The position numbers were made by a program, and so were the translations under genes. A stretch of 63,067 nucleotides of DNA, the filler included. It is 5 parts of 5 records of this genome, joined end to end, with 100 filler letters (N's around TTAATTAATTAA, not from the genome) between each part and the next. Parts side by side here need not be neighbours in the genome. Positions count along the whole stretch, not along the records: positions 55,871 to 63,067 come from SRR31156797_12005; 4 more parts are not named here. One strand, given 5' to 3'. Position 1 is the first letter of the stretch. Every line of letters begins with the position of its first letter. Of the stretch, positions 1 through 63,067 are shown piece by piece. Under the pieces are notes generated by a model that worked only from the letters and a program-made list of their open reading frames with translations, was not told the DNA's origin and did not search any database.

Positions 1-277
1 TAGTGAAGCTTCTTCTGAAACCTCTTTTTAGCTTACTATCTTTTCTTCTTCGTTTTTTGTAGATGATAACTTTTTTATCTCTAGCTTCAACGATAACCTC
101 AGCTGTAACTTTTGCACTTGCTACTGATGCTCCAGTTGCTAATGCTTTCCCGTCGTTTACAGCTACTACGTCAAACTCTACTGTTTCTTTTGGCTCTTTG
201 CTAAGCTTGTCTACATTGATGATATCACCTTCAGATACCTTGTATTGCTTACCGCCAGTTTTGATAATTGCGTACAT
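1..277 (-). CDS. rplU: 50S ribosomal protein L21 (3' end truncated by window edge)
   Basis: Not in ORF track. Manual translation from ATG 277: [18 protein letters not shown]...[22 protein letters not shown], typical of L21; AGAGGA RBS upstream. Confidence 0.97.
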
Positions 278-352
278 TAGCTTTTCCTCTTTAAAATTCT
301 GAAAGCGAATCTTATCTAATTTTACTTTAAACTTTCTTTAAGTGAAACTATA

Positions 353-745
353 TTATTTGATAAAATGGTTTTCAGTAGTTGTTGCAATGATATCCATCTC
401 TATCATAGCGTTCTTTGGAAGTCCTGCAACTTCTACCGTACTTCTTACTGGTTTATGGTCTCCAAATACTTCTGCCATTATAACATTTACTACACCAAAA
501 TCATTCATATCTGTTAAATAAATATTAATTTTAACAACATCATCAAAACTCAATTTATTATCTTTTAAGATCGCTTCAAGATTAGCAAAAATCTTTCTTG
601 TTTGTTTTTTGATATCATTTTCAACCATTTCACCATTTAACTCTAATGCTATCTGACCTGAACTATATAAAAAACCATTTACCTTTACTGCTTGTGAATA
701 TGGTCCAATCGCTGCAGGTGCATTATCAGAGTGTAAGAATTCCAT
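353..745 (-). CDS. ridA: RidA/YjgF family reactive intermediate deaminase
   Basis: APAAIGPYSQAV, SGQI, PVRSTVEVAGLP motifs. Confidence 0.92.
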   Translation of the reverse strand: MEFLHSDNAPAAIGPYSQAVKVNGFLYSSGQIALELNGEMVENDIKKQTRKIFANLEAILKDNKLSFDDVVKINIYLTDMNDFGVVNVIMAEVFGDHKPVRSTVEVAGLPKNAMIEMDIIATTTENHFIK

Positions 746-806
746 CTATTGTCCTTTTAAATATTTTTGAAGCTGTAATTATACTTAAAAGTTATTAAGA
801 GATGTT

Positions 807-2435
807 TTAAATATTGATCAATTTTCCTTGCTTTAGTCGCATCAGTTTATTTTTGATATCTCGTACCTGTTTTACCTTTTGACGAAAATCGATACTCTCA
901 TCAAAATCTATCTGTTGCAATAGCTTGTTATAATAAGGAACCATTAAAATAGTGATCTGTTTTTTAAGATCTTCTGGGTTATATGATATCAATTTGTCAT
1001 TGAGCATCAAACCTCTTAAAGACTCATCATTTGGATTATTCATCAAAAGGGTAAATTCATTCATATGAGTCTCAAACATCTCACTTTTTAGCTCCTCTTT
1101 TGTTTGCTCTATAAGTTCAGGTTTATCAAGGAGTGTTTTTATGATACTTAGTTCTGCAATATCTAAATTAGAGAGATTTACTTGATTGACTCTTTGGTTT
1201 TCATAGTGTTGTACTTGGATCAATTGATTACTTACATTTAATCTTCTAGCAGCTAAGAGCTGATACTCCTCTTGTAAAATAGGTGAAAGAGTTTTTAAAA
1301 ACTCATTCACATCTTTTAAGGCTTGCTGTTTTTGTTGTGGGTTATCAAGATGATACTCCCCTACTATATGATCAATCACAAAAGGGATAAATGGAGTTGG
1401 TTTAGAGAAAATTGTATTCAACTGTTCCACTTTACCCTCTTTTACCATATCAGCAGGATCCAATCCCCCCTCAAAGATCACAACACCACCTAAAAAGTTA
1501 CTATGACTTAAAAGAAGACTTGCTTTATACGCAGCATTTCGCCCCGCATTATCCCCATCATATGCTACTATAATTTTTGGCTCACCACGTTGAAGAAGTG
1601 GAAGATGATCTTTTGTAAGAGCAGTTCCTAGAGTTGCAACTGTATTTGAAAACCCCGCTTGATGAAGCATCACTACATCAAGATACCCCTCAGTGATAAT
1701 GATCGTCTTTTGTTTATAGATTGCTTCTTTTGCAAGATTGTATCCATAAAGAAGTCTCGATTTATTAAAAAGCTTTGTTTGAGGTGAGTTTACATACTTT
1801 GCATTATGTCCTGAGATAGTTCTTCCACCAAATCCTACAAGATTTCCATTGATCGTATAGATAGGGAAAGTGATCCGCTCAATAAATCGTGCATATAAGC
1901 CATTTTGTCCACTATCTATCACTCCAAGCTCTTTGGCATCTGCTAGATTTAAAAAATTTGATTTTAGATAATTTATAGTCTCTTGCGATCCTCCAGCATA
2001 TCCCATCTCAAACTTTTCTATAGAAAAATCTGAGATTCCTCTACTTTTTAGATATTCTAATGCTGTAGTATTATGGGTAAGTTGTTTGACATAAAACTCA
2101 TTCACTTTAGAGATAAGTGATGTATCTATCTTTTTATAGTTATTCTCATATTCCAGTGTAAAGTTCACCATAGAAGCTAATTTTTCTATCGCTTCAGGAT
2201 AAGAAAGCTTCTCATATTCCATTACAAATTTAATAGAATCTCCGCCCACCCCGCAGCCAAAACAATGATATATTTGCTTCTGTGGACTTACTACAAATGA
2301 TGGAGTATCTTCCCCATGAAAAGGGCAGCAGGCTTTAAAATTAGCTCCACTTTTTTTCAGCTCAATAAACTGAGAAATTATATCAACAACATCAAGGTGA
2401 GATTTTAAGTTTTCTATGGATTGTTTAGCTATCAT
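807..2435 (-). CDS. dnaG: DNA primase
   Basis: CPFH...CFGC zinc finger, KYVNSPQT, TOPRIM motifs EGYLD and YDGD. Confidence 0.98.
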   Translation of the reverse strand: MIAKQSIENLKSHLDVVDIISQFIELKKSGANFKACCPFHGEDTPSFVVSPQKQIYHCFGCGVGGDSIKFVMEYEKLSYPEAIEKLASMVNFTLEYENNYKKIDTSLISKVNEFYVKQLTHNTTALEYLKSRGISDFSIEKFEMGYAGGSQETINYLKSNFLNLADAKELGVIDSGQNGLYARFIERITFPIYTINGNLVGFGGRTISGHNAKYVNSPQTKLFNKSRLLYGYNLAKEAIYKQKTIIITEGYLDVVMLHQAGFSNTVATLGTALTKDHLPLLQRGEPKIIVAYDGDNAGRNAAYKASLLLSHSNFLGGVVIFEGGLDPADMVKEGKVEQLNTIFSKPTPFIPFVIDHIVGEYHLDNPQQKQQALKDVNEFLKTLSPILQEEYQLLAARRLNVSNQLIQVQHYENQRVNQVNLSNLDIAELSIIKTLLDKPELIEQTKEELKSEMFETHMNEFTLLMNNPNDESLRGLMLNDKLISYNPEDLKKQITILMVPYYNKLLQQIDFDESIDFRQKVKQVRDIKNKLMRLKQGKLINI

Positions 2436-2487
2436 TTATAAATGAATATTATCATTATATCCCTTTAACTCAACAATAAAAATATGA

Positions 2488-2952
2488 TTACTTTTGCTCA
2501 ATGATCTCCACATCATCTTCTACTCTATTTTCCCTTTTCCCAAATACTTTTTGTACATTAAGAACTTGATTTCTATCTACTAAACAGGTCATAGTCTCTT
2601 CAGATAAAGAGCCTTGTGAAGGATCTGAGACAGGGATCTTAAAGGTTACTTCCATATATTTCATTTTTCTTACCAAATACATAACCCAAAGAGATAAGAG
2701 TATAATGACTAAAATGATCACTGAGCCTAAAATCAGAGTAAGACTCACTTCATTTTGATTTCCATCTTCAATACCACCTAAAAAAGCCACTCGTACAGAC
2801 AAAAGAAGTAACCCTATAATAGCTATAAATATTCCAAGTAATAATCTGGCGCTTTTGATATCCCACTGCTTTTGTTTAATAAAATCAACATATTTCCATG
2901 TAAAAACGATTGATATTAAAATATATGTAATAAATAAAATAACAGTTAACAT
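2488..2952 (-). CDS. Hypothetical membrane protein (about 3 TM helices)
   Basis: 154-aa ORF with hydrophobic stretches; AAGG RBS. Confidence 0.6.
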   Translation of the reverse strand: MLTVILFITYILISIVFTWKYVDFIKQKQWDIKSARLLLGIFIAIIGLLLLSVRVAFLGGIEDGNQNEVSLTLILGSVIILVIILLSLWVMYLVRKMKYMEVTFKIPVSDPSQGSLSEETMTCLVDRNQVLNVQKVFGKRENRVEDDVEIIEQK

Positions 2953-3076
2953 TTTTGAACCTTTTTTCTTAATATTTTATTTTACAATGTTTCCTCTGAT
3001 ATTTATCAAAAGCCACAGTATATTTATATAAAATATATTATAATCACTGTACTTTATTAATATAGGAACTTGCGCT

Positions 3077-3502
3077 ATGGATAAAAAAATAGTAGGACGT
3101 AGAGAACTTATTTCGATCATAGATCTTGAACTAAATGACCTTGATGCAAAGGTTGACACAGGAGCAGATTCAAATGCACTTCATTGTGATCATATTGAGA
3201 TATCTGAAGATGAACAAAGTGTGAGTTTTACACTGCTAGATGAAGTACATGAAGCTTATCATGGGAAAAGGATGACTTTTCCACTTTATACGATAAAAAA
3301 AGTAAAAAGCTCCAATGGGCAATTGCAACTTCGACCATCTATCAAAGTAAGTATTGAGTTTTTTGGAAAAAAATATAAAAGTGTGATATCTTTAACAGAT
3401 AGATCAGATATGAAGTTTCCAATGCTCATTGGAAGAAAGTTTTTAAGTGGACGTTTTTTAGTAGATGTGAGCCAAGAAAATTTAGGGACAAAAAAGGATT
3501 AA
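3077..3502 (+). CDS. RimK-associated retropepsin-like aspartic protease (RimB / 'ATP-dependent zinc protease' family), cytoplasmic
   Basis: [28 protein letters not shown] motifs; directly upstream of rimK. Confidence 0.9.
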
Positions 3503-3503
3503 A

Positions 3504-4439
3504 ATGAGAGTCTATATATTATCAAGAAATGCAAATCTTTATTCAACAAAAAGGCTTGTTGAAGCTGCTGAGCAAAAAGGTTGGGAAGTTCGTGTTATAG
3601 ACTATTTAAAATGTGCTATTGAGATTATGAAAGGGGAGCTTATGATAAGCTACAAAGGTGAAAACCTCCCTGTTCCTGATGCTATTATTCCAAGAATTGG
3701 AGCGAGTAGAACATTTTATGGAACTGCTATGGTAAGACACTTTGAGATGATGGATGTATTTAGTGTCTCTGGAAGCTTAGCGATTTCAAGAAGTAGAGAT
3801 AAGCTTCGAAGTTTACAAATCTTATCAAAACATGGTGTCGATATGCCTAAAACTATTTTTGCATCAAATAAATCAACTGCAAAAGATGTGATAGCACTTA
3901 GTGGTGGTGCTCCACTTGTATTAAAGATCCTAGAGGGAACTCAAGGGGTTGGAGTGGTTTTAGTAGATAGTGAAAAAGCAGCAAAATCAGTCCTAGATGC
4001 CTTTTATGGAATGGATGTAAACTTATTGGTTCAAGAGTTTATTGAAGAAGCTGGTGGTGCAGATATTCGAGCACTTGTTGTAAATGGTGAAGTGGTTGGA
4101 GCTATGAAGCGTCAAGGTGCTGAGGGGGATTTTCGATCAAACTTGCACCAAGGTGGAAGTGCAACTGCATATAAACTAACAAGAAAAGAAAAAAGCACGG
4201 CAATAGCCGCTGCAAAAGCAATGGGTCTTGGAGTGTGTGGAGTAGATATGATACCATCAAGTAGAGGACCACTTGTAATGGAAGTAAACTCATCTCCAGG
4301 CTTAGAGGGGATAGAGAAATCAACAGGGATCGATATCGCTGGAAAGATCATGGAGCATATTGAAAACAATGTAACACCACTTACTCCTGATACTCCAAAG
4401 AAAAAACGAAGAGTAAAGAAAGATACTATTGGTGCGTAG
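3504..4439 (+). CDS. rimK: RimK ATP-grasp alpha-L-glutamate ligase
   Basis: [49 protein letters not shown]. Confidence 0.96.
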
Positions 4440-5486
4440 ATGAAAGATCCTTTGATCATAGGGGGAGTCAATATCCCCAAAGGTCGTGAGACAAAACTCA
4501 ATCTTGAACTTCCAAAACTTTATAATACTCCCACCCAAATCCCTATACGAATCATCCGTGGAAGGAAAGAGGGTCCAGTAGTTTTTATAAGTGCTGCGAT
4601 TCATGGGGATGAGCTTAATGGTATTGAGATCATTAGACGAGTTCAAAAATTAAAGATACTTAAAAAACTTAGAGGGACACTTATTTTTGTTCCTATTGTA
4701 AATATTTATGGAGTTCTTACTCTCTCACGATACCTACCAGATAGGCGTGATCTTAATCGTAGTTTTCCTGGAAGTACCAAAGGCTCACTAGCGAGTAGGA
4801 TCTCAAAGATATTTTTTGATGAGATAGTATGTAAATGTGATCTTGGGATCGATCTCCATACAGGAGCAATTCATAAATCAAATCTTCCTCAAGTAAGAGT
4901 GAATACAAAAGATGAATCTGTTCTTAAACTTGCTAAAGCTTTTGAAGCCCCAGTCGTACTTCACTCAGAACTTCGTGATGGATCTTTACGATCAGTTGCA
5001 GGGGAAAATAATGTTCCTGTAATCTTATACGAAGCAGGTGAAGCTTTACGTTTTGATGAAAAATCTATACGTATAGGGGTAAAAGGGATTGTTAATGTTC
5101 TAAGAGAGTTTGGACTTTTGACAAAAACTATTAGAAAAAGAGCTCCTAAAATCCCAATTATCACAAAACAAAGCAGTTGGATACGAGCAACCCATGGAGG
5201 GATCATACGAACTATTAAAGCTTTAGGAGATACTGTAAAAAAAGATGATCTTATTGCATATATTGATGAGCCTTTTAATGATGAGACCTATGAGATCCGT
5301 TCTTTATTTGATGGGATCATTATAGGAAAAAGTGAGATCCCTTTAGTTCAAGAGGGTGATGCGGTTTTTCATATTGCTAAATTTGGAAACTTAGAGATGG
5401 CAGAGAATAAGATAGAATATTTCAATGAAAACTTAATTGAACATAGTGAATTTATGGAACTAAATGATGAAGAGATGATTGAGTAG
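4440..5486 (+). CDS. Succinylglutamate desuccinylase/aspartoacylase (M14-like) family hydrolase
   Basis: IHGDELNG, DLNRSFPG, IDLHTG, YEAGE. Confidence 0.92.
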   Translation: MKDPLIIGGVNIPKGRETKLNLELPKLYNTPTQIPIRIIRGRKEGPVVFISAAIHGDELNGIEIIRRVQKLKILKKLRGTLIFVPIVNIYGVLTLSRYLPDRRDLNRSFPGSTKGSLASRISKIFFDEIVCKCDLGIDLHTGAIHKSNLPQVRVNTKDESVLKLAKAFEAPVVLHSELRDGSLRSVAGENNVPVILYEAGEALRFDEKSIRIGVKGIVNVLREFGLLTKTIRKRAPKIPIITKQSSWIRATHGGIIRTIKALGDTVKKDDLIAYIDEPFNDETYEIRSLFDGIIIGKSEIPLVQEGDAVFHIAKFGNLEMAENKIEYFNENLIEHSEFMELNDEEMIE

Positions 5487-5505
5487 ATAGCTGTGGAATG
5501 AGACA

Positions 5506-5973
5506 TTGATTAAAAAAATAAAAAAAAACAACTATATTAACAATCTTTTAGAAAAATACAATATCCCTAAAGAATATACCTCTTTGGATAAAAAGATGTT
5601 ATCACGTGGTGTTTTTTTAGGGCTTTTTATCGCAATGATCCCTATGCCTGCTCAAATGATAGCAGTATTAGCTTTTACCTTTGTGGGAAAATTTAATTTT
5701 CCAGTTGCTATTGCAATGTGTTGGATAACAAATCCATTTACCATGCCATTTATCTATTTTATAGAGTATAAAACAGGAGCTTTTTTATTAGGACTTGATT
5801 CACTTCATGTTGAGCTTACCATTGCATGGTTTGAAAATAACTTGGAGAGTATCTTACTCCCTTTATATTTTGGAGCACTTTTTTACTCTACTGTTTTATC
5901 TACAATGGCATATTATGGTATCAACCTCTATTGGAGAGGGAAATTGTATTATTTAAAAAGATCAAGGAAATAA
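5506..5973 (+). CDS. DUF2062 family membrane protein
   Basis: GLFIAMIPMPAQM and WITNPFT motifs. Confidence 0.8.
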   Translation: MIKKIKKNNYINNLLEKYNIPKEYTSLDKKMLSRGVFLGLFIAMIPMPAQMIAVLAFTFVGKFNFPVAIAMCWITNPFTMPFIYFIEYKTGAFLLGLDSLHVELTIAWFENNLESILLPLYFGALFYSTVLSTMAYYGINLYWRGKLYYLKRSRK

Positions 5974-5974
5974 C

Positions 5975-7012
5975 ATGGATATTTTTTACGATATCTTAAA
6001 ACAACTTATTAGAGTCCCTAGTGTTGTTGGAGCTGAACACCCATTTTTTGTAACACTTAAACGTGAACTTGAAGAGCTGGAGCTTTCAGTGGAATATTAT
6101 GATGGGGTATTAGTAGCAAAAGGGAGTGAGCCTAATAGTGGATTTCTCTCAGCTCACTCAGATCGTCATGGACTTATCTGTACAGGACATAATGAGTTCC
6201 AATATGCTGCATATATAGCTAAAAACCAAGCAGATCTTTTAGGAAACTCAAACTCAGAACAGCTATTGAAAAACTTCTCTATGCGATTTGTAGATCAAAA
6301 AGTGCAAGCCTATGAGCCTTGGTCTGGAAGTTATCTAGGAATTGGAACTATAAAAGACGCATTTTTGTGTGAGAGAAGAAATAATATCATCTTTAAAATA
6401 GATAACTTTGATCATCTTTTTCCTGGGACTCCTATAGCTTTTATCGATAAATTAGACCTCTCAAATGATGGCTTAGTGAGTGCTCAACTTGATAATGTGA
6501 TCTCTGTAGCACTTATTTTGTATATGTATTCAATAGGCTATAAAGGGACTGCATTTTTTACAGCAAGTGAAGAGGCTGGAAAAAGCTGGAGATTTTTACT
6601 AGAATATTTTAGACGTCTTGATATCTCTACAAATGAGCTTTTGGTACTTGATACGAGTCCTTATCCAAGTATCGATGATATCAATCATCTTGATATCGTG
6701 CTACGAAATAGAGATGAAAATGGGTATTTTCGCTCACCTTTAAAAAGTAAGATCAAAAAAATAGCTCTTGAAAATAAGATCAATTATCACTATAAAGATG
6801 CGTATTTAAAAAACAAATACACCTCTGAGGGGATAAAAGGCTCTTTAGGGGTGACTGAATTAGGTCGTATCATCAAAGCAACAAAAGGAAATATCCAAGG
6901 GACAACTCTACAGTTTCCAACCATTGGATACCATACTGTTGAAGAAACTACGACTCAAAGATCCATTGAGATGATCATAAAAATACTCTCATCTTTATAT
7001 TTAGAAGATTAG
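5975..7012 (+). CDS. M42/M28-type zinc metallopeptidase
   Basis: SAHSDRHG, SAQLDN, EEAG, GYHT metal-ligand pattern. Confidence 0.85.
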   Translation: MDIFYDILKQLIRVPSVVGAEHPFFVTLKRELEELELSVEYYDGVLVAKGSEPNSGFLSAHSDRHGLICTGHNEFQYAAYIAKNQADLLGNSNSEQLLKNFSMRFVDQKVQAYEPWSGSYLGIGTIKDAFLCERRNNIIFKIDNFDHLFPGTPIAFIDKLDLSNDGLVSAQLDNVISVALILYMYSIGYKGTAFFTASEEAGKSWRFLLEYFRRLDISTNELLVLDTSPYPSIDDINHLDIVLRNRDENGYFRSPLKSKIKKIALENKINYHYKDAYLKNKYTSEGIKGSLGVTELGRIIKATKGNIQGTTLQFPTIGYHTVEETTTQRSIEMIIKILSSLYLED

Positions 7013-7524
7013 ATATATTTTTTCTTTTTCCTAATAGGTTCATTGATATTCATAATAGGCTTTTGTAAAAACAAACTATTAGGATAAAGTATCTTATTTC
7101 CATCTTCATCTAAAATCTCTATATGAAAAAGAGCGATCTCTACGATCTCCCCTTTTATAGAGTTATCTCCATCCATGATCTTTATTTTATCTCCTACACG
7201 AGCGGGAAAAGTAAAAAAGATAATAATACTTGAAGTAAGATTGCTTAAAATTGACCACTGGGCAAAGAGTGCCATACCAATCACAGCAAATATAGAAGAT
7301 GCGAGTACTGTTACTCCACCTAGTTCTACATTCCATACGATTGCAAGAGTAATAAGAGCTAAAAAGTAGATAATAAAATGGGCAAACTTTATCACATAAT
7401 AGACTCTTTTTTGAATCACTTTTTTCCTCTCTCCACTTGAACTGATAAAATAATTCGAAGATCGAAGCAAGACAATGGTAATAGCCACTACAATAAGAGA
7501 TAAAATTAGATTTGTTGTTAACAT
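7009..7524 (-). CDS. Small MscS-family mechanosensitive channel
   Basis: 3 TM helices, FAQWSILSN, RVGDKI, YPNS. Confidence 0.88.
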   Translation of the reverse strand: MLTTNLILSLIVVAITIVLLRSSNYFISSSGERKKVIQKRVYYVIKFAHFIIYFLALITLAIVWNVELGGVTVLASSIFAVIGMALFAQWSILSNLTSSIIIFFTFPARVGDKIKIMDGDNSIKGEIVEIALFHIEILDEDGNKILYPNSLFLQKPIMNINEPIRKKKKYI

Positions 7525-7585
7525 TTTTGAACCTATATTTTTAAAAATTTGATATAATTATACAATAACTTAAATAGGATTTCTT

Positions 7586-8947
7586 TTGAAAATAGGTATT
7601 AGTCTCATCGTTTTAATTTTTTTTAGCTTTTCATATGCTCAAATAAAACTTCCTAGCTCTGATAACACTTGGTTAAAAACTTATCAAAACTATAAAAATT
7701 ATAACACTATCATCTCAAATATCTCAAGACTAGAGCAACGAATAAAAAAAATAAAAAACAACTCTTCTGAATATGAGATCCTCTCAAATAGACTCAATAT
7801 CAATAGATCAAAACTTACCCTTTATGAAAAAAATAAAAGCTTCGATAATCTACTGATCAGATATAAATATGAAATCCCTGAGATCACTTTAAGAGAATAT
7901 ATTTTTAAAAACTCTTATACTAACTTAGAAAAACTTCTAGCGAAATATATACTAGAAAAAAACCAATTTTACCTAGCACGCTCAACTATAGAAAATATCT
8001 ATAAAGATACTTTAGCACAAAATGGTGAGCTTAAAAATATATCACAATTAAAAAGTGATATCGAATACTTTAATGAATACTCAGAAAATATTGAAAAGAT
8101 CCATCAAAACCTCCTTGAAGTTAAAAATGACTTTAATAAAAAACTTGATGAGTATGAAAATGAAGTGCTTATCAAACATATCTTTACTATAGCAGTAATT
8201 TTTGGATTTTTTATTCTTTATAAACTTTTAAGCTTTATCTTTCGAAATACTCATCCAAACTACCAAAAGTTTTTATCATTAGCTTTTGTAGTGACAACTA
8301 TTCTTTTTTTACTTATACGATATATTGATGATTTTATCTATATCGTCACTTTTTTAAGTGTGATTGCAGCAGCTCTTACCATTGCTACAAGAGAGATCAT
8401 TTTAAATATAGCAGGCTCTATCTATATCTTTTTTAGTAATGTGGTTAAGGTTGGTGATAGGGTGATGGTGCAATTTGAGACAAAACATACTATTGGAGAT
8501 ATTCAAAATATCTCCATGATCAAAATGAAACTCCAAGAGGTCACAGACTATACCAATCTTAAAGAGGTAAAAACTGTAGGACGAACTATCTATATTCCAA
8601 ATAGCTATATTTTTACAAAAGTGTTTTATAACTATAGTAGTAAAAAAGATGGACTGATCAATGATCTTTTAGAGTTTGAATTTGATGTGGATAATAACTT
8701 TATTTTAATTGAAGAGCTTGTTCAAACTACTTTAGAAAAACTACAAATAGAATATACTTTAAACTTCACTCTCAATGCTACAAAAACAGCAATATTAGGA
8801 ATACTCTCATATAAAATACACTATAAAGAAGCAGCATCAAAAAGAGGTGAGCTTTCTATTTTACTTTTAAAAGAGTTTACAGAACATCCTCTTATTAAAC
8901 TAAAAAGTAGTAAAAAGCCAGTAAAAACAAATGAGGATGAAGAATGA
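7586..8947 (+). CDS. MscS-family channel with N-terminal periplasmic coiled-coil region
   Basis: Signal peptide, coiled coil, TM helices, VKVGDRV, IYIPNS. Confidence 0.82.
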   Translation: MKIGISLIVLIFFSFSYAQIKLPSSDNTWLKTYQNYKNYNTIISNISRLEQRIKKIKNNSSEYEILSNRLNINRSKLTLYEKNKSFDNLLIRYKYEIPEITLREYIFKNSYTNLEKLLAKYILEKNQFYLARSTIENIYKDTLAQNGELKNISQLKSDIEYFNEYSENIEKIHQNLLEVKNDFNKKLDEYENEVLIKHIFTIAVIFGFFILYKLLSFIFRNTHPNYQKFLSLAFVVTTILFLLIRYIDDFIYIVTFLSVIAAALTIATREIILNIAGSIYIFFSNVVKVGDRVMVQFETKHTIGDIQNISMIKMKLQEVTDYTNLKEVKTVGRTIYIPNSYIFTKVFYNYSSKKDGLINDLLEFEFDVDNNFILIEELVQTTLEKLQIEYTLNFTLNATKTAILGILSYKIHYKEAASKRGELSILLLKEFTEHPLIKLKSSKKPVKTNEDEE

Positions 8948-9438
8948 AAACACTTCTTTTTCTCATCCTTTTATCTTTTAGCCTTTTTGCAGATAAGATC
9001 ATCGTAGGAAAATTTGAAAGAATCACATTAAAAGAGTTTGGTCTCAAAGAGCTTCGTGCAAAAGTTGATACAGGAGCAAAAACCTCATCGATCCATTGTA
9101 GTGTTATTATGCCCATACAAAATGATCGAGTAGCTTTTGTTTTACTTGATGGAGATCATAAAAAATTCAAACCAAAAATGCATACAGCAAAGATATCACG
9201 GATCTCTGAAGTAAAAAGTAGTAATGGAAAAGCTCAAAAAAGATATTTTATAAAAACAACTATTACATTGTTAGACAAAGAGTATCATACAGAATTTTCT
9301 TTAACCAATAGAGGAAGTATGCGTTTTCCTATTTTACTTGGAAGAAGCCTTTTAAAAGAAGGCTTCTTAGTAGATGTGACAAAAAAATATTCAAATGAAA
9401 AAATAGAAAAACCTATCGAAACTTCTCATATAAATTAG
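8944..9438 (+). CDS. Second RimB-like retropepsin protease, with signal peptide
   Basis: MKTLLFLILLSFSLFA leader; AKVDTGA, VKSSNG, LTNRGSMRFPILLGR. Confidence 0.88.
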   Translation: MKTLLFLILLSFSLFADKIIVGKFERITLKEFGLKELRAKVDTGAKTSSIHCSVIMPIQNDRVAFVLLDGDHKKFKPKMHTAKISRISEVKSSNGKAQKRYFIKTTITLLDKEYHTEFSLTNRGSMRFPILLGRSLLKEGFLVDVTKKYSNEKIEKPIETSHIN

Positions 9439-10060
9439 TTTTCTCTTTTACGATCTGTACATTATTTTGATACACTTTAACTTTAAATTTTTTATACAGC
9501 TTATACTGGATCATAATAGCGATCAATCCTAAAAGTGCACAATAGACTAAAAGAGTTTTTAACTCCACATCAAAATAATCAAACATCATCGCACTAATAC
9601 TTCCAAACACAATAGCAATTGAGATCATAAAAGATCGAAGCATCAAATAATCTTTTAGCTCAATCGCCTCATCTTGCATAAAATCTACCGTATGGATCCT
9701 TGCTATCTCAAAAGTTACTGCTTGAAGAGTAAAGATACTTAAGATCACATAGGTAAAAACCACAATATCTACATCAACAAAACCATAACTACTAATCTGT
9801 AAAATATCTAAAACTATTGTAAACATATAGATATTATATATTTTTATATGCTTAAATAGAGGCTGGACAATCCCATCAAGTGCCCCTAAAAGCATAAAAA
9901 AACTGATCATAAATACAGGCAGATATAACCCTTCAAGTTTGGTAATATAAGGGATCAAGGTCCAATCTATATAGGTCACTAAAAAAAGAGTTACCGACTG
10001 TAAATATAAAAAATAGGAGTTTTTTACCTCTAAAAACAGTTTCTCATAATGACTGAACAT
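9413..10060 (-). CDS. Hypothetical membrane protein, about 6 TM (half-MFS-like)
   Basis: Six hydrophobic segments; translationally coupled to GNAT gene. Confidence 0.6.
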   Translation of the reverse strand: MFSHYEKLFLEVKNSYFLYLQSVTLFLVTYIDWTLIPYITKLEGLYLPVFMISFFMLLGALDGIVQPLFKHIKIYNIYMFTIVLDILQISSYGFVDVDIVVFTYVILSIFTLQAVTFEIARIHTVDFMQDEAIELKDYLMLRSFMISIAIVFGSISAMMFDYFDVELKTLLVYCALLGLIAIMIQYKLYKKFKVKVYQNNVQIVKEKTNLYEKFR

Positions 10061-10482
10061 TATTTCCCTTTCACCATGAGATATCCATCTATAGTATTGG
10101 GATAAAAATCTTTTAAAAGTTTTTTAATCTTAAATCCAAACTTTTTGTACAGCTCTATCGCTTTTTGATTACTCACTTTTACTTCTAACTGATATCTAGG
10201 AAAAGGTAACTTTTGAAATGAAAATCTCAATAGCTCTTTTGATATCCCTTTGCCTTGATGCTTAGAATCTACACAAAGTGAATAAAGCCTATAATAGTTT
10301 TTTCGTTTTAACCATAAGATATAAGCGATAATCTCTCCATCTTGCTCGTACACAAAAAGCATGCTTTTTTTAATATGATAATAAAAAGAGTTCAAACTTA
10401 TCCCAAAATCCTCTTTTGAAAATAGTGAGCTTTCTAAGATAAAAAGCCCACTTGCATCAAAGGTTCTAGCCCCTCTTATCAT
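10060..10482 (-). CDS. GNAT acetyltransferase (RimI-like)
   Basis: HQGKGIS acetyl-CoA motif; LEVKVSNQKAIELYKKFGF. Confidence 0.9.
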   Translation of the reverse strand: MIRGARTFDASGLFILESSLFSKEDFGISLNSFYYHIKKSMLFVYEQDGEIIAYILWLKRKNYYRLYSLCVDSKHQGKGISKELLRFSFQKLPFPRYQLEVKVSNQKAIELYKKFGFKIKKLLKDFYPNTIDGYLMVKGK

Positions 10483-11462
10483 AGTTTTTGGTGAATTGTA
10501 TATTTTGGTACTAGTTTATCAGGTCGATAAGACATCTTTACTTTTTTAAGGTTTTCAAATCCCATATCATCACCCACATTGATATATGCACTTCCATACA
10601 ACTCTTTGAGATATTTTGTAAACTCTCTAAAGATAAACTGAGCACACCCTAAGACCTCAAAATCTGTCTTTTCAATGATTACACTAGAAGTCGATTCATT
10701 GATCATCTCCCCTACAGTAAACCCTTTGATCTCCTCATCAATATATAATACCATCCCTACAACATCAAGTTTTGTATAGTCATTAAGAAGTCTCTTGATC
10801 GCAAATCTCTCAAAATAGATCCCATCAAGAAAACTCTCCACTTCCTCTTTTGGCATATAAAGTGTTCTATCTTTTACCCATTTATTAAAAAGCTGTAAAA
10901 TTCCCTCTTTATGTTTTTCTATATCAAGGATTTCAACGCTATGATTTTCATATACTTTTTTAAACTTATTGATCTCATTTCTTTTTGATTTATATGGATC
11001 CCCTTTAAGCTCAATCAGATCATCTACTTTATAGATATAATCCACAAGCTTTTTCTCAATCACATAATCTTTTAACATATCATAGATCAAAGTCCCCTCT
11101 TCTAAATAGTTTACAAACCCTTCAAGAATATTTTCATGGACATACTCTATTTTTGAATAGTGCCTTGAACTATTATGAGTATTCATAATCTCAAAACATC
11201 TTTGCATCGCATCATAGGTTTTCTCTTTTGTACCAAGTGGAGGCAAAAGCATAGAAAGCTCTCCTGAAGTAAGGATAAAAAAACAAAAGGTATCATTGAT
11301 AATAGAGTAAAATCCACTCGCAGTTGATAACCATATATAATTACATGCAAAAGTATAATCACTGATATCAAGATTGATAAGATCTAGGTATTTATCCATC
11401 TCCTCTTTTGCGCTTAGATCAAAGTGTTTTAACGTATATTTTCCGATTGTAAGTGTAGACAT
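10479..11462 (-). CDS. DUF2156 / phosphatidylglycerol lysyltransferase C-terminal-like protein (aminoacyl-tRNA-dependent GNAT fold)
   Basis: DYIY..DLIELKG..Y.SKRN, IIEKTD, YINVGDDMGFENLKKVKMSYRP. Confidence 0.85.
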   Translation of the reverse strand: MSTLTIGKYTLKHFDLSAKEEMDKYLDLINLDISDYTFACNYIWLSTASGFYSIINDTFCFFILTSGELSMLLPPLGTKEKTYDAMQRCFEIMNTHNSSRHYSKIEYVHENILEGFVNYLEEGTLIYDMLKDYVIEKKLVDYIYKVDDLIELKGDPYKSKRNEINKFKKVYENHSVEILDIEKHKEGILQLFNKWVKDRTLYMPKEEVESFLDGIYFERFAIKRLLNDYTKLDVVGMVLYIDEEIKGFTVGEMINESTSSVIIEKTDFEVLGCAQFIFREFTKYLKELYGSAYINVGDDMGFENLKKVKMSYRPDKLVPKYTIHQKL

Positions 11463-11615
11463 TTTCGCCCCTTAAAAAAATTGGCGAATTATATATCAAA
11501 ATTTCAAATTTGCATCAAAATTTTGTAAGTTTTTTATTAACTAATTTAAATAGTTTTACTCTTTTTAAGGTTATTTAAAAAAGTACTAAATTATAGAATA
11601 ATTTAAAATACTAGT

Positions 11616-11636
11616 GAAAACTCAAAAAGAGTTTTC
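11616..11636. terminator. Hairpin/terminator downstream of mgtE
   Basis: GAAAACTC-AAAAA-GAGTTTTC inverted repeat. Confidence 0.45.
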
Positions 11637-11642
11637 TTTGTA

Positions 11643-13010
11643 TTATAGAAGTATTATCGTAGCCAATCCTAAAAAGCTAAAAAAGCCAACTACATCAGTT
11701 ACCGTAGTCAATAATACTGTACTTCCAATAGCAGGATCAATCCCCACCTTTTGAAGTCCAAGAGGGATCACTGCACCAAAAAAACCAGCTCCAAGGAGAT
11801 TGACTATCATAGACATAGCGATCACCACTCCAAGTAATGGCATCTTAAACCAAAGATAAGCAATGACTCCTATCACAACTGCAAAAATCAAACCATTGGC
11901 TAAAGAGATCACTACCTCTTTATAGATAGTCTTTTTTGCATCTTCAAGTTCTATATCCCCTAGAGCCATTTGACGAACTGTTACTGTTAGGGTTTGAGTT
12001 CCTGCATTTCCACCCATTGAAGCAACTATTGGCATAAGAACAGCAAGGGCTACTAAAGACTGAATCGTAGCATCAAAAAGACCAATTACAATAGAAGCTG
12101 CAATAGCAGTAATAAGATTGATCCCAAGCCAAAACGCCCTACTCTTTCCTATCTCATAGATACTCTCTTCTTGCTCTGCACTATCATTAACCCCTGCCAT
12201 GTTATAGATCTGCTCAGTTGCGCTCTCTTCTATGATATCATAGATATCATCTGAAGTGATACGCCCTAGCAATTTTTCATGATCATCTACAACAGGTAAG
12301 CTTGTAAGGTTATAATTTGTCACCATATCCACAGCATCTTTGATATCACTTTTATGACCAATATGATAGTTTTTTAGTTTCTCTTCTGAGATATCTTGAA
12401 ATCTAGAATTATGATCAAAGATAATAAGCTCTTCAAGCCCAATAGATCCTATATATTTTCCATGGGTATCGACCATATGACAATGCCAGATATTATCCAC
12501 TTCACCAGATTCTTTTAAAGCTTTAAGCTCTTTAATCGCTTCACCGATCTTTTGATCAATTCTAGCACTAAAAAGCTCTGTTTGCATAAATGAGCCTGCT
12601 TCATCTTCAGCGTATGAGATAAGCTGTTCAATCGCTTGTTTATCTTCCTCTTCTAAGCTCTCTAAAATTGTTTGAGCGACCTCTTCATTCTCTTCACTTA
12701 GGTTTTGGATAAAAGTTGCTGCATCATCTGTATCCATATTATTGGTTACATTGATAAGTTTTTTGGTACTTACATATTCACTAGCTTCTTCTTGTACATA
12801 TACTGGCATCTCTGCTAAGATTTCAGCTAGAAGAGTACTTGGTATCTTTTTAACTGTAGAGACATACAGATCATACTCTAAACCTCTAAGTTTTAAAAGC
12901 TGCTCTGCTATATCATAAGGGTGAACTGTATAACTATCCTCTTTAAATTCCGTTATCTCTTCTAAGATCTGCTTAGTAAGTAGATCTATTTGTATTTGTT
13001 TATCTTCCAT
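11643..13010 (-). CDS. mgtE: Magnesium transporter MgtE
   Basis: MgtE_N and CBS domains; MGGNAGTQ; IDPA; TTVTDVVGFF. Confidence 0.96.
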   Translation of the reverse strand: MEDKQIQIDLLTKQILEEITEFKEDSYTVHPYDIAEQLLKLRGLEYDLYVSTVKKIPSTLLAEILAEMPVYVQEEASEYVSTKKLINVTNNMDTDDAATFIQNLSEENEEVAQTILESLEEEDKQAIEQLISYAEDEAGSFMQTELFSARIDQKIGEAIKELKALKESGEVDNIWHCHMVDTHGKYIGSIGLEELIIFDHNSRFQDISEEKLKNYHIGHKSDIKDAVDMVTNYNLTSLPVVDDHEKLLGRITSDDIYDIIEESATEQIYNMAGVNDSAEQEESIYEIGKSRAFWLGINLITAIAASIVIGLFDATIQSLVALAVLMPIVASMGGNAGTQTLTVTVRQMALGDIELEDAKKTIYKEVVISLANGLIFAVVIGVIAYLWFKMPLLGVVIAMSMIVNLLGAGFFGAVIPLGLQKVGIDPAIGSTVLLTTVTDVVGFFSFLGLATIILL

Positions 13011-13792
13011 TATCTATGTTTCCTCATAAAATATGTTAGTGCAGTTGCAAGTAGCGCTGAAATAACTAAGATGGATATCACATTAAATGTTCCTCCAACT
13101 CCTTCAGTAAAAGGTAATGAAGTGGTATTCATCCCAAAAAAACCAACAATAAGATTCAGTGGTAAAAAGATTCCTGAAAGAAGAGTAAGGATATACACGA
13201 TTCTATTCATCTGCTCATTGGTTTGAGTAAGGTTAAAGTTATATAAAGCATCAAGTTTTTCCAGTAAAAATCCACTATTTCTATAAGCTCTTTGCATATG
13301 CTCTTGTAAATCTTCAAAGTTACGTTCTAGATAATCATCTTCATGTTTATAAAGTGACATCAAACTTCTCATCACTTCAACTGCTTTAAATAAAACCCGA
13401 TTGATACGTACAATGGTATTTTTATATTCAAACCATTGTTGGTTAAAGTTTTTAATAGATTTTCCATTATAAAAAACATCTTCAATCGATTCAAAAGTAT
13501 CAAGGTAATCTGTAGTTATTTTTACAATCCCATCAATATTTTTATCTAGATACTTATAAAACCCATGGATATCTTCAAGATCAATAAACTTATCTTGTTG
13601 TGCATCATAAAAATAATATTTCTCTTCAGTAATCACAAAAGCATTACTGACAAAAGTGATATTTTTTTCATTATCATATTGAGGGATACGTAAAATAAAT
13701 AGATCATAGTTTTCATGCCTGAATACCACTGAGGGGTGTTGTTTATTTTTTATATCTTCAAGGTGAAACTTATCTATCTTTTCACGTATCAT
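13010..13792 (-). CDS. CorA family divalent cation transporter
   Basis: GFFGMN signature and two C-terminal TM helices. Confidence 0.92.
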   Translation of the reverse strand: MIREKIDKFHLEDIKNKQHPSVVFRHENYDLFILRIPQYDNEKNITFVSNAFVITEEKYYFYDAQQDKFIDLEDIHGFYKYLDKNIDGIVKITTDYLDTFESIEDVFYNGKSIKNFNQQWFEYKNTIVRINRVLFKAVEVMRSLMSLYKHEDDYLERNFEDLQEHMQRAYRNSGFLLEKLDALYNFNLTQTNEQMNRIVYILTLLSGIFLPLNLIVGFFGMNTTSLPFTEGVGGTFNVISILVISALLATALTYFMRKHR

Positions 13793-13804
13793 TTTTAACC
13801 CTTT

Positions 13805-14206
13805 TTATTTTTCTAATTGTTTATATAAAGTTGCTAGATCACCTAAAACCCACACCTCTTTTATTTTGCCATTTTCTATTTTAAAAAATGAAGCCCCATG
13901 ATATTGAATTCTTTTATTTGTAGGCTCAAACCCTAAAAGTTTTCCAGTGTGTGTTCCATTATATACTACTCGAACTGCCACTTGATCCGCTTCTACTAAA
14001 ACTGATTCAATACTATGGTAGAGATTTGTAATAGCATTTTTTGTCATATCAAAATACTCTTCAAACTCTTTTTTTCCTTTAGTTTCAGTTCCTAATGAAC
14101 CTCTAAAAACCATATCATCACTAAAAACCTTATCAATATATCCCTTATCTTTTTTATTCCAAAGATTTTCATAATATGATAATACAAGCTCTTTATTTGC
14201 TTTCAT
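13805..14206 (-). CDS. SnoaL-like ester cyclase family protein
   Basis: GTHTG...PTNK...GKIKEVWVLGD. Confidence 0.85.
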   Translation of the reverse strand: MKANKELVLSYYENLWNKKDKGYIDKVFSDDMVFRGSLGTETKGKKEFEEYFDMTKNAITNLYHSIESVLVEADQVAVRVVYNGTHTGKLLGFEPTNKRIQYHGASFFKIENGKIKEVWVLGDLATLYKQLEK

Positions 14207-14301
14207 AATTGCAACAATTTCCTTTCAGTAAATTTTTTCGAATTATACATTATTTTTTTATATTTTTGTGTATAATTGCAAAAAATTTAATGGAAATTAT
14301 T

Positions 14302-15228
14302 ATGATAGATTACCAAGCGATATTAGAAGAGATTAAACAAGAGATCCAGCCCCATTTACAAAAAGGGAAAGTAGCAAACTATATCCCCGCTTTAGCAAAA
14401 GCCAATCCTGATCAATTTGCTATGAGTTTAACCCTTTTTGATGGAAGAAGTTTCCATGTGGGATGTAGTGAAAATAAGTTTTCGATCCAAAGCATCTCTA
14501 AAGTATTTACTTTTACAAAAGCTCTTGATATTTATAGTACTGAGCTTTATAAAAAGGTAGGGAAAGAGCCTTCAGGTGATCCATTTAATTCACTTATTCA
14601 ACTTGAACATGAAAATGGAATTCCTAGAAACCCATTTATAAATGCAGGGGCAATAGTTGTAACTGATTCATTATTAACAAAATATAAAACTATGGATCAT
14701 ACCTTTGAAAATATTCTAGGATTTGTTCGAGATATCAGTGATGATCAGAGTATTGATTTTGATAAAGAGGTGTGGTTTTCTGAGTATCGTCATGGGCATA
14801 GAAATGCAGCATTGGCAAATCTAATGAAAAGTTTTAACAACCTTGATAACAGCGTAGATGATGTACTAAAAACTTACTTTAAACACTGCTCTATTACTAT
14901 GAGTACAAAAGAGCTCTCTCGTGCAACTTTGTTTTTAGCAAACCATGGGGTGGATCCAATCAATGGACAACAATATATCACTCCACAACAAGCAAAAAGG
15001 ATCAATGCGGTGATGCTCACCTGCGGACACTATGACGCAAGTGGTGAGTTTGCCTTTCATGTGGGACTTCCAGGTAAAAGTGGAGTTGGTGGAGGGATTA
15101 TCGCTGTAGTTCCAAAACTTATGAGTTTAGCTGTATTTTCACCCCGACTTAATAGTTGGGGAAATTCTTTAGTTGGAACAAAAGCACTGGAGCTATTTAC
15201 TACAAAAAGTGGGTTTTCTATTTTTTAA
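14302..15228 (+). CDS. glsA: Glutaminase
   Basis: GKVANYIPAL, SIQSISK (SxxK), PRNPFINAGA, KSGVGGG; start moved to ATG 14302. Confidence 0.96.
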   Translation: MIDYQAILEEIKQEIQPHLQKGKVANYIPALAKANPDQFAMSLTLFDGRSFHVGCSENKFSIQSISKVFTFTKALDIYSTELYKKVGKEPSGDPFNSLIQLEHENGIPRNPFINAGAIVVTDSLLTKYKTMDHTFENILGFVRDISDDQSIDFDKEVWFSEYRHGHRNAALANLMKSFNNLDNSVDDVLKTYFKHCSITMSTKELSRATLFLANHGVDPINGQQYITPQQAKRINAVMLTCGHYDASGEFAFHVGLPGKSGVGGGIIAVVPKLMSLAVFSPRLNSWGNSLVGTKALELFTTKSGFSIF

Positions 15229-15236
15229 AACCCATT

Positions 15237-15968
15237 TTATTGATACTTTTGAAGAATCTTTTCTAATTGTCCACTGTTTTTCAGCTCTTTTAACTCTTTA
15301 TTAAAACCATTTATAAAGTGTTTCATATCATCATTTTTATAACAATAGATTCTATATCCACCTGTTGAGATATCAAAATCACTCAATCCAATATTCTCTT
15401 TTAAAGTACTATTTGATCGTAAATACCATTGTGCCACTAGTTTATTTATAACGATCCCCTCAACTTGTTGGCGTAAAAGTAGAAAAAGCAAGCTTTCTTG
15501 AGATATGGCAGAGGTTTTTTTTATCTTATTAGTATTGAAATACTTTTGGAGTGTTGGATATCCAAACCCATATACTGTACCGATATTTTTAGAAAATAGA
15601 TCTTTGATGGAGCTTATATTCAATGGAGTTTGTTTATTATAAGCTATCACACCACTATGATTCACCACTGAATCGGAAAAATAATACTGTGAAGGATCTT
15701 TTAACCACTCTTTTGCTTTAGAACTACAATGAACTATCCCTTTATCAAGTAGAGTTCTCATCCTTACCTCAGGGTACATCCCAATATTTACTTTGTAAGA
15801 AATTTTATTTGCTATTGTTTTTAAAACTTCAATCATTATTCCATTATGTTGATCAATATTATATGGTGGGTTACCCTTTTCTGTAGTCACATATTTTAGT
15901 ATCTTCTCTTGGGCACATAGAGTGGTGCTATTTAGAAAAATAATAAAAATAATAATAACTCTATGCAT
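15237..15968 (-). CDS. Family 3 periplasmic substrate-binding protein
   Basis: Signal peptide, NPPY, GI..EV, C-terminal LKNSGQLEKILQKY. Confidence 0.8.
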   Translation of the reverse strand: MHRVIIIFIIFLNSTTLCAQEKILKYVTTEKGNPPYNIDQHNGIMIEVLKTIANKISYKVNIGMYPEVRMRTLLDKGIVHCSSKAKEWLKDPSQYYFSDSVVNHSGVIAYNKQTPLNISSIKDLFSKNIGTVYGFGYPTLQKYFNTNKIKKTSAISQESLLFLLLRQQVEGIVINKLVAQWYLRSNSTLKENIGLSDFDISTGGYRIYCYKNDDMKHFINGFNKELKELKNSGQLEKILQKYQ

Positions 15969-16105
15969 TCTTTTTTCCTATCCTTATATATGATTCCAAT
16001 AAAATAATAGATCAAAAGAATTTTATAATAATATCTATAAAAAAAGTAGTAGAAATAGCTTTCTTTTTGTAATCAAATAGTAATAGAATAAAGCTAAACT
16101 AGTTT

Positions 16106-19100
16106 ATGAAACTTTTAAAATTTAGCATACTTTTTTTATTGTTTTTTTTCACTTTCTCCTTTGCTTCAGATGGATTAAAAAATGTTACTCTACAACTCCA
16201 ATGGAAACACCAATTTGAATTTGCAGGATTTTATGCAGCAAAAGAACAAGGGTTTTATCAAGAGCATGGGATCGATGTAGAGTTTAAAGAGTTTGATCCT
16301 AAAACTGATCTGATAAATGAAGTTCTCTTAAGAAAAAGTGAGTTTGGAATATGGGCATCTAATATTATAAAAAAAAGATTAGAAGGTGCCCCTGTTGTCC
16401 TACTTGCGAACTATTTTAAAAGATCTCCATTAGTTATCGTTACAAAACCAGATATTACCTTACCCAATCAATTAGTGGGAAAATCTCTTATGATAACTCC
16501 ACAAGATATTGGTAGTGCAAATTTTCAATATATGTTTAAACAGTTTGATGTGGAGATCAAAGATCTTACAATTGTTCCCCATAGCTTTGATATACAAGAT
16601 TTCATTGATGAAAAAGTGAGTGCTGCTTCTATATTTTTAACAAATGAAACCTATTATCTTGATCAACAAAACATCTCATACAATATACTTGATCCAAACA
16701 ATTATGGGATCCAACTCACAGATATCAATCTTTTTACTTCAGAAGAGTTTTTAAAGAATAATAAAAAACTCGTTGAAAACTTTATTACTGCAAGTAATAA
16801 AGGGTGGGAATATGCTTTAAAACATAAAGAGGAGATCGTCAATCTTATATTAGATAAATACAACACTCAAAATAGATCAAAAGAGGCTCTTTTATATGAA
16901 GCAAAAGAGATTGAGAGAATAATGCTTCCAAATGTTTATACCTTAGGAAGCATTGATCAAAATCAAATACTTTCAATCGCAAATAATTTTATACAGCTTG
17001 GATTGGATGGAGATATGAAAAACCTTGATGGGTTTATCCACTCTTTTGAGCTTGAAAATATACAAAAAAGCTCTTCTGTTGATAAGGAGTTTGATATTGT
17101 TTCTAAAGCATTAAGTTCAATCTTATCAAGAGCCATATGGAATGTGGATATCCCATTTATTGAAAAAGTACTTAATGATCATATCCAAAATGATAAAATA
17201 CAAGCAATATTTGTAGAAGATACTACACTAGAGCAATCTTTTAGTATTTTTAAAGATAATGAAGTTATCACTTTAAAAAGAAACTCTAAGCTACCACAAG
17301 ATTTTAATAAAAGCAATTATCTTATTACAACAAAACCACTTGAATATAATAAGAATATATTAGGAACGATACAAATATATACAGAGTATACAGATGATCT
17401 TCACTTATCAAAAGAGGAAAAAGAGTTTATCAATAATCACCCTACTATTAAAGTGAGTAGTGAATTTGACTGGAAACCTTATGATTTTGTTGAAAATGGA
17501 ATCTCCACTGGATATTCATCAGATTATATACGCCTCTTAGCAAAAAAAGCTGGCTTAGAGATAGAGTTTGTTCAAGATAAGTGGAGCAATCTTGTTGATG
17601 GCTTAAAAAATAAAACCTTAGATGTGATACAAGTTTTTTCCAAAACAAGCCAAAGGGAAGAGTTTGCTCTTTATACCCAAAAACCTTATACTTCACAAAC
17701 CTATGGGATAATCTCACGCTTTGAGAGTTTTTATTCAAAACCTGAACAACTTATCGGAAAAAAAGTTGCTATGGGGAAAGGGTGGTATTCAACAAAGGTG
17801 ATACAAGAGCTTTACCCTAAGATCGATATTGTAGAGTTTGAAACAACCTCTGAAATCATGGATGCTGTTTTCAATAAAAATGTAGATGCTGCCATAGATG
17901 GATTTGGGGCTGCTTTATATTATATTACTGATAATGGGATGACTGAGCTCACTGTCAATGGAAATATTAATCTAAGTGAAAAAATGGATACTGCTATGTA
18001 TTTTGGGGTACGAAATGACTGGCCACAGCTTCAATCAATTCTTGATAAAGCACAAGCCTCTTTAAGTATCGCAGAGAAAAACCAACTCTATACAAAATGG
18101 TTTGGTACTAAAAAAAACACAAAGCAAAAAGTCACACTCACTCAAAATGAGATGAAGTATCTTTCATCTCAAAAACACTTTACCATATGTGCCCATCCAC
18201 AAAATATGCCCTATGAATCAATCGATGAAAATGGGAATCATACAGGGTTTGCCCATGATATTTTAAAAGAGTTAGGGAAAAATATCGGTATCACTTTTGA
18301 GCTTTATAAAACCTCTTCTTGGAAAGACTCTTTAGAAGCGATTCAAAAGGGACACTGTGATATGTTAACTTTTTTAAATCCAGCAAAAAAAAGAGAAGAG
18401 TTTTTAAGTTTCACACCCCCTTATTTTAAGACTTCAACTGTAGTTGTTACAAGAGCAGAAGAGCTCTTTGTAGACTCGTTAAAAGATCTAAGAGGGAAAA
18501 AACTAGCTGTGATTAGTGCTTCAATTTATGGAGAATTGATCAAAAAAAGATATCCATATATCCATGTCGTTCCTGTAAGTAGTGTAGAAGAGGGATTTCA
18601 AAAAGTCAAACATAAAGAGGTATTTGGATATGTACACTCTTTAGGTGTTATTAGCCATAAGATTCAAAAAGAAAGAATAGTAGATCTTAAAATTGCAACA
18701 AAACTTAATCTTGATCTTGATATATCAATTGGTATCAATAAAGATATGCCTGAACTTTTTTCTATCATCTCTAAAGGGATCAAATCTCTTTCCAATGAGG
18801 AGATAGAAAAAATCTATAACCAATGGATCTCTATAAACTTTGAACAAAGTATCGATTATATACTGATATATAAGATAGTAGCAATTTGTTTTGCAGTATT
18901 TTTATTTATCCTTTATTGGAACAGAAAGATGGCAAAAGAGATCGAAAGAAGGATTGTTTTAGAAAAAGAGTTGCAAAAAGCAAAATTTATCGCCCTTGAA
19001 GCAAGTAAAGCAAAATCTGAATTTCTAGCTAATATGTCCCATGAGATACGAACCCCTATGAATGCGATCATTGGGATGACTACACTTGCTCAAAAAAAAG

Positions 19101-21184
19101 AAACTGCAAAAGAGATAAAAACCTATCTAAATAAAATCCTCCTTTCATCCAATCTTCTTTTAGATATCATCAATGAGATCTTAGACTTTTCAAAAATTGA
19201 AGCTGGAAAGATCAAACTTGAAAAGATACCTTTTAGTCTGCAAATAGTTGTCAATGAGCTTCAACTTCTTTTTGAAAACCTCTGTAAAGAAAAAGCGCTT
19301 CAACTAATCATCAATTATGACCCAAATATTCCAACTCTTTTATTAGGAGATCCTACAAGAGTCAAACAGATTCTTACAAACCTTCTTTCAAATGCTTTAA
19401 AGTTTACAAAACATGGATCTATAACAATTGATATAAAACTCAATAGCAAAACTGATACAAATGATACTTACTCTATTTATTTAGGGATAACAGATACAGG
19501 AAAAGGGATATCAAAAGAGAAATTAGAAACTCTTTTTGATCCCTTTACCCAAGAGGATGAATCTACAAGCAGAAAGCATGGTGGGACAGGTCTTGGTCTT
19601 TCAATTTCTAAAAGATTTGTAGAGTTGATGAATGGAAAGATTGAAGTAACAAGTGAAGTGGATAAAGGGAGCACGTTTTTTGCTATCATCCCATTTAAAG
19701 AGATAAAAGAATCAAATGAATTACCAAATATCAATAATAGTTTAACTACTATTGGGAAAGCTAGAATCTTAACACTTGATGATAATAAAAATGACTCTAT
19801 GATCTTAAAAGAGATGCTGGAAAAATATCTTTTTAGTGTTGATCATACTAATATAGAAACAGAAGCTTTAGAACTTTTAAAGAAAAAAACCTATGATCTA
19901 TTGATCCTTGATTGGAAACTACCTCATATCTCAGGAGTTGATCTATACAAACAGATCTTAGAGGATGAAACCATTGAAAAAAAACCAAAAGTGGTTATTG
20001 TAAGTGCTTATGATAAATATGATATTCTCCAAAGTGCAAAAGGGATAGAGATCCCATATATTTTAGAAAAACCTTATACCTCTTCAAAACTTTTAAGTAC
20101 CATTATTGATCTGCTTGGTCAAAACAATACTATACAAAAAAATCCTCACAATATTGAATTTGATTACGATATAGTAGATTTCAATGGAAAAACTATACTA
20201 CTTACAGAGGATAATGAACTCAATCAAGAAGTAGCAAAAGAGATCTTAGAGGAGTGTGGTCTCCAAGTGATCATTGCTAATAATGGAGAGGAGGCCTATA
20301 CTCTTTTTTTACAACAACATCAGCAAATCGATCTTATTTTGATGGATCTTCAAATGCCTGTAATGGATGGCTATGAAGCCGCTAAAAAAATAAGGCAAGA
20401 GCTATTTGGAAAAGATATACCAATCATTGCACTTACAGCTGATGCGATAACTGGCACAAAAAATAGAGTACTTGCGAGCGGAATGAATGACTATGCCACA
20501 AAACCTATCAATCCAAATCTTTTCATCCAAACATTAACACAATACCTCCCATTTAGTACAAAAGAGATAAAAACAGAAGCAAAAGAAGAGGTGGATATTG
20601 ATATCTATGGAATTGATGTGCAAAAAGAGATACAAAGAATAGCTGGAAACCAAAAAGCGTATTTCAATATCTTAAAAAAGTTTAGTAGTAACTATAAAGA
20701 CTTTATGCAAGAGTGTATCATATTAAATAAAGAGGAGAAGTTCAAATTACTTGCATCAAAACTCCATCAGTTAAAAGGGGTAGTAGGAAATATTGGGGCG
20801 ATGGACCTCTACACAATAATAAAAGATACCGAACCACTAGCAAAATCAGAACAAGCTTGCGATGAGTATCTTTTAACAATAGAAGATGAAATGATCAAAA
20901 TAATCGACTCCATTGAAAAAGCTTTACCAGAGGATTCAACTAAGACACAAAAAATAGCTTTTAATAAAGATCGCTCTTTAGAGATTTTAAAGAGAATGAT
21001 ACTTATGCTTGACAATGGAGATTCTGATGTACAAGAACTAATTGAAGAGTTACAATCTCAACAGCTTCCAGAGTCTTTGAAAAAACTTGTAGATGATATT
21101 TTTACCCATATTGATGAATTTGAATATGGACTTGCTAAAGATCTGACATTAGAATTAGAAAAGATACTTACAAATGATCATTGA
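16106..21184 (+). CDS. Hybrid sensor histidine kinase (NMT1/THI5 SBP + 2 family-3 SBP + HisKA/HATPase + 2 REC + HPt)
   Basis: [41 protein letters not shown] and ILMDLQMP receivers; HQLKG HPt. Confidence 0.93.
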
Positions 21185-21280
21185 TCTTTATATTGAATTA
21201 GATATAACGAGTATCAAACACCATAAATGGACACTTTTTGACAAAAGCTTAGATATAAAACTCTCCAAAACGTACTTCGT

Positions 21281-22300
21281 TTATAACATATTTTTATCAT
21301 CATTTTCAATCTCTTTAAGTTCTCTATGAAGTTCTTTTACAAGCTCCTCTTCACTTGGTAAATACAATTGATATTTACTAGCTAAAATAGTTTTATTATC
21401 TTCAGGTAATGTGAATTTTACAACAGTATCATTTTTATCCGCACAAAGAAGTACTCCAATAGTTGGATTTTCAAAATCTTGTTTTTCACTTCTATCAAAA
21501 TAGTTCACATACATTTGAAGCTGTCCTATATCTTGATGGGTGAGTTTGTGAGTTTTTATTTCAAATAGTACAAAACATTGGAGCAGTCTATTATAGAATA
21601 CCAAATCTACATAAAAATTATCTCCATCAATATGAAGTCTTTTTTGACGGCTTACAAATGAAAAACCATTGCCAAGTTCTAGTAAAAACTCTTGAAGATT
21701 TGAGATAATTGCACTTTCTAAATCTTTTTCATAATAACTAGCTTTTTTCTCTAATCCTAAAAATTCTAATACCATTGGATCTTTTATAATCTCGTTTGCA
21801 CTAGTTGGTAGCTTTTCATTTTTTGCCACTTCCAAAACTGATTTCTTATCACTACTTAAAAGTAGTCTTTCATAAAGTGAAGAGTTTATTTGCCTCTCTA
21901 GTTCTCTTCCACTCCAATTGTTTTTAGTGCTTTCTGCAATATAAAACTCTCTTTTATTATCTTCAAGTCGTATCAATAATTTATATTGACTCCAACTCAA
22001 TTGCGAATGCAGTGTATTCGTATTTGGAAATATCTTATAAAATTGTCTCATAAGCTCCAATTGTCGTACACTATAACCACTTCCATAAACAGGAGTAAGA
22101 TCTTTTGAAAGATTTTTAATAATGGATTTTCCATATTCAGCTCTCTCTTCTCCAGCTTGTAACTCTTGATAAATTCTTTTACCGATACTGTGGTAAAGAA
22201 CAACCCTTTCAAAATCAACTGCTTTTATAGCTTTTTGTTTTGAAGATGCTATTAGATCTTTTATATCAGCTGTTAATTTTTTGTTTTCTGAACTCATCAT
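21281..22300 (-). CDS. YhcG/DUF1016 PD-(D/E)XK nuclease
   Basis: LSWSQY, WS.RELERQINS.LYER, IKDP.VLEFL, DLVFY, EIK, GQLQMYVNY. Confidence 0.93.
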   Translation of the reverse strand: MMSSENKKLTADIKDLIASSKQKAIKAVDFERVVLYHSIGKRIYQELQAGEERAEYGKSIIKNLSKDLTPVYGSGYSVRQLELMRQFYKIFPNTNTLHSQLSWSQYKLLIRLEDNKREFYIAESTKNNWSGRELERQINSSLYERLLLSSDKKSVLEVAKNEKLPTSANEIIKDPMVLEFLGLEKKASYYEKDLESAIISNLQEFLLELGNGFSFVSRQKRLHIDGDNFYVDLVFYNRLLQCFVLFEIKTHKLTHQDIGQLQMYVNYFDRSEKQDFENPTIGVLLCADKNDTVVKFTLPEDNKTILASKYQLYLPSEEELVKELHRELKEIENDDKNML

Positions 22301-22537
22301 TTAATCCATTCATAAACTTTTTTATTTTTATAATAAGTAAATATTTTATCTAAATTAAGGGAAAAGCCTTATAAAATAATTTTAAGCTAGATTTGAATTC
22401 TCCAAAAAATTTGTAATCAAATATGTTATAAATGAAAAAATCACAAAGTTTTTTATTGAAATAGCTAACACAAAATTAGCCCAGTTTTATTAAAATGGGA
22501 AATTCAGTGTTTCCAAAGCCCTTTCAAACAAGGAAGA

Positions 22538-23713
22538 TTAAGAGAGTGGCAATTTTATTTGAAATTTAGCCCCTTTGTAAAGTTCTTTCTCCTCTTCAAA
22601 CTCTGTATTTGAAACCTCTAAAGTTCCACCAATCTTATCAATAATATTTTTACTCATAAAAAGACCTATTCCTGTACCATCTCGTCCTTTTTTTGTTGTA
22701 AAATAGTTATCAAAAACCTTTTCCATAATATCTTCAGGGATCCCTCCAGCATTGTCATATACTTCTATAAAAATATGCTCTTCATCTTTAAAGATATTGA
22801 TACATAAATATTGTTTTGTTTCTAATTTAAGAAGTTCATCTATAGCATTATTTATAAGATTGATTAACACCTGTACCAATTGGTTTTCAAATCCATAATA
22901 CTCAAATGGTTCAATATTTTTTATAATGATGATCCCATCATTGATCTTAGAAGAGACTAAAAATAGAGTTTTTTCTATCAATTTCACCATTTGAAAGTGG
23001 GTCTTTTTTTTATGATCATTTTTAAAAAACTCTCTAAAATCCATGATCGTTTGGGAAAGGTAATCAACTGAACCTATAATATTTTTCACAGATGTATCTA
23101 CAAAAGCATCATCAAGCTCATTCCTCTCTTTTTTAAGCTCAATCAAACTAGCACTTGCTGTTATAAGTGAGAGTGGCTGTCTCCATTGATGGGCGATATT
23201 TTCTAGCATCTCTCCCATAGTTGCCATTTTTGACTGACGATGGAAAATTCTCTCTTTCTCTATCGCTTCTTTTTCAAGTTTTACCACTTTTTGAACACTT
23301 TGTTTTACCTGAGAGTTGAGATCTTTTTCTAAAGTATGAAGTTTAAGATGGGTCTTTACTCTTGCGATCAATTCACCACTTTGAAAAGGCTTTGATACAT
23401 AATCAACAGCTCCTAGTTCAAACCCTTTGATGATATCTTCTACCGCATCTTTGGCACTTAAAAAAATGATCGGTATATCTTGTGTATTTGGCTTTTTTTT
23501 CAAAACTTCACAGGTTTCAAATCCATCCATCAAAGGCATCATGATATCTAACAGTATCAAATCTACAACTTTTTCATCAACCCTTTGTAAACACTCCTCC
23601 CCATTTTTAGCATATAAAAACTTGCATCCCAATGGTTTGAGGGTACTCATGGCTATTTGTATATTTTCAACAATATCATCAACTATTAAAATCGTCATAT
23701 TCTTGTAATTCAT
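22538..23713 (-). CDS. Hybrid response regulator/histidine kinase (REC-HisKA-HATPase)
   Basis: LILLDIMMP receiver; IAHQWRQPL; DNAGGI; GTGIGL. Confidence 0.93.
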   Translation of the reverse strand: MNYKNMTILIVDDIVENIQIAMSTLKPLGCKFLYAKNGEECLQRVDEKVVDLILLDIMMPLMDGFETCEVLKKKPNTQDIPIIFLSAKDAVEDIIKGFELGAVDYVSKPFQSGELIARVKTHLKLHTLEKDLNSQVKQSVQKVVKLEKEAIEKERIFHRQSKMATMGEMLENIAHQWRQPLSLITASASLIELKKERNELDDAFVDTSVKNIIGSVDYLSQTIMDFREFFKNDHKKKTHFQMVKLIEKTLFLVSSKINDGIIIIKNIEPFEYYGFENQLVQVLINLINNAIDELLKLETKQYLCINIFKDEEHIFIEVYDNAGGIPEDIMEKVFDNYFTTKKGRDGTGIGLFMSKNIIDKIGGTLEVSNTEFEEEKELYKGAKFQIKLPLS

Positions 23714-23857
23714 AAGGCCTCTTTTGTTTAATTCATCTATTTTATCTAATATGAATTACGGTTCAATTACAAAAGTACTCCCCTTTTTTAGGTGTTATTA
23801 ACTTGTAATTGATCTTAGATAAACTTCCCATCTATTAAATAGTAAGGCTATTAATTC

Positions 23858-26800
23858 ATGAATATGAAGAAAATTATTATATTATTATTTTTTCTCATAA
23901 ACACCCTTTTATATTCAAAAGAGATAAAGGTTGGAGTTTTTGATCATCCTCCAATGATCGGAATTGATCAAAAAGGAGATCCTTCTAGTATATTTACAGA
24001 TATATTAAACTACTTATCTGTAAAAAAAGATTGGCAAATAATCTATGTCCCAGGAACTTTTAAAGAACATTTTGAGGGCTTACAAAATAACTCAATTGAT
24101 CTTTTAGTCTCTTTTACCCCATCAAAAGAGAGAATGAAAAACTTCACTTTCAATGAACACCCAGTGATCACAACATGGGCACAACTTTTTAGCTCAAAAG
24201 ATTTCACTATAAGTACTATTAGAGATTTAGATGGAAAAAGAGTTGCTGGGATGGCAAAAGATATCCACTACAAAATGTTCTTAAAAGAGGCTGCAAAAGC
24301 CAAAATTAGTGTACAGCAGGTCTTAACTCCTTCTGATAAAGAAGCATTTGAAGCAGTTCGTGATGGTAAAGCTGATGCTTTGGTTACAGAGTATTTTGCA
24401 AGTACTTTACGTAAAAAAGAGTTTGATTTAAATGAATCACCTTTTATCTTTTATCCCCATCCCAATGCATTTGGAACTATAAAAGGGAATAAAAAAGCGG
24501 AGCAACTTTTAAAAGATATCGATAGTTATTTAAAAGAACAAAGTGGTGATCCAACCTCCCATTATCATCAAAACTTGCGAAAACATTTTGGATCTGCCGT
24601 TTCAATGCAAATGTTACGTTTTTTAAATAAACCTCAACCCAATTTACAAAAGGTTTCTTTACAACTTCAGTGGAAACACCAATTTGAGTTTGCAGGGTTT
24701 TATACCGCACAAGAGTTAGGTTACTATAAAGAGGTAGGCCTAGATGTCACTTTCCATGAATATCAACAAGATATCAACTTAATTGATGAAGTATTAAGCG
24801 GATCAAAAACCTTTGGACTTGACTCTTCTGATGTGATCTTTGAAAGACTCCGTGGAAAGCCTGTGGTGATGCTTGCAAACTATTTAAAAAAATCCCCTTT
24901 AGTGATCATCTCAAAACCTGAGTTTAAAAGCTTAAAAGAGTTAGTAGACAAAAATATCATGATCTCTTCAAAAGATAAAAAAAGTTTAAGTTTACAGCAA
25001 ATGTTTTGGAAAAACAATATTGATATCAATGAGATAGACACTAGCAAGTCTCCATTTAGTTCAGAACAATTTATCAATGGGGAAGTGGATGCAATGACCG
25101 CATATACCATTAATGAACCATATCAACTATTACAAAACTACACCCCTTATAATATTATCGATCCATACGATTATGGAGTAGATCTGTATGATCTTAATAT
25201 CTTTACTTCTGAAAGGTTTTTTAAAAACAATAGACAACTGTGTGAAAAGTTTGTAGAAGCGAGTAATAGAGGGTGGAGATATGCACTTCAAAATCCTATG
25301 GAGATAATTGATTTGATATTACAAAAATATAATTCTCAAAATAAATCTAAAGAAGCTTTTATTTATGAGTTTGAAAAAATCAAAGAGATCATGATGCCAT
25401 CAGTTTTTGATATAGGAAGCATCGATAAATCAAGAGTAGAAACTATCGCCAATAAATTTATTCAAAATGGACTTGTTGATTCTTTGGAAAATCTTCCTGG
25501 CATCATCCCAATAGTGCTAGGGAAAAAGGTTCAGTTTACTTTTGAAGAGCAAAAATGGCTCCAGCAAAACCCTATAATCAACCTAGTGGGTATCAAAGAT
25601 AAAGAGCCCTATTGGATCAATAATGGGAAAGAGGGATTGGTCGTAGACTTTATCAATGAAATATCCAATATCATCGATACCCCTATCAATATCGTTATGA
25701 CAAAACAAGAAGAGATGAAAAAAACCTTAGAGGAAAGAGAAGATATCCATGGAGGAAGTGCCCTTTTAGATCGCCAAACAAAAAAAGAGGAGTTTTTACT
25801 CTCCTCTGCATACTACTCTACACCTATCAATGTGTATGTACGAAACGAAGATCTTCGATCTATAAAAAACACTCAAGACCTACAGGGGAAAACTATCGCC
25901 ATCTTAGATAGTTGTAAAGGTTTTAAAAAATATGCAGAGTCTATTCAAAATGCTACGATCGTTTATGCAAAAAGTGAGCTAGAGCAATTTAATCTTTTAA
26001 AAGATAAAAAAGTTGATGCTGTCCTTGGGTATTTTACCTATGAATATATTCGTAATAAATATAACTACAAGGATCTTAAGATCGCATATAATACCAATCG
26101 ATTTAAAAACTTATATTTTTTAATAAAACCAGAAAATCCACGACTTCTCTCTATTTTAAATAAAGCAATAGAGAAACTCACCCAACAACAAAAATTTTCT
26201 ATTATGAAAAAATGGACACACTTATCACCTACCTCATCAAATCGTCTTATCCAACAACTTCAATTTAGTGATGAAGAGATCGAGTTTTTAAATAAATATC
26301 CTACTATTAAAATAGGGGTTGATTCCAATTGGATGCCTTTTGAACACTTTGATGATAATAATAATTTTGATGGAATGGCCAGTGATTATTACAAATATAT
26401 ATCCAATGAACTTGGGATAGATTTCCAGTTTCAAACATCAATGCCTTGGAGCAACCTAATTGATAGAATCTACCAATCTAAAATAGATCTTATGAGTTTA
26501 CTTGTAAAAACTGATCTAAGAGCAAAAAAAATGCTTTTTACCAAACCCCTTTTAAAACTCCCTATAATGATCATGGGTCGACAAGATCAAGATTTTATTG
26601 AGGGCTTAAATGATCTAAAAAACAAAGAAGTTGGGGTGGTCAAAGGATATTACACTGATGATATTTTAAAGACAAACCATCCTGAAATAAAAAGAATCTA
26701 TTTTAGCTCCATTAAAGAGGGTGTAAAAGCATTATCACAAGGGGAGATAAATTATTTTATCCAAGAACTTCCCTCTTTAAACTATATAGTAAAACAAGAA

Positions 26801-27208
26801 TCGATCACCAATTTAAAGATACTAGGAAAAACTGATGAAAAATTTGAATTATGTATTGGAGTAAGACAAGACTGGCCCCAAATGCTCTCTATTTTAAATA
26901 AAATAATAGAGTTTATGCCTGAGTCAAAACATTCTGAAATCTATAATAGATGGGTTGGGATTGATCTTAAAAGTACCTTTGATTATACACTGTTTTGGAA
27001 AATTACAGGCGTAACTCTCACTATTTTTCTTTTTATACTTTATTGGAATAGAAGATTAGCACAAGAGGTAAAAGTACGTAGAGAAACTGAGGAGAGATTA
27101 AAACTAGCAGAAAAAACAGCAAAAGAGCTTCATGAAAAAGCACTCCATGCAAGTAATGCAAAAGGGGATTTTCTTGCAAATATGTCCCATGAGATACGAA
27201 CTCCTATG
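23858..27208 (+). CDS. Multi-SBP sensor histidine kinase, truncated at contig end
   Basis: SBP3 + NMT1 ([15 protein letters not shown]) + 2 SBP3 + TM + [13 protein letters not shown], then N gap. Confidence 0.9.
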
Positions 27209-27308
27209 NNNNNNNNNNNNNNNNNNNNNNNNNNNNNNNNNNNNNNNNNNNNTTAATTAATTAANNNNNNNNNNNNNNNNNNNNNNNNNNNNNNNNNNNN
27301 NNNNNNNN
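27209..27308. other. Artificial contig spacer
   Basis: 44 N + TTAATTAATTAA + 44 N; gene style changes across it. Confidence 0.98.
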
Positions 27309-27361
27309 GTTTAACCGCTTTTTATATCTTTAATTTTTTAAATCTGTTTCAATATATTTTT

Positions 27362-28471
27362 TTATTCTAAACAGAAAGTTTGAGTTTGAAACCCAGCAAA
27401 AATGCCCACACCGTTTTCAATATTACTGTAAATTATTACCGGGGGGGCATTTATTTCTTCGCGATTGGAAAGTTGTAATGAAAAATCTTTCAAAAAAAAG
27501 TAATAATCGCTGCTTAGTTCGCTAAATTCCAGCCATCTTTCCAATTGAGGTCGATATTCGTCATTGGAACTGTAATAAATCTCGGCATTTTGTTGATTTG
27601 TTTCGTTCATCAATAATATAGAATAATCGTTTGGTGCATGATAAAAGATAGGTTGTTCTGAAATACATCCTCCCGAATATATGAGGGAGGGAGGTTTGTA
27701 ATTAAGTTGGTCACATACTGCGTACTCTTCCAAAGTATTTTGTACAAAATACCAGTAATTGAAGTTTTCTTCTTGGGAAAGTAATTCCTGAACTTTTTCA
27801 ACCACATTGTAACTGTATAGTATTTGACCTTCTAAGGCTTTTAGTTTAGTGATGGTGGTATCTGAGATAAATTTGTTTTCTTTTATTTTTTCAACAACCT
27901 CATGATTGATACAATAAATGTTATAGCCTGTTGTCGGATCGAAATATTTTAATCTGATACATGCAAAATATTCATTTGCGTTTTGTGGAAATATTTTAAA
28001 ATTGATTTTATTGAACGTATAACTTATATTGTTGTCAATTTGCACCGGTCCGAGATTTCTGGTTAATACCCAATCTGAGATTTCTGTTTTGAGAGGCACA
28101 TAACTTTTTGCTGTAATCGTTTCATATCCTTCTACATTTACCGTTAGTTTATAAATTTCTCCTTGAATTGGTGTTTCTTCAATTTGGTATATTCCTTTTT
28201 TTGAATGATTCAAATGTAAGGTATTCCCCGATTCATCTTGAATAGTAACTTTTGCGTTTTCAATTCCTGTATTTTGTCCTGTACTGTCGATATGATAGGT
28301 AAAATAAACCTTAGCTTCCCAAAAAGTATCGGGAGAAAAAAAACAGTTTACAGCAACCTGATTCTCAATATTTGGCACCTTTATATCAAAATCTCTTAAA
28401 CATGCGTTTAAGACAATACCAGCAATAATTAATATAAGATTTAGTTTTCGCGTATTTGAAAAATTTATCAT
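27362..28471 (-). CDS. DUF4249 family lipoprotein
   Basis: LNAC lipobox; C-terminal YSNIENGVGIFAG; coupled to TonB receptor. Confidence 0.85.
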   Translation of the reverse strand: MINFSNTRKLNLILIIAGIVLNACLRDFDIKVPNIENQVAVNCFFSPDTFWEAKVYFTYHIDSTGQNTGIENAKVTIQDESGNTLHLNHSKKGIYQIEETPIQGEIYKLTVNVEGYETITAKSYVPLKTEISDWVLTRNLGPVQIDNNISYTFNKINFKIFPQNANEYFACIRLKYFDPTTGYNIYCINHEVVEKIKENKFISDTTITKLKALEGQILYSYNVVEKVQELLSQEENFNYWYFVQNTLEEYAVCDQLNYKPPSLIYSGGCISEQPIFYHAPNDYSILLMNETNQQNAEIYYSSNDEYRPQLERWLEFSELSSDYYFFLKDFSLQLSNREEINAPPVIIYSNIENGVGIFAGFQTQTFCLE

Positions 28472-28472
28472 G

Positions 28473-30974
28473 TTAATTAATTTTTATCCTGTAACTAATC
28501 GATGGTAATATTCCGAAAAAGGAAAAATTTTTATATTCTCCTACGCCCTTTTCTGAGGTGTGAAACGCTTCATCGTGTGTTTTGTAAGTCAGGAAGAACG
28601 GATTGTTTCGGTTGTATACATTATAAACAGAAATGTTCCAAATTCTTTCTCCAAATTTTTTCTTTTTTCTGAAGTCAATTCCGAAATTAAGCCGGTGATA
28701 GGCAGGTAGCCTGTAATTGTTGATTCCACTGTAATAAATGGCTTTTCCTTGTCCACGGGCAGGATTATAGACTCCTAAATAATCCTCTAGAGTACTTGCG
28801 AGGCTGATATTCTTATAAGAATCTTCTCCATCAAATACAGTCTCTGACAAAGTTACTGGAGCCCCCGAAGCAAGCACCCATGAAACTGAAATGTCAATAT
28901 TATTGTTTAATTTATGAGATAAAATGATGTTTAACCGATGTCGGGTATCGTACTTATATGGGAAAAATTTTGCATTGTTTAGTTCCTTAAACTGACGGAA
29001 CGCCCACGATAAGTTATATCCAATCCAACCAGTACTTTTACCCTCATTCTTTTTCAATAATGCTTCAAGCCCGTATCCCAATCCTTTTCCTTTGGTTACT
29101 TTGTTTTCCCAATTGTTGCTTAAATGAAAAAATGACTCACCGTTACGGTAATTAAGTACTCCATTTATGGTTTTCCAGTAAACCTCGGTACTAAATTCCC
29201 ACGAAGTGGCAAACGAATAATAGACTCCAGTTTCTACTTGATGCGAAACGGAGGGATTAAATGCTTTTACAGCAGGTACCCAAATATCTACCGGATAACT
29301 TGCCGAGTTATTGACAAGTAAATGTAAGGGTTGAACCATTTTAGAGTAAGCAGTTTTAACGGATAAGGAATTAGAAATTATAAAATTTCCAAGAACACGG
29401 GGTTGAATAGTTATTGTATTATTTCCCTCACTTGTATAAAATAATCCGTTTAGTCCAAAATTAATCGAAAACCAATTATTTAGTTTTAAATGATTCTCGA
29501 TATAGCCAGAGAATTCATTGGTATTGATTTTATTACTAAAAAGAACCTGCTGATTTTCATCTCCTTCTGACGAACGAAAAAATCTACTATGTTTTCCGGG
29601 CAAATAAAAATTGAATAAAGCTTTTCCTCCAAATTTCATGGAATAGTTTGGTGAGAAATAATAATCGAAATCGAAAGCGGCACCTAGATTTTCAATACCT
29701 GATGAATTACGATTTCTTGAGGCATATGAAACGGTATCGTAAATAGATTTTTCGTTTGTATTGTAATCGGTTTCATAATAGTATTTATATGTTGAATAAG
29801 TAAATGTTGAGTTTGCGAAAAATTTAGAGTTTATGATTTTGTTCCATCGCAGCGAAGAAGTAAAATTTCCCCACTTGTTTTTAAAAATGCTGGTATAATT
29901 TATATTTTCCTGATAATCGTGTCCTCCTAATGATACTTTTTCAATCCGTTCTATTTTTTCTTTAGTATATAATTTATCACTACCTATATAAGCACTTAAG
30001 TATAGTCGATCAGTTTTGGAAATAATAAAGTTTATTTTAGCGTTCAAGTCATAAAAATAATATCCGTTCCAATTTTTAGCAGTGGTTTCATTGTCATGGT
30101 AAACAAAAAGTCTTTTTATTGGTGTATAAAAGAGGTCGGCGTAAGTTCTTCGGGCAGAAATAAGAAATGAAGACTTTCCTTTTTTTATAGGGCCTTCTAT
30201 AAGAGCTTTAGCAGCTATAGTTCCAATAGTTAAATCATATTTCGTGTCATATAAATTTCCTTCCCTTAAACGAATATCGAGCACCGAAGATAACCGGCCA
30301 CTATATCGGGCAGGGAAGCCTCCTTTGTAAACATCAACACTTTTAACTGCTTCAGGTGTAAAAACTGAAAAAATACCCCATAAATGATTGACATTATAAA
30401 CTGGTACTCCATCGAGTAAAATAAGATTTTGTCCGCGATCTCCACCTCTAACATATATTCCCGAAGAGCCTTCTTTACCTTGTTGTATTCCTGGCATAAG
30501 CTGTAAACTCTTCAAAATATCCCTTTCTCCAAACATGCTGGGGATAGCTTCCAACACTTTTCCTGTTAAAAAGATATTACCTGTGGTTTTATTGATGGTA
30601 TGTAATTGGTTTTTTTTTGCATAAATCGCAACCTCTTCAACCACATTATCGCTCTCGAGCTGGATGTTAATAGAGGTATCTTTTTCCGATATAATTTTTA
30701 GACTCTGGTTTTTGTAACCAACATATGATATGTTTAAATTAATAATATTACCAGTTGCAGAAATGCTAAAAAATCCATATGAATTTGTTAACGCTCCTTT
30801 ATGTTTTTCCTTTTCAATAATATGGGCATTAACCAATGCCTCACCGCTTTCTTTGTCTTTCACAAATCCACTAATTTGTATTTTTTGTGCTGATGAGAAT
30901 ATACATGTAAATAATAAAGTGATTAATAATAGAATAATCCTTGAAGACTGTTTGAGTTTAAAGTGGCTTAACAT
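28473..30974 (-). CDS. TonB-dependent outer membrane receptor
   Basis: CarboxypepD_reg-like N-terminus, plug YVRGG..GQNLILLDGVPVYN, GRLSSVLDI, C-terminal LPSISY. Confidence 0.93.
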   Translation of the reverse strand: MLSHFKLKQSSRIILLLITLLFTCIFSSAQKIQISGFVKDKESGEALVNAHIIEKEKHKGALTNSYGFFSISATGNIINLNISYVGYKNQSLKIISEKDTSINIQLESDNVVEEVAIYAKKNQLHTINKTTGNIFLTGKVLEAIPSMFGERDILKSLQLMPGIQQGKEGSSGIYVRGGDRGQNLILLDGVPVYNVNHLWGIFSVFTPEAVKSVDVYKGGFPARYSGRLSSVLDIRLREGNLYDTKYDLTIGTIAAKALIEGPIKKGKSSFLISARRTYADLFYTPIKRLFVYHDNETTAKNWNGYYFYDLNAKINFIISKTDRLYLSAYIGSDKLYTKEKIERIEKVSLGGHDYQENINYTSIFKNKWGNFTSSLRWNKIINSKFFANSTFTYSTYKYYYETDYNTNEKSIYDTVSYASRNRNSSGIENLGAAFDFDYYFSPNYSMKFGGKALFNFYLPGKHSRFFRSSEGDENQQVLFSNKINTNEFSGYIENHLKLNNWFSINFGLNGLFYTSEGNNTITIQPRVLGNFIISNSLSVKTAYSKMVQPLHLLVNNSASYPVDIWVPAVKAFNPSVSHQVETGVYYSFATSWEFSTEVYWKTINGVLNYRNGESFFHLSNNWENKVTKGKGLGYGLEALLKKNEGKSTGWIGYNLSWAFRQFKELNNAKFFPYKYDTRHRLNIILSHKLNNNIDISVSWVLASGAPVTLSETVFDGEDSYKNISLASTLEDYLGVYNPARGQGKAIYYSGINNYRLPAYHRLNFGIDFRKKKKFGERIWNISVYNVYNRNNPFFLTYKTHDEAFHTSEKGVGEYKNFSFFGILPSISYRIKIN

Positions 30975-31011
30975 TTCTAGGCAATGGAATTTAAAGGTTT
31001 ATTAAAAGAAC

Positions 31012-31042
31012 AAAAAACCCCCGGAAATATTTTCCGGGGTTA
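31012..31042 (-). terminator. Rho-independent terminator
   Basis: CCCCGGAAA/TTTCCGGGG stem followed by a T run on the minus strand. Confidence 0.7.
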
Positions 31043-31224
31043 ATAAAAAACATATTAATCTTGATAAGTTATTGTCTTCCAAAAAATACAACTGCCACAT
31101 CCATTATCGTGTAATCTGTTCGAACGGAATGTAGATGTATAATCATAAATAAACAAGTCACTAACATTTGGATTGGTTGTAAGGAAATATTGATTGGCAT
31201 AATATACATAAACTGAATTTCTTA

Positions 31225-31266
31225 AAAATGCCAGTTATAAGTTGTTAATCTTATAACCAGCATTTT
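31225..31266 (-). terminator. Terminator after T9SS protease gene
   Basis: AAAATGC..GTTATAAG / CTTATAAC..GCATTTT imperfect inverted repeat. Confidence 0.65.
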
Positions 31267-31281
31267 ATTAAAAGTAAATTC

Positions 31282-33714
31282 CTATTTCTTAACCAACTTT
31301 TGTATAAGATTATAATCCCCGGCCTTTGCATTAATTACATATGTTCCTGAAGCCAAGTTATTTAAGTCTATAGTTTCATGATTTGAAGAAGTTGTATTTT
31401 TTAATAATACTTTTCCATTTAAATCAATCACTTTATATTCCAAGGGAAAATCATCTCCTGAAAAATTAATGGTGACGTTATTTGAAAATGGATTTGGATA
31501 AACTTTAATTTTTACATTCTCCCCTTCAATGTTACGAACTGTCATCGCATCTTCTGAAATAATTGCTGATTTATTATTATCTCTAAAACAGTGTGTAAAT
31601 GAATCATACGTGTGATTATTTCCGAAACAATCGGTTGATATAACTATTACTCTGAAATAAGTGGTATTTGGATCTGCACCGCTACCATCCCATGCATTAA
31701 CAACACCATTTTCATATACAGGCTGATTAGTGGCAGAGTATACAAGAGCGTTATATTGTGTGTATACATATATGTCATACTCAGACATAAATGCCTGCCG
31801 AAACGCCCAATAATCTAGATATCCATCTGCATCAGGGAAAAATACATTGTTTGCATTAATACAATAATTACCACATCCTCTATCGGGCTCACTCATCAGT
31901 TCAGCATCAATTCCGGCGTAAAATTCTGCACCTTTTTCCACTTCAAAGCCCCCGTTCAAGTGAACATTCAAACCAGCTTCAAATGAATAAGAACCACTTT
32001 TTAATGCCAAAAGAGTATTTGGATCAGGTTCGGCAAATAATTCATACCGGCTTTTTGCAGTATTTCCGGGTATATCCATTGGCGTTTTTAATGTTATTAC
32101 ATCCTGCATGCCACAGGGGTAGCAACTTTCTCCACCGCAATCAATACCTGTTTCATCGTAATTTTGAATACAGTCTCCACAATGTGTTAGTGGTGTTGGC
32201 TGGATTGGATTTGAACTAGCAGCTTCACCGACATAGTTAGGGTCAATATATGAAGTAAGATAAAAATATAAATGATCAAATCTACCACATGTTGTATGAT
32301 TTGAGTTATTCTCTTGACCTATTGTGCTGCAATCACCCGTACCTGTGCATAGCCAACCTACAATTTGTTTATTTGAATTAAATATTGGTGAACCAGAAAA
32401 ACCATGTTCAGTTACACCTAAATCAAAATATAAACCGAAATTATCAGAATTTGCCCAAGCCCTAGAATTTTCCACATTCACTTTTTTAACTGTATTCTTA
32501 GGATGGCCAATCGCAGCATATCCATTGTTCAAAAAATTTGGACTTGAAGTCCATCCGGCATAAAGGATATTATACCTAGCCAATCTATCAACATTTCTTG
32601 ACGGTTGAATAATTGCATAATCATCGTTTTCATGATATATTCCTACACCAGGATTAAAAGAGATTCCTAGAATAGGACTTGAAAATGAACCACCTAATGG
32701 CTTACCATATCTTATTGTGGTTTCATTTTCAACTTTATTTTCATAATCTACTATAACATCAATTGAAGTATAATTATTACTTATATCGTAATATAGATTA
32801 GAAGCAACTTCTGGTGCAAATAAATGACCACATGTAAGAATAATTGGATAATCCGTTCCTGAATATCCACCCTCTTTATTTAGAAAAGAACAAGTCCCAG
32901 TTGAAACAAGATTTTGATTGTTATAAACAAACGGAATTCTAATATATCCAACTGATTTTGCCTCACTGCCCCAATCACCAATATTAGTGCTTACGACATC
33001 ATTTTGACAAGGTAGTGGAAGATCGTTCGGATTCTCATAGTAGCCGCTTTTTAATTTAATAGAATCATTTTTCTCTTTTTTTTTCTCTTTTTTACTTTTT
33101 ATTAAAGCCTGTCCAAATCCTCCTGCATATCCATAAATAATACTATTTATAATATAATTTCTATCCTCCTTTATCCCTTTGGGTTCAAAATACTCCAAAA
33201 CCATTTTTATATTATCAACATTCTCATTTAAACCATGCTCTTTTATCCGTTCAGGTATTTCTTCATGTATGTACGTTTCCGGTTCCTGCATCTCATAAGG
33301 ATATTTCCCAGGGATAACACTAAAATAACATCCAGGTAATACGTCAAAATCATTAATGTGTATACCTAGGACATTGGCTGTAGGGCTTTCAATTGTGTAT
33401 ACCCAAAGATTTCCGTTTTCTAATTCAAAGAATTCGGCATTCTGTTTAAAATCGATCAAAGTGTCCATAGTGAATCCATAAGCAAAGACACTCTCTATTT
33501 CGTCTAGTCCTTTTCCGTTATTATTTACTCTACACAATGAATCATTGTTATAAGAAGGAAGCAAAAGAGAATGTAACTCATCATATTTTACTAAATTCTT
33601 GTATTTTTCCGTTAATGAGAAAGGTATAATTTCTCCCCATTTATCATAAACAAATTGTGCTTTAATTTGCAATGTAACAAGCACAATAAATAATATTAAA
33701 TATATTTTTTTCAT
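31282..33714 (-). CDS. Secreted trypsin-like (S1, lysyl endopeptidase-like) serine protease with T9SS C-terminal domain
   Basis: Triad LTCGH / DDYAII / GFSGSP; DETGIDCGG motif; VYPNPF...LASGTY...KLVKK CTD. Confidence 0.85.
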   Translation of the reverse strand: MKKIYLILFIVLVTLQIKAQFVYDKWGEIIPFSLTEKYKNLVKYDELHSLLLPSYNNDSLCRVNNNGKGLDEIESVFAYGFTMDTLIDFKQNAEFFELENGNLWVYTIESPTANVLGIHINDFDVLPGCYFSVIPGKYPYEMQEPETYIHEEIPERIKEHGLNENVDNIKMVLEYFEPKGIKEDRNYIINSIIYGYAGGFGQALIKSKKEKKKEKNDSIKLKSGYYENPNDLPLPCQNDVVSTNIGDWGSEAKSVGYIRIPFVYNNQNLVSTGTCSFLNKEGGYSGTDYPIILTCGHLFAPEVASNLYYDISNNYTSIDVIVDYENKVENETTIRYGKPLGGSFSSPILGISFNPGVGIYHENDDYAIIQPSRNVDRLARYNILYAGWTSSPNFLNNGYAAIGHPKNTVKKVNVENSRAWANSDNFGLYFDLGVTEHGFSGSPIFNSNKQIVGWLCTGTGDCSTIGQENNSNHTTCGRFDHLYFYLTSYIDPNYVGEAASSNPIQPTPLTHCGDCIQNYDETGIDCGGESCYPCGMQDVITLKTPMDIPGNTAKSRYELFAEPDPNTLLALKSGSYSFEAGLNVHLNGGFEVEKGAEFYAGIDAELMSEPDRGCGNYCINANNVFFPDADGYLDYWAFRQAFMSEYDIYVYTQYNALVYSATNQPVYENGVVNAWDGSGADPNTTYFRVIVISTDCFGNNHTYDSFTHCFRDNNKSAIISEDAMTVRNIEGENVKIKVYPNPFSNNVTINFSGDDFPLEYKVIDLNGKVLLKNTTSSNHETIDLNNLASGTYVINAKAGDYNLIQKLVKK

Positions 33715-33721
33715 GAGTCTT

Positions 33722-34524
33722 TTATTTTTCGGGTATTAATAATCCTTTTTTAACTGCCAGCTCCAGCAATTCATCAATTTGTTCTTGCTGTTCTTTTACC
33801 GATTCAACTAAAACTGGTATCAACCCAACATAGTCTACATATAAATAACCGTCGTTGTCTTGTTGTATAAGTTCAGGAAATAGTTCTTGCATTTCTTGTG
33901 CCACAAAACCTAACCTCGTCCTATCGTTGTATACAGAACTGCTTAGCAATGCTAAATCACTTTGTTCTTTCTCGGTTAAATTATCCTTTTCTTTCGTATT
34001 TATTTTCTTTTCATTTTTCAGGTTATAACTTATACCTTTTAATAGTTTTAATTTATCGAGCTTTTTGCCTAATGGTTTTATATTTTCCTTAAAACGTGAA
34101 TCGGAACTTAATAGTACTCCTTTGGCATAAACATCGGTTTCAAAGCTAAATCTGTCGGGTTGGGAAATATCCCATTTCCCGATTATATCACCGTAATCAT
34201 AACCTTGTCCGTAGGTTAAATAAACACCTTTTTCCCATGTAGTTGTAGTTTGTCAGAGTCCCAGTTTGTGCCTAATTCACCAATAAATACATTTGAGCCA
34301 CCAGTAACAACGCTACCATAATCGCCAAATCCGAGTTTGCCATTGGCCAGATATTGTCCGTATGATCCATATATTTGCATTGATAAATCGTTGTTAGGAT
34401 CGTCTCCGGCTATATTACCGAAAACTTTTACCTGCCCGTCGCTATTAACCTGAATTTGAGCCTGACTAGTAAATGAAGATATAAATAATAGAAAGATAAG
34501 TATTTGAAATAAATTATTTTTCAT
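33722..34524 (-). pseudogene. S74 chaperone-domain (tail-fibre-like) protein, split by a single frameshift
   Basis: Adding one A to the A5 run at 34229-34233 joins the two ORF-track pieces into a full paralog of 34545-35381 (SDSRFKENI...GFVAQE...VDYVGLIPVLVESVKEQQ). Confidence 0.85.
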
Positions 34525-34544
34525 GATTTTGTATTTTAATATGT

Positions 34545-35381
34545 TTATATTTTTTGTATTTGTATGAATTTCTTTAAAACTGCGATTTGAGATTGTTGTT
34601 CTTTAATAGATTCTACCAATACAGGAATTAAACCAATGTAATCGACATGTAAATAACCGTTTGAATCTTCTTCAACCAAATCTGGAAATATTATTTGAAT
34701 CTCATCCGCTAAGAATCCAATTCGCTCTCGGTTTAAATTTTTCATTTTTTCTTTTGTAGTTGAAAGAAGAGCTAGATCATTTTGCCCCTTTTCCGTTTCA
34801 GAAGATAAATTATAGGATTGAGATACACCTGTTTTTTCATTTTTTAAATTATAGGTAATTCCCCTAATCTGTTTTAGTTTAGTGGCTGAACCTATAATGG
34901 GCTGAATGTTTTCTTTAAACCTTTCATCGGAATTTAGAATTATTCCATTGGCATAAACATCGGTATCAAAATAAAATTTTGGAACTTCAGTTAAAACATT
35001 ATTAATTACTTCCCAGTCAACTACAGCTTTTCCGATTATATCATTATAATCGTAACCCTGACTGTAGGTAAGATGTATTCCATTTGAACCACAAAGTTCA
35101 AGTTGATCAGAATCAACACTAGTTCCAAGTTCGCCAACATAAACTTTCTTAGCATTAAATACTGTGGAGCCTAGACCGTAAGCACCAAATCCTAATTTTC
35201 CGTTGGCTAGATAACTTCCGTAGGAACCATAAATTTGCATAGCCAAATCTAAATTTGGGTCATCAGTAGTTCTGTCACCAAAAATTTTTACTCGATTGTC
35301 TTCGTACACCTTAATTTGGGAATACCCCTCGAAAGAAAATACGATGAAAACCGCAGTAATGTAAAATAAAATAGTTTTCAT
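34545..35381 (-). CDS. Tail-fibre-like protein with peptidase S74 intramolecular chaperone domain
   Basis: Signal peptide; SDERFKENI, GFLADE, VDYIGLIPVLVESIKEQQ. Confidence 0.88.
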   Translation of the reverse strand: MKTILFYITAVFIVFSFEGYSQIKVYEDNRVKIFGDRTTDDPNLDLAMQIYGSYGSYLANGKLGFGAYGLGSTVFNAKKVYVGELGTSVDSDQLELCGSNGIHLTYSQGYDYNDIIGKAVVDWEVINNVLTEVPKFYFDTDVYANGIILNSDERFKENIQPIIGSATKLKQIRGITYNLKNEKTGVSQSYNLSSETEKGQNDLALLSTTKEKMKNLNRERIGFLADEIQIIFPDLVEEDSNGYLHVDYIGLIPVLVESIKEQQSQIAVLKKFIQIQKI

Positions 35382-35447
35382 ATTTTTTCGTTTTATGGAG
35401 CAGTAAGCTGTAACTTCCTGCTCCCAATTAATAAAACATCATTTGCA

Positions 35448-35547
35448 NNNNNNNNNNNNNNNNNNNNNNNNNNNNNNNNNNNNNNNNNNNNTTAATTAAT
35501 TAANNNNNNNNNNNNNNNNNNNNNNNNNNNNNNNNNNNNNNNNNNNN
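35448..35547. other. Artificial contig spacer
   Basis: N run + TTAATTAATTAA; GC content jumps sharply. Confidence 0.98.
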
Positions 35548-36306
35548 ATATCGGTTCAGCAGGGGCTCGCACGCGCTAGCCAGTTCACCCATTCCCTTGC
35601 TCTCGACCAGTCCGCCGATGTAAATAGCCGTGATGTTATCGGGCGGCCAGCCCAGTTGCCGGCGGACGGATGCCTTGTCAGCAGCGGGGACGAACGCATT
35701 GGCGTCCCTGCTCAAATAGACACAGAGCGGTTCGTGCCGGCATTTTCCTGTCTCGGCAAGCTTCCTGCAGATCGATTGGCTGACGCCAACGGGCAGATCT
35801 ACGCGCTCCAGTGTCTCGCACAATCTCTTGGACAGGACGTCCATGCGCTCGGGGTAGACCATCACGTCGCTCCCGACGGCTAGGCTTGCCACGGGCAGGC
35901 CCAGCTTGGCGCCGATGACGACGGCGGCCTCAGCGTCCGGTAACATCGAGACTCCCAGCACCAGGTCATAGGGATTCTCTCGATGCCATTGCTTGGCCAT
36001 ACCCAGGGCACCGAGCGCCAGCGACTTGCCTTCAAAGCGGCGAAAGCCAAAACCCGGAGGCCGCAGGTAGCTGATCCGGCGGGCCGTCAGTCCATCGGGC
36101 GGAGCCAGCGGATTGGCCGGCCCATAGTCCTGCCAGCGTCGGGCGTGATAGAGCGGCCATGGGGTCCAGGGCCGGCCTACCAGGAATTCGCACTCGATTC
36201 CGTGTGCGCGGAGATATTGTGCCTCGCGGCACATGAACACTCCATGCCGCTCGGACCGGACGGATGGGAACATGTGACTAATCGTCAAGATACGCAAGTT
36301 CTTCAT
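35548..36306 (-). CDS. GT4-family glycosyltransferase (TuaC-like), 3' truncated
   Basis: ISHMFPS, GSDV, IYIGGLVESKG; start ATG 36306 after GAGGAGG. Confidence 0.85.
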
Positions 36307-37723
36307 CCACCTCCTCGGCACCATCCTCCTCATCCGCCTCGGCGCGCCAGCAACTGAACCGCTCGGCTGCCAGCACGAAGGCCAGGAACACCCAGTAGTA
36401 TTTGGCCGAGAGTTGTTTGATGTTGAGACCCATCACCAGAAGAAACGTCAGCACGGCCCGCGCGTAGATCTTCTCCAGCGTTAGAGGCATGCGTTTGACG
36501 GTCAGCATCAGCAGAACCACCAGCGCGGCAAACAGGATTGCGCCGGGGATGCCGTAAACGCCGAGTGAGAAGAAGAAATCATTGTGCGGCCAGATCAGGC
36601 TGCCCGTCCGCTCGAACCAGCTATAGTAACCGGCGCCGGCCGGACGCTCGGCGGCGGAACTGACGGCCTTCTTGATCGGCTGCATTCTGAAGTCGATCGC
36701 CTGTTTGGCGCGACCGACGTCGGTCAGACGCGAGGCGACGGAACTGTCAAGGCCGCGCTGTTTGATCAGAAAGCCCACCGAAACTGAGGCTAGCAGGATC
36801 GTCAGGAGGAGCAGAACCGCCAGGGTTGGACGGCGCAGAACCTGCCTGACGAACAGCAAAGGCGATAGCATGGTAAACGCCAAGGCGACGAGGCCGCCCC
36901 GCGACCCGATTTTCAGCATCATAATCGGCAGAAAGAGGATCGCGATGAGATATACGGCGCGCCACAGGAGGCTCTTGTCGCGTGCGAAGAGGTAGATCGC
37001 CGAGAGAAAGGCCAGCGCCGTCAGGGCGGCCAGCATGTTGGCATCGATGGCGCTGCCCAGAGTCGCGGCGTAGCGCGTGTCGCGCGTCTCCTGCATCGCG
37101 CGGATCGCGGCCCCGGTCTTAAAGGCCAGGACCGTCGTGCCCACCATACCGATGACATAGGAGCGCAACGCCCACAGAAACGTCCGTTCGTGATTCGTTT
37201 CGAGAATCCAGTACACGATTAGAACGAGCACGACCAGTTGGAACTGCGTGAACGATCGCACAAGTTCCAGCTTCAGATAAGGTTGCGGCAGCGATGCCAG
37301 AAAGATCCAGACGCTCAGCGCCGCCGCGATCCAGAGGGCCTTGTGCCTTATACGGATTCCCGGGCGAGTCAGCATGGCATTGATCAGGAAGCTGATCGCC
37401 AAGGCCAGACCCACCCCGCGGTCGAGGCTGAACGCCTGGCGAAAGCCGATCCCGGCGCCGGTCGGCAGGACCAGCATGAGGATGCAGAGGGCGAACGTCG
37501 GCTTGACGAGCATGCCGATAAAAGTCGGCACGGCGATAACGGCAGCCCCGGCGATGGGGTTCTTCGCCAGAAAGACGACCCCGAAGCCGACGGCGCAGAG
37601 CAGCAGCCACAGTGCCACGAGCAGTGTGTTCACCGCGGGCGGAAGTTGAATGTCCGAGGTCCGCTCCGCGGGTTCGTAGAGCAAACCACCGTTGTCGAGT
37701 TCATCGATGTAGGTTGCGTACAT
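36278..37723 (-). CDS. O-antigen ligase/polymerase (Wzy-like) family protein
   Basis: Multi-TM protein; DANML, GSRGG, PHN motifs. Confidence 0.85.
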   Translation of the reverse strand: MYATYIDELDNGGLLYEPAERTSDIQLPPAVNTLLVALWLLLCAVGFGVVFLAKNPIAGAAVIAVPTFIGMLVKPTFALCILMLVLPTGAGIGFRQAFSLDRGVGLALAISFLINAMLTRPGIRIRHKALWIAAALSVWIFLASLPQPYLKLELVRSFTQFQLVVLVLIVYWILETNHERTFLWALRSYVIGMVGTTVLAFKTGAAIRAMQETRDTRYAATLGSAIDANMLAALTALAFLSAIYLFARDKSLLWRAVYLIAILFLPIMMLKIGSRGGLVALAFTMLSPLLFVRQVLRRPTLAVLLLLTILLASVSVGFLIKQRGLDSSVASRLTDVGRAKQAIDFRMQPIKKAVSSAAERPAGAGYYSWFERTGSLIWPHNDFFFSLGVYGIPGAILFAALVVLLMLTVKRMPLTLEKIYARAVLTFLLVMGLNIKQLSAKYYWVFLAFVLAAERFSCWRAEADEEDGAEEVDEELAYLDD

Positions 37724-37786
37724 TGGGTGCGCGGTGCCATGGACACCGCCGGTGTTATCGGTCTGTGTGGCTCGCTCAAACGGAGA

Positions 37787-39070
37787 CTAGGCGGAGCCGG
37801 TCGCCTTTCTATTCTTTCGTTTCAAAAGGCGGGTGGCCTGAAAGAGCCGGCGGAGAATCGGCCGGTTGCCCGAGAGGGCGTAGCGCGCGAGGTAGAATTT
37901 GATCATGTCTGTGTAATCGCTCCGAATTGGCTTCAGGAGCTTCTGCCGGTAGGTAGGAACGCTTTTGCCGGTCCAGCGAAAGAGGGCCATTCTGGCCCTG
38001 AGCTTTCGTTTCTTGAAGATGGCATGGCTCTGCGAGGCGGCCAGTTCCTCGGGCTCCAGGTCTGATAACACGACGTACTCGTCGGCCGCGGCCGCCTCCA
38101 GCAGTTCCTCCCCTTCGGCTGTCCTGGTCAGGGCAAAGGAACTGCCCTGCTTGTCGGAGCCCATCACATCGGGAAGCCACGCATCACCACACGACAGATC
38201 GCTCAGCTCACCGAGCATGTCGCTGCAGAGCGTGCAGCGCCGCAGGGAATAGGGCCCGAGTTGCTTGTAGTAGTCTTTGAGGGGGACGGTCGTCTCCGTT
38301 CCGTCTTGTTGTCGAATTCGCATCGTGCCGGGCCAGCCCCGGCCGCGGTACTGTAACAGATCCACCGATTGGGGCGCGATGCCCAGCCCGCGCAGGACGG
38401 CTTGGGTCCCTCGGAAGCTGTAATCGATACTGCAGGCGATGCTGATGTGGTAGCGAATTCGAGCTTTCAATTTCGGAATATGCTGCTCGGCCTTGCGGAT
38501 CCCCTGAATGTGACAGGGAAGGCCCACGACGGCAAACCGGCCCTCGGAGTTGAGGATCTTGTGCAAGGCGGCCCCCGCGGGTACGGGGCAGTATTTTGAC
38601 TGCGCCGCTGAGACGATCTCTTCGGCCGTTCGTGCGATGAAGGGCCTGGGTTCCAGCGGCTTGTTCGGGTGCATCGCCGTGACCAGGGCGCCGTCGATCA
38701 GCTTGTGCTCCAGCGCGAAAACCAGCAGTGCCGTCACCAGGCCCCCCGAGGCGCCGTCGTAGCGCGTGTCCTTGTCGGCGGCGTGACCGATATAGCTGCC
38801 CAGATACTTGCCTAACGCGATGTCTTCGGGAATGTTTCCCATGAGCGTGCTGCCAAGCCCTTCGAAATCCACGTTGTGCCCGGGGCAGCCATCGACGCAC
38901 AGGCCGCATTGGGTGCACTTGGCCTTGTCGATCCGGGGGATGTAAAGGCCGCGTTTGCGATCGATGATCATCGTCAACGCATCGTGGGGGCAGATTCCTG
39001 CGCACGTGCCACAGCCGGTGCAGAGGCCCCGTTTGACCACCCGGCGAATCGTGGAGCGCTTGCGCGTCAT
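37787..39070 (-). CDS. Coenzyme F420 hydrogenase/dehydrogenase beta-subunit (FrhB)-like protein with two 4Fe-4S clusters
   Basis: CTGCGTC..ICP, CTQCGLC..GCP, SGGLVT, SKY, VGLPCHI, YRG.GWPG, C..C.D, GDAW; start ATG 39070. Confidence 0.9.
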   Translation of the reverse strand: MTRKRSTIRRVVKRGLCTGCGTCAGICPHDALTMIIDRKRGLYIPRIDKAKCTQCGLCVDGCPGHNVDFEGLGSTLMGNIPEDIALGKYLGSYIGHAADKDTRYDGASGGLVTALLVFALEHKLIDGALVTAMHPNKPLEPRPFIARTAEEIVSAAQSKYCPVPAGAALHKILNSEGRFAVVGLPCHIQGIRKAEQHIPKLKARIRYHISIACSIDYSFRGTQAVLRGLGIAPQSVDLLQYRGRGWPGTMRIRQQDGTETTVPLKDYYKQLGPYSLRRCTLCSDMLGELSDLSCGDAWLPDVMGSDKQGSSFALTRTAEGEELLEAAAADEYVVLSDLEPEELAASQSHAIFKKRKLRARMALFRWTGKSVPTYRQKLLKPIRSDYTDMIKFYLARYALSGNRPILRRLFQATRLLKRKNRKATGSA

Positions 39071-40371
39071 TGGTTGGGATGGCGCTCCGGAACGTTTTTG
39101 ATCAGACGCACGATCTGGCGCAGTTGTTTCGACAAGTCCCGGCTCACCTGGCTCAGCCCCTCCCGGATGGAGGCGCGCGACTCGAGAAGTTCGAGGGCCC
39201 GGCGCGCGGCGGCTCGTTCGTTCCTGACGTCCATGTCCACAATCTGGTGTTGGCATTGGCACATCTCTCCGATAATGCCATGTGTTCTCGTGTCCCGGCG
39301 GTTCGTCAGCGCCATGAAGGGCGTTCCCACCGACACACTGCCGATCAGCGAGTGCGTCCGTTCTCCTACGACGAAATCGCACGCACAGATGATACCCTTG
39401 AGAAGGCGGGGTCCGCAATCTTCTTCGAGGATCAGAGTGTCATTTGGTCCGGATTTCATGTGCTCGGTCACGTGTCGAGCCGCGACGATGTCGCTACCCT
39501 CGTCCTCCACCGAATGGGGCAGAAACACCAAAAAGACGCCTCTATCGGCCACCAGAGTGTCGAGAATCGTCGCGACGTATCCGGCATGGGCCTGGCACTT
39601 TTCCTGGCCCTGCAAATCGGGCCGGAACCCGGCATACACCCGGCCCCTCTCGAGTACCGTCACGGCGACGATCGGCCGGCTGGCGTATCGCGCCCGGCAG
39701 TAGGACTCGTGTTGCCCGAGGATTTGCGCGGCCTCGTCGGCCGAGACGGGTTCCATGGCGAAAGCTGGGTCCGGGCCAACGATCAGCTTTTCGGGGTCGC
39801 GGCACACCTGTTTCATGCTCTCGCAGGAGTGGTGTTCCCGGAACACACAGAAATCGCTCGCCTCCAACGCCTCGCGGTACAGGGCGGCCTTATAGAAGCG
39901 CCCGACCCCGATTCCCGTGCTGGCGCCGAGGATACCGGTGCGTTTGCCATGCCTCTTGGCCAACTGGATGATCCCACAGGACTCCACGCAGAAGACGCCG
40001 TCGTGTCCGACGAGCACGTATTCGGCACGATCGAAGAAATCCTGGAGAGCCCGGCATTTCGCGTCCCCTGCCTTCGTGAAGTTCTTGAGCCTTGAATAGA
40101 TGCCCAGTCGCAACTGTGACGCGATCGTGACCTGCGTCAGCACCCGACGCCAGGGCGACAAGCCGGCGTTGCCCTCAAAGCGAAAGACCCAGTCTTTCGG
40201 GAAGATCGTGATATTGCCCTTTTGGGTGACCGCGCTGACGTTGCCAAAGAGCCCCAGGGCGACGGGTCTGCCTCCAGAGAGCATATCCTCGATTCCGCGC
40301 ACGATCGCTTCTTCGCCCTTGTTGGCGATGGGCACGTAATCGGCCACGAGGATGTAGAGTGCATTGTTCAT
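39067..40371 (-). CDS. Polysaccharide pyruvyl transferase family protein
   Basis: NKGEEAI, FRE..S, PDPAF, GERTHSLI. Confidence 0.85.
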   Translation of the reverse strand: MNNALYILVADYVPIANKGEEAIVRGIEDMLSGGRPVALGLFGNVSAVTQKGNITIFPKDWVFRFEGNAGLSPWRRVLTQVTIASQLRLGIYSRLKNFTKAGDAKCRALQDFFDRAEYVLVGHDGVFCVESCGIIQLAKRHGKRTGILGASTGIGVGRFYKAALYREALEASDFCVFREHHSCESMKQVCRDPEKLIVGPDPAFAMEPVSADEAAQILGQHESYCRARYASRPIVAVTVLERGRVYAGFRPDLQGQEKCQAHAGYVATILDTLVADRGVFLVFLPHSVEDEGSDIVAARHVTEHMKSGPNDTLILEEDCGPRLLKGIICACDFVVGERTHSLIGSVSVGTPFMALTNRRDTRTHGIIGEMCQCQHQIVDMDVRNERAAARRALELLESRASIREGLSQVSRDLSKQLRQIVRLIKNVPERHPNQ

Positions 40372-40380
40372 TAGAGTCAG

Positions 40381-41964
40381 CTAAATGAGCGGGACCTCGT
40401 CCGTCTCGAGTTTTGGCGCGCTGGGACTGCGTCGGAGGACTTGGAGCAACCGCCGGCGCTCGACAGGCTGCAAGCTCAGGAACCAGCCGCAGACACTCGT
40501 CATAGTGGCTGTGGCAGCGAGCACGGCCAGCAGCTCGAGCCACGAATCCGGTGGAGCCAGCAGCTTCCACGCCATCATCAGCACCACCGCCGGCAGGCTG
40601 CCGAGCAGCGCGGGCCACCATACCCGTGAGATGCTCTGCCGTAGGGTGATGTTCATCTTGCGATTGAAGTAGAAGGGAAGAACCAAACCGGAGACCAGTC
40701 CCACGGGCACCGCGTTGCACCAGGCGATGCCCTCCAGGCCCCAGCCGAGGAATTTCACGGTCAGGACGGAACTACAGACGCACACGATGGCGGTCACCGC
40801 CGTTAGCAATCCAAACACTCTGTGCTCTCCCCGGCCCACGAGGACCAGAAAGTTGCTGTGCTGGGTCAAACGCAGACAGTGCCCCACCGTCAGGATGGTC
40901 AGCACCACGGCCAGGGAGCCAACCACGGCAGGGTCTGAGAATTTCGATCCGACCCAGACGGTCAGGAACTCGCGGCCCAGCAGCACCAGGAAGCAGGCGG
41001 CCGGAACGATCACCAACAGGCTGTATTTCTGAGTCAAGAACGCGATCTCCTGTACGCGCGAGTGGTCGTCCCGGGCATCCAAATCGCTGACGGCCGGTTT
41101 GATCGCCGCGGTGAACGCCTGGAGGAATTGCGATAGCAGCAAGACACCGGCCGTGGCGACGGCAAATCGGCTGATCTGCGACGTGCCCAGGAAGATGCCG
41201 ATGATTAAGTCACTGGCCTTATACATGACCAGCGCTCCCATCGCATACATGAAGGTGTTCATGCCGTAGAAGAGCATCTCCTTGAGTAGCGTCATGTCGA
41301 TGCCGTGCAGTGAGAGCGAGACACCGGGCAGCAGGCGCCGTACGAAGGCGTACAACAGAGCTCGCGTACCGATCTCGCTGATGCCAAAGACCAACCCCAT
41401 CGCCAGCAAACCGTAGCCACGCAACAGCAGGACCACGACCAGCGCAGTTCGGGTGACAAGGACCGCCAGCGTCACGATACCGATGATGTCGTAGCGCTGG
41501 AGGCCGCTCAGTACGGCGCCGGTGAGCTGGAATGGGCTGGAGATCGCAAAGCACAAGCCCGTGACCAGCACGAGCTGCCCCGCCGTTTCGACCAGGTCCG
41601 GCTCCACGGCGAACCAATCGCCCACCTTCGCATAGACCAGGAGGCTCAAGAGTGCGACCAGGACCGCGAGCACGGAGAAGAAGAAGAGCGCCGTGCTGAT
41701 CACCTTCCCGACGCCTTCCCGGTCGTCTTTGGCCAGGCAGACGGGGATGTGCCGGTTGATGGCGCTGTTGAGCCCCATGCTCAGGATTCCGCGATAGCGA
41801 AAGAGCGAGCCGATCAACACCCATACGCCGTAGCGGGCCTCCCCGAGCCGGCCCAGGAAGAACCGGATCAGAAAGAAGCCGATCACCGCGTTACTCATCA
41901 ACGCCGCAACGTTGAAGAACGTGTTGTGGATCAGCCGTTTCGATGTTGTCACTGGTGCTGTCAT
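40381..41964 (-). CDS. Wzx-type oligosaccharide flippase
   Basis: About 14 TM helices; LG.ARYGVW; start ATG 41964. Confidence 0.88.
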   Translation of the reverse strand: MTAPVTTSKRLIHNTFFNVAALMSNAVIGFFLIRFFLGRLGEARYGVWVLIGSLFRYRGILSMGLNSAINRHIPVCLAKDDREGVGKVISTALFFFSVLAVLVALLSLLVYAKVGDWFAVEPDLVETAGQLVLVTGLCFAISSPFQLTGAVLSGLQRYDIIGIVTLAVLVTRTALVVVLLLRGYGLLAMGLVFGISEIGTRALLYAFVRRLLPGVSLSLHGIDMTLLKEMLFYGMNTFMYAMGALVMYKASDLIIGIFLGTSQISRFAVATAGVLLLSQFLQAFTAAIKPAVSDLDARDDHSRVQEIAFLTQKYSLLVIVPAACFLVLLGREFLTVWVGSKFSDPAVVGSLAVVLTILTVGHCLRLTQHSNFLVLVGRGEHRVFGLLTAVTAIVCVCSSVLTVKFLGWGLEGIAWCNAVPVGLVSGLVLPFYFNRKMNITLRQSISRVWWPALLGSLPAVVLMMAWKLLAPPDSWLELLAVLAATATMTSVCGWFLSLQPVERRRLLQVLRRSPSAPKLETDEVPLI

Positions 41965-42772
41965 GGTTGTCCTGAGTCTGGTCCTCGTGCTTCCGGCACG
42001 ATGCGGCGCTCTTGTGCGCCACGCAAAAGATATTGGCTGTATGAAAACGTCGTGCGTCCCACGCCATGGATTTCCGGATACCCGCGTGCAGCGGCCCCAA
42101 CCGGCGGGCGAGCAGATCCGCCATCTTGAGCACGCGCGTGAAATAGCCGGTGCCGTCAAACGATACCGTGTCGAATCCGCACGCGTCCAAGAACGCGGCC
42201 AGCTGAGCGGGGCGATAGTGGTCGTGCCACCGTTTCACGGCCGAGACGTCGCCGATGAGCCCGTCCGGATTGGCCGCATAGCGCTTTTCGTACGCCTCTG
42301 GCGAACACGTCCGGCAGTAATACCAGCGGTGCAAGCGCGGAAATCGAAATTTCAGATTGCCCATGTCCAGAAAGGAGAAGAGATGGCGCCCGGGAACGGT
42401 GACGATCAGCGTGCCGTCGTCCTGCAGAACGCGATGCAACTCACCTAGCAAGGCCCCCTGCTCGGCCACGTGCTCCAGCACATCCATCAGCGTGATAGAT
42501 GAAAACAGTTTGTCAGGGAATGGTAGCGGCGTCGTCTCCGTGATATGGAAGATCTCGATCCCGCCGGACCCCAGATGGGCCTGTCTGACGGTCTCACGCC
42601 CCACGTCCACGCCGACCAGGCACTTGATGCCCTTGTGCTTCAGGCTCTTCAGAAAGCGTCCGTCCCCGCATCCGAAATCCAGATGGGCCGTACTCCGGGC
42701 AGGCACCTGTTGCCAGGCGAAACCGTAACGGTCGTATCCATACGGATTGTCTATATCGAGTGTGATATACAT
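41891..42772 (-). CDS. Class I SAM-dependent methyltransferase
   Basis: HLDFGCGDG, DVLEHV, LIVTVP; start ATG 42772. Confidence 0.85.
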   Translation of the reverse strand: MYITLDIDNPYGYDRYGFAWQQVPARSTAHLDFGCGDGRFLKSLKHKGIKCLVGVDVGRETVRQAHLGSGGIEIFHITETTPLPFPDKLFSSITLMDVLEHVAEQGALLGELHRVLQDDGTLIVTVPGRHLFSFLDMGNLKFRFPRLHRWYYCRTCSPEAYEKRYAANPDGLIGDVSAVKRWHDHYRPAQLAAFLDACGFDTVSFDGTGYFTRVLKMADLLARRLGPLHAGIRKSMAWDARRFHTANIFCVAHKSAASCRKHEDQTQDNHDSTSDNIETADPQHVLQRCGVDE

Positions 42773-42783
42773 TTCCTGAGATC

Positions 42784-44301
42784 TCAGCCGGCCGAAGCAG
42801 ACGGCCCAATTACCCGCCAGAGCAAGCCGCTCCGAGCGAGATCGTACGCGCCGAGCACGAAAGGTGGGCAATAGCCGGGCCGAGGCGAGGTCACATAGAC
42901 CGGACGATCACCAATGAGTTGCCTAAACGCGTCCTCGCCGTAGTGTGGCGCACCTTCGCTGCGAACCAGTCCCGTGATGATCCATACGTCCGGACGCTGG
43001 CCCTGGACCTCTTGGACGTATAGCAGGGGCGCGACCGTGGTGGTATCGGCGTAAATAACGGCATCGGCAGGTACCATTTCCAGCGCCTCCCGCGCAAAAC
43101 GTTCAGCCCCTGCATAGCCCGTCTTCCAGGGTCGCAGGAAATAGGTCATGTCGTCTCGGTAGGGAACATCGCCGCGCGTTGTCAGGGCCAGGTTCGTTCG
43201 CGCCGCGACGGCAGGAGCCGCGGCGTAGACCGCCATGGGAAGCAGGGCCAAGCTCGCGACGAGGACCGGGAACGCCCTGTGCCGGACGCGCTGCTGCATC
43301 GCATGCGCTCCCAACCCGACTACCAGGGAGGCGATCGCATAAGACGGGATGAAGAAGGCGTAGCGATCCGAGACGGTGTAGCGGAAGGCGAAGACAAAGA
43401 ACAGCACCATCAACGCCACGACGAGATGGCGAAATACGGCGTTCGATCGCTCCCGGCACAACGCGACCACACCGGCCAGGAAAAGCAGCGCATTGGGCGT
43501 CGGGAAGTTGAACAGAAGAAACGATATGTTCTCTTTGACAATCTGCCAGGACAGGCTGGTGTTGAGCACAGCGCTCTGCCAGCGGTCGCCAAAGGCGGCC
43601 GACGCCAGCGTGGCGAGTATGTCTCCGCTTTGGATCATCTGTTTGACGACCAGGTATTCGTAAGGCAGCGCACCGACCACCCAGCAAAGCGCGGCCAGAG
43701 CCGCATGTCTCCAGCCGATCGCCTTTCTGCCCAGCAAGACGACGGTCAAGACGGCATAGCACGCGGCCGGGACGACGGCCAGCATATGCACGGCTAGAGC
43801 CAGGCCGTTGAGCAGGCCGAGAATGTAAAAGTAGCCGATGCGCCGGGTTTGGCTGTATCGGAGCAGCACGATCAATTCGCCCAGAAACAGCGCCGTCCAC
43901 AGCGTATACGTTTCGGCAATGCTCGCGTGCCGCCAAAAGGTGTGGGACACAGCCAATGTCAGCGCGGCAATGAGGGCCGGGAAGTGCTGGCCCAGCCAGA
44001 GCCGCACCAAAATATACAGATTCGCGACGGCCACAGCGCCCGTGAGCGCGGAGACCAGATTGACCCGGTGCGCGAAGGCTCCGAGTGGGAGCAATTTGGC
44101 CCCGATGGCGATGATATAATACAGGGGATGAGAGATCGCCAATCCCAGGAAGCCCTCTACGTCATGGTGCCAGACGCGATACTGGATCAACCCGCTGTCT
44201 TGCCAAAGGGCTCCCGGCGCGCAACTGATCGTATACAGCGTGCCGGCTGCGACCAGCACGGCCAGATAGGCGAACCACAAGCGAGGCCGTGAGTTTTGCA
44301 T
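42784..44301 (-). CDS. DUF2723 / TMEM260-like GT-C glycosyltransferase (protein O-mannosyltransferase-like)
   Basis: WQDSG, HPLY, RVNLVSA, FWRHASIAETY; multi-TM. Confidence 0.8.
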   Translation of the reverse strand: MQNSRPRLWFAYLAVLVAAGTLYTISCAPGALWQDSGLIQYRVWHHDVEGFLGLAISHPLYYIIAIGAKLLPLGAFAHRVNLVSALTGAVAVANLYILVRLWLGQHFPALIAALTLAVSHTFWRHASIAETYTLWTALFLGELIVLLRYSQTRRIGYFYILGLLNGLALAVHMLAVVPAACYAVLTVVLLGRKAIGWRHAALAALCWVVGALPYEYLVVKQMIQSGDILATLASAAFGDRWQSAVLNTSLSWQIVKENISFLLFNFPTPNALLFLAGVVALCRERSNAVFRHLVVALMVLFFVFAFRYTVSDRYAFFIPSYAIASLVVGLGAHAMQQRVRHRAFPVLVASLALLPMAVYAAAPAVAARTNLALTTRGDVPYRDDMTYFLRPWKTGYAGAERFAREALEMVPADAVIYADTTTVAPLLYVQEVQGQRPDVWIITGLVRSEGAPHYGEDAFRQLIGDRPVYVTSPRPGYCPPFVLGAYDLARSGLLWRVIGPSASAG

Positions 44302-44329
44302 GGAAATGAGTTGCTGGAGATTCGGTCGG

Positions 44330-45393
44330 CTAGCTAACCGTGACGACCAGACCCTCGTTGCTGATCCCGTAATCGAAGAAGCGTGCCCGTTCGTTGGGCG
44401 GCTCCGCTTCGAGCATCTGGCGCACGGCAATCGCATCGGCAGGCGATCTGCAGATCATCAGGAGAAAGCCACCGCCCCCGGCGCCGAGGAGCTTGGCTCC
44501 GTAGAGATGTGGCCCGATGCGCGCCAGCAGAGCTTCGATCTCCTCGTTGCTGCTATTCGGGTCCAGTTGCTTGTTGAGCCGCCAGGCGGTATCGATGAGA
44601 CCGCCCAGCCTGGCGATATCCTTGCGGATGAAGCTGTCCATGACGTCCCGCGCGACCCGGCCGATCTGCGCCAACGTTGCCATTGTTGCCCGGTCCCGGC
44701 TCAGGTAGCGCCCCACTACCTGTTGGAGAATGTTCTTCGCCAAGCGTGTGATCCCGGTGTAGTATAGCAGGGTGTGACCACCATTTAATTGCGGGTCTAT
44801 AATATCTTGTGGCACGTAGTGAATGTGTGCGTCGGGGACCATCCCGGCCTCCGCGACGATCATCTTGACACCGTCGACGACGCCCCCGATCTGATCCTGC
44901 CATCCCCCGCCCGTTGTCAGGGCCTGCTCGAGTCGGAGCACCTGGTGAAAGAGTTCGCGCTGCGACAAGTCACGACCTTCGACGCGGGCCAGTGCGGCGA
45001 CGATCACTGCCCCCATGATACTGGAGGTGCCCAGGCCACTGCCCTTGGGGATGGCGGCGAGCGTGGTCAACTCGATTCCCCCGCCGAAAGCTTCCAGGAC
45101 CTTCTTCAGCGTTCCTCGGCGGCGCGTCCCATTGCTTTGGGGAGACAGACCGGCCAGGACCAAGGCGGCCTTGGCCAGGGCGAAACTGCTTGTCGCCTGG
45201 CGGTAGTCCAGGAGGTCGTCGAACTTGCGGATCTCGATGCGGACGCCCAGATCGATCGAGCCGATCCGGATCACGGGTTCGTCGATCACCCGCACGTAAG
45301 CCTGGATCGGCGGCTGGCCGTTCAGATCCACCGCGGCGTTCATGACGCAACCGCCCCACTCCAACGAATACGGTGGCGTGTCTGTCCAGCCTC
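44330..45393 (-). CDS. L-fucokinase-type GHMP kinase domain (5' truncated; Fkp-like)
   Basis: GWTDTPP, IPKGSGLGTSS, TTGGGWQDQIGG, KLLGAGGGGF. Confidence 0.9.
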
Positions 45394-45493
45394 NNNNNNN
45401 NNNNNNNNNNNNNNNNNNNNNNNNNNNNNNNNNNNNNTTAATTAATTAANNNNNNNNNNNNNNNNNNNNNNNNNNNNNNNNNNNNNNNNNNNN
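45394..45493. other. Artificial contig spacer
   Basis: N run + TTAATTAATTAA. Confidence 0.98.
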
Positions 45494-45494
45494 A

Positions 45495-45674
45495 GATATT
45501 CTGGGAATCGATGCCAAACTGGTTTTAGTCACAGAAATGATGCGATTTGACGATTTTTCCGATGACGAGATCATCCGAATCGTCGAAAAAGATTATCGCT
45601 TTTATCTGAAAGAATTGTGCGGTTACAATCTAGGAATGGAAACGAAGCATTCTCTGGTTTTCAACGTGAGATAA
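45495..45674 (+). CDS. 3' end of a hypothetical protein
   Basis: Open frame from contig edge: DILGIDAKLVLVTEMMRFDDFSDDEIIRIVEKDY...FNVR*. Confidence 0.6.
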   Translation, partial: DILGIDAKLVLVTEMMRFDDFSDDEIIRIVEKDYRFYLKELCGYNLGMETKHSLVFNVR

Positions 45675-45803
45675 ATCAAGGAGGGGAATAGCCGGAATCA
45701 CTTCTAGCAAAACGATTTGGTAAGAAGTGATGAGTATTTTTAATGTTTCTGCAATTAGTAAAGGTGAGCGATTGAAATAGAAGGTTTGTATCGAAAAAAA
45801 GGG

Positions 45804-45858
45804 TGAATAGACAAAAAGCATTCAGGAATTGGTTTCTTGAATGCTTTTTGTCTATTCA
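45804..45858. repeat. Perfect 21-bp inverted repeat between convergent genes
   Basis: TGAATAGACAAAAAGCATTCA ... TGAATGCTTTTTGTCTATTCA. Confidence 0.8.
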
Positions 45859-46047
45859 TCTATCTGAAAAAGGTCTTTGCTTTGGTTTCTACTCCCTCTC
45901 ATGTAAAATCACCGTTAAAACGATGCCGAATCAGTAAAAATTCTGCAAATAAAATTATTTGTGTTATATTTGAAGGGCATCTGTTCATTTTTTTAATATT
46001 CGTTTATTTTTAATCGCGTATAGTGAGAAAAATAAACGACGCGATGG

Positions 46048-46791
46048 CTATTTTTTTCGCTTTAATTGATTAGCTGGGGAAGGTTTGTCCAAATAAAACC
46101 CTTGTTGAAGAAAAATCTCTTCTTCAAGCAAGTACTCATGGATATCCGAGGTTTCGACCCCTTCGACAATAAATTGGATTTTACGATTGCTGGCGATATT
46201 TCGCCAGAAGTCGATCAAAAAGAAAATCTCCTTTTGGGACAGCACTCGCAACGAGATAGGCGAAAATTTGATCACATCGATTTTATCCAGCATCGGTGCA
46301 ATATTTGTCAGTGAATGAATGCCTGTCCCTACATCATCCAATGCGACAGAAAAGCGCATCTTTTTTATTTGGTTGATTTTGTTCATAAGAAAAGACTTGG
46401 GATCACAGGCGATAGAAGGTTCCGTATCGTCTTCGGTGATCTCAATCAAAATACGATCATGGTAGGGTGCTAAGTCAGCTAACATCAGAAAGGTTTCTGG
46501 GTAGCTGAGTTGTTGCGGGTGGATATTAAGACTGATTTTTGTTTCTTCATTCGGGTGAAGTAAGCTGAAAATTTCATTTCGGTACCATTGCAGTAAGCGA
46601 GTGTGTAGCTTTTTGTATTTGATCACTTGCTGGAAGAAGGAAAGGGGAAACCTATTTCTTTCGGTACTTCTCAATAATAATTCGTAGCCAATCACTTTCT
46701 GACTATCTGCTTTCATTTGAAAGATAGGCTGGGCATCAAAATATAATTGAGGAAATATCGATAAGAGTTCTTGTTCTATTTTCTCAGACAT
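46048..46791 (-). CDS. Stand-alone EAL domain protein (c-di-GMP phosphodiesterase-like)
   Basis: QPI, GYELLLR, IEITE, ALDDVGTG, IK, VEGVE, QGFY. Confidence 0.9.
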   Translation of the reverse strand: MSEKIEQELLSIFPQLYFDAQPIFQMKADSQKVIGYELLLRSTERNRFPLSFFQQVIKYKKLHTRLLQWYRNEIFSLLHPNEETKISLNIHPQQLSYPETFLMLADLAPYHDRILIEITEDDTEPSIACDPKSFLMNKINQIKKMRFSVALDDVGTGIHSLTNIAPMLDKIDVIKFSPISLRVLSQKEIFFLIDFWRNIASNRKIQFIVEGVETSDIHEYLLEEEIFLQQGFYLDKPSPANQLKRKK

Positions 46792-46948
46792 TGGTTTCTG
46801 CTCCTTTCTGGGGTAGTTTTATTTTTGGTTTCATGAAGTGCAGGAAAGGAAGATCGAGTTCTTTACCTGCATTGTTAAAGAATCGAGCCTTTCAAAATCA
46901 TGGGCGAAGGATTTTAAAGAAAAATCTATGAAAGAAAGAAGGAATAGT

Positions 46949-48052
46949 GTGTTTGTCCATCTGATTTATGCTGCGATCTATTCTGTTTTAGTTGTAAGCT
47001 TGCTCATTTCGTATGATCTGTTTATCAAGAACTTCAAAGAATTGAATTTACGCTTGTCATTTAAAATTCTTATCGGTGTCGTTCTGTTCATTTCGCAAGT
47101 CTACTTTATTATATCATTTTCTTTGAACAGTATCGGTTATGTTGCGTATGAATATACGATTCCAATCTTTATTTATTATTTTGGTATCCTCAAAGAAAAA
47201 ATATATCTGATTGGGCTGGTCCCCGTCATCTTGCTAACTTTTTTTGCATTGATCAATAAATTCGAATGGGGAGCCATGCTCTTTATTATCGGATTAAATT
47301 ACATCATTTTAATCATTACTTGCTTATTAAAGAAAAGATTTTACGGACAGACAAATCATACTGTCTTTTATCTATTTTCGATTGTGGTTACGGTTGTCTC
47401 GCCGATGGTCAATGCATTGCTTTTTCATCGCCGTGAAGTTGGTCTTTGGGATGCTGTCACTTTAGGGATTGGATCAGTGGCAATCGTTTCTTTATGGAAG
47501 TATTATCTGCAGAATCAAAAAAACTTTCTCGAAAAAATCAATACGAAGATCATTGAGCGCAATTATGATGAGTTGACGAAGGTAAAAAATTTCCGTAGTT
47601 TGAACGAAGATATTTCAAAATTGGTGATAAACGAGAAGGATCAGCTGGTCGTGGTGATGATGGATTTAGATCATTTTAAGCAGATCAATGATCACCATGG
47701 ACATCAAATCGGCAATCAAGCCTTAACCTTCTTTTCGGATAAACTGACGACATTTCTCTATCAAAAAAGTCCTTCCCATTTAATCGAAGTCTATCGGTAT
47801 GGTGGCGAAGAATTTTTAGTCCTATTTAAAGAGAATACTTCCGTGTCAGTGAAAAAAATTATTGAAGAATTTCATTTGTTCTTAAGTAATGAACAGTTGA
47901 AACTAGAGGGAACACAACTGACCCTTTACTTTTCAGCAGGGATTTCAGAAGCAGGTCCTACGTTAGACATTTCAGAAATCTTTTATCAAGCGGATCAAGC
48001 ATTGTACGAAGCCAAAAGGAAGGGCAGAAACCGCACGATTATATTTTCTTGA
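46949..48052 (+). CDS. Membrane-anchored GGDEF diguanylate cyclase
   Basis: N-terminal TM helices; DLDHFKQIND.HGH..G; YRYGGEEF; ADQALYEAK; GTG start after AAGGA (alternative ATG 46928). Confidence 0.9.
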   Translation: MFVHLIYAAIYSVLVVSLLISYDLFIKNFKELNLRLSFKILIGVVLFISQVYFIISFSLNSIGYVAYEYTIPIFIYYFGILKEKIYLIGLVPVILLTFFALINKFEWGAMLFIIGLNYIILIITCLLKKRFYGQTNHTVFYLFSIVVTVVSPMVNALLFHRREVGLWDAVTLGIGSVAIVSLWKYYLQNQKNFLEKINTKIIERNYDELTKVKNFRSLNEDISKLVINEKDQLVVVMMDLDHFKQINDHHGHQIGNQALTFFSDKLTTFLYQKSPSHLIEVYRYGGEEFLVLFKENTSVSVKKIIEEFHLFLSNEQLKLEGTQLTLYFSAGISEAGPTLDISEIFYQADQALYEAKRKGRNRTIIFS

Positions 48053-48511
48053 GACGCTTGCTTTTCTAAAGAAGGTTCCGCAGTCTTTTCTCAAGTAGAT
48101 TGGGTGTTGTAGGAAACCAAAAGGAAAGACAAGGCCGTATGATTTTTTTAGACGAATGCTTTTCAGAAGAAGTTTTAATAAAGAGACAATGTTCGCAGGC
48201 TTCTTTGTCCAGCGTCGTAGCTTTTTCAAAAGGAAGAGGGGAAGCAATCTGGTAAGTATAATGGTTTACTAAACGGTTTCCGATTATCTTGAGAGGTTAA
48301 GCGAGGATAGAAAGGCAAGGAGAGTGCTTTTTAAGAAGTGGGAAGAAACCACTTCTTTTTTTGCACCAAGCATTGGGTAGCCGCACTTGGCAGCATCGAA
48401 TTGGTTTTCTGCGTGTTTACACCCTTAGAAAGCAATGGTATATTTATTTGATAAGTAAATAAAATTATTTTTTTCCTGTGTGTAACGAAGACTGACTAAG
48501 GAGACTTCCCT

Positions 48512-48829
48512 ATGAAACCAATTCGGCGATCACTGTACCAAAGTGCTTTATACGTAGCTATTCCTTTGATCGTGAGTCTACTGATTGGCTACTTAGCCAA
48601 ATGCTCACTCCTGATTCCTGCATCCATTATTTATGACGTTCTCTTGGTGTTTATGATCCCTTCCGACAGCTTTTTATCAAGCAGCGTGGACTACCAAACG
48701 AAAAGCATGAATCCAAGTTTTCGTCCTCCGCCATTAAAGAGAAGGATCGAAGGTGCGCCAGAAACGATCAATTTCCTCTTCGTTTTAACGGCACTGGTTT
48801 TGTGTTTGCTGCTCTTGTTGGTTGGGTAA
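48512..48829 (+). CDS. Hypothetical membrane protein
   Basis: AAGGAG RBS; 3 hydrophobic segments. Confidence 0.7.
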   Translation: MKPIRRSLYQSALYVAIPLIVSLLIGYLAKCSLLIPASIIYDVLLVFMIPSDSFLSSSVDYQTKSMNPSFRPPPLKRRIEGAPETINFLFVLTALVLCLLLLLVG

Positions 48830-48887
48830 AGGGAATTCATAGAAATTAAGTACTAAGAAGAATGTCGAAAAGAAAAGGAGAACAGCG

Positions 48888-49430
48888 ATGAAATTACTCA
48901 AACAAATTAATTTAATGGATGATAAAAAAACAATAAAGAGATTGAATCTCGCGGCGATCCCTAGTTTTATTTTTTTCTATGTGTTCTTTACACTCTTTGT
49001 CTTAGGTGGTCATGGGTCAAATGCTGAAACTTCGTTTATTTTCGATCTTTTGCTCTTAATGGTTGCGTATTTTATTCTCATCATTGTTCATGAATTGATT
49101 CATGGTGCCTTCTTCAAGCTTTTTGACCCTAAAGGGAAGGTAAAGTTTGGGTTCAAAAATGGGGTAGCATATGCCACGAGTCCCCATTCCTTTTATTCAA
49201 AAGGGAAATTTGCCATCATTTTATTGGCGCCATTCATTGGCATTTCTGTGGGCCTCTTTCTATTATATTTATTTGGCTGGTTGACGGCATCTCTTTTTAC
49301 CTTGATTGCTACCGCACATGCCGCTTCTTGTGTGGGAGACTTTTACTTTCTTTTTCTGATTGTTAAAGCACCAGCGAACAGTTGTGTAGAAGATACTGAA
49401 GTGGGGTTGAATATTTATCAAGGAGAGTAG
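48888..49430 (+). CDS. DUF3267 family putative zincin membrane protein
   Basis: HELIH zinc motif; LLAPF; GD motif. Confidence 0.85.
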   Translation: MKLLKQINLMDDKKTIKRLNLAAIPSFIFFYVFFTLFVLGGHGSNAETSFIFDLLLLMVAYFILIIVHELIHGAFFKLFDPKGKVKFGFKNGVAYATSPHSFYSKGKFAIILLAPFIGISVGLFLLYLFGWLTASLFTLIATAHAASCVGDFYFLFLIVKAPANSCVEDTEVGLNIYQGE

Positions 49431-49489
49431 TTTATTTTTCAATTGATCTTGGCAAAATCAAAGAGCAAGAAAATGTATGCTAGAAAATC

Positions 49490-49536
49490 TCTTACAAAAA
49501 AACAAACACCTCAAAAGTGTTTGTTTTTTTGTAAGA
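49490..49536. terminator. Bidirectional terminator hairpin
   Basis: TCTTACAAAAAAACAAACAC / GTGTTTGTTTTTTTGTAAGA perfect 20-bp stem between convergent genes. Confidence 0.75.
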
Positions 49537-49623
49537 CTGTTTATAAATAACGTATATAGCAAGAAGACTGTTCGGCCGACAAAAAGAAAATTTGTTTTAA
49601 ACGACCGTTTTCTTACTAGCGCT

Positions 49624-50043
49624 TTACCGATACAACGGCAAACTACCAGCGACTTTATTGATACTCTTTTTCTTGCCTTTTAAACAAAGACCAAAATAAG
49701 CCAGTGTTTCTGTGGGAATCGTCTCAAGCGTCTGACGGTATTGCTCGTAAGAATTGGTGGTCTGAGCAACGTCGGAAAAATCAATGATGGTTACTTCTGG
49801 ATCTGCTTGCTGACTGATCGATTCACGAATGGTCTGCAACTGCTCCTTGTTCGTTTTTAAGATAGGAATGGGAAAGTTGACAATGCCAAGGTGTTTTCTG
49901 CCTGTCGAATCGTAAATATCTTCTCCGATTCCTTCGGGAAACAATTTGCCCAAGGTTGCGCCTAAAATTGCAGCAGTATTTGCAACTAAGCCAATCGGTA
50001 ATTGTTCATCGATAATCATGACACATTTTTCTTGGTTATTCAT
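49624..50043 (-). CDS. DUF2000 family protein
   Basis: KCVMIID..LP.GL.ANTAAILG, HLGI, GSLPLYR. Confidence 0.85.
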   Translation of the reverse strand: MNNQEKCVMIIDEQLPIGLVANTAAILGATLGKLFPEGIGEDIYDSTGRKHLGIVNFPIPILKTNKEQLQTIRESISQQADPEVTIIDFSDVAQTTNSYEQYRQTLETIPTETLAYFGLCLKGKKKSINKVAGSLPLYR

Positions 50044-50869
50044 ACGTTCTCACTCCATCTTCTTGGTAAATTGTTTGGTAAGCTTTCGGGGTGACCCCAA
50101 TCAAGCTTTTAAAGATACGGGTAAAATGACTTTGGTCACTAAAACCTGTCAGAAAAGCGACTTCTGCAATTGCTTCTTGTGATTCTAGTCTTTTCTTGGC
50201 AGCACTGATGCGCACCGTACTTAAATATTGAAACGGCGACAGCCCATACGCTTTGGTAAATTGTCGAATCAAGACGTACTGATTCATTCCAAGAACGTCA
50301 CTTAATTCACTCAAGGACAATTTTTCGGCATAATGTTGATCGATATAGGCTTTTGCCGCTGCGGCTTTATTTGAAACCGGATCTGTTTGTTCGTGGGTGA
50401 AATCCGCATACTGAACAAGCAGGTCGTGAAGGAGACAAGTAAAGCGTTCTTGTTTTTCAAACTCATCGCCGCGATCCGACAGCAACAGCTGGTGCACTGC
50501 ATGAAATTCCTCTTTTTCTTTCACTTGGCGAATGACCGGTTCAGGAAAGTGCGGCGTCAATTGAGTGTTAAAAATTTTTTGTACTTGTACCGCCATGTTC
50601 TCCGGGGTTAAGTGGATATTGCGGTAAACCAGCTTTTCCTCTGTGAGTTGCTGGCAGCGGTGGGCAGCCTTTGGCGGAATCAAAATCAAGTCGCCTGCTT
50701 CAACGATATAGCAGGTATTTTGACAGGTGAATTGACGCGTCCCAGCTTCCATCAAGCCAATCACATAATATTCGTGCCAATGGTTGGGAAACTCCTGCTG
50801 GATGCCGTTAAATAATAAAGCCTCTACACCAAGGGTGCTATCTTGAATGATTTTTCGTTCATTTCTCAT
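50036..50869 (-). CDS. AraC family transcriptional regulator
   Basis: FPNHWHEYY cupin; GFSDQSHFTR.FK..IGVTP HTH. Confidence 0.93.
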   Translation of the reverse strand: MRNERKIIQDSTLGVEALLFNGIQQEFPNHWHEYYVIGLMEAGTRQFTCQNTCYIVEAGDLILIPPKAAHRCQQLTEEKLVYRNIHLTPENMAVQVQKIFNTQLTPHFPEPVIRQVKEKEEFHAVHQLLLSDRGDEFEKQERFTCLLHDLLVQYADFTHEQTDPVSNKAAAAKAYIDQHYAEKLSLSELSDVLGMNQYVLIRQFTKAYGLSPFQYLSTVRISAAKKRLESQEAIAEVAFLTGFSDQSHFTRIFKSLIGVTPKAYQTIYQEDGVRTYE

Positions 50870-51237
50870 CTGCATTCTCCTTTTTGTTACTATAACAAAA
50901 GTGGTTTTTGGTGAATAGAATGATATTGACTTTTGACTATTTTTCTTGATGGAAGGCCCTTGATTGGGACTGAGAAAAGGGACTGGAGAATGTCGGGAAA
51001 GAGCGGATCAGCCTTGAAGAAAGAACAGCAGTATATTTTGACGATTCTATGGAATGAATCAAAGCAAATAGACCATGCACCGTGAAAAAAATAACGATAA
51101 ATCCTTGGTATTTGAAAGTTTTATTGATGGAAGTATGGTACCATTTGACTGCAGTAAAGTTTGTGACGGTAGCTATCTTTGAAAGGTGGTGGTGCTTATG
51201 AATGTAAGTACTAACTCTTCAGAAAGGAGAAGCCTTT

Positions 51238-51342
51238 TTGTCCACAGCGGAAGCAATCGGGCTAATGATCAGTTTTGGTACATTTACCGCCATGCTGATC
51301 TTTGGTATCCTAGCCGCAGTGAAAAATGACAAAAAAAAATAA
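51238..51342 (+). CDS. txpA: TxpA-like / holin-like type I toxin (34 aa)
   Basis: Not in ORF track. GAAAGGAG RBS, TTG start: MSTAEAIGLMISFGTFTAMLIFGILAAVKNDKKK; one TM helix plus basic tail. Confidence 0.85.
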   Translation: MSTAEAIGLMISFGTFTAMLIFGILAAVKNDKKK

Positions 51343-51442
51343 CCGTCGACTTTAACAGGGAAACGGTTATCTTTTAAGTTAAAAAACCTGTCGCCGTCTT
51401 AAATGGCGCTGCAGAGGGGTTGTGGCAACAACTCCTCTTTAC
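51332..51442 (-). ncRNA. ratA: RatA-like antisense antitoxin RNA (ends approximate)
   Basis: Minus-strand promoter TTGAAA (51477-51472), 17 bp, TGnTATACT (51454-51449); hairpins AGAGGGGTTG/CAACTCCTCT and ATAACCG/CGGTTAT overlapping toxin 3' end. Confidence 0.7.
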
Positions 51443-51609
51443 ATAGTTAGTATAGCAAGAAGAGAGTGATTTTTCAACTTTAACAAGGATATTTTCAAAC
51501 AAAATCGATAAGCGACATAGGCAAAACCTTATTCTCAATTGGAATAAGGTGTTCGATGTAGTCATTTTTGAAAAGTGTTCGAACATCTAAAAACGAATGC
51601 AATGTTTAA

Positions 51610-51830
51610 AGAAAAGGGAAGCATTATTATCGAAACTAGCGGCTAATAAGTTCCAGATAAATTCTGGTACATTTATTGCCGTGCTGCTCTTTCATATCCT
51701 AGCCACAGTGAAAAATAACAAAAAAATAACCGTCGACTTTAGCAAGGAAACGGTTATTTTTTTACTAATAAAACCCTGTCGCCTTCTTAAAAGGTGCTAG
51801 AGAGGAGTTGTGGCAACAGGTTTCTTCTAT
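51610..51830 (+). pseudogene. Degenerate tandem copy of the txpA/ratA module
   Basis: GTFIAVLLFHILATVKNNKK resembles toxin; AACCGTCGACTTTA..GGAAACGGTTAT and GTTGTGGCAACA repeated; start lost and stop frameshifted. Confidence 0.7.
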
Positions 51831-51860
51831 ACAGATCACTATCGATCATATTCGTGAATG

Positions 51861-53285
51861 CTAATCTACCAATCGCTCGAGATCGTAGGAAAAACCGTTT
51901 TGCTTACTTAGTTCCTTGTAAAACAAGCCACTTTTCTTTATTGTACGTTTCTGTGTGGCTAAATCTAAAGAAACTAAGCCGTAGCGGTTTTTATATGCAT
52001 TGATCCATGACCAACAATCAATGAATGTCCATAGATGATACCCTTTTATATTACAGCCATCTTGAATTGCTTTCCATAAATAGGCGAGATGATCTTGGAT
52101 AAATTCAATGCGATAGTCATCAATCACCTGACCATTTTCATCCATGAACCGTTCTTCATTAGCAACACCCATACCGTTTTCTGAGATAAAGGATTCAATA
52201 TTTCCATAGTTATTTTTGATGTCCATACATAAATCATAAATTCCTTTTTCATAGATTTCCCATCCACGATATTCATTCATTCGACGACCAGGCATAATAT
52301 GCGGTTCAAAGAACCATTCTGGTAAGAATGGACTTTCTAAATTAACGGCAGAAGTTCTTGCTTTGACACGGCGTGGTTCATAGTAGTTTAGACCAAGTAT
52401 CTGCGCGGTATTCTCTTCAATAATTTTTAGGTCTGTGTCATTGAAATCAACGGGTAATTGGTCATATTCCTCCAGCAAAGAGACTAGTTTTTCTGGAAAT
52501 ACTCCTTTGACCATGGGATCTAAGAAACTACGAGTATAAAAAAGATCCGCAATTTCTGCTGCTTTTTTATCTGCTGAATTTTGGCTTCTTGGGAAAGTCG
52601 GACTCAAATTGAGAATTACTCCGATTTTGCTAGATAGCTGGTATTTTTTAAAAGTTTGAATGGCTTTTGCATGGGCTAATATGGTAAAGAATGCTGCTTG
52701 AGCACCACGTTTAAAATCAATGAGATTTGGATAGTGAAAATCTTCTAAATAAGAGCCCAAGATTGGCCCCAAAGGTTCGTTAAAGGTGAACCAATGATAA
52801 ACTAAGTCGCCAAACGCTAGAAAACAGGTATCAGCAAAATTTACATAAGCTTCAACAACTTCACGTGATTCCCATCCCCCTTTATCTTGTAATTTTGCTG
52901 GCATGTCAAAATGATAGAGATTCGCAAAAACTTTGATATTATTATTTTTCATTTCGGTAAAAAGATCTCGATAATAGGCTATCGCTTTCTCGTTCGCTTT
53001 ACCAACCCCATCATTTGGAAACATTCGTGCCCATGAGATAGACACCCGAAATGAATTGTGCCCGGTTTGTTTCATCAATTGAATATCTTCGTGGTAACGA
53101 TGGATATGGTCTGTCGTAATACTAGGTCCAATTCGTTTATAAAAACGATGAGGTTCTTCGTGAAACCACCGATCCCATACGGTCTCTGCTTTTCCTGTTT
53201 CTCCACGCCCTTCAGATTGTTCTGCTGACCAAGCGGATCCCCACCAAAAGTCAGCTGGAAATGTTAACTGAGTATGTATTGACAT
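51861..53285 (-). CDS. GH1 6-phospho-beta-glucosidase
   Basis: FPADFWWG, TFNEP, ISENG, DCWSWINAYKNRYG. Confidence 0.94.
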   Translation of the reverse strand: MSIHTQLTFPADFWWGSAWSAEQSEGRGETGKAETVWDRWFHEEPHRFYKRIGPSITTDHIHRYHEDIQLMKQTGHNSFRVSISWARMFPNDGVGKANEKAIAYYRDLFTEMKNNNIKVFANLYHFDMPAKLQDKGGWESREVVEAYVNFADTCFLAFGDLVYHWFTFNEPLGPILGSYLEDFHYPNLIDFKRGAQAAFFTILAHAKAIQTFKKYQLSSKIGVILNLSPTFPRSQNSADKKAAEIADLFYTRSFLDPMVKGVFPEKLVSLLEEYDQLPVDFNDTDLKIIEENTAQILGLNYYEPRRVKARTSAVNLESPFLPEWFFEPHIMPGRRMNEYRGWEIYEKGIYDLCMDIKNNYGNIESFISENGMGVANEERFMDENGQVIDDYRIEFIQDHLAYLWKAIQDGCNIKGYHLWTFIDCWSWINAYKNRYGLVSLDLATQKRTIKKSGLFYKELSKQNGFSYDLERLVD

Positions 53286-53452
53286 TATCGTTTCCTCCTG
53301 TTCGTTTTTAACAGTGTAACATTGCTTTTGATATAAATAAATACTTTTTATTAAAAATATATATCTTTTTATGGTGGGTATGGTTTTAGCTGTAAAAAGA
53401 CAATTTTTATGTTAAAGTATAAGTAATAGAGATGAGTATGAGGGAGTAAGTT

Positions 53453-54166
53453 ATGAAGAAACAGCCAAAATATATGGAGGTTTATACGGAGGTAAAGAAA
53501 AAAATTGCCAATGGAACCTATCAAATCGGTGAAAAATTACCTACGGGCGATGAACTTGCGCATGAGTATCAAACAAGTAAGCTCACTGTGAAGAAAGGTA
53601 TTGATATGCTAGTATCAGAGGGAGTTTTACGAACACGTAGTGGATTTGGAACGGAAGTTCTACGCAGACCAATTGATAATTCGAAAGTGTTTGGACCAAA
53701 TGAAGGTCTTTTTGATTTAGTAGGGGAAGAACATGTGACTTCTGAAATCCATACGTTCTCAATTGAATTGCCATCGAATGAAGTTGCAGAAATTTTAGAA
53801 ATAAATCAAAAAGAGTATGTCTATAATATTATTAGAAGTCGTTTTATTGATGAACAGCCTTATTCTATTGAGCAAACGTTTATGCCACTTTCTGTTATAC
53901 CGGGGTTAGAACCAAAGCATTTGAAACGTTCTGTATATGGCTACATTACAAATGAGCTTGGTCTAGAGATTAAATCTTCCCATATTTGGATCAAAGGGGA
54001 TGTGGCAAATGATTTCGATGCGGAAATTCTTTCTGTAAAACCAGGCGAGTTTATGATAGAGGTAGACAAAGTGGTGTCATTGTCTTCTGGTATACCGTTT
54101 GAATATTCTCTTTCGAGACATTTATACAAAGATTTTATTTTTGAAGCAGTTTTTGTTGAGAAGTGA
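53453..54166 (+). CDS. GntR/HutC (UTRA) family regulator
   Basis: N-terminal GntR wHTH plus C-terminal UTRA domain. Confidence 0.92.
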   Translation: MKKQPKYMEVYTEVKKKIANGTYQIGEKLPTGDELAHEYQTSKLTVKKGIDMLVSEGVLRTRSGFGTEVLRRPIDNSKVFGPNEGLFDLVGEEHVTSEIHTFSIELPSNEVAEILEINQKEYVYNIIRSRFIDEQPYSIEQTFMPLSVIPGLEPKHLKRSVYGYITNELGLEIKSSHIWIKGDVANDFDAEILSVKPGEFMIEVDKVVSLSSGIPFEYSLSRHLYKDFIFEAVFVEK

Positions 54167-54196
54167 AGACTAACGAATTTCGTTGGTCTTTTTTTT
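54167..54196 (+). terminator. Rho-independent terminator
   Basis: AGACTAACGAA-T-TTCGTTGGTCT followed by a T run. Confidence 0.75.
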
Positions 54197-54234
54197 GACT
54201 TTCAAAAAAAGATATATAATTTTGAATAAAGATA

Positions 54235-54286
54235 TTTACTTTTTAGGGGAGCTGGTGTATGATCATCCCATAAGCAATCGCTTACA
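54235..54286 (+). promoter_or_regulatory. sigma-A promoter with downstream CcpA cre site
   Basis: TTTACT-17bp-TATGAT; AGCAATCGCTTACA (reverse complement TGTAAGCGATTGCT) fits the cre consensus. Confidence 0.6.
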
Positions 54287-54312
54287 ACTAAAAAAGGAGA
54301 CTGATTGGAATT

Positions 54313-55641
54313 ATGAGTAAAAAAGATGCTATTTTTGAAAAGTTCGGAATAATAGCCACAAGGTTAGGGAACCAGATTCATCTTCGAACACTAAGGGATG
54401 CTTTCGCCACTTTTATGCCTTTTATGATGTTGGCGGGATTTGTTACATTGATCAACTATGTTATTTTAGAGCCAACAGGATTTATGGGAAATATTATTGA
54501 TCCAGCAACATTAACGACGATTCAAGAGATCGGGACTTCCATCAGTAATGGAACGCTAAGTATAACGACACTATTAGTTGTTGCGGCAGTTTCTTATCAT
54601 ATGTGTGTTAGCAGAAATTATACAAATCATATTGCTGCTGTTCTAGTCGCTATTTCAACGTTTATTGTTCTCACCCCTATGATGACGATGTTTACACCAG
54701 AAGGAAGTCAAGAAGCGCTGGAAGTAGGTGGGGTTATTCCTGTCACTCATACTGGTGCGTCAGGAATGTTCGTTGGAATTTTTGTGGGCTTAGCTGCTAC
54801 GGAACTCTTTATTAAGTTATCTAATAATAAAAAGTTACAAATTCAATTGTCAGGAAATATCCCTCCAGCTGTGTTGAAGTCTTTTAACGTCCTTATTCCA
54901 ATCATGATTACCGTGACTACCTTCGCAATTGGTTCATTTGCTGTCAATCAATTATTCAATATGGATGTTAATTCGTTGATTACTACTCTAATCACTGGGC
55001 CTTTAAGTAGGGTAACGACAGGTTTACCAGGGTTCCTCTTAATTACCTCAATTGCAAATCTCTTTTTTGGGTTTGGAATTCATCAAGCAGTGATATCAGG
55101 TTCACTTCTCGATCCGTTCTTGATTCAAAATATGCAAGAGAATATGGCTGCTTATGCGAATAGGGAAGATATTCCACATATCATAAACATGGCATTTAAA
55201 GATACGTTTGCTGTTATGGGAGGGTCAGGAAATACTATTGCTTTGCTAATTGCTATTTTTATCTTTAGTCGTCGTAAAGATTACAAAGACTTTGCAAAAT
55301 TATCCGTAACTCCAGCACTTTTTAATATCAGTGAACCAATCATTTTTGGTTTACCAATTGTTTTCAATATTAGTTTGATTATTCCATTTGTATTGGCGCC
55401 GATTTTTTCCCTAACAGTTGCATATTTTGCGACAGCTGTTGGTTTGATCAATCATGTAGTCGTGCAGATACCTTGGACCACTCCTCCCGTCATATCTGGA
55501 TTTTTAGCAACTGGTGGCGATTGGCGAGCATCAGTCTTACAAATTGCGATCATTGCTGTGAGTGTTTTTATCTACTTACCATTTTTACGTATCGATGAAA
55601 AAGTTACCTCAACAATAGGAAATGAAGAGTCAAATGATTGA
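54313..55641 (+). CDS. PTS lactose/cellobiose-family IIC component
   Basis: LRDAF, GIH, MGGSG, FNISEPIIFGLPIVFN, PWTTP. Confidence 0.95.
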   Translation: MSKKDAIFEKFGIIATRLGNQIHLRTLRDAFATFMPFMMLAGFVTLINYVILEPTGFMGNIIDPATLTTIQEIGTSISNGTLSITTLLVVAAVSYHMCVSRNYTNHIAAVLVAISTFIVLTPMMTMFTPEGSQEALEVGGVIPVTHTGASGMFVGIFVGLAATELFIKLSNNKKLQIQLSGNIPPAVLKSFNVLIPIMITVTTFAIGSFAVNQLFNMDVNSLITTLITGPLSRVTTGLPGFLLITSIANLFFGFGIHQAVISGSLLDPFLIQNMQENMAAYANREDIPHIINMAFKDTFAVMGGSGNTIALLIAIFIFSRRKDYKDFAKLSVTPALFNISEPIIFGLPIVFNISLIIPFVLAPIFSLTVAYFATAVGLINHVVVQIPWTTPPVISGFLATGGDWRASVLQIAIIAVSVFIYLPFLRIDEKVTSTIGNEESND

Positions 55642-55746
55642 GAAGAGGAAACTTCACAAGATTTTTTGAAGTCGTCTCAAACCAAAGGGAAGTGAAACAA
55701 ATAAACTGAACAAATCTATATAACAAAAAGAGACCACATAGATTGC

Positions 55747-55770
55747 TGGGCTCCCCGTCAAGTGGACAAT
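55747..55770 (+). mobile_element. Probable terminal inverted repeat of an IS3-family element at the contig break
   Basis: TGGGCTCCCCGTCAAGTGGACAAT: TG-start and GTCAAGTRGACA pattern recalled from Firmicutes IS3 ends; contig ends here. Confidence 0.5.
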
Positions 55771-55870
55771 NNNNNNNNNNNNNNNNNNNNNNNNNNNNNN
55801 NNNNNNNNNNNNNNTTAATTAATTAANNNNNNNNNNNNNNNNNNNNNNNNNNNNNNNNNNNNNNNNNNNN
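55771..55870. other. Artificial contig spacer
   Basis: N run + TTAATTAATTAA. Confidence 0.98.
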
Positions 55871-55944
55871 GGATCTTCATACTCGTGCGTCAGTACTGGC
55901 CGTGAACGTCATGTCCACCCGGGTGGAGAAAGGGGCTGATTAGG

Positions 55945-56271
55945 ATGAAAGCGTTGCGTAAGGCCGATTTCGAGGCGGAAATTTTGGGGAGCGACCTTCC
56001 CGTTGTCGTTGAAATATGGGGAGATTGGTGAGCCACCTGTCAGATATTGACGGCTCAGGTTGAGACCCTCGCAAAGGAAGAGTACAGGGGAAAAGTCAAT
56101 TTTTATGTTGTGAACGCCGCCGCGGACCGGGCTCTCATAGACTTCTTGAATATCAAAGGCGTTCCGTCATTTTTATTTTACAAAAACGGTCAGCTTTACG
56201 ACACTTTGTCGGGCAATCATCTCAAGAAAGATAATGTCAGAGATAAAACGGATGAGTTGTTGTTTTCTTGA
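55945..56271 (+). CDS. Selenocysteine-containing thioredoxin (WGDW-U-ATC), 108 aa
   Basis: ATG 55945: MKALRKADFEAEILGSDLPVVVEIWGDW-TGA(56029-56031)-ATCQ..., in frame with GVPSFLFYKNG; TGA at first Cys of CxxC. Confidence 0.88.
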
Positions 56272-56284
56272 ACTTGAAGACATT

Positions 56285-57109
56285 TTATGGTGTGTAATCT
56301 CCGGGTTTCATGGTTTTCACCTTCTTCAGTACCTGAAGCGATTTTTCCAGATCTCCGGGATCGAAGACTTCCAGATTGAGGATTCCGGTATACCCATAAT
56401 CATCTAGACAATGAAACCAGGATTGCACCCTTTCCACCGGCAACACGTCCAACCCCAGATGCTCATCCCACCCCGTAACGCCATGGATATGAATTTCCTT
56501 GATCACCGGCAAATATCGCCTCAGTGTTTCCCCAACCGATTCCTTGCCCAATAGCAGGTGTCCGATATCCAGGCACAATGCACAAAGGCCTTGCCGCCGG
56601 ATGAATTCCAGCAAATCGGGGCTGTAGTTGATATTTTCCAACAGAAGCCTTTGAAACAGTCCTGTCTCTGCTTGAATATGTTCAAGGCTCGTTACGGCCC
56701 TGTCTGCCCAGGCAGCATACATGAACCGGTCTTTGTCCATGATGTAGCATCCGGGCTCCGCGGTCAGGGTCGGTGTGGTGATGGGAATGTGAAGAATGTG
56801 ATACTCGGGAGCAAGTTCATTTAATTGTGCAATGATTTTTGTTGCCATGCCGACAGCAACATCCCGTTTCAGCTCACTTTCCGCTGCAATTTCAAGGGAG
56901 GCGGGCAAATGGACGGAATAGGTTAAATTATGTTCTGATTTTATCTCTTTCAGGGAAAGAATCTCTTCCGCTGTTGGAATATTATGAAGTTCCGGCGTAT
57001 GAAAAATGACAATTTCAATGTGGTTGACAATATGGGAAAGTCTTTTGACGTTTTCGATCAGATCCATGCCGAAAACCATGGATGGCGCACTGATAACAGG
57101 TGGACGCAT
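56285..57109 (-). CDS. AP-endonuclease-2/TIM-barrel protein, CbiR-like cobamide remodelling phosphodiesterase
   Basis: VHLP, LLENI, CLDIGH, HIHG..DEH, LEVF; corrinoid gene context; start ATG 57109. Confidence 0.7.
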   Translation of the reverse strand: MRPPVISAPSMVFGMDLIENVKRLSHIVNHIEIVIFHTPELHNIPTAEEILSLKEIKSEHNLTYSVHLPASLEIAAESELKRDVAVGMATKIIAQLNELAPEYHILHIPITTPTLTAEPGCYIMDKDRFMYAAWADRAVTSLEHIQAETGLFQRLLLENINYSPDLLEFIRRQGLCALCLDIGHLLLGKESVGETLRRYLPVIKEIHIHGVTGWDEHLGLDVLPVERVQSWFHCLDDYGYTGILNLEVFDPGDLEKSLQVLKKVKTMKPGDYTP

Positions 57110-57194
57110 TGATGCCCCCGAATGATTTGATGCCTTGTGAGATTTGAAAAGAAGTGACTTCCACAAATCAAGAACAGGAGTTCCGATGGCGCCA

Positions 57195-57392
57195 TCAGGC
57201 TTCGGCCATGGCTTCCTGAACAAGGTCCCTTAAACAGTGGGGAAAACGTTTTATGATCGGTTCCGTGACCCTGTTTTTATGTTCCAATACACACTCACAA
57301 CAAAGACCGTGTCTTGGGCATTCCGTCTTTGGACAGGAACAATATTCGTTTATGTTTGTCCTGACCGGGCACGCTATGTCGTTTTTTTCCAT
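57195..57392 (-). CDS. Small Cys-rich protein (DUF6485-like)
   Basis: CSCPKTECPRHGLCCECV..H...PHC; GGGAGG RBS. Confidence 0.78.
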   Translation of the reverse strand: MEKNDIACPVRTNINEYCSCPKTECPRHGLCCECVLEHKNRVTEPIIKRFPHCLRDLVQEAMAEA

Positions 57393-57549
57393 CCTATGCC
57401 TCCCTCGTAGCAGTATTTATGGGGAGAGCTACCACAAATCCGGGTAAATTGAAATTAGAAAAGGGTATATTTTTAATGGAGAAGATGATACCAAGGATCG
57501 TGCTCTGCGGCATTATCATTTCGGAAACTCCAAGATCAGGAGGTGTATA

Positions 57550-58056
57550 ATGACGGAAGATTATCAGCAACTGATTGACAAATGCATTCAAATGGGGGCG
57601 GACGATGCAAAGTTGATTGAAACCGCTCAAGTTGTTTTTGACCCTCGCTCCCACCTGAAATGCCGCTTCGGGTGCAATCGCTGGGGGAAATTCTGGACCT
57701 GTCCTCCCCACAACGGCATTTCCCAGGAAATGTTCATGGAATCTTTCGAAAAATACGATGTGGGGCTGGTGATTAAAACGGCCGATCCCAAACTGGGCCA
57801 GGATATATCCCTTGCCGTTGAGAAGGAGGCCCTTCTTTCCCACGGTGCTGCCTTTGCCTTTGCCCTGGCTTTGTGTGTGAAATGTGATGAATGTTCCTAC
57901 CCTGATCCCTGTCTCTTTCCGGGTGATGCCCGCCCATCCATGGATGCTTACGGCATGGATATCGGGAAAACCGTTGCCACCTTGGACTTTAAGGTCGAGT
58001 TCAATGAAGAGGGGCAACTTCTTCCCGCCTGGTATTCCATGGTTTTGTTGGACTGA
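57550..58056 (+). CDS. DUF2284 metal-binding protein
   Basis: KC.FGC..WG..WTCPP; C..C..C; RPSMDAYGMD. Confidence 0.9.
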   Translation: MTEDYQQLIDKCIQMGADDAKLIETAQVVFDPRSHLKCRFGCNRWGKFWTCPPHNGISQEMFMESFEKYDVGLVIKTADPKLGQDISLAVEKEALLSHGAAFAFALALCVKCDECSYPDPCLFPGDARPSMDAYGMDIGKTVATLDFKVEFNEEGQLLPAWYSMVLLD

Positions 58057-58097
58057 TATATTGCGTTGCCGTCCGGTGAAGTCTTGTTGAAAGGGAA

Positions 58098-58754
58098 ATG
58101 AATATGTCCGTGGGGGTTATTTGCTGCCGTGTTCTTGAAGCCGAGATGAGAACGGTCATTCAGGATTTTCCGGATGTTTCTCATTTGGAAATCATGGAAT
58201 GGGGGCTTCATATCGAGCCGGATCTGCTTCTTGAAACCGTGACCGCGAAGATTATGGCGCTCCAGGAAAAAGTGGACGTCATTGTCTTAGGTTATGGCCG
58301 TTGTCAGATTCTGGATCAGCTTTCCGATGGTTTCAACGTTCCCGTCTTTCGTCCCCAAGCAGATGACTGTATCGGTGTTCTTCTTGGGCAGGAGCAATAC
58401 GAAAAAGCGCTTCTGGAAGAGGGGGGGACATGGTTCTTTACCCCCGGATGGACCGAGCTGGGAATGGATTTTATTTTTCATGAACTTCAACTCAGCCGGT
58501 TGGGGGAAAAGGGCTTGGATCCCATGCAATTGGCCCAGCGCATGTTAAAGGATTTTACGCGGGGGCTCTTTGTTGAAGTCAATTCGGGGGATCATGAAGA
58601 ATTGGAAAAAAAGGCACGGGAGATATCCAAAACCTTTAACCTGAGGTTCGAGAAAAAACCGGGGACGCTTTCCGTGCTTCGGAATACCCTCAATGCGGCA
58701 AGGAAAATGGTATCCCCGGGAAATGGCGTGGTTTCCACGGCGAGGAGGTGCTGA
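58098..58754 (+). CDS. DUF1638 domain protein
   Basis: ICC.VLE.E, GLH..PD.L, LGYG.C, DDCI.VLLG, FFTPGW. Confidence 0.88.
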   Translation: MNMSVGVICCRVLEAEMRTVIQDFPDVSHLEIMEWGLHIEPDLLLETVTAKIMALQEKVDVIVLGYGRCQILDQLSDGFNVPVFRPQADDCIGVLLGQEQYEKALLEEGGTWFFTPGWTELGMDFIFHELQLSRLGEKGLDPMQLAQRMLKDFTRGLFVEVNSGDHEELEKKAREISKTFNLRFEKKPGTLSVLRNTLNAARKMVSPGNGVVSTARRC

Positions 58755-59800
58755 TGACCCCTTTGGAAAGATTCATGGCCGCTGTTCAGTTTAAAGAGGC
58801 GGACCGCGTACCCTGTGTGCCGCTCATCTGCGGTGCCTCCAGGAGAATTTATGGATGCAACTTTGAAGAATGGTCCACGAGTGCCGATATTGCAGCCGGG
58901 GCACTGCTTCAGGCTCAGGAACTCTTTGGATTCGATGCTATTTTAACCGAGATCGATCTCAATGTGGAAGCCTCCGACCTGGGCCAGGAAACGCTGTTTT
59001 CTCCCGATGATCAGGCTTGTTCAAATTTCCAAAATTCGTTCATCAAAAAACCTCAAGATTATCTGACGAAAATTAAACCGGTTGACCCTTCAAAAACGGA
59101 ACGGATGTCCGAACATATTCGAATGTGCGACATCCTTATGAATGAAGCTGGAAAAAAAGTCCCGGTCTTTGGTTTTGTCTATGGCCCCTTGGGTGTTCTG
59201 TCCGTCCTGCGGGGACCTGAATTGCTTTTCTCCGACTGTATGAAATACCCGGAAGAGGTACAACATGCACTCTCCATTATCACCCATATGCTGGGAGACT
59301 ATATTCGTGCGCTTGCAAAAACCGGGATACATGCCATATGGATGGAGACACTGTTCGGTTGTCACAAGCAGATGAGTAAGAAATTCTGGTTGGAGACCGA
59401 AGGTGTTCATCTGCAGCGACTTGCCGAGGTTATTCGAGAGTGCGGTCTTATGCTGATCGCACACAGTTCCGGCGTGGACTTCTATCTCGATGCCCACATG
59501 GAAACCATGGCCCCTGATGCCATTTCCTGCGCCTGGCTTCCGGATGGGTTTTCAGACTGGCCCCAGGTTAAGCAAACGTGTGCCGAAAAGGTTTGCATTA
59601 TGGGCCATGTCCATCCCATTGATTGTCTTTACCTGGGTCGTGCGGAGGAGGTCAGGGAGGAATGTAAAAACCAGATTGGGGAAATGGCCCAGGGTGGGGG
59701 GTTTGTTCTGGCCCCCGGATGGGAATTCCCCTACGATGCATCCCTGCTCAACGCAAAGGCCATGATGGACGCCGCAACGCTTTATGGGAAATATGCATAA
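58754..59800 (+). CDS. URO-D superfamily methylcobamide methyltransferase (MtaA/CmuA, MT2-like)
   Basis: MTPLERF..A......DRVP, DL.VEA, GP, GGGFVLAPG; Zn motif altered (AHSSG; APGWE). Confidence 0.85.
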   Translation: MTPLERFMAAVQFKEADRVPCVPLICGASRRIYGCNFEEWSTSADIAAGALLQAQELFGFDAILTEIDLNVEASDLGQETLFSPDDQACSNFQNSFIKKPQDYLTKIKPVDPSKTERMSEHIRMCDILMNEAGKKVPVFGFVYGPLGVLSVLRGPELLFSDCMKYPEEVQHALSIITHMLGDYIRALAKTGIHAIWMETLFGCHKQMSKKFWLETEGVHLQRLAEVIRECGLMLIAHSSGVDFYLDAHMETMAPDAISCAWLPDGFSDWPQVKQTCAEKVCIMGHVHPIDCLYLGRAEEVREECKNQIGEMAQGGGFVLAPGWEFPYDASLLNAKAMMDAATLYGKYA

Positions 59801-59818
59801 AGTTTGCAGAAAGCGCCA

Positions 59819-60577
59819 TTACGAGGACCCGGGCTTTTCCCCACGGAACAAAACACCTTTGGTTTTGGGTGTGCTGTTAAAGCCCGTTTCTCCAACAAGT
59901 TCGGCTTTTTCAAAGCCGACGCTTTTTAACAGAGCCAGGAAATCCATTCCCGGTATGGTACCGCCTTCTCACTGAAACCAACCGGCAAGACGGGCCTTCA
60001 TGTCCATTTTTATGCCGCCGGAAGCAACCTGGTCCGCCACCATCAGTCGCCCTCCGGGTTTTAGGACCCTGAAGATTTCCGTCAAAGCACTTTCTTTGTC
60101 GGGGATCAAGTTGATGGCCCCGTTACTAATCACCACTTCAAATGACTCGTCGGGAAACGGCAGATTTTCACCGGACGATTTTTTAAACGTAACATTTTTA
60201 AGGCCGGTCATTTTTAGGTTGGTTTCTGCGCGTGCAAGCATTTCCGGCACAATGTCCACCCCAACCACATGTCCCCTCTCCCCGGTCATCATGGCGGCCA
60301 GAATTGCCTCCACGCCTGCGCCGCAGCCGATATCCAGGATCTGATCTCCGGTATTGATTTTGCCCAAAGAATATGGATTCCCCACACCACAGTAGGTGGA
60401 AGCGACGGCATCCGGCAGTCTATCAATCAACGTTTGGTCATAATTGAGTGTTTCAAGACCTTTTTTGCCTGTGGGGTATATGAATTGTCCTTCGGGGCTT
60501 TTTGCAACGCCGATGTATTTTTCACGAATGCCCGCTTCGATTTTTTCAAGGTCATCCATGGTGATTTGAAAATCCAT
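59819..60577 (-). CDS. Selenocysteine-containing ArsM-like SAM methyltransferase, 252 aa
   Basis: YCGVGNP, LDIGCGAG, VISNG, LKPGG; TGA 59969-59971 in GWFQ-U-EGG; frame continues 49 codons (GMDFLALLKSVGFEKAE...) to TAA 59819. Confidence 0.82.
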
Positions 60578-61100
60578 GATTCTATTTCCTCCAATATGGC
60601 AATGGCAAGATCACACAGCATGCACCCTTTCTGTTTGGCAACGATTTCGATCATTGTTTTTTGGGGGGTCATATGCCGATTATCCTTTTCGGTTCCCAAA
60701 TAAAAAATTGTTTATCCCCAAATCTTTTCATTCGGAGAAAAGAGATGGGGTTTTAAGCATCTAAGCTTCAGGCTGCTTTAAGGCGCATTTATAAAACATA
60801 TAAATATATATTTATATATTGTCAACATATGTGTAAAAAAATCCGCCGAAAGGCAGGGCTTTTTTTACACGGGAGATGGCAGGTTCAGCGATTACGGCAT
60901 TAAAGATTTCAAGCTTTCGCCCTCCGTCGTCGCACGCCCCCCTGGTCCACAATGGGAAAGACGGGCGTATCGTCACCGATTTGGGCTTCGGTCGGGAGAA
61001 ACTCCACGTAGGGGATCTTCTTTTGGGAGCAGCTTTCTTTGCGGAGGGGGAACTTCATCGGGGGATCGGTTTTGCCGATCCCCCGAGAAGAAAAGCGCCG

Positions 61101-61136
61101 GCCCCGGTGCGCCGTTGTTGACCGGCGGCACCGGGG
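61101..61136 (-). terminator. GC-rich hairpin just downstream of mtaA-like gene
   Basis: CCCCGGTGC..GCCG / CGGC..GCACCGGGG stem. Confidence 0.55.
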
Positions 61137-61147
61137 TGAATGCGTGA

Positions 61148-62200
61148 TTACAGACGTCCCACGGCCGGGCTCGGTCCTTTACCGTATTCCCTGGCCGTCT
61201 TTACGATGGCACGCATGTTTTCTTCCTTGATGTCCGGCCACAGATCGCATCCGGGCCACACAGCGTCCACACCGCCGTCGATGTTGGTTTTGATGCCTTC
61301 TATGGCTTCTTCCACTGTGGTCTCTTCCTTGCAGGGAAGTTCAAACACGTCAAAGTTTCCGAACAGGAGCACGTCGTCGCCCAGTTTTTTGCGTGATTCA
61401 ACCAGATTATTCTTGATGTCCACACTGAGGGCGTCCGCGCCGCACTCGTTCATCATTTCGATGATCAGGTCCGTGGCGCCGCAGATGTGCAGCACTTTGG
61501 GGGATTCCCATGCATCGAGGATTTTTTTCACGCGGGGCTGGATCATCTTTTTCCAGGTTCTCGGGCTGAGCAGATCCGAACCGGTGGCCATCTCGCGCAG
61601 GGTGATATAGTCAGCGCCGGCGGCCTGATAGGCTTTACCCACTTCGATGATCATGTCGGTGATTTGATCAAGGGCTCTTTCGACGAGGTCCTTCTGTTTG
61701 AACACGCCTTTGAGCAGAACATCGAGCTCCAGGAGCTGACCGGCCATGGTGAACGGTCCGAGCTGCCACGCACCGATGGCGTGGTCGGGGGCTTCTTTTT
61801 TAGCGATTTTGATGGCTTCAACGACCATGGGCATGCGGCCTTTTTCCATGATACCTGCGGGGATATCTAACTGATCCAGCTGTTTCCATATTTTTTCCGG
61901 GATGGTGGGATAGAGAATATCCATGGAATTTTCATACAGGCTGATGGTATTGCCGAGGGCTTCCGATTCGCAGGTCATGTCGAAAGGAACGATCACCGAA
62001 TCAAAATCAAACATCTTGGCGGAAAGCACGGCCGCCTGGGCAAGTTTGTTTGCATCGGTGTGCACCGTGGGGAAGGCATAGCCCAGTTCATTAATGGCCG
62101 GCATCACCACCATGCCGTAACCGCTGAAAAACGGCATGGTATCAACGGGTTCTTTTTTGAAAACTCTCATGACTCTTTCTTTAGGTGTTAACGCTGCCAT
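61148..62200 (-). CDS. MtaA/CmuA family methylcobamide:thiol methyltransferase (MT2)
   Basis: PFDMTCESEALG, GPFT, LHICG and PGC zinc ligands intact; AAGGAG RBS, ATG 62200. Confidence 0.9.
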   Translation of the reverse strand: MAALTPKERVMRVFKKEPVDTMPFFSGYGMVVMPAINELGYAFPTVHTDANKLAQAAVLSAKMFDFDSVIVPFDMTCESEALGNTISLYENSMDILYPTIPEKIWKQLDQLDIPAGIMEKGRMPMVVEAIKIAKKEAPDHAIGAWQLGPFTMAGQLLELDVLLKGVFKQKDLVERALDQITDMIIEVGKAYQAAGADYITLREMATGSDLLSPRTWKKMIQPRVKKILDAWESPKVLHICGATDLIIEMMNECGADALSVDIKNNLVESRKKLGDDVLLFGNFDVFELPCKEETTVEEAIEGIKTNIDGGVDAVWPGCDLWPDIKEENMRAIVKTAREYGKGPSPAVGRL

Positions 62201-62757
62201 AAAATATTTGCTCCTTTTTTCAATGTTACCCAAATTGAACCATTTGTATTTTGGAAATGGTTGAAGTCGAAATAGAAACTATTCTCTCTAAGTTTCCGTG
62301 GCAACCACCTCTGAGGTGGGCGGCCTAAAAAAATCGCTCAAATTGAGTGTTGGTAGATTGGTTTCCGGGTTCAGGTCCACGGGATTACCGTGGCCATGAT
62401 ATCGATGCACCAGCAATGGCATGATCGAACACCGAACGCTTTCCATTGTTGCCCATTCACAGAACCGCTACTAAAACCATATTCAGCGCATCCAGTCAAC
62501 TAGCGTTTAGACGAATTTTGATGGTTCATGGGTCTAATTTTGGAGAATATCGGGTCTATACAACTCAAACAATATCCCCTCGCGAATACGGGACCCGGAA
62601 TTATAAATTTCAAAACGGGTAATTTTCTCCCGTTAGGGGTATTATTACCCGAAATTCAATATCTTTAATGATATTAATAAATTATGGCAAAATGCCCTCA
62701 GCTTATGCTACAAAATACCCCAAAACTATCCGCATTCATGTGCGCCATTAATCTCAT

Positions 62758-62815
62758 TAAATAATTGATTTATATTGTAAAAGGCAAAATATTGGAAGCA
62801 GGCGCGGAATTTGCA
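62758..62815 (+). promoter_or_regulatory. IHF site plus sigma-54 (-24/-12) promoter
   Basis: AATCAA-TTAT-TTA on minus strand (62758-62770) matches WATCAANNNNTTR; AGGCGCGGAATTTGCA with GG-N10-GC at 62801-62814. Confidence 0.7.
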
Positions 62816-63056
62816 TCAAAGCGGCCAAAAAGGGAAACGTAACACCGTTTTCAGGAAATCTTATATGGGGTTTGATAAGCCCCGATATCCTTATGGGAGC
62901 ACAAGCAACCCAAAATGCACCCTTGGGTGTGTTTTCCCCTATCAGGATGTTTGAGCGATTTCCCGTCAGTTATGGAGAAAGGAGGTGTTGATGTAAGATC
63001 ATCAGAATCGAGTGTCAATCTTTTAAATGAAAAAGCGGTAAGAAAGGAGAGTCCAA

Positions 63057-63067
63057 ATGGCTAAGCA
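63057..63067 (+). CDS. Start of a gene (MAK...), truncated
   Basis: AAAGGAGA RBS followed by ATGGCTAAG at window end. Confidence 0.55.

Follow-up and report, generated by a model that had tools for sequence, protein, structure and literature searches.

A UGA codon probably read as selenocysteine in a stand-alone methyltransferase gene of the ArsM/AS3MT superfamily

We asked whether an in-frame TGA in a putative methyltransferase gene ends the protein or is read as selenocysteine (Sec), and what kind of enzyme the longer reading would give. The window, that is, the whole stretch of DNA that was analysed, is 63,067 nucleotides long, and the gene lies on the minus strand of its 7.2-kb contig at positions 55,871 to 63,067. 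Translation with table 11 gives an open reading frame of 202 amino acids (59969..60577, minus strand) that ends ...LAGWFQ. The sequence past the TGA at 59971..59969 confirmed what the first-pass annotation had read there: the frame stays open for 49 further codons, EGGTIPGMDFLALLKSVGFEKAELVGETGFNSTPKTKGVLFRGEKPGSS, up to a TAA at 59821..59819. The features of the gene are as follows.

59819..60577, minus strand: complete gene for a 252-amino-acid SAM-dependent methyltransferase with a predicted Sec203 (from Pfam, NCBIfam and an AlphaFold2 model; the TAA stop at 59821..59819 is included)
59969..59971, minus strand: in-frame TGA, codon 203, in the context U-E-G-G (UxxG); the aligned residue in ArsM/AS3MT chains of the PDB is Cys
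59822..59968, minus strand: extension of 49 codons, residues 204-252, with a helix (210-220) and two strands (223-230 and 239-247)
60314..60340, minus strand: SAM-binding motif I, ILDIGCGAG, residues 80-88; D82, G84, G86 and G88 are shared by all of 60 sequences
60588..60592, minus strand: ribosome-binding site GGAGG, 10 nt upstream of the ATG (60577), read from the sequence; position 1 of the NCBIfam model falls on residue 1

The 252-amino-acid protein is matched by Pfam Methyltransf_31 (E=8e-33), and residues 1-250 align with NCBIfam NF041536, NF041537 and NF047649, while in the NCBIfam profile search the protein reaches no cut-off. We infer that the UGA is decoded as Sec203, which would give a 252-residue class-I SAM methyltransferase of the ArsM/AS3MT superfamily. 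The explanation that we consider likely as a whole is that a 7-bp hairpin directs this decoding, that the protein belongs to a distinct clade of the superfamily, and that Sec203, probably together with Cys63, serves in the methylation mechanism.

If the TGA were a true stop, the product would have 202 amino acids and the frame behind it would be a decaying remnant or open by chance. In line with this, 117 of the best 120 database homologs are annotated as ending exactly at xWF[QHKR], that is, at the Sec position (the other three comprise one with Cys, one with Trp that continues into DUF2284, and one with a different end), and selA, selB, selC, selD and tRNA genes are absent from the 7.2-kb contig. 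Nonetheless, the 49 codons past the TGA are conserved at least as well as the rest of the gene. Identity to P0004, a full-length homolog that carries Cys (71% identical, reading NWFQCEGGA), is 35/45 in the extension and 139/202 in the N-terminal part; the corresponding values are 37/49 and 127/202 for Desulfosarcina widdelii, and 33/49 and 113/202 for P0084. The two closest full-length relatives are thus 76-78% identical in the extension as against 63-69% upstream of the UGA. The first-pass annotation had been wary of homologs that end at WFQ and an extension that is not conserved; most homologs do end there as annotated, yet the extension is conserved.

The predicted fold also speaks against a true stop. 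The AlphaFold2 model of the 252-amino-acid protein has a mean pLDDT of 95.5 and a pTM of 0.93, with block pLDDT values that lie at 90-98 over residues 201-250 and drop to 79 at the final two residues. The extension supplies two core strands and a helix, and a stop at the UGA would cost the fold this helix and its last two beta-strands. A Foldseek search of the PDB returned ArsM or AS3MT structures as all of its top 12 matches (TM 0.61-0.72). Moreover, codon 203 is TGA as well in two other loci, L001 and L002. In L001, which is from D. widdelii PP31, a further 255 codons follow the TGA and enter a scored domain; the reading reaches 458 amino acids with a second TGA, and its NF041536 score is 829.6 (cut-off 575). 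With Cys-containing full-length homologs and a hairpin kept at synonymous sites (see below), we regard a true stop as very improbable.

A further reading, in which the genetic code is altered so that UGA specifies Trp or another standard residue, is suggested by three database homologs, P0084, P0126 and P0141, that have Trp at position 203. The homolog alignment points elsewhere, because 35 of the 38 full-length homologs have Cys at this position, two have Trp and one has Ala (the Ala row is poorly aligned), and Cys is also found in the PDB chains. TGA is also the normal stop for four other ORFs on the contig, which end at lengths typical of their families (for example, 168 amino acids as in DUF2284 homologs), and this argues against a code in which TGA means Trp. 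The Trp rows are most simply taken as gene-caller translations of TGA, and an altered code seems to us to have next to no probability. The comparison with ArsM/AS3MT and Cys orthologs that had been proposed at the outset bears out an ArsM-like methyltransferase with a predicted Sec at the C-terminal metalloid-binding Cys position.

Decoding of UGA as Sec in bacteria depends on a SECIS element, for which published bSECIS rules (Fig. 2 legend of PMC13188914) give a loop of 3-9 nt, a stem of 4-16 bp and an energy of -7.5 kcal/mol or lower, and further a G in the first two loop positions and 16-37 nt from UGA to loop. Two hairpins follow the UGA.

59935..59953, minus strand: SECIS-like hairpin CCGGGAA-UGGAU-UUCCUGG, beginning 15 nt past the UGA; its loop lies 22 nt from the UGA
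59951..59963, minus strand: the hairpin of the first-pass annotation, CGGUA-CCA-UACCG, which is weak, unconserved and probably not functional

The downstream hairpin agrees with all four rules, with a 5-nt UGGAU loop, a stem of 7 bp, a distance of 22 nt and an energy of -8.9 kcal/mol when folded alone; G stands at position 2 of the loop, followed by another G. It is also the centroid structure of the folded region, and apart from the first loop base it is the same in L001 and L002; the hairpin is thus kept in Desulfosarcina. In the DNA comparison, which covers three sequences, two of them almost identical, so that base-pair covariation is beyond the reach of the sample, synonymous codons are identical in 7/8 cases in codons 208-216 as against 56/159 over the whole gene, and this stretch is the gene-wide maximum. 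The second Sec codon of L001 also has a hairpin at a 15-nt offset. The z-scores of whole-region folds are unremarkable (-0.43 and -0.97), and a search of the contig against Rfam gave no match at gathering thresholds or at E<=1. As for the short hairpin pointed out earlier, it does exist at 59963..59951, but we reject it as a SECIS: it folds at -3.3 kcal/mol, its loop lacks G, it begins 5 nt past the UGA, and the same position in L001 gives -0.1 kcal/mol, so it is not conserved. The candidate SECIS is the stronger, conserved hairpin just downstream of it.

What, then, would the full-length enzyme do? The reading as an ordinary ArsM, an enzyme for the methylation of inorganic As(III) in which Sec merely substitutes for one Cys, is suggested by several lines of evidence. 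The best structural matches are ArsM/AS3MT, NCBIfam calls the fused relatives 'arsenite methyltransferase/...', JGI labels many homologs as arsenite methyltransferase, and the D. widdelii ortholog lies behind an ArsR-family regulator. The canonical enzymes (CmArsM 4fr0/4fsd/6cx6, CrArsM 5evj and human AS3MT 8xt7) share the fold and the SAM-binding motifs with the protein here, and have their C-terminal ligand Cys at the position of Sec203; identity to them is only 26-30%. Judging from the motif and from the 50-residue spacing, the predicted Sec203 occupies the position of human AS3MT Cys206, an arsenic ligand needed for both methylation steps, whose equivalent is thus present as Sec. Its counterpart in CmArsM we take to be Cys224. 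The PDB sequence alignments place Sec203 on the Cys of 'geClaGa' (5evj) and of 'wgeClGGa' (8xt7). The other ligand positions differ.

60389..60391, minus strand: codon of Cys63 in YCGVGNP; the canonical ArsM Cys falls two residues further on, in alignment with Val65
60119..60121, minus strand: codon of Gly153 in SNGAINL, which replaces the Cys of the canonical SNC

Both motifs, YCGVGNP and SNGAIN, are present as the first-pass annotation had them. The same alignments set Gly153 against the Cys of SNCVINL and Val65 against the canonical Cys of 'fwGCGNP', with Cys63 two residues ahead; in ligand terms, Val65 is the residue aligned with AS3MT Cys61 and CmArsM Cys72, the third ligand, used in the first step, and an N-terminal ligand at Cys63 would be displaced by two residues. 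Residues 1-62 of the protein contain no Cys, and hence there is no equivalent of AS3MT Cys32. According to the abstract of PMC3877260, AS3MT Cys156 is required for both methylation steps and inorganic As(III) needs a three-thiolate site. Because Gly153 stands in the place of Cys156, the protein lacks one of the catalytically required Cys of AS3MT; as far as that abstract goes, Gly153 and the lack of an N-terminal Cys would mean that a three-thiolate As(III) site cannot form within one chain.

Profile scores and length agree with this difference. The NCBIfam ArsM model NF008823 scores the protein at 183.6 against a cut-off of 263, while the canonical representative P0197 reaches 321.4. The third ArsM domain is missing, the protein having 252 amino acids as compared with 300-333 residues in the matched ArsM/AS3MT chains. 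Thus, the earlier statement that this is probably not a canonical arsenite methyltransferase holds up within what the abstract of PMC3877260 says of Cys156, and an ordinary ArsM is, in our judgement, unlikely.

The altered Cys set is genuine and is not peculiar to this protein. Among the best 120 homologs, CG[VIT]G is found in 120/120, SNG..N in 117/120 and SNC in 0/120. In the tree, all 30 rows with C63 and SNG fall within one set of 38 rows (SH-aLRT 90), and all 55 canonical rows lie across the midpoint split (support 86). By these sequence comparisons, the Cys63/Gly153 pattern marks the whole clade, in which the second arsenic ligand (now Gly153) and the N-terminal Cys are gone and Cys63 is present instead. 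A predicted stop at the Sec position occurs in 41/79 rows of the SNG type as against 0/59 of the SNC type, counted over rows from 150 representatives in a sample biased toward the query's own type. If it is true that use of Sec tracks loss of the middle Cys, the clade would show plainly that Sec can make up for a ligand that has been lost. Only the Cys/Sec common to all ArsM relatives is retained in the clade, which replaces a catalytic Cys of AS3MT and therefore offers a natural test of the Sec position and of two-ligand substrates.

The first-pass annotation implied more novelty than the gene has. Table 1 of the review PMC13188914 lists as selenoproteins an arsenite methyltransferase (UxxG) and three fused double-selenoprotein families with this module, which are also in NCBIfam, and it counts the UxxG Sec arsenite methyltransferase among those verified by experiment, with reference to Fomenko et al. 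2007. That enzyme has the same UxxG position, a single Sec and a stand-alone form, as here; PMC13188914 assigns it to NF008823, whose cut-off the protein here misses. The closest fused family is NF041536 (arsenite methyltransferase/DUF2284 double selenoprotein). In its example from D. widdelii PP31 (L001, 6001..7377), the methyltransferase module is 65% identical to the protein here and shares the Cys63/Gly153/Sec203 set, the number of the TGA codon and the hairpin. The protein here covers model positions 1-250 of 459 with 430.6 bits, missing the cut-off of 575, and it ends at 252 amino acids, without the DUF2284/MbdU-like domain of about 200 amino acids and the second Sec of that family. The methyltransferase module and the UxxG Sec are likewise common to NF041537 (ArsM/AhpD domain) and NF047649 (methyltransferase/UXPK-star), but the protein here has neither the AhpD domain nor the UXPK tail, and its residues 1-250 miss both cut-offs (368.6 bits against 510, and 309.2 bits against 460). 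The gene is thus the stand-alone form of an already-known selenoprotein family, in which the Sec position and the fused module had been published before. A search for longer proteins found no relative above 47% identity (the best-scoring one was at 40%) and no full-length Sec fusion. ArsD, GNAT and CMD fusions that came up in that search are of the canonical SNC type. Although such family-level facts are in print, the stand-alone form is cut to 202 amino acids in 117/120 of the best entries, and a dedicated model would mend many entries at once.

For the mechanism, we propose the following. The UGA would be read as Sec203 under the direction of the UGGAU-loop hairpin. Sec203, which takes the place of the Cys that binds the metalloid and is redox-active in ArsM/AS3MT, would hold a soft, thiol-binding substrate beside the methyl group of SAM, probably together with Cys63, and the substrate would be methylated. 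The leading candidate is a trivalent metalloid species for which no more than two ligands are needed, a methylated arsenical for instance. An outside reductant would then reset the Se-S or oxidised state that results. Relatives fuse a second Sec module in cis, which may be DUF2284/MbdU-like, AhpD-like or a UXPK tail, whereas the module here stands alone. A candidate for a separate reductant lies 3.5 kb away on the same contig.

55945..56271, plus strand: thioredoxin-like gene with the motif W-TGA-A-T-C (TGA at 56029..56031), a second selenoprotein candidate; Pfam Thioredoxin matches at E=6e-18 with the TGA read through

As a second selenoprotein candidate on the contig, this gene indirectly supports the presence of Sec machinery in the genome. 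The other neighbours on the contig are CbiR (NF041277, 189.5 against a cut-off of 105), DUF2284, DUF1638 and two MtaA/CmuA-like genes. A bolder version of the proposal is that the clade is a separate selenoenzyme family, nearly always mis-annotated as a 202-amino-acid stub, which lost its second arsenic ligand on gaining Sec and does not methylate arsenite. Its Cys-Sec pair would hold another soft substrate, for instance a chalcogen or organometal species; in this organism the enzyme might cooperate with the products of the CbiR, DUF2284, DUF1638 and two MtaA-like genes, and a Sec-thioredoxin would be the external reductant. We offer this combination as a speculation that is doubtful in its entirety.

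The same neighbours raise the question of whether the enzyme takes part in corrinoid-dependent methyl transfer, for example by (re)methylating or repairing a corrinoid protein with SAM, or by methylating a product of the MtaA-like enzymes. DUF1638 is genetically linked to B12 reactivation in the portions of PMC5764234 and PMC12478193 available to us, relatives have DUF2284 fused to this methyltransferase module, and two other assemblies (49,249 and 14,237 nt) suggest that the methyltransferase and a stand-alone DUF2284 occur together. NCBIfam also has a 'corrinoid protein-associated methyltransferase' family, CpaM (NF043040), a class-I SAM methyltransferase that is found beside corrinoid genes, as here. 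However, the protein resembles CpaM only as methyltransferases in general do (71.3 bits against a cut-off of 180). The DUF2284 gene of the window, 1.8 kb from the methyltransferase, shares only 22% identity with the fused domain and has a different Cys pattern: it has seven invariant Cys, and of the first three of these the fused domain retains just two, with a U...C stretch where the CxxCxxC cluster would be. The idea that the methyltransferase and DUF2284 are the halves of a split gene is weakened too, the neighbouring DUF2284 being a distant, Cys-rich paralog. Furthermore, the methyltransferase gene is convergent to the DUF2284-DUF1638-MtaA operon, a corrinoid-binding protein is absent from the contig, and the D. 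widdelii ortholog is without corrinoid neighbours. We regard a corrinoid role as quite improbable.

In D. widdelii, the fused ortholog comes after the ArsR-family regulator, and the island around them also has MerR, MerT, a CMD/AhpD-like gene, a ZIP transporter and multicopper oxidases. This island fits a metal(loid) role. The two contexts disagree, with a cobamide/corrinoid cluster here and a metal-resistance island in D. widdelii. A predicted promoter site on the strand of the methyltransferase gene, ending 2 nt before the ATG, was set aside, as one such site compares with 1.7 expected by chance. The gene appears to be a transcription unit of its own: it is convergent with one neighbour, and it is separated from the upstream MtaA-like gene by a terminator-like site (60856..60843).

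The methyltransferase gene begins with an ATG at 60577 on the minus strand, with GGAGG ahead of the frame. Under translation table 11 the ORF has 202 codons, ends in ...LAGWFQ and stops at the TGA at 59971..59969; with this TGA read as U, the frame continues for 49 codons to a TAA at 59821..59819, giving a protein of 252 residues. Both motifs named in the first-pass annotation, YCGVGNP (Cys63) and SNGAINL (Gly153), are present in the translated frame. A 90-aa ORF at 60427-60699 (-), starting MTPQKTMIEIVAKQKGCMLCDL... and without a Pfam match, overlaps the start of the gene in another frame; it could encode a short leader peptide or be open by chance.

Six lines of evidence indicate that the internal TGA is read through. 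The first-pass annotation had considered that homologs might end at WFQ with no conservation of the 49-residue extension. We found conservation in the extension equal to or above that of the rest of the protein, with identities of 35/45 (upstream part, 139/202) to the database homolog P0004, 37/49 (127/202) to the ortholog in Desulfosarcina widdelii PP31 and 33/49 (113/202) to the homolog P0084. P0004, which is 71% identical, has Cys at position 203, and the proposed alignment with Cys orthologs gave Cys there in 35 of 38 full-length homologs, the others having Trp (2) or Ala (1, in a poorly aligned row). The D. widdelii ortholog, a fused protein of 458 residues, has a TGA at the same codon 203 and a second at codon 396; the first of these TGAs is shared by a Desulfosarcina MAG. 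Among the best 120 database homologs, xWF[QHKR] is the exact C-terminus of 117; the remaining three comprise one with Cys, one with Trp that continues into DUF2284 and one with another end. An AlphaFold2 model with 60 sequences as input (mean pLDDT 95.5, pTM 0.93) placed residues 204-252 in a helix at 210-220 and strands at 223-230 and 239-247, with a pLDDT of 90-98 over the block, so that a protein ending at residue 202 would be missing part of the core.

A code in which TGA means Trp is excluded because TGA is the ordinary stop of four other ORFs on the same contig (thioredoxin, Cys-rich small ORF, DUF2284 and DUF1638). Three database homologs (P0084, P0126 and P0141) carry Trp at the Sec position, which is probably TGA rendered as W by gene callers.

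We then examined the RNA downstream of the UGA. The short hairpin suggested in the first-pass annotation (59963..59951) is an unlikely SECIS element: its energy is -3.3 kcal/mol, its CCA loop lacks G, its distance from the UGA is 5 nt, and D. widdelii shows no conservation of it. Directly behind it lies a second hairpin, CCGGGAA-UGGAU-UUCCUGG at 59953..59935 (-), with a 7-bp stem and -8.9 kcal/mol when folded alone, which is the centroid structure in 60- and 80-nt folds. The Fig. 2 legend of PMC13188914 limits bacterial SECIS elements to a loop of 3-9 nt with a stem of 4-16 bp, a G at loop position 1 or 2, a UGA-to-loop distance of 16-37 nt and an energy of at most -7.5 kcal/mol; this hairpin agrees with all four limits, with a UGA-to-loop distance of 22 nt. 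Its sequence is the same in D. widdelii and the Desulfosarcina MAG but for the first loop base, while the proteins are only 65% identical, a comparison of three sequences, effectively two, too few to show base-pair covariation. Same-residue codons are identical in 7/8 cases in codons 208-216, the gene-wide maximum, versus 56/159 gene-wide. The second Sec codon of the D. widdelii gene is followed by GAAGGUC-CGUGC-GACCUUC at the same 15-nt offset. Whole-segment fold z-scores were not significant. The post-UGA extension also contains, at 59901-59919 (+), a hairpin and T-run that resemble a terminator for the plus-strand operon converging on the gene; this element is not conserved in D. widdelii.

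Sec203 occupies the C-terminal Cys position of ArsM, as had been proposed: a PDB sequence search placed it opposite a Cys in CrArsM (5evj, in 'geClaGa') and in human AS3MT (8xt7, in 'wgeClGGa'). In the same search Gly153 lay opposite the Cys of SNCVINL, and the canonical 'GCGNP' Cys lay opposite Val65, so that Cys63 is shifted by two residues. The Gly153-Sec203 spacing of 50 residues equals that of the aligned Cys pair at positions 119 and 169 of the 8xt7 chain, which we infer to be Cys156 and Cys206 in the AS3MT numbering of PMC3877260, offset from the chain numbering.

Family searches supported the view that this is not a canonical ArsM. Pfam gave generic class-I methyltransferase domains only. 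The best NCBIfam matches, each aligned to residues 1-250, were three 'exception' models of fused multi-Sec proteins: NF041536 (ArsM/DUF2284, 430.6 bits, cut-off 575), NF041537 (ArsM/AhpD, 368.6, cut-off 510) and NF047649 (methyltransferase/UXPK-star, 309.2, cut-off 460). Scoring against NF008823, the ArsM subfamily model, gave 183.6 bits (cut-off 263), so that all four scores lie below their cut-offs, and the middle and N-terminal Cys are missing. The fused D. widdelii protein scored 829.6 bits against NF041536. The best 12 Foldseek matches in the PDB were all ArsM/AS3MT (TM 0.61-0.72), but those chains have 300-333 residues and a third domain, which the methyltransferase lacks. In Table 1 of PMC13188914, 'arsenite methyltransferase, UxxG, 1 Sec' is entered as experimentally verified with Fomenko et al. 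2007 as the source, and the three fused families are entered with Haft & Tolstoy 2025 as theirs; an ArsM selenoprotein is also listed in PMC9312934 and PMC2398784. The Sec position and the module are already catalogued, and the gene represents a known kind in its stand-alone version with a single Sec. We are highly confident that it encodes a real selenoprotein methyltransferase. The practical value is in annotation, as most database entries for the stand-alone form are truncated.

Among the best 120 homologs, CG[VIT]G occurs in 120, SNG..N in 117 and SNC in none. Cys sets were counted in rows from 150 representatives at 50% identity, with these main classes: 54 rows were canonical (Cys65/SNC/Cys203), 26 had SNG and Cys203 with no N-terminal Cys, and 25 had Cys63/SNG, only 1 of these with Cys at position 203. 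The trait columns were excluded from a quick maximum-likelihood tree of 142 rows out of 157 ids, for which each row had to have at least 125 of the 154 core columns filled and SN at 151-152. All 30 Cys63/SNG rows fell inside one 38-row set (SH-aLRT 90) and all 55 canonical rows on the opposite side of the midpoint split (support 86), with modest deep support; none of 500 label shuffles was as clustered. The altered Cys set marks a clade. Against NF008823, the canonical representative P0197 passes (321.4 bits) and the SNG representative P0160 fails (219.8 bits). Predicted ends at positions 198-206 were found in 41/79 SNG rows versus 0/59 SNC rows, the stops being inferred from protein ends rather than DNA and the sample being biased to the query type, since a truncated SNC form would get a lower score. 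Use of Sec may accompany loss of the middle Cys, a lead rather than a result.

The protein has an ArsM-like fold with a predicted UGA/SECIS-encoded Sec at the C-terminal ligand position, within a clade without the middle and N-terminal Cys. Sec203, probably with Cys63, would hold a soft substrate beside the SAM methyl group, and an external partner would reset the redox state, for which a Sec-thioredoxin on the contig is a candidate. According to PMC3877260, the thiolates required number three for inorganic As(III), two for MAs(III) and one for DMAs(III), and both methylation steps depend on Cys156 and Cys206. A single chain is therefore unlikely to carry out the full As(III) pathway, and a substrate that requires no more than two ligands is more plausible. 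An arsenic species as the substrate is possible, though less likely than not.

Genes on the methyltransferase contig (55871-63067)
55945..56271, plus strand: thioredoxin-like gene, W-TGA-A-T-C with TGA at 56029-56031; Pfam Thioredoxin E=6e-18 when read through
56285..57223, minus strand: CbiR, cobamide-remodelling phosphodiesterase; NF041277 189.5 bits, cut-off 105
57198-57392, minus strand: Cys-rich 65-aa ORF just upstream of CbiR, overlapping its annotated start; no family match
57550..58056, plus strand: DUF2284, first of the plus-strand run
58098..58754, plus strand: DUF1638, second of the run
58748..59800, plus strand: MtaA/CmuA-like gene, third of the run
61148..62233, minus strand: second MtaA-like gene, upstream of the methyltransferase with a terminator-like site between

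The thioredoxin-like gene, with TGA at the first Cys of WCxxC and a hairpin GGCUCA-GGU-UGAG(A)CC 20 nt after it, is a second selenoprotein candidate on the contig. The DUF2284, DUF1638 and MtaA/CmuA-like genes form an apparent operon (57550-59800) that converges on the methyltransferase. DUF1638 is tied to B12 reactivation by fitness data reported in PMC5764234 and PMC12478193; no corrinoid-binding protein was found on the contig.

The stand-alone DUF2284 has seven invariant Cys in an Fe-S-like pattern (CxxxC...C-P-P and CxxCxxCx5C). The fused domain of D. widdelii is only 22% identical to it and lacks the C-P-P Cys and the CxxCxxC cluster, having a U...C stretch there instead; we therefore rejected, in its simple form, the idea that the stand-alone protein is a split-off half of the fusion. 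In the fused gene (6001-7377, +, of its locus) the second Sec, codon 396, lies in ATUPSGEDEGPC, where the stand-alone protein has CxxCxxC. The C-terminal domain of the fused protein scores 285 bits against the MbdU double-selenoprotein model as well.

The fused gene is preceded by an ArsR-family regulator, an unknown ORF and a SHOCT protein, and a DJ-1/PfpI gene comes after it, in an island with MerR, MerT, a CMD gene, a ZIP transporter, multicopper oxidases and transposases. This ArsR/mer context and the cobamide/MtaA-like genes here point different ways. Fusion to a DsbA-like domain also occurs among SNG-type relatives (P0397), which together with the AhpD, DUF2284/MbdU-like and UXPK fusions suggests that the module is usually paired with a redox or chalcogen partner.

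The window does not represent a single genome but joins five unrelated contigs through 100-nt spacers (27209-27308, 35448-35547, 45394-45493 and 55771-55870), each of 44 N, TTAATTAATTAA and 44 N, and GC (about 0.32, 0.35, 0.61, 0.39 and 0.49 in order) jumps at the spacers. The methyltransferase gene is in the last (7.2 kb, GC about 0.49), and the others are unconnected to the finding. On a different contig, 51129-51311 (+) matches Rfam rli28, a Listeria sRNA, with 69.3 bits (gathering score 45).
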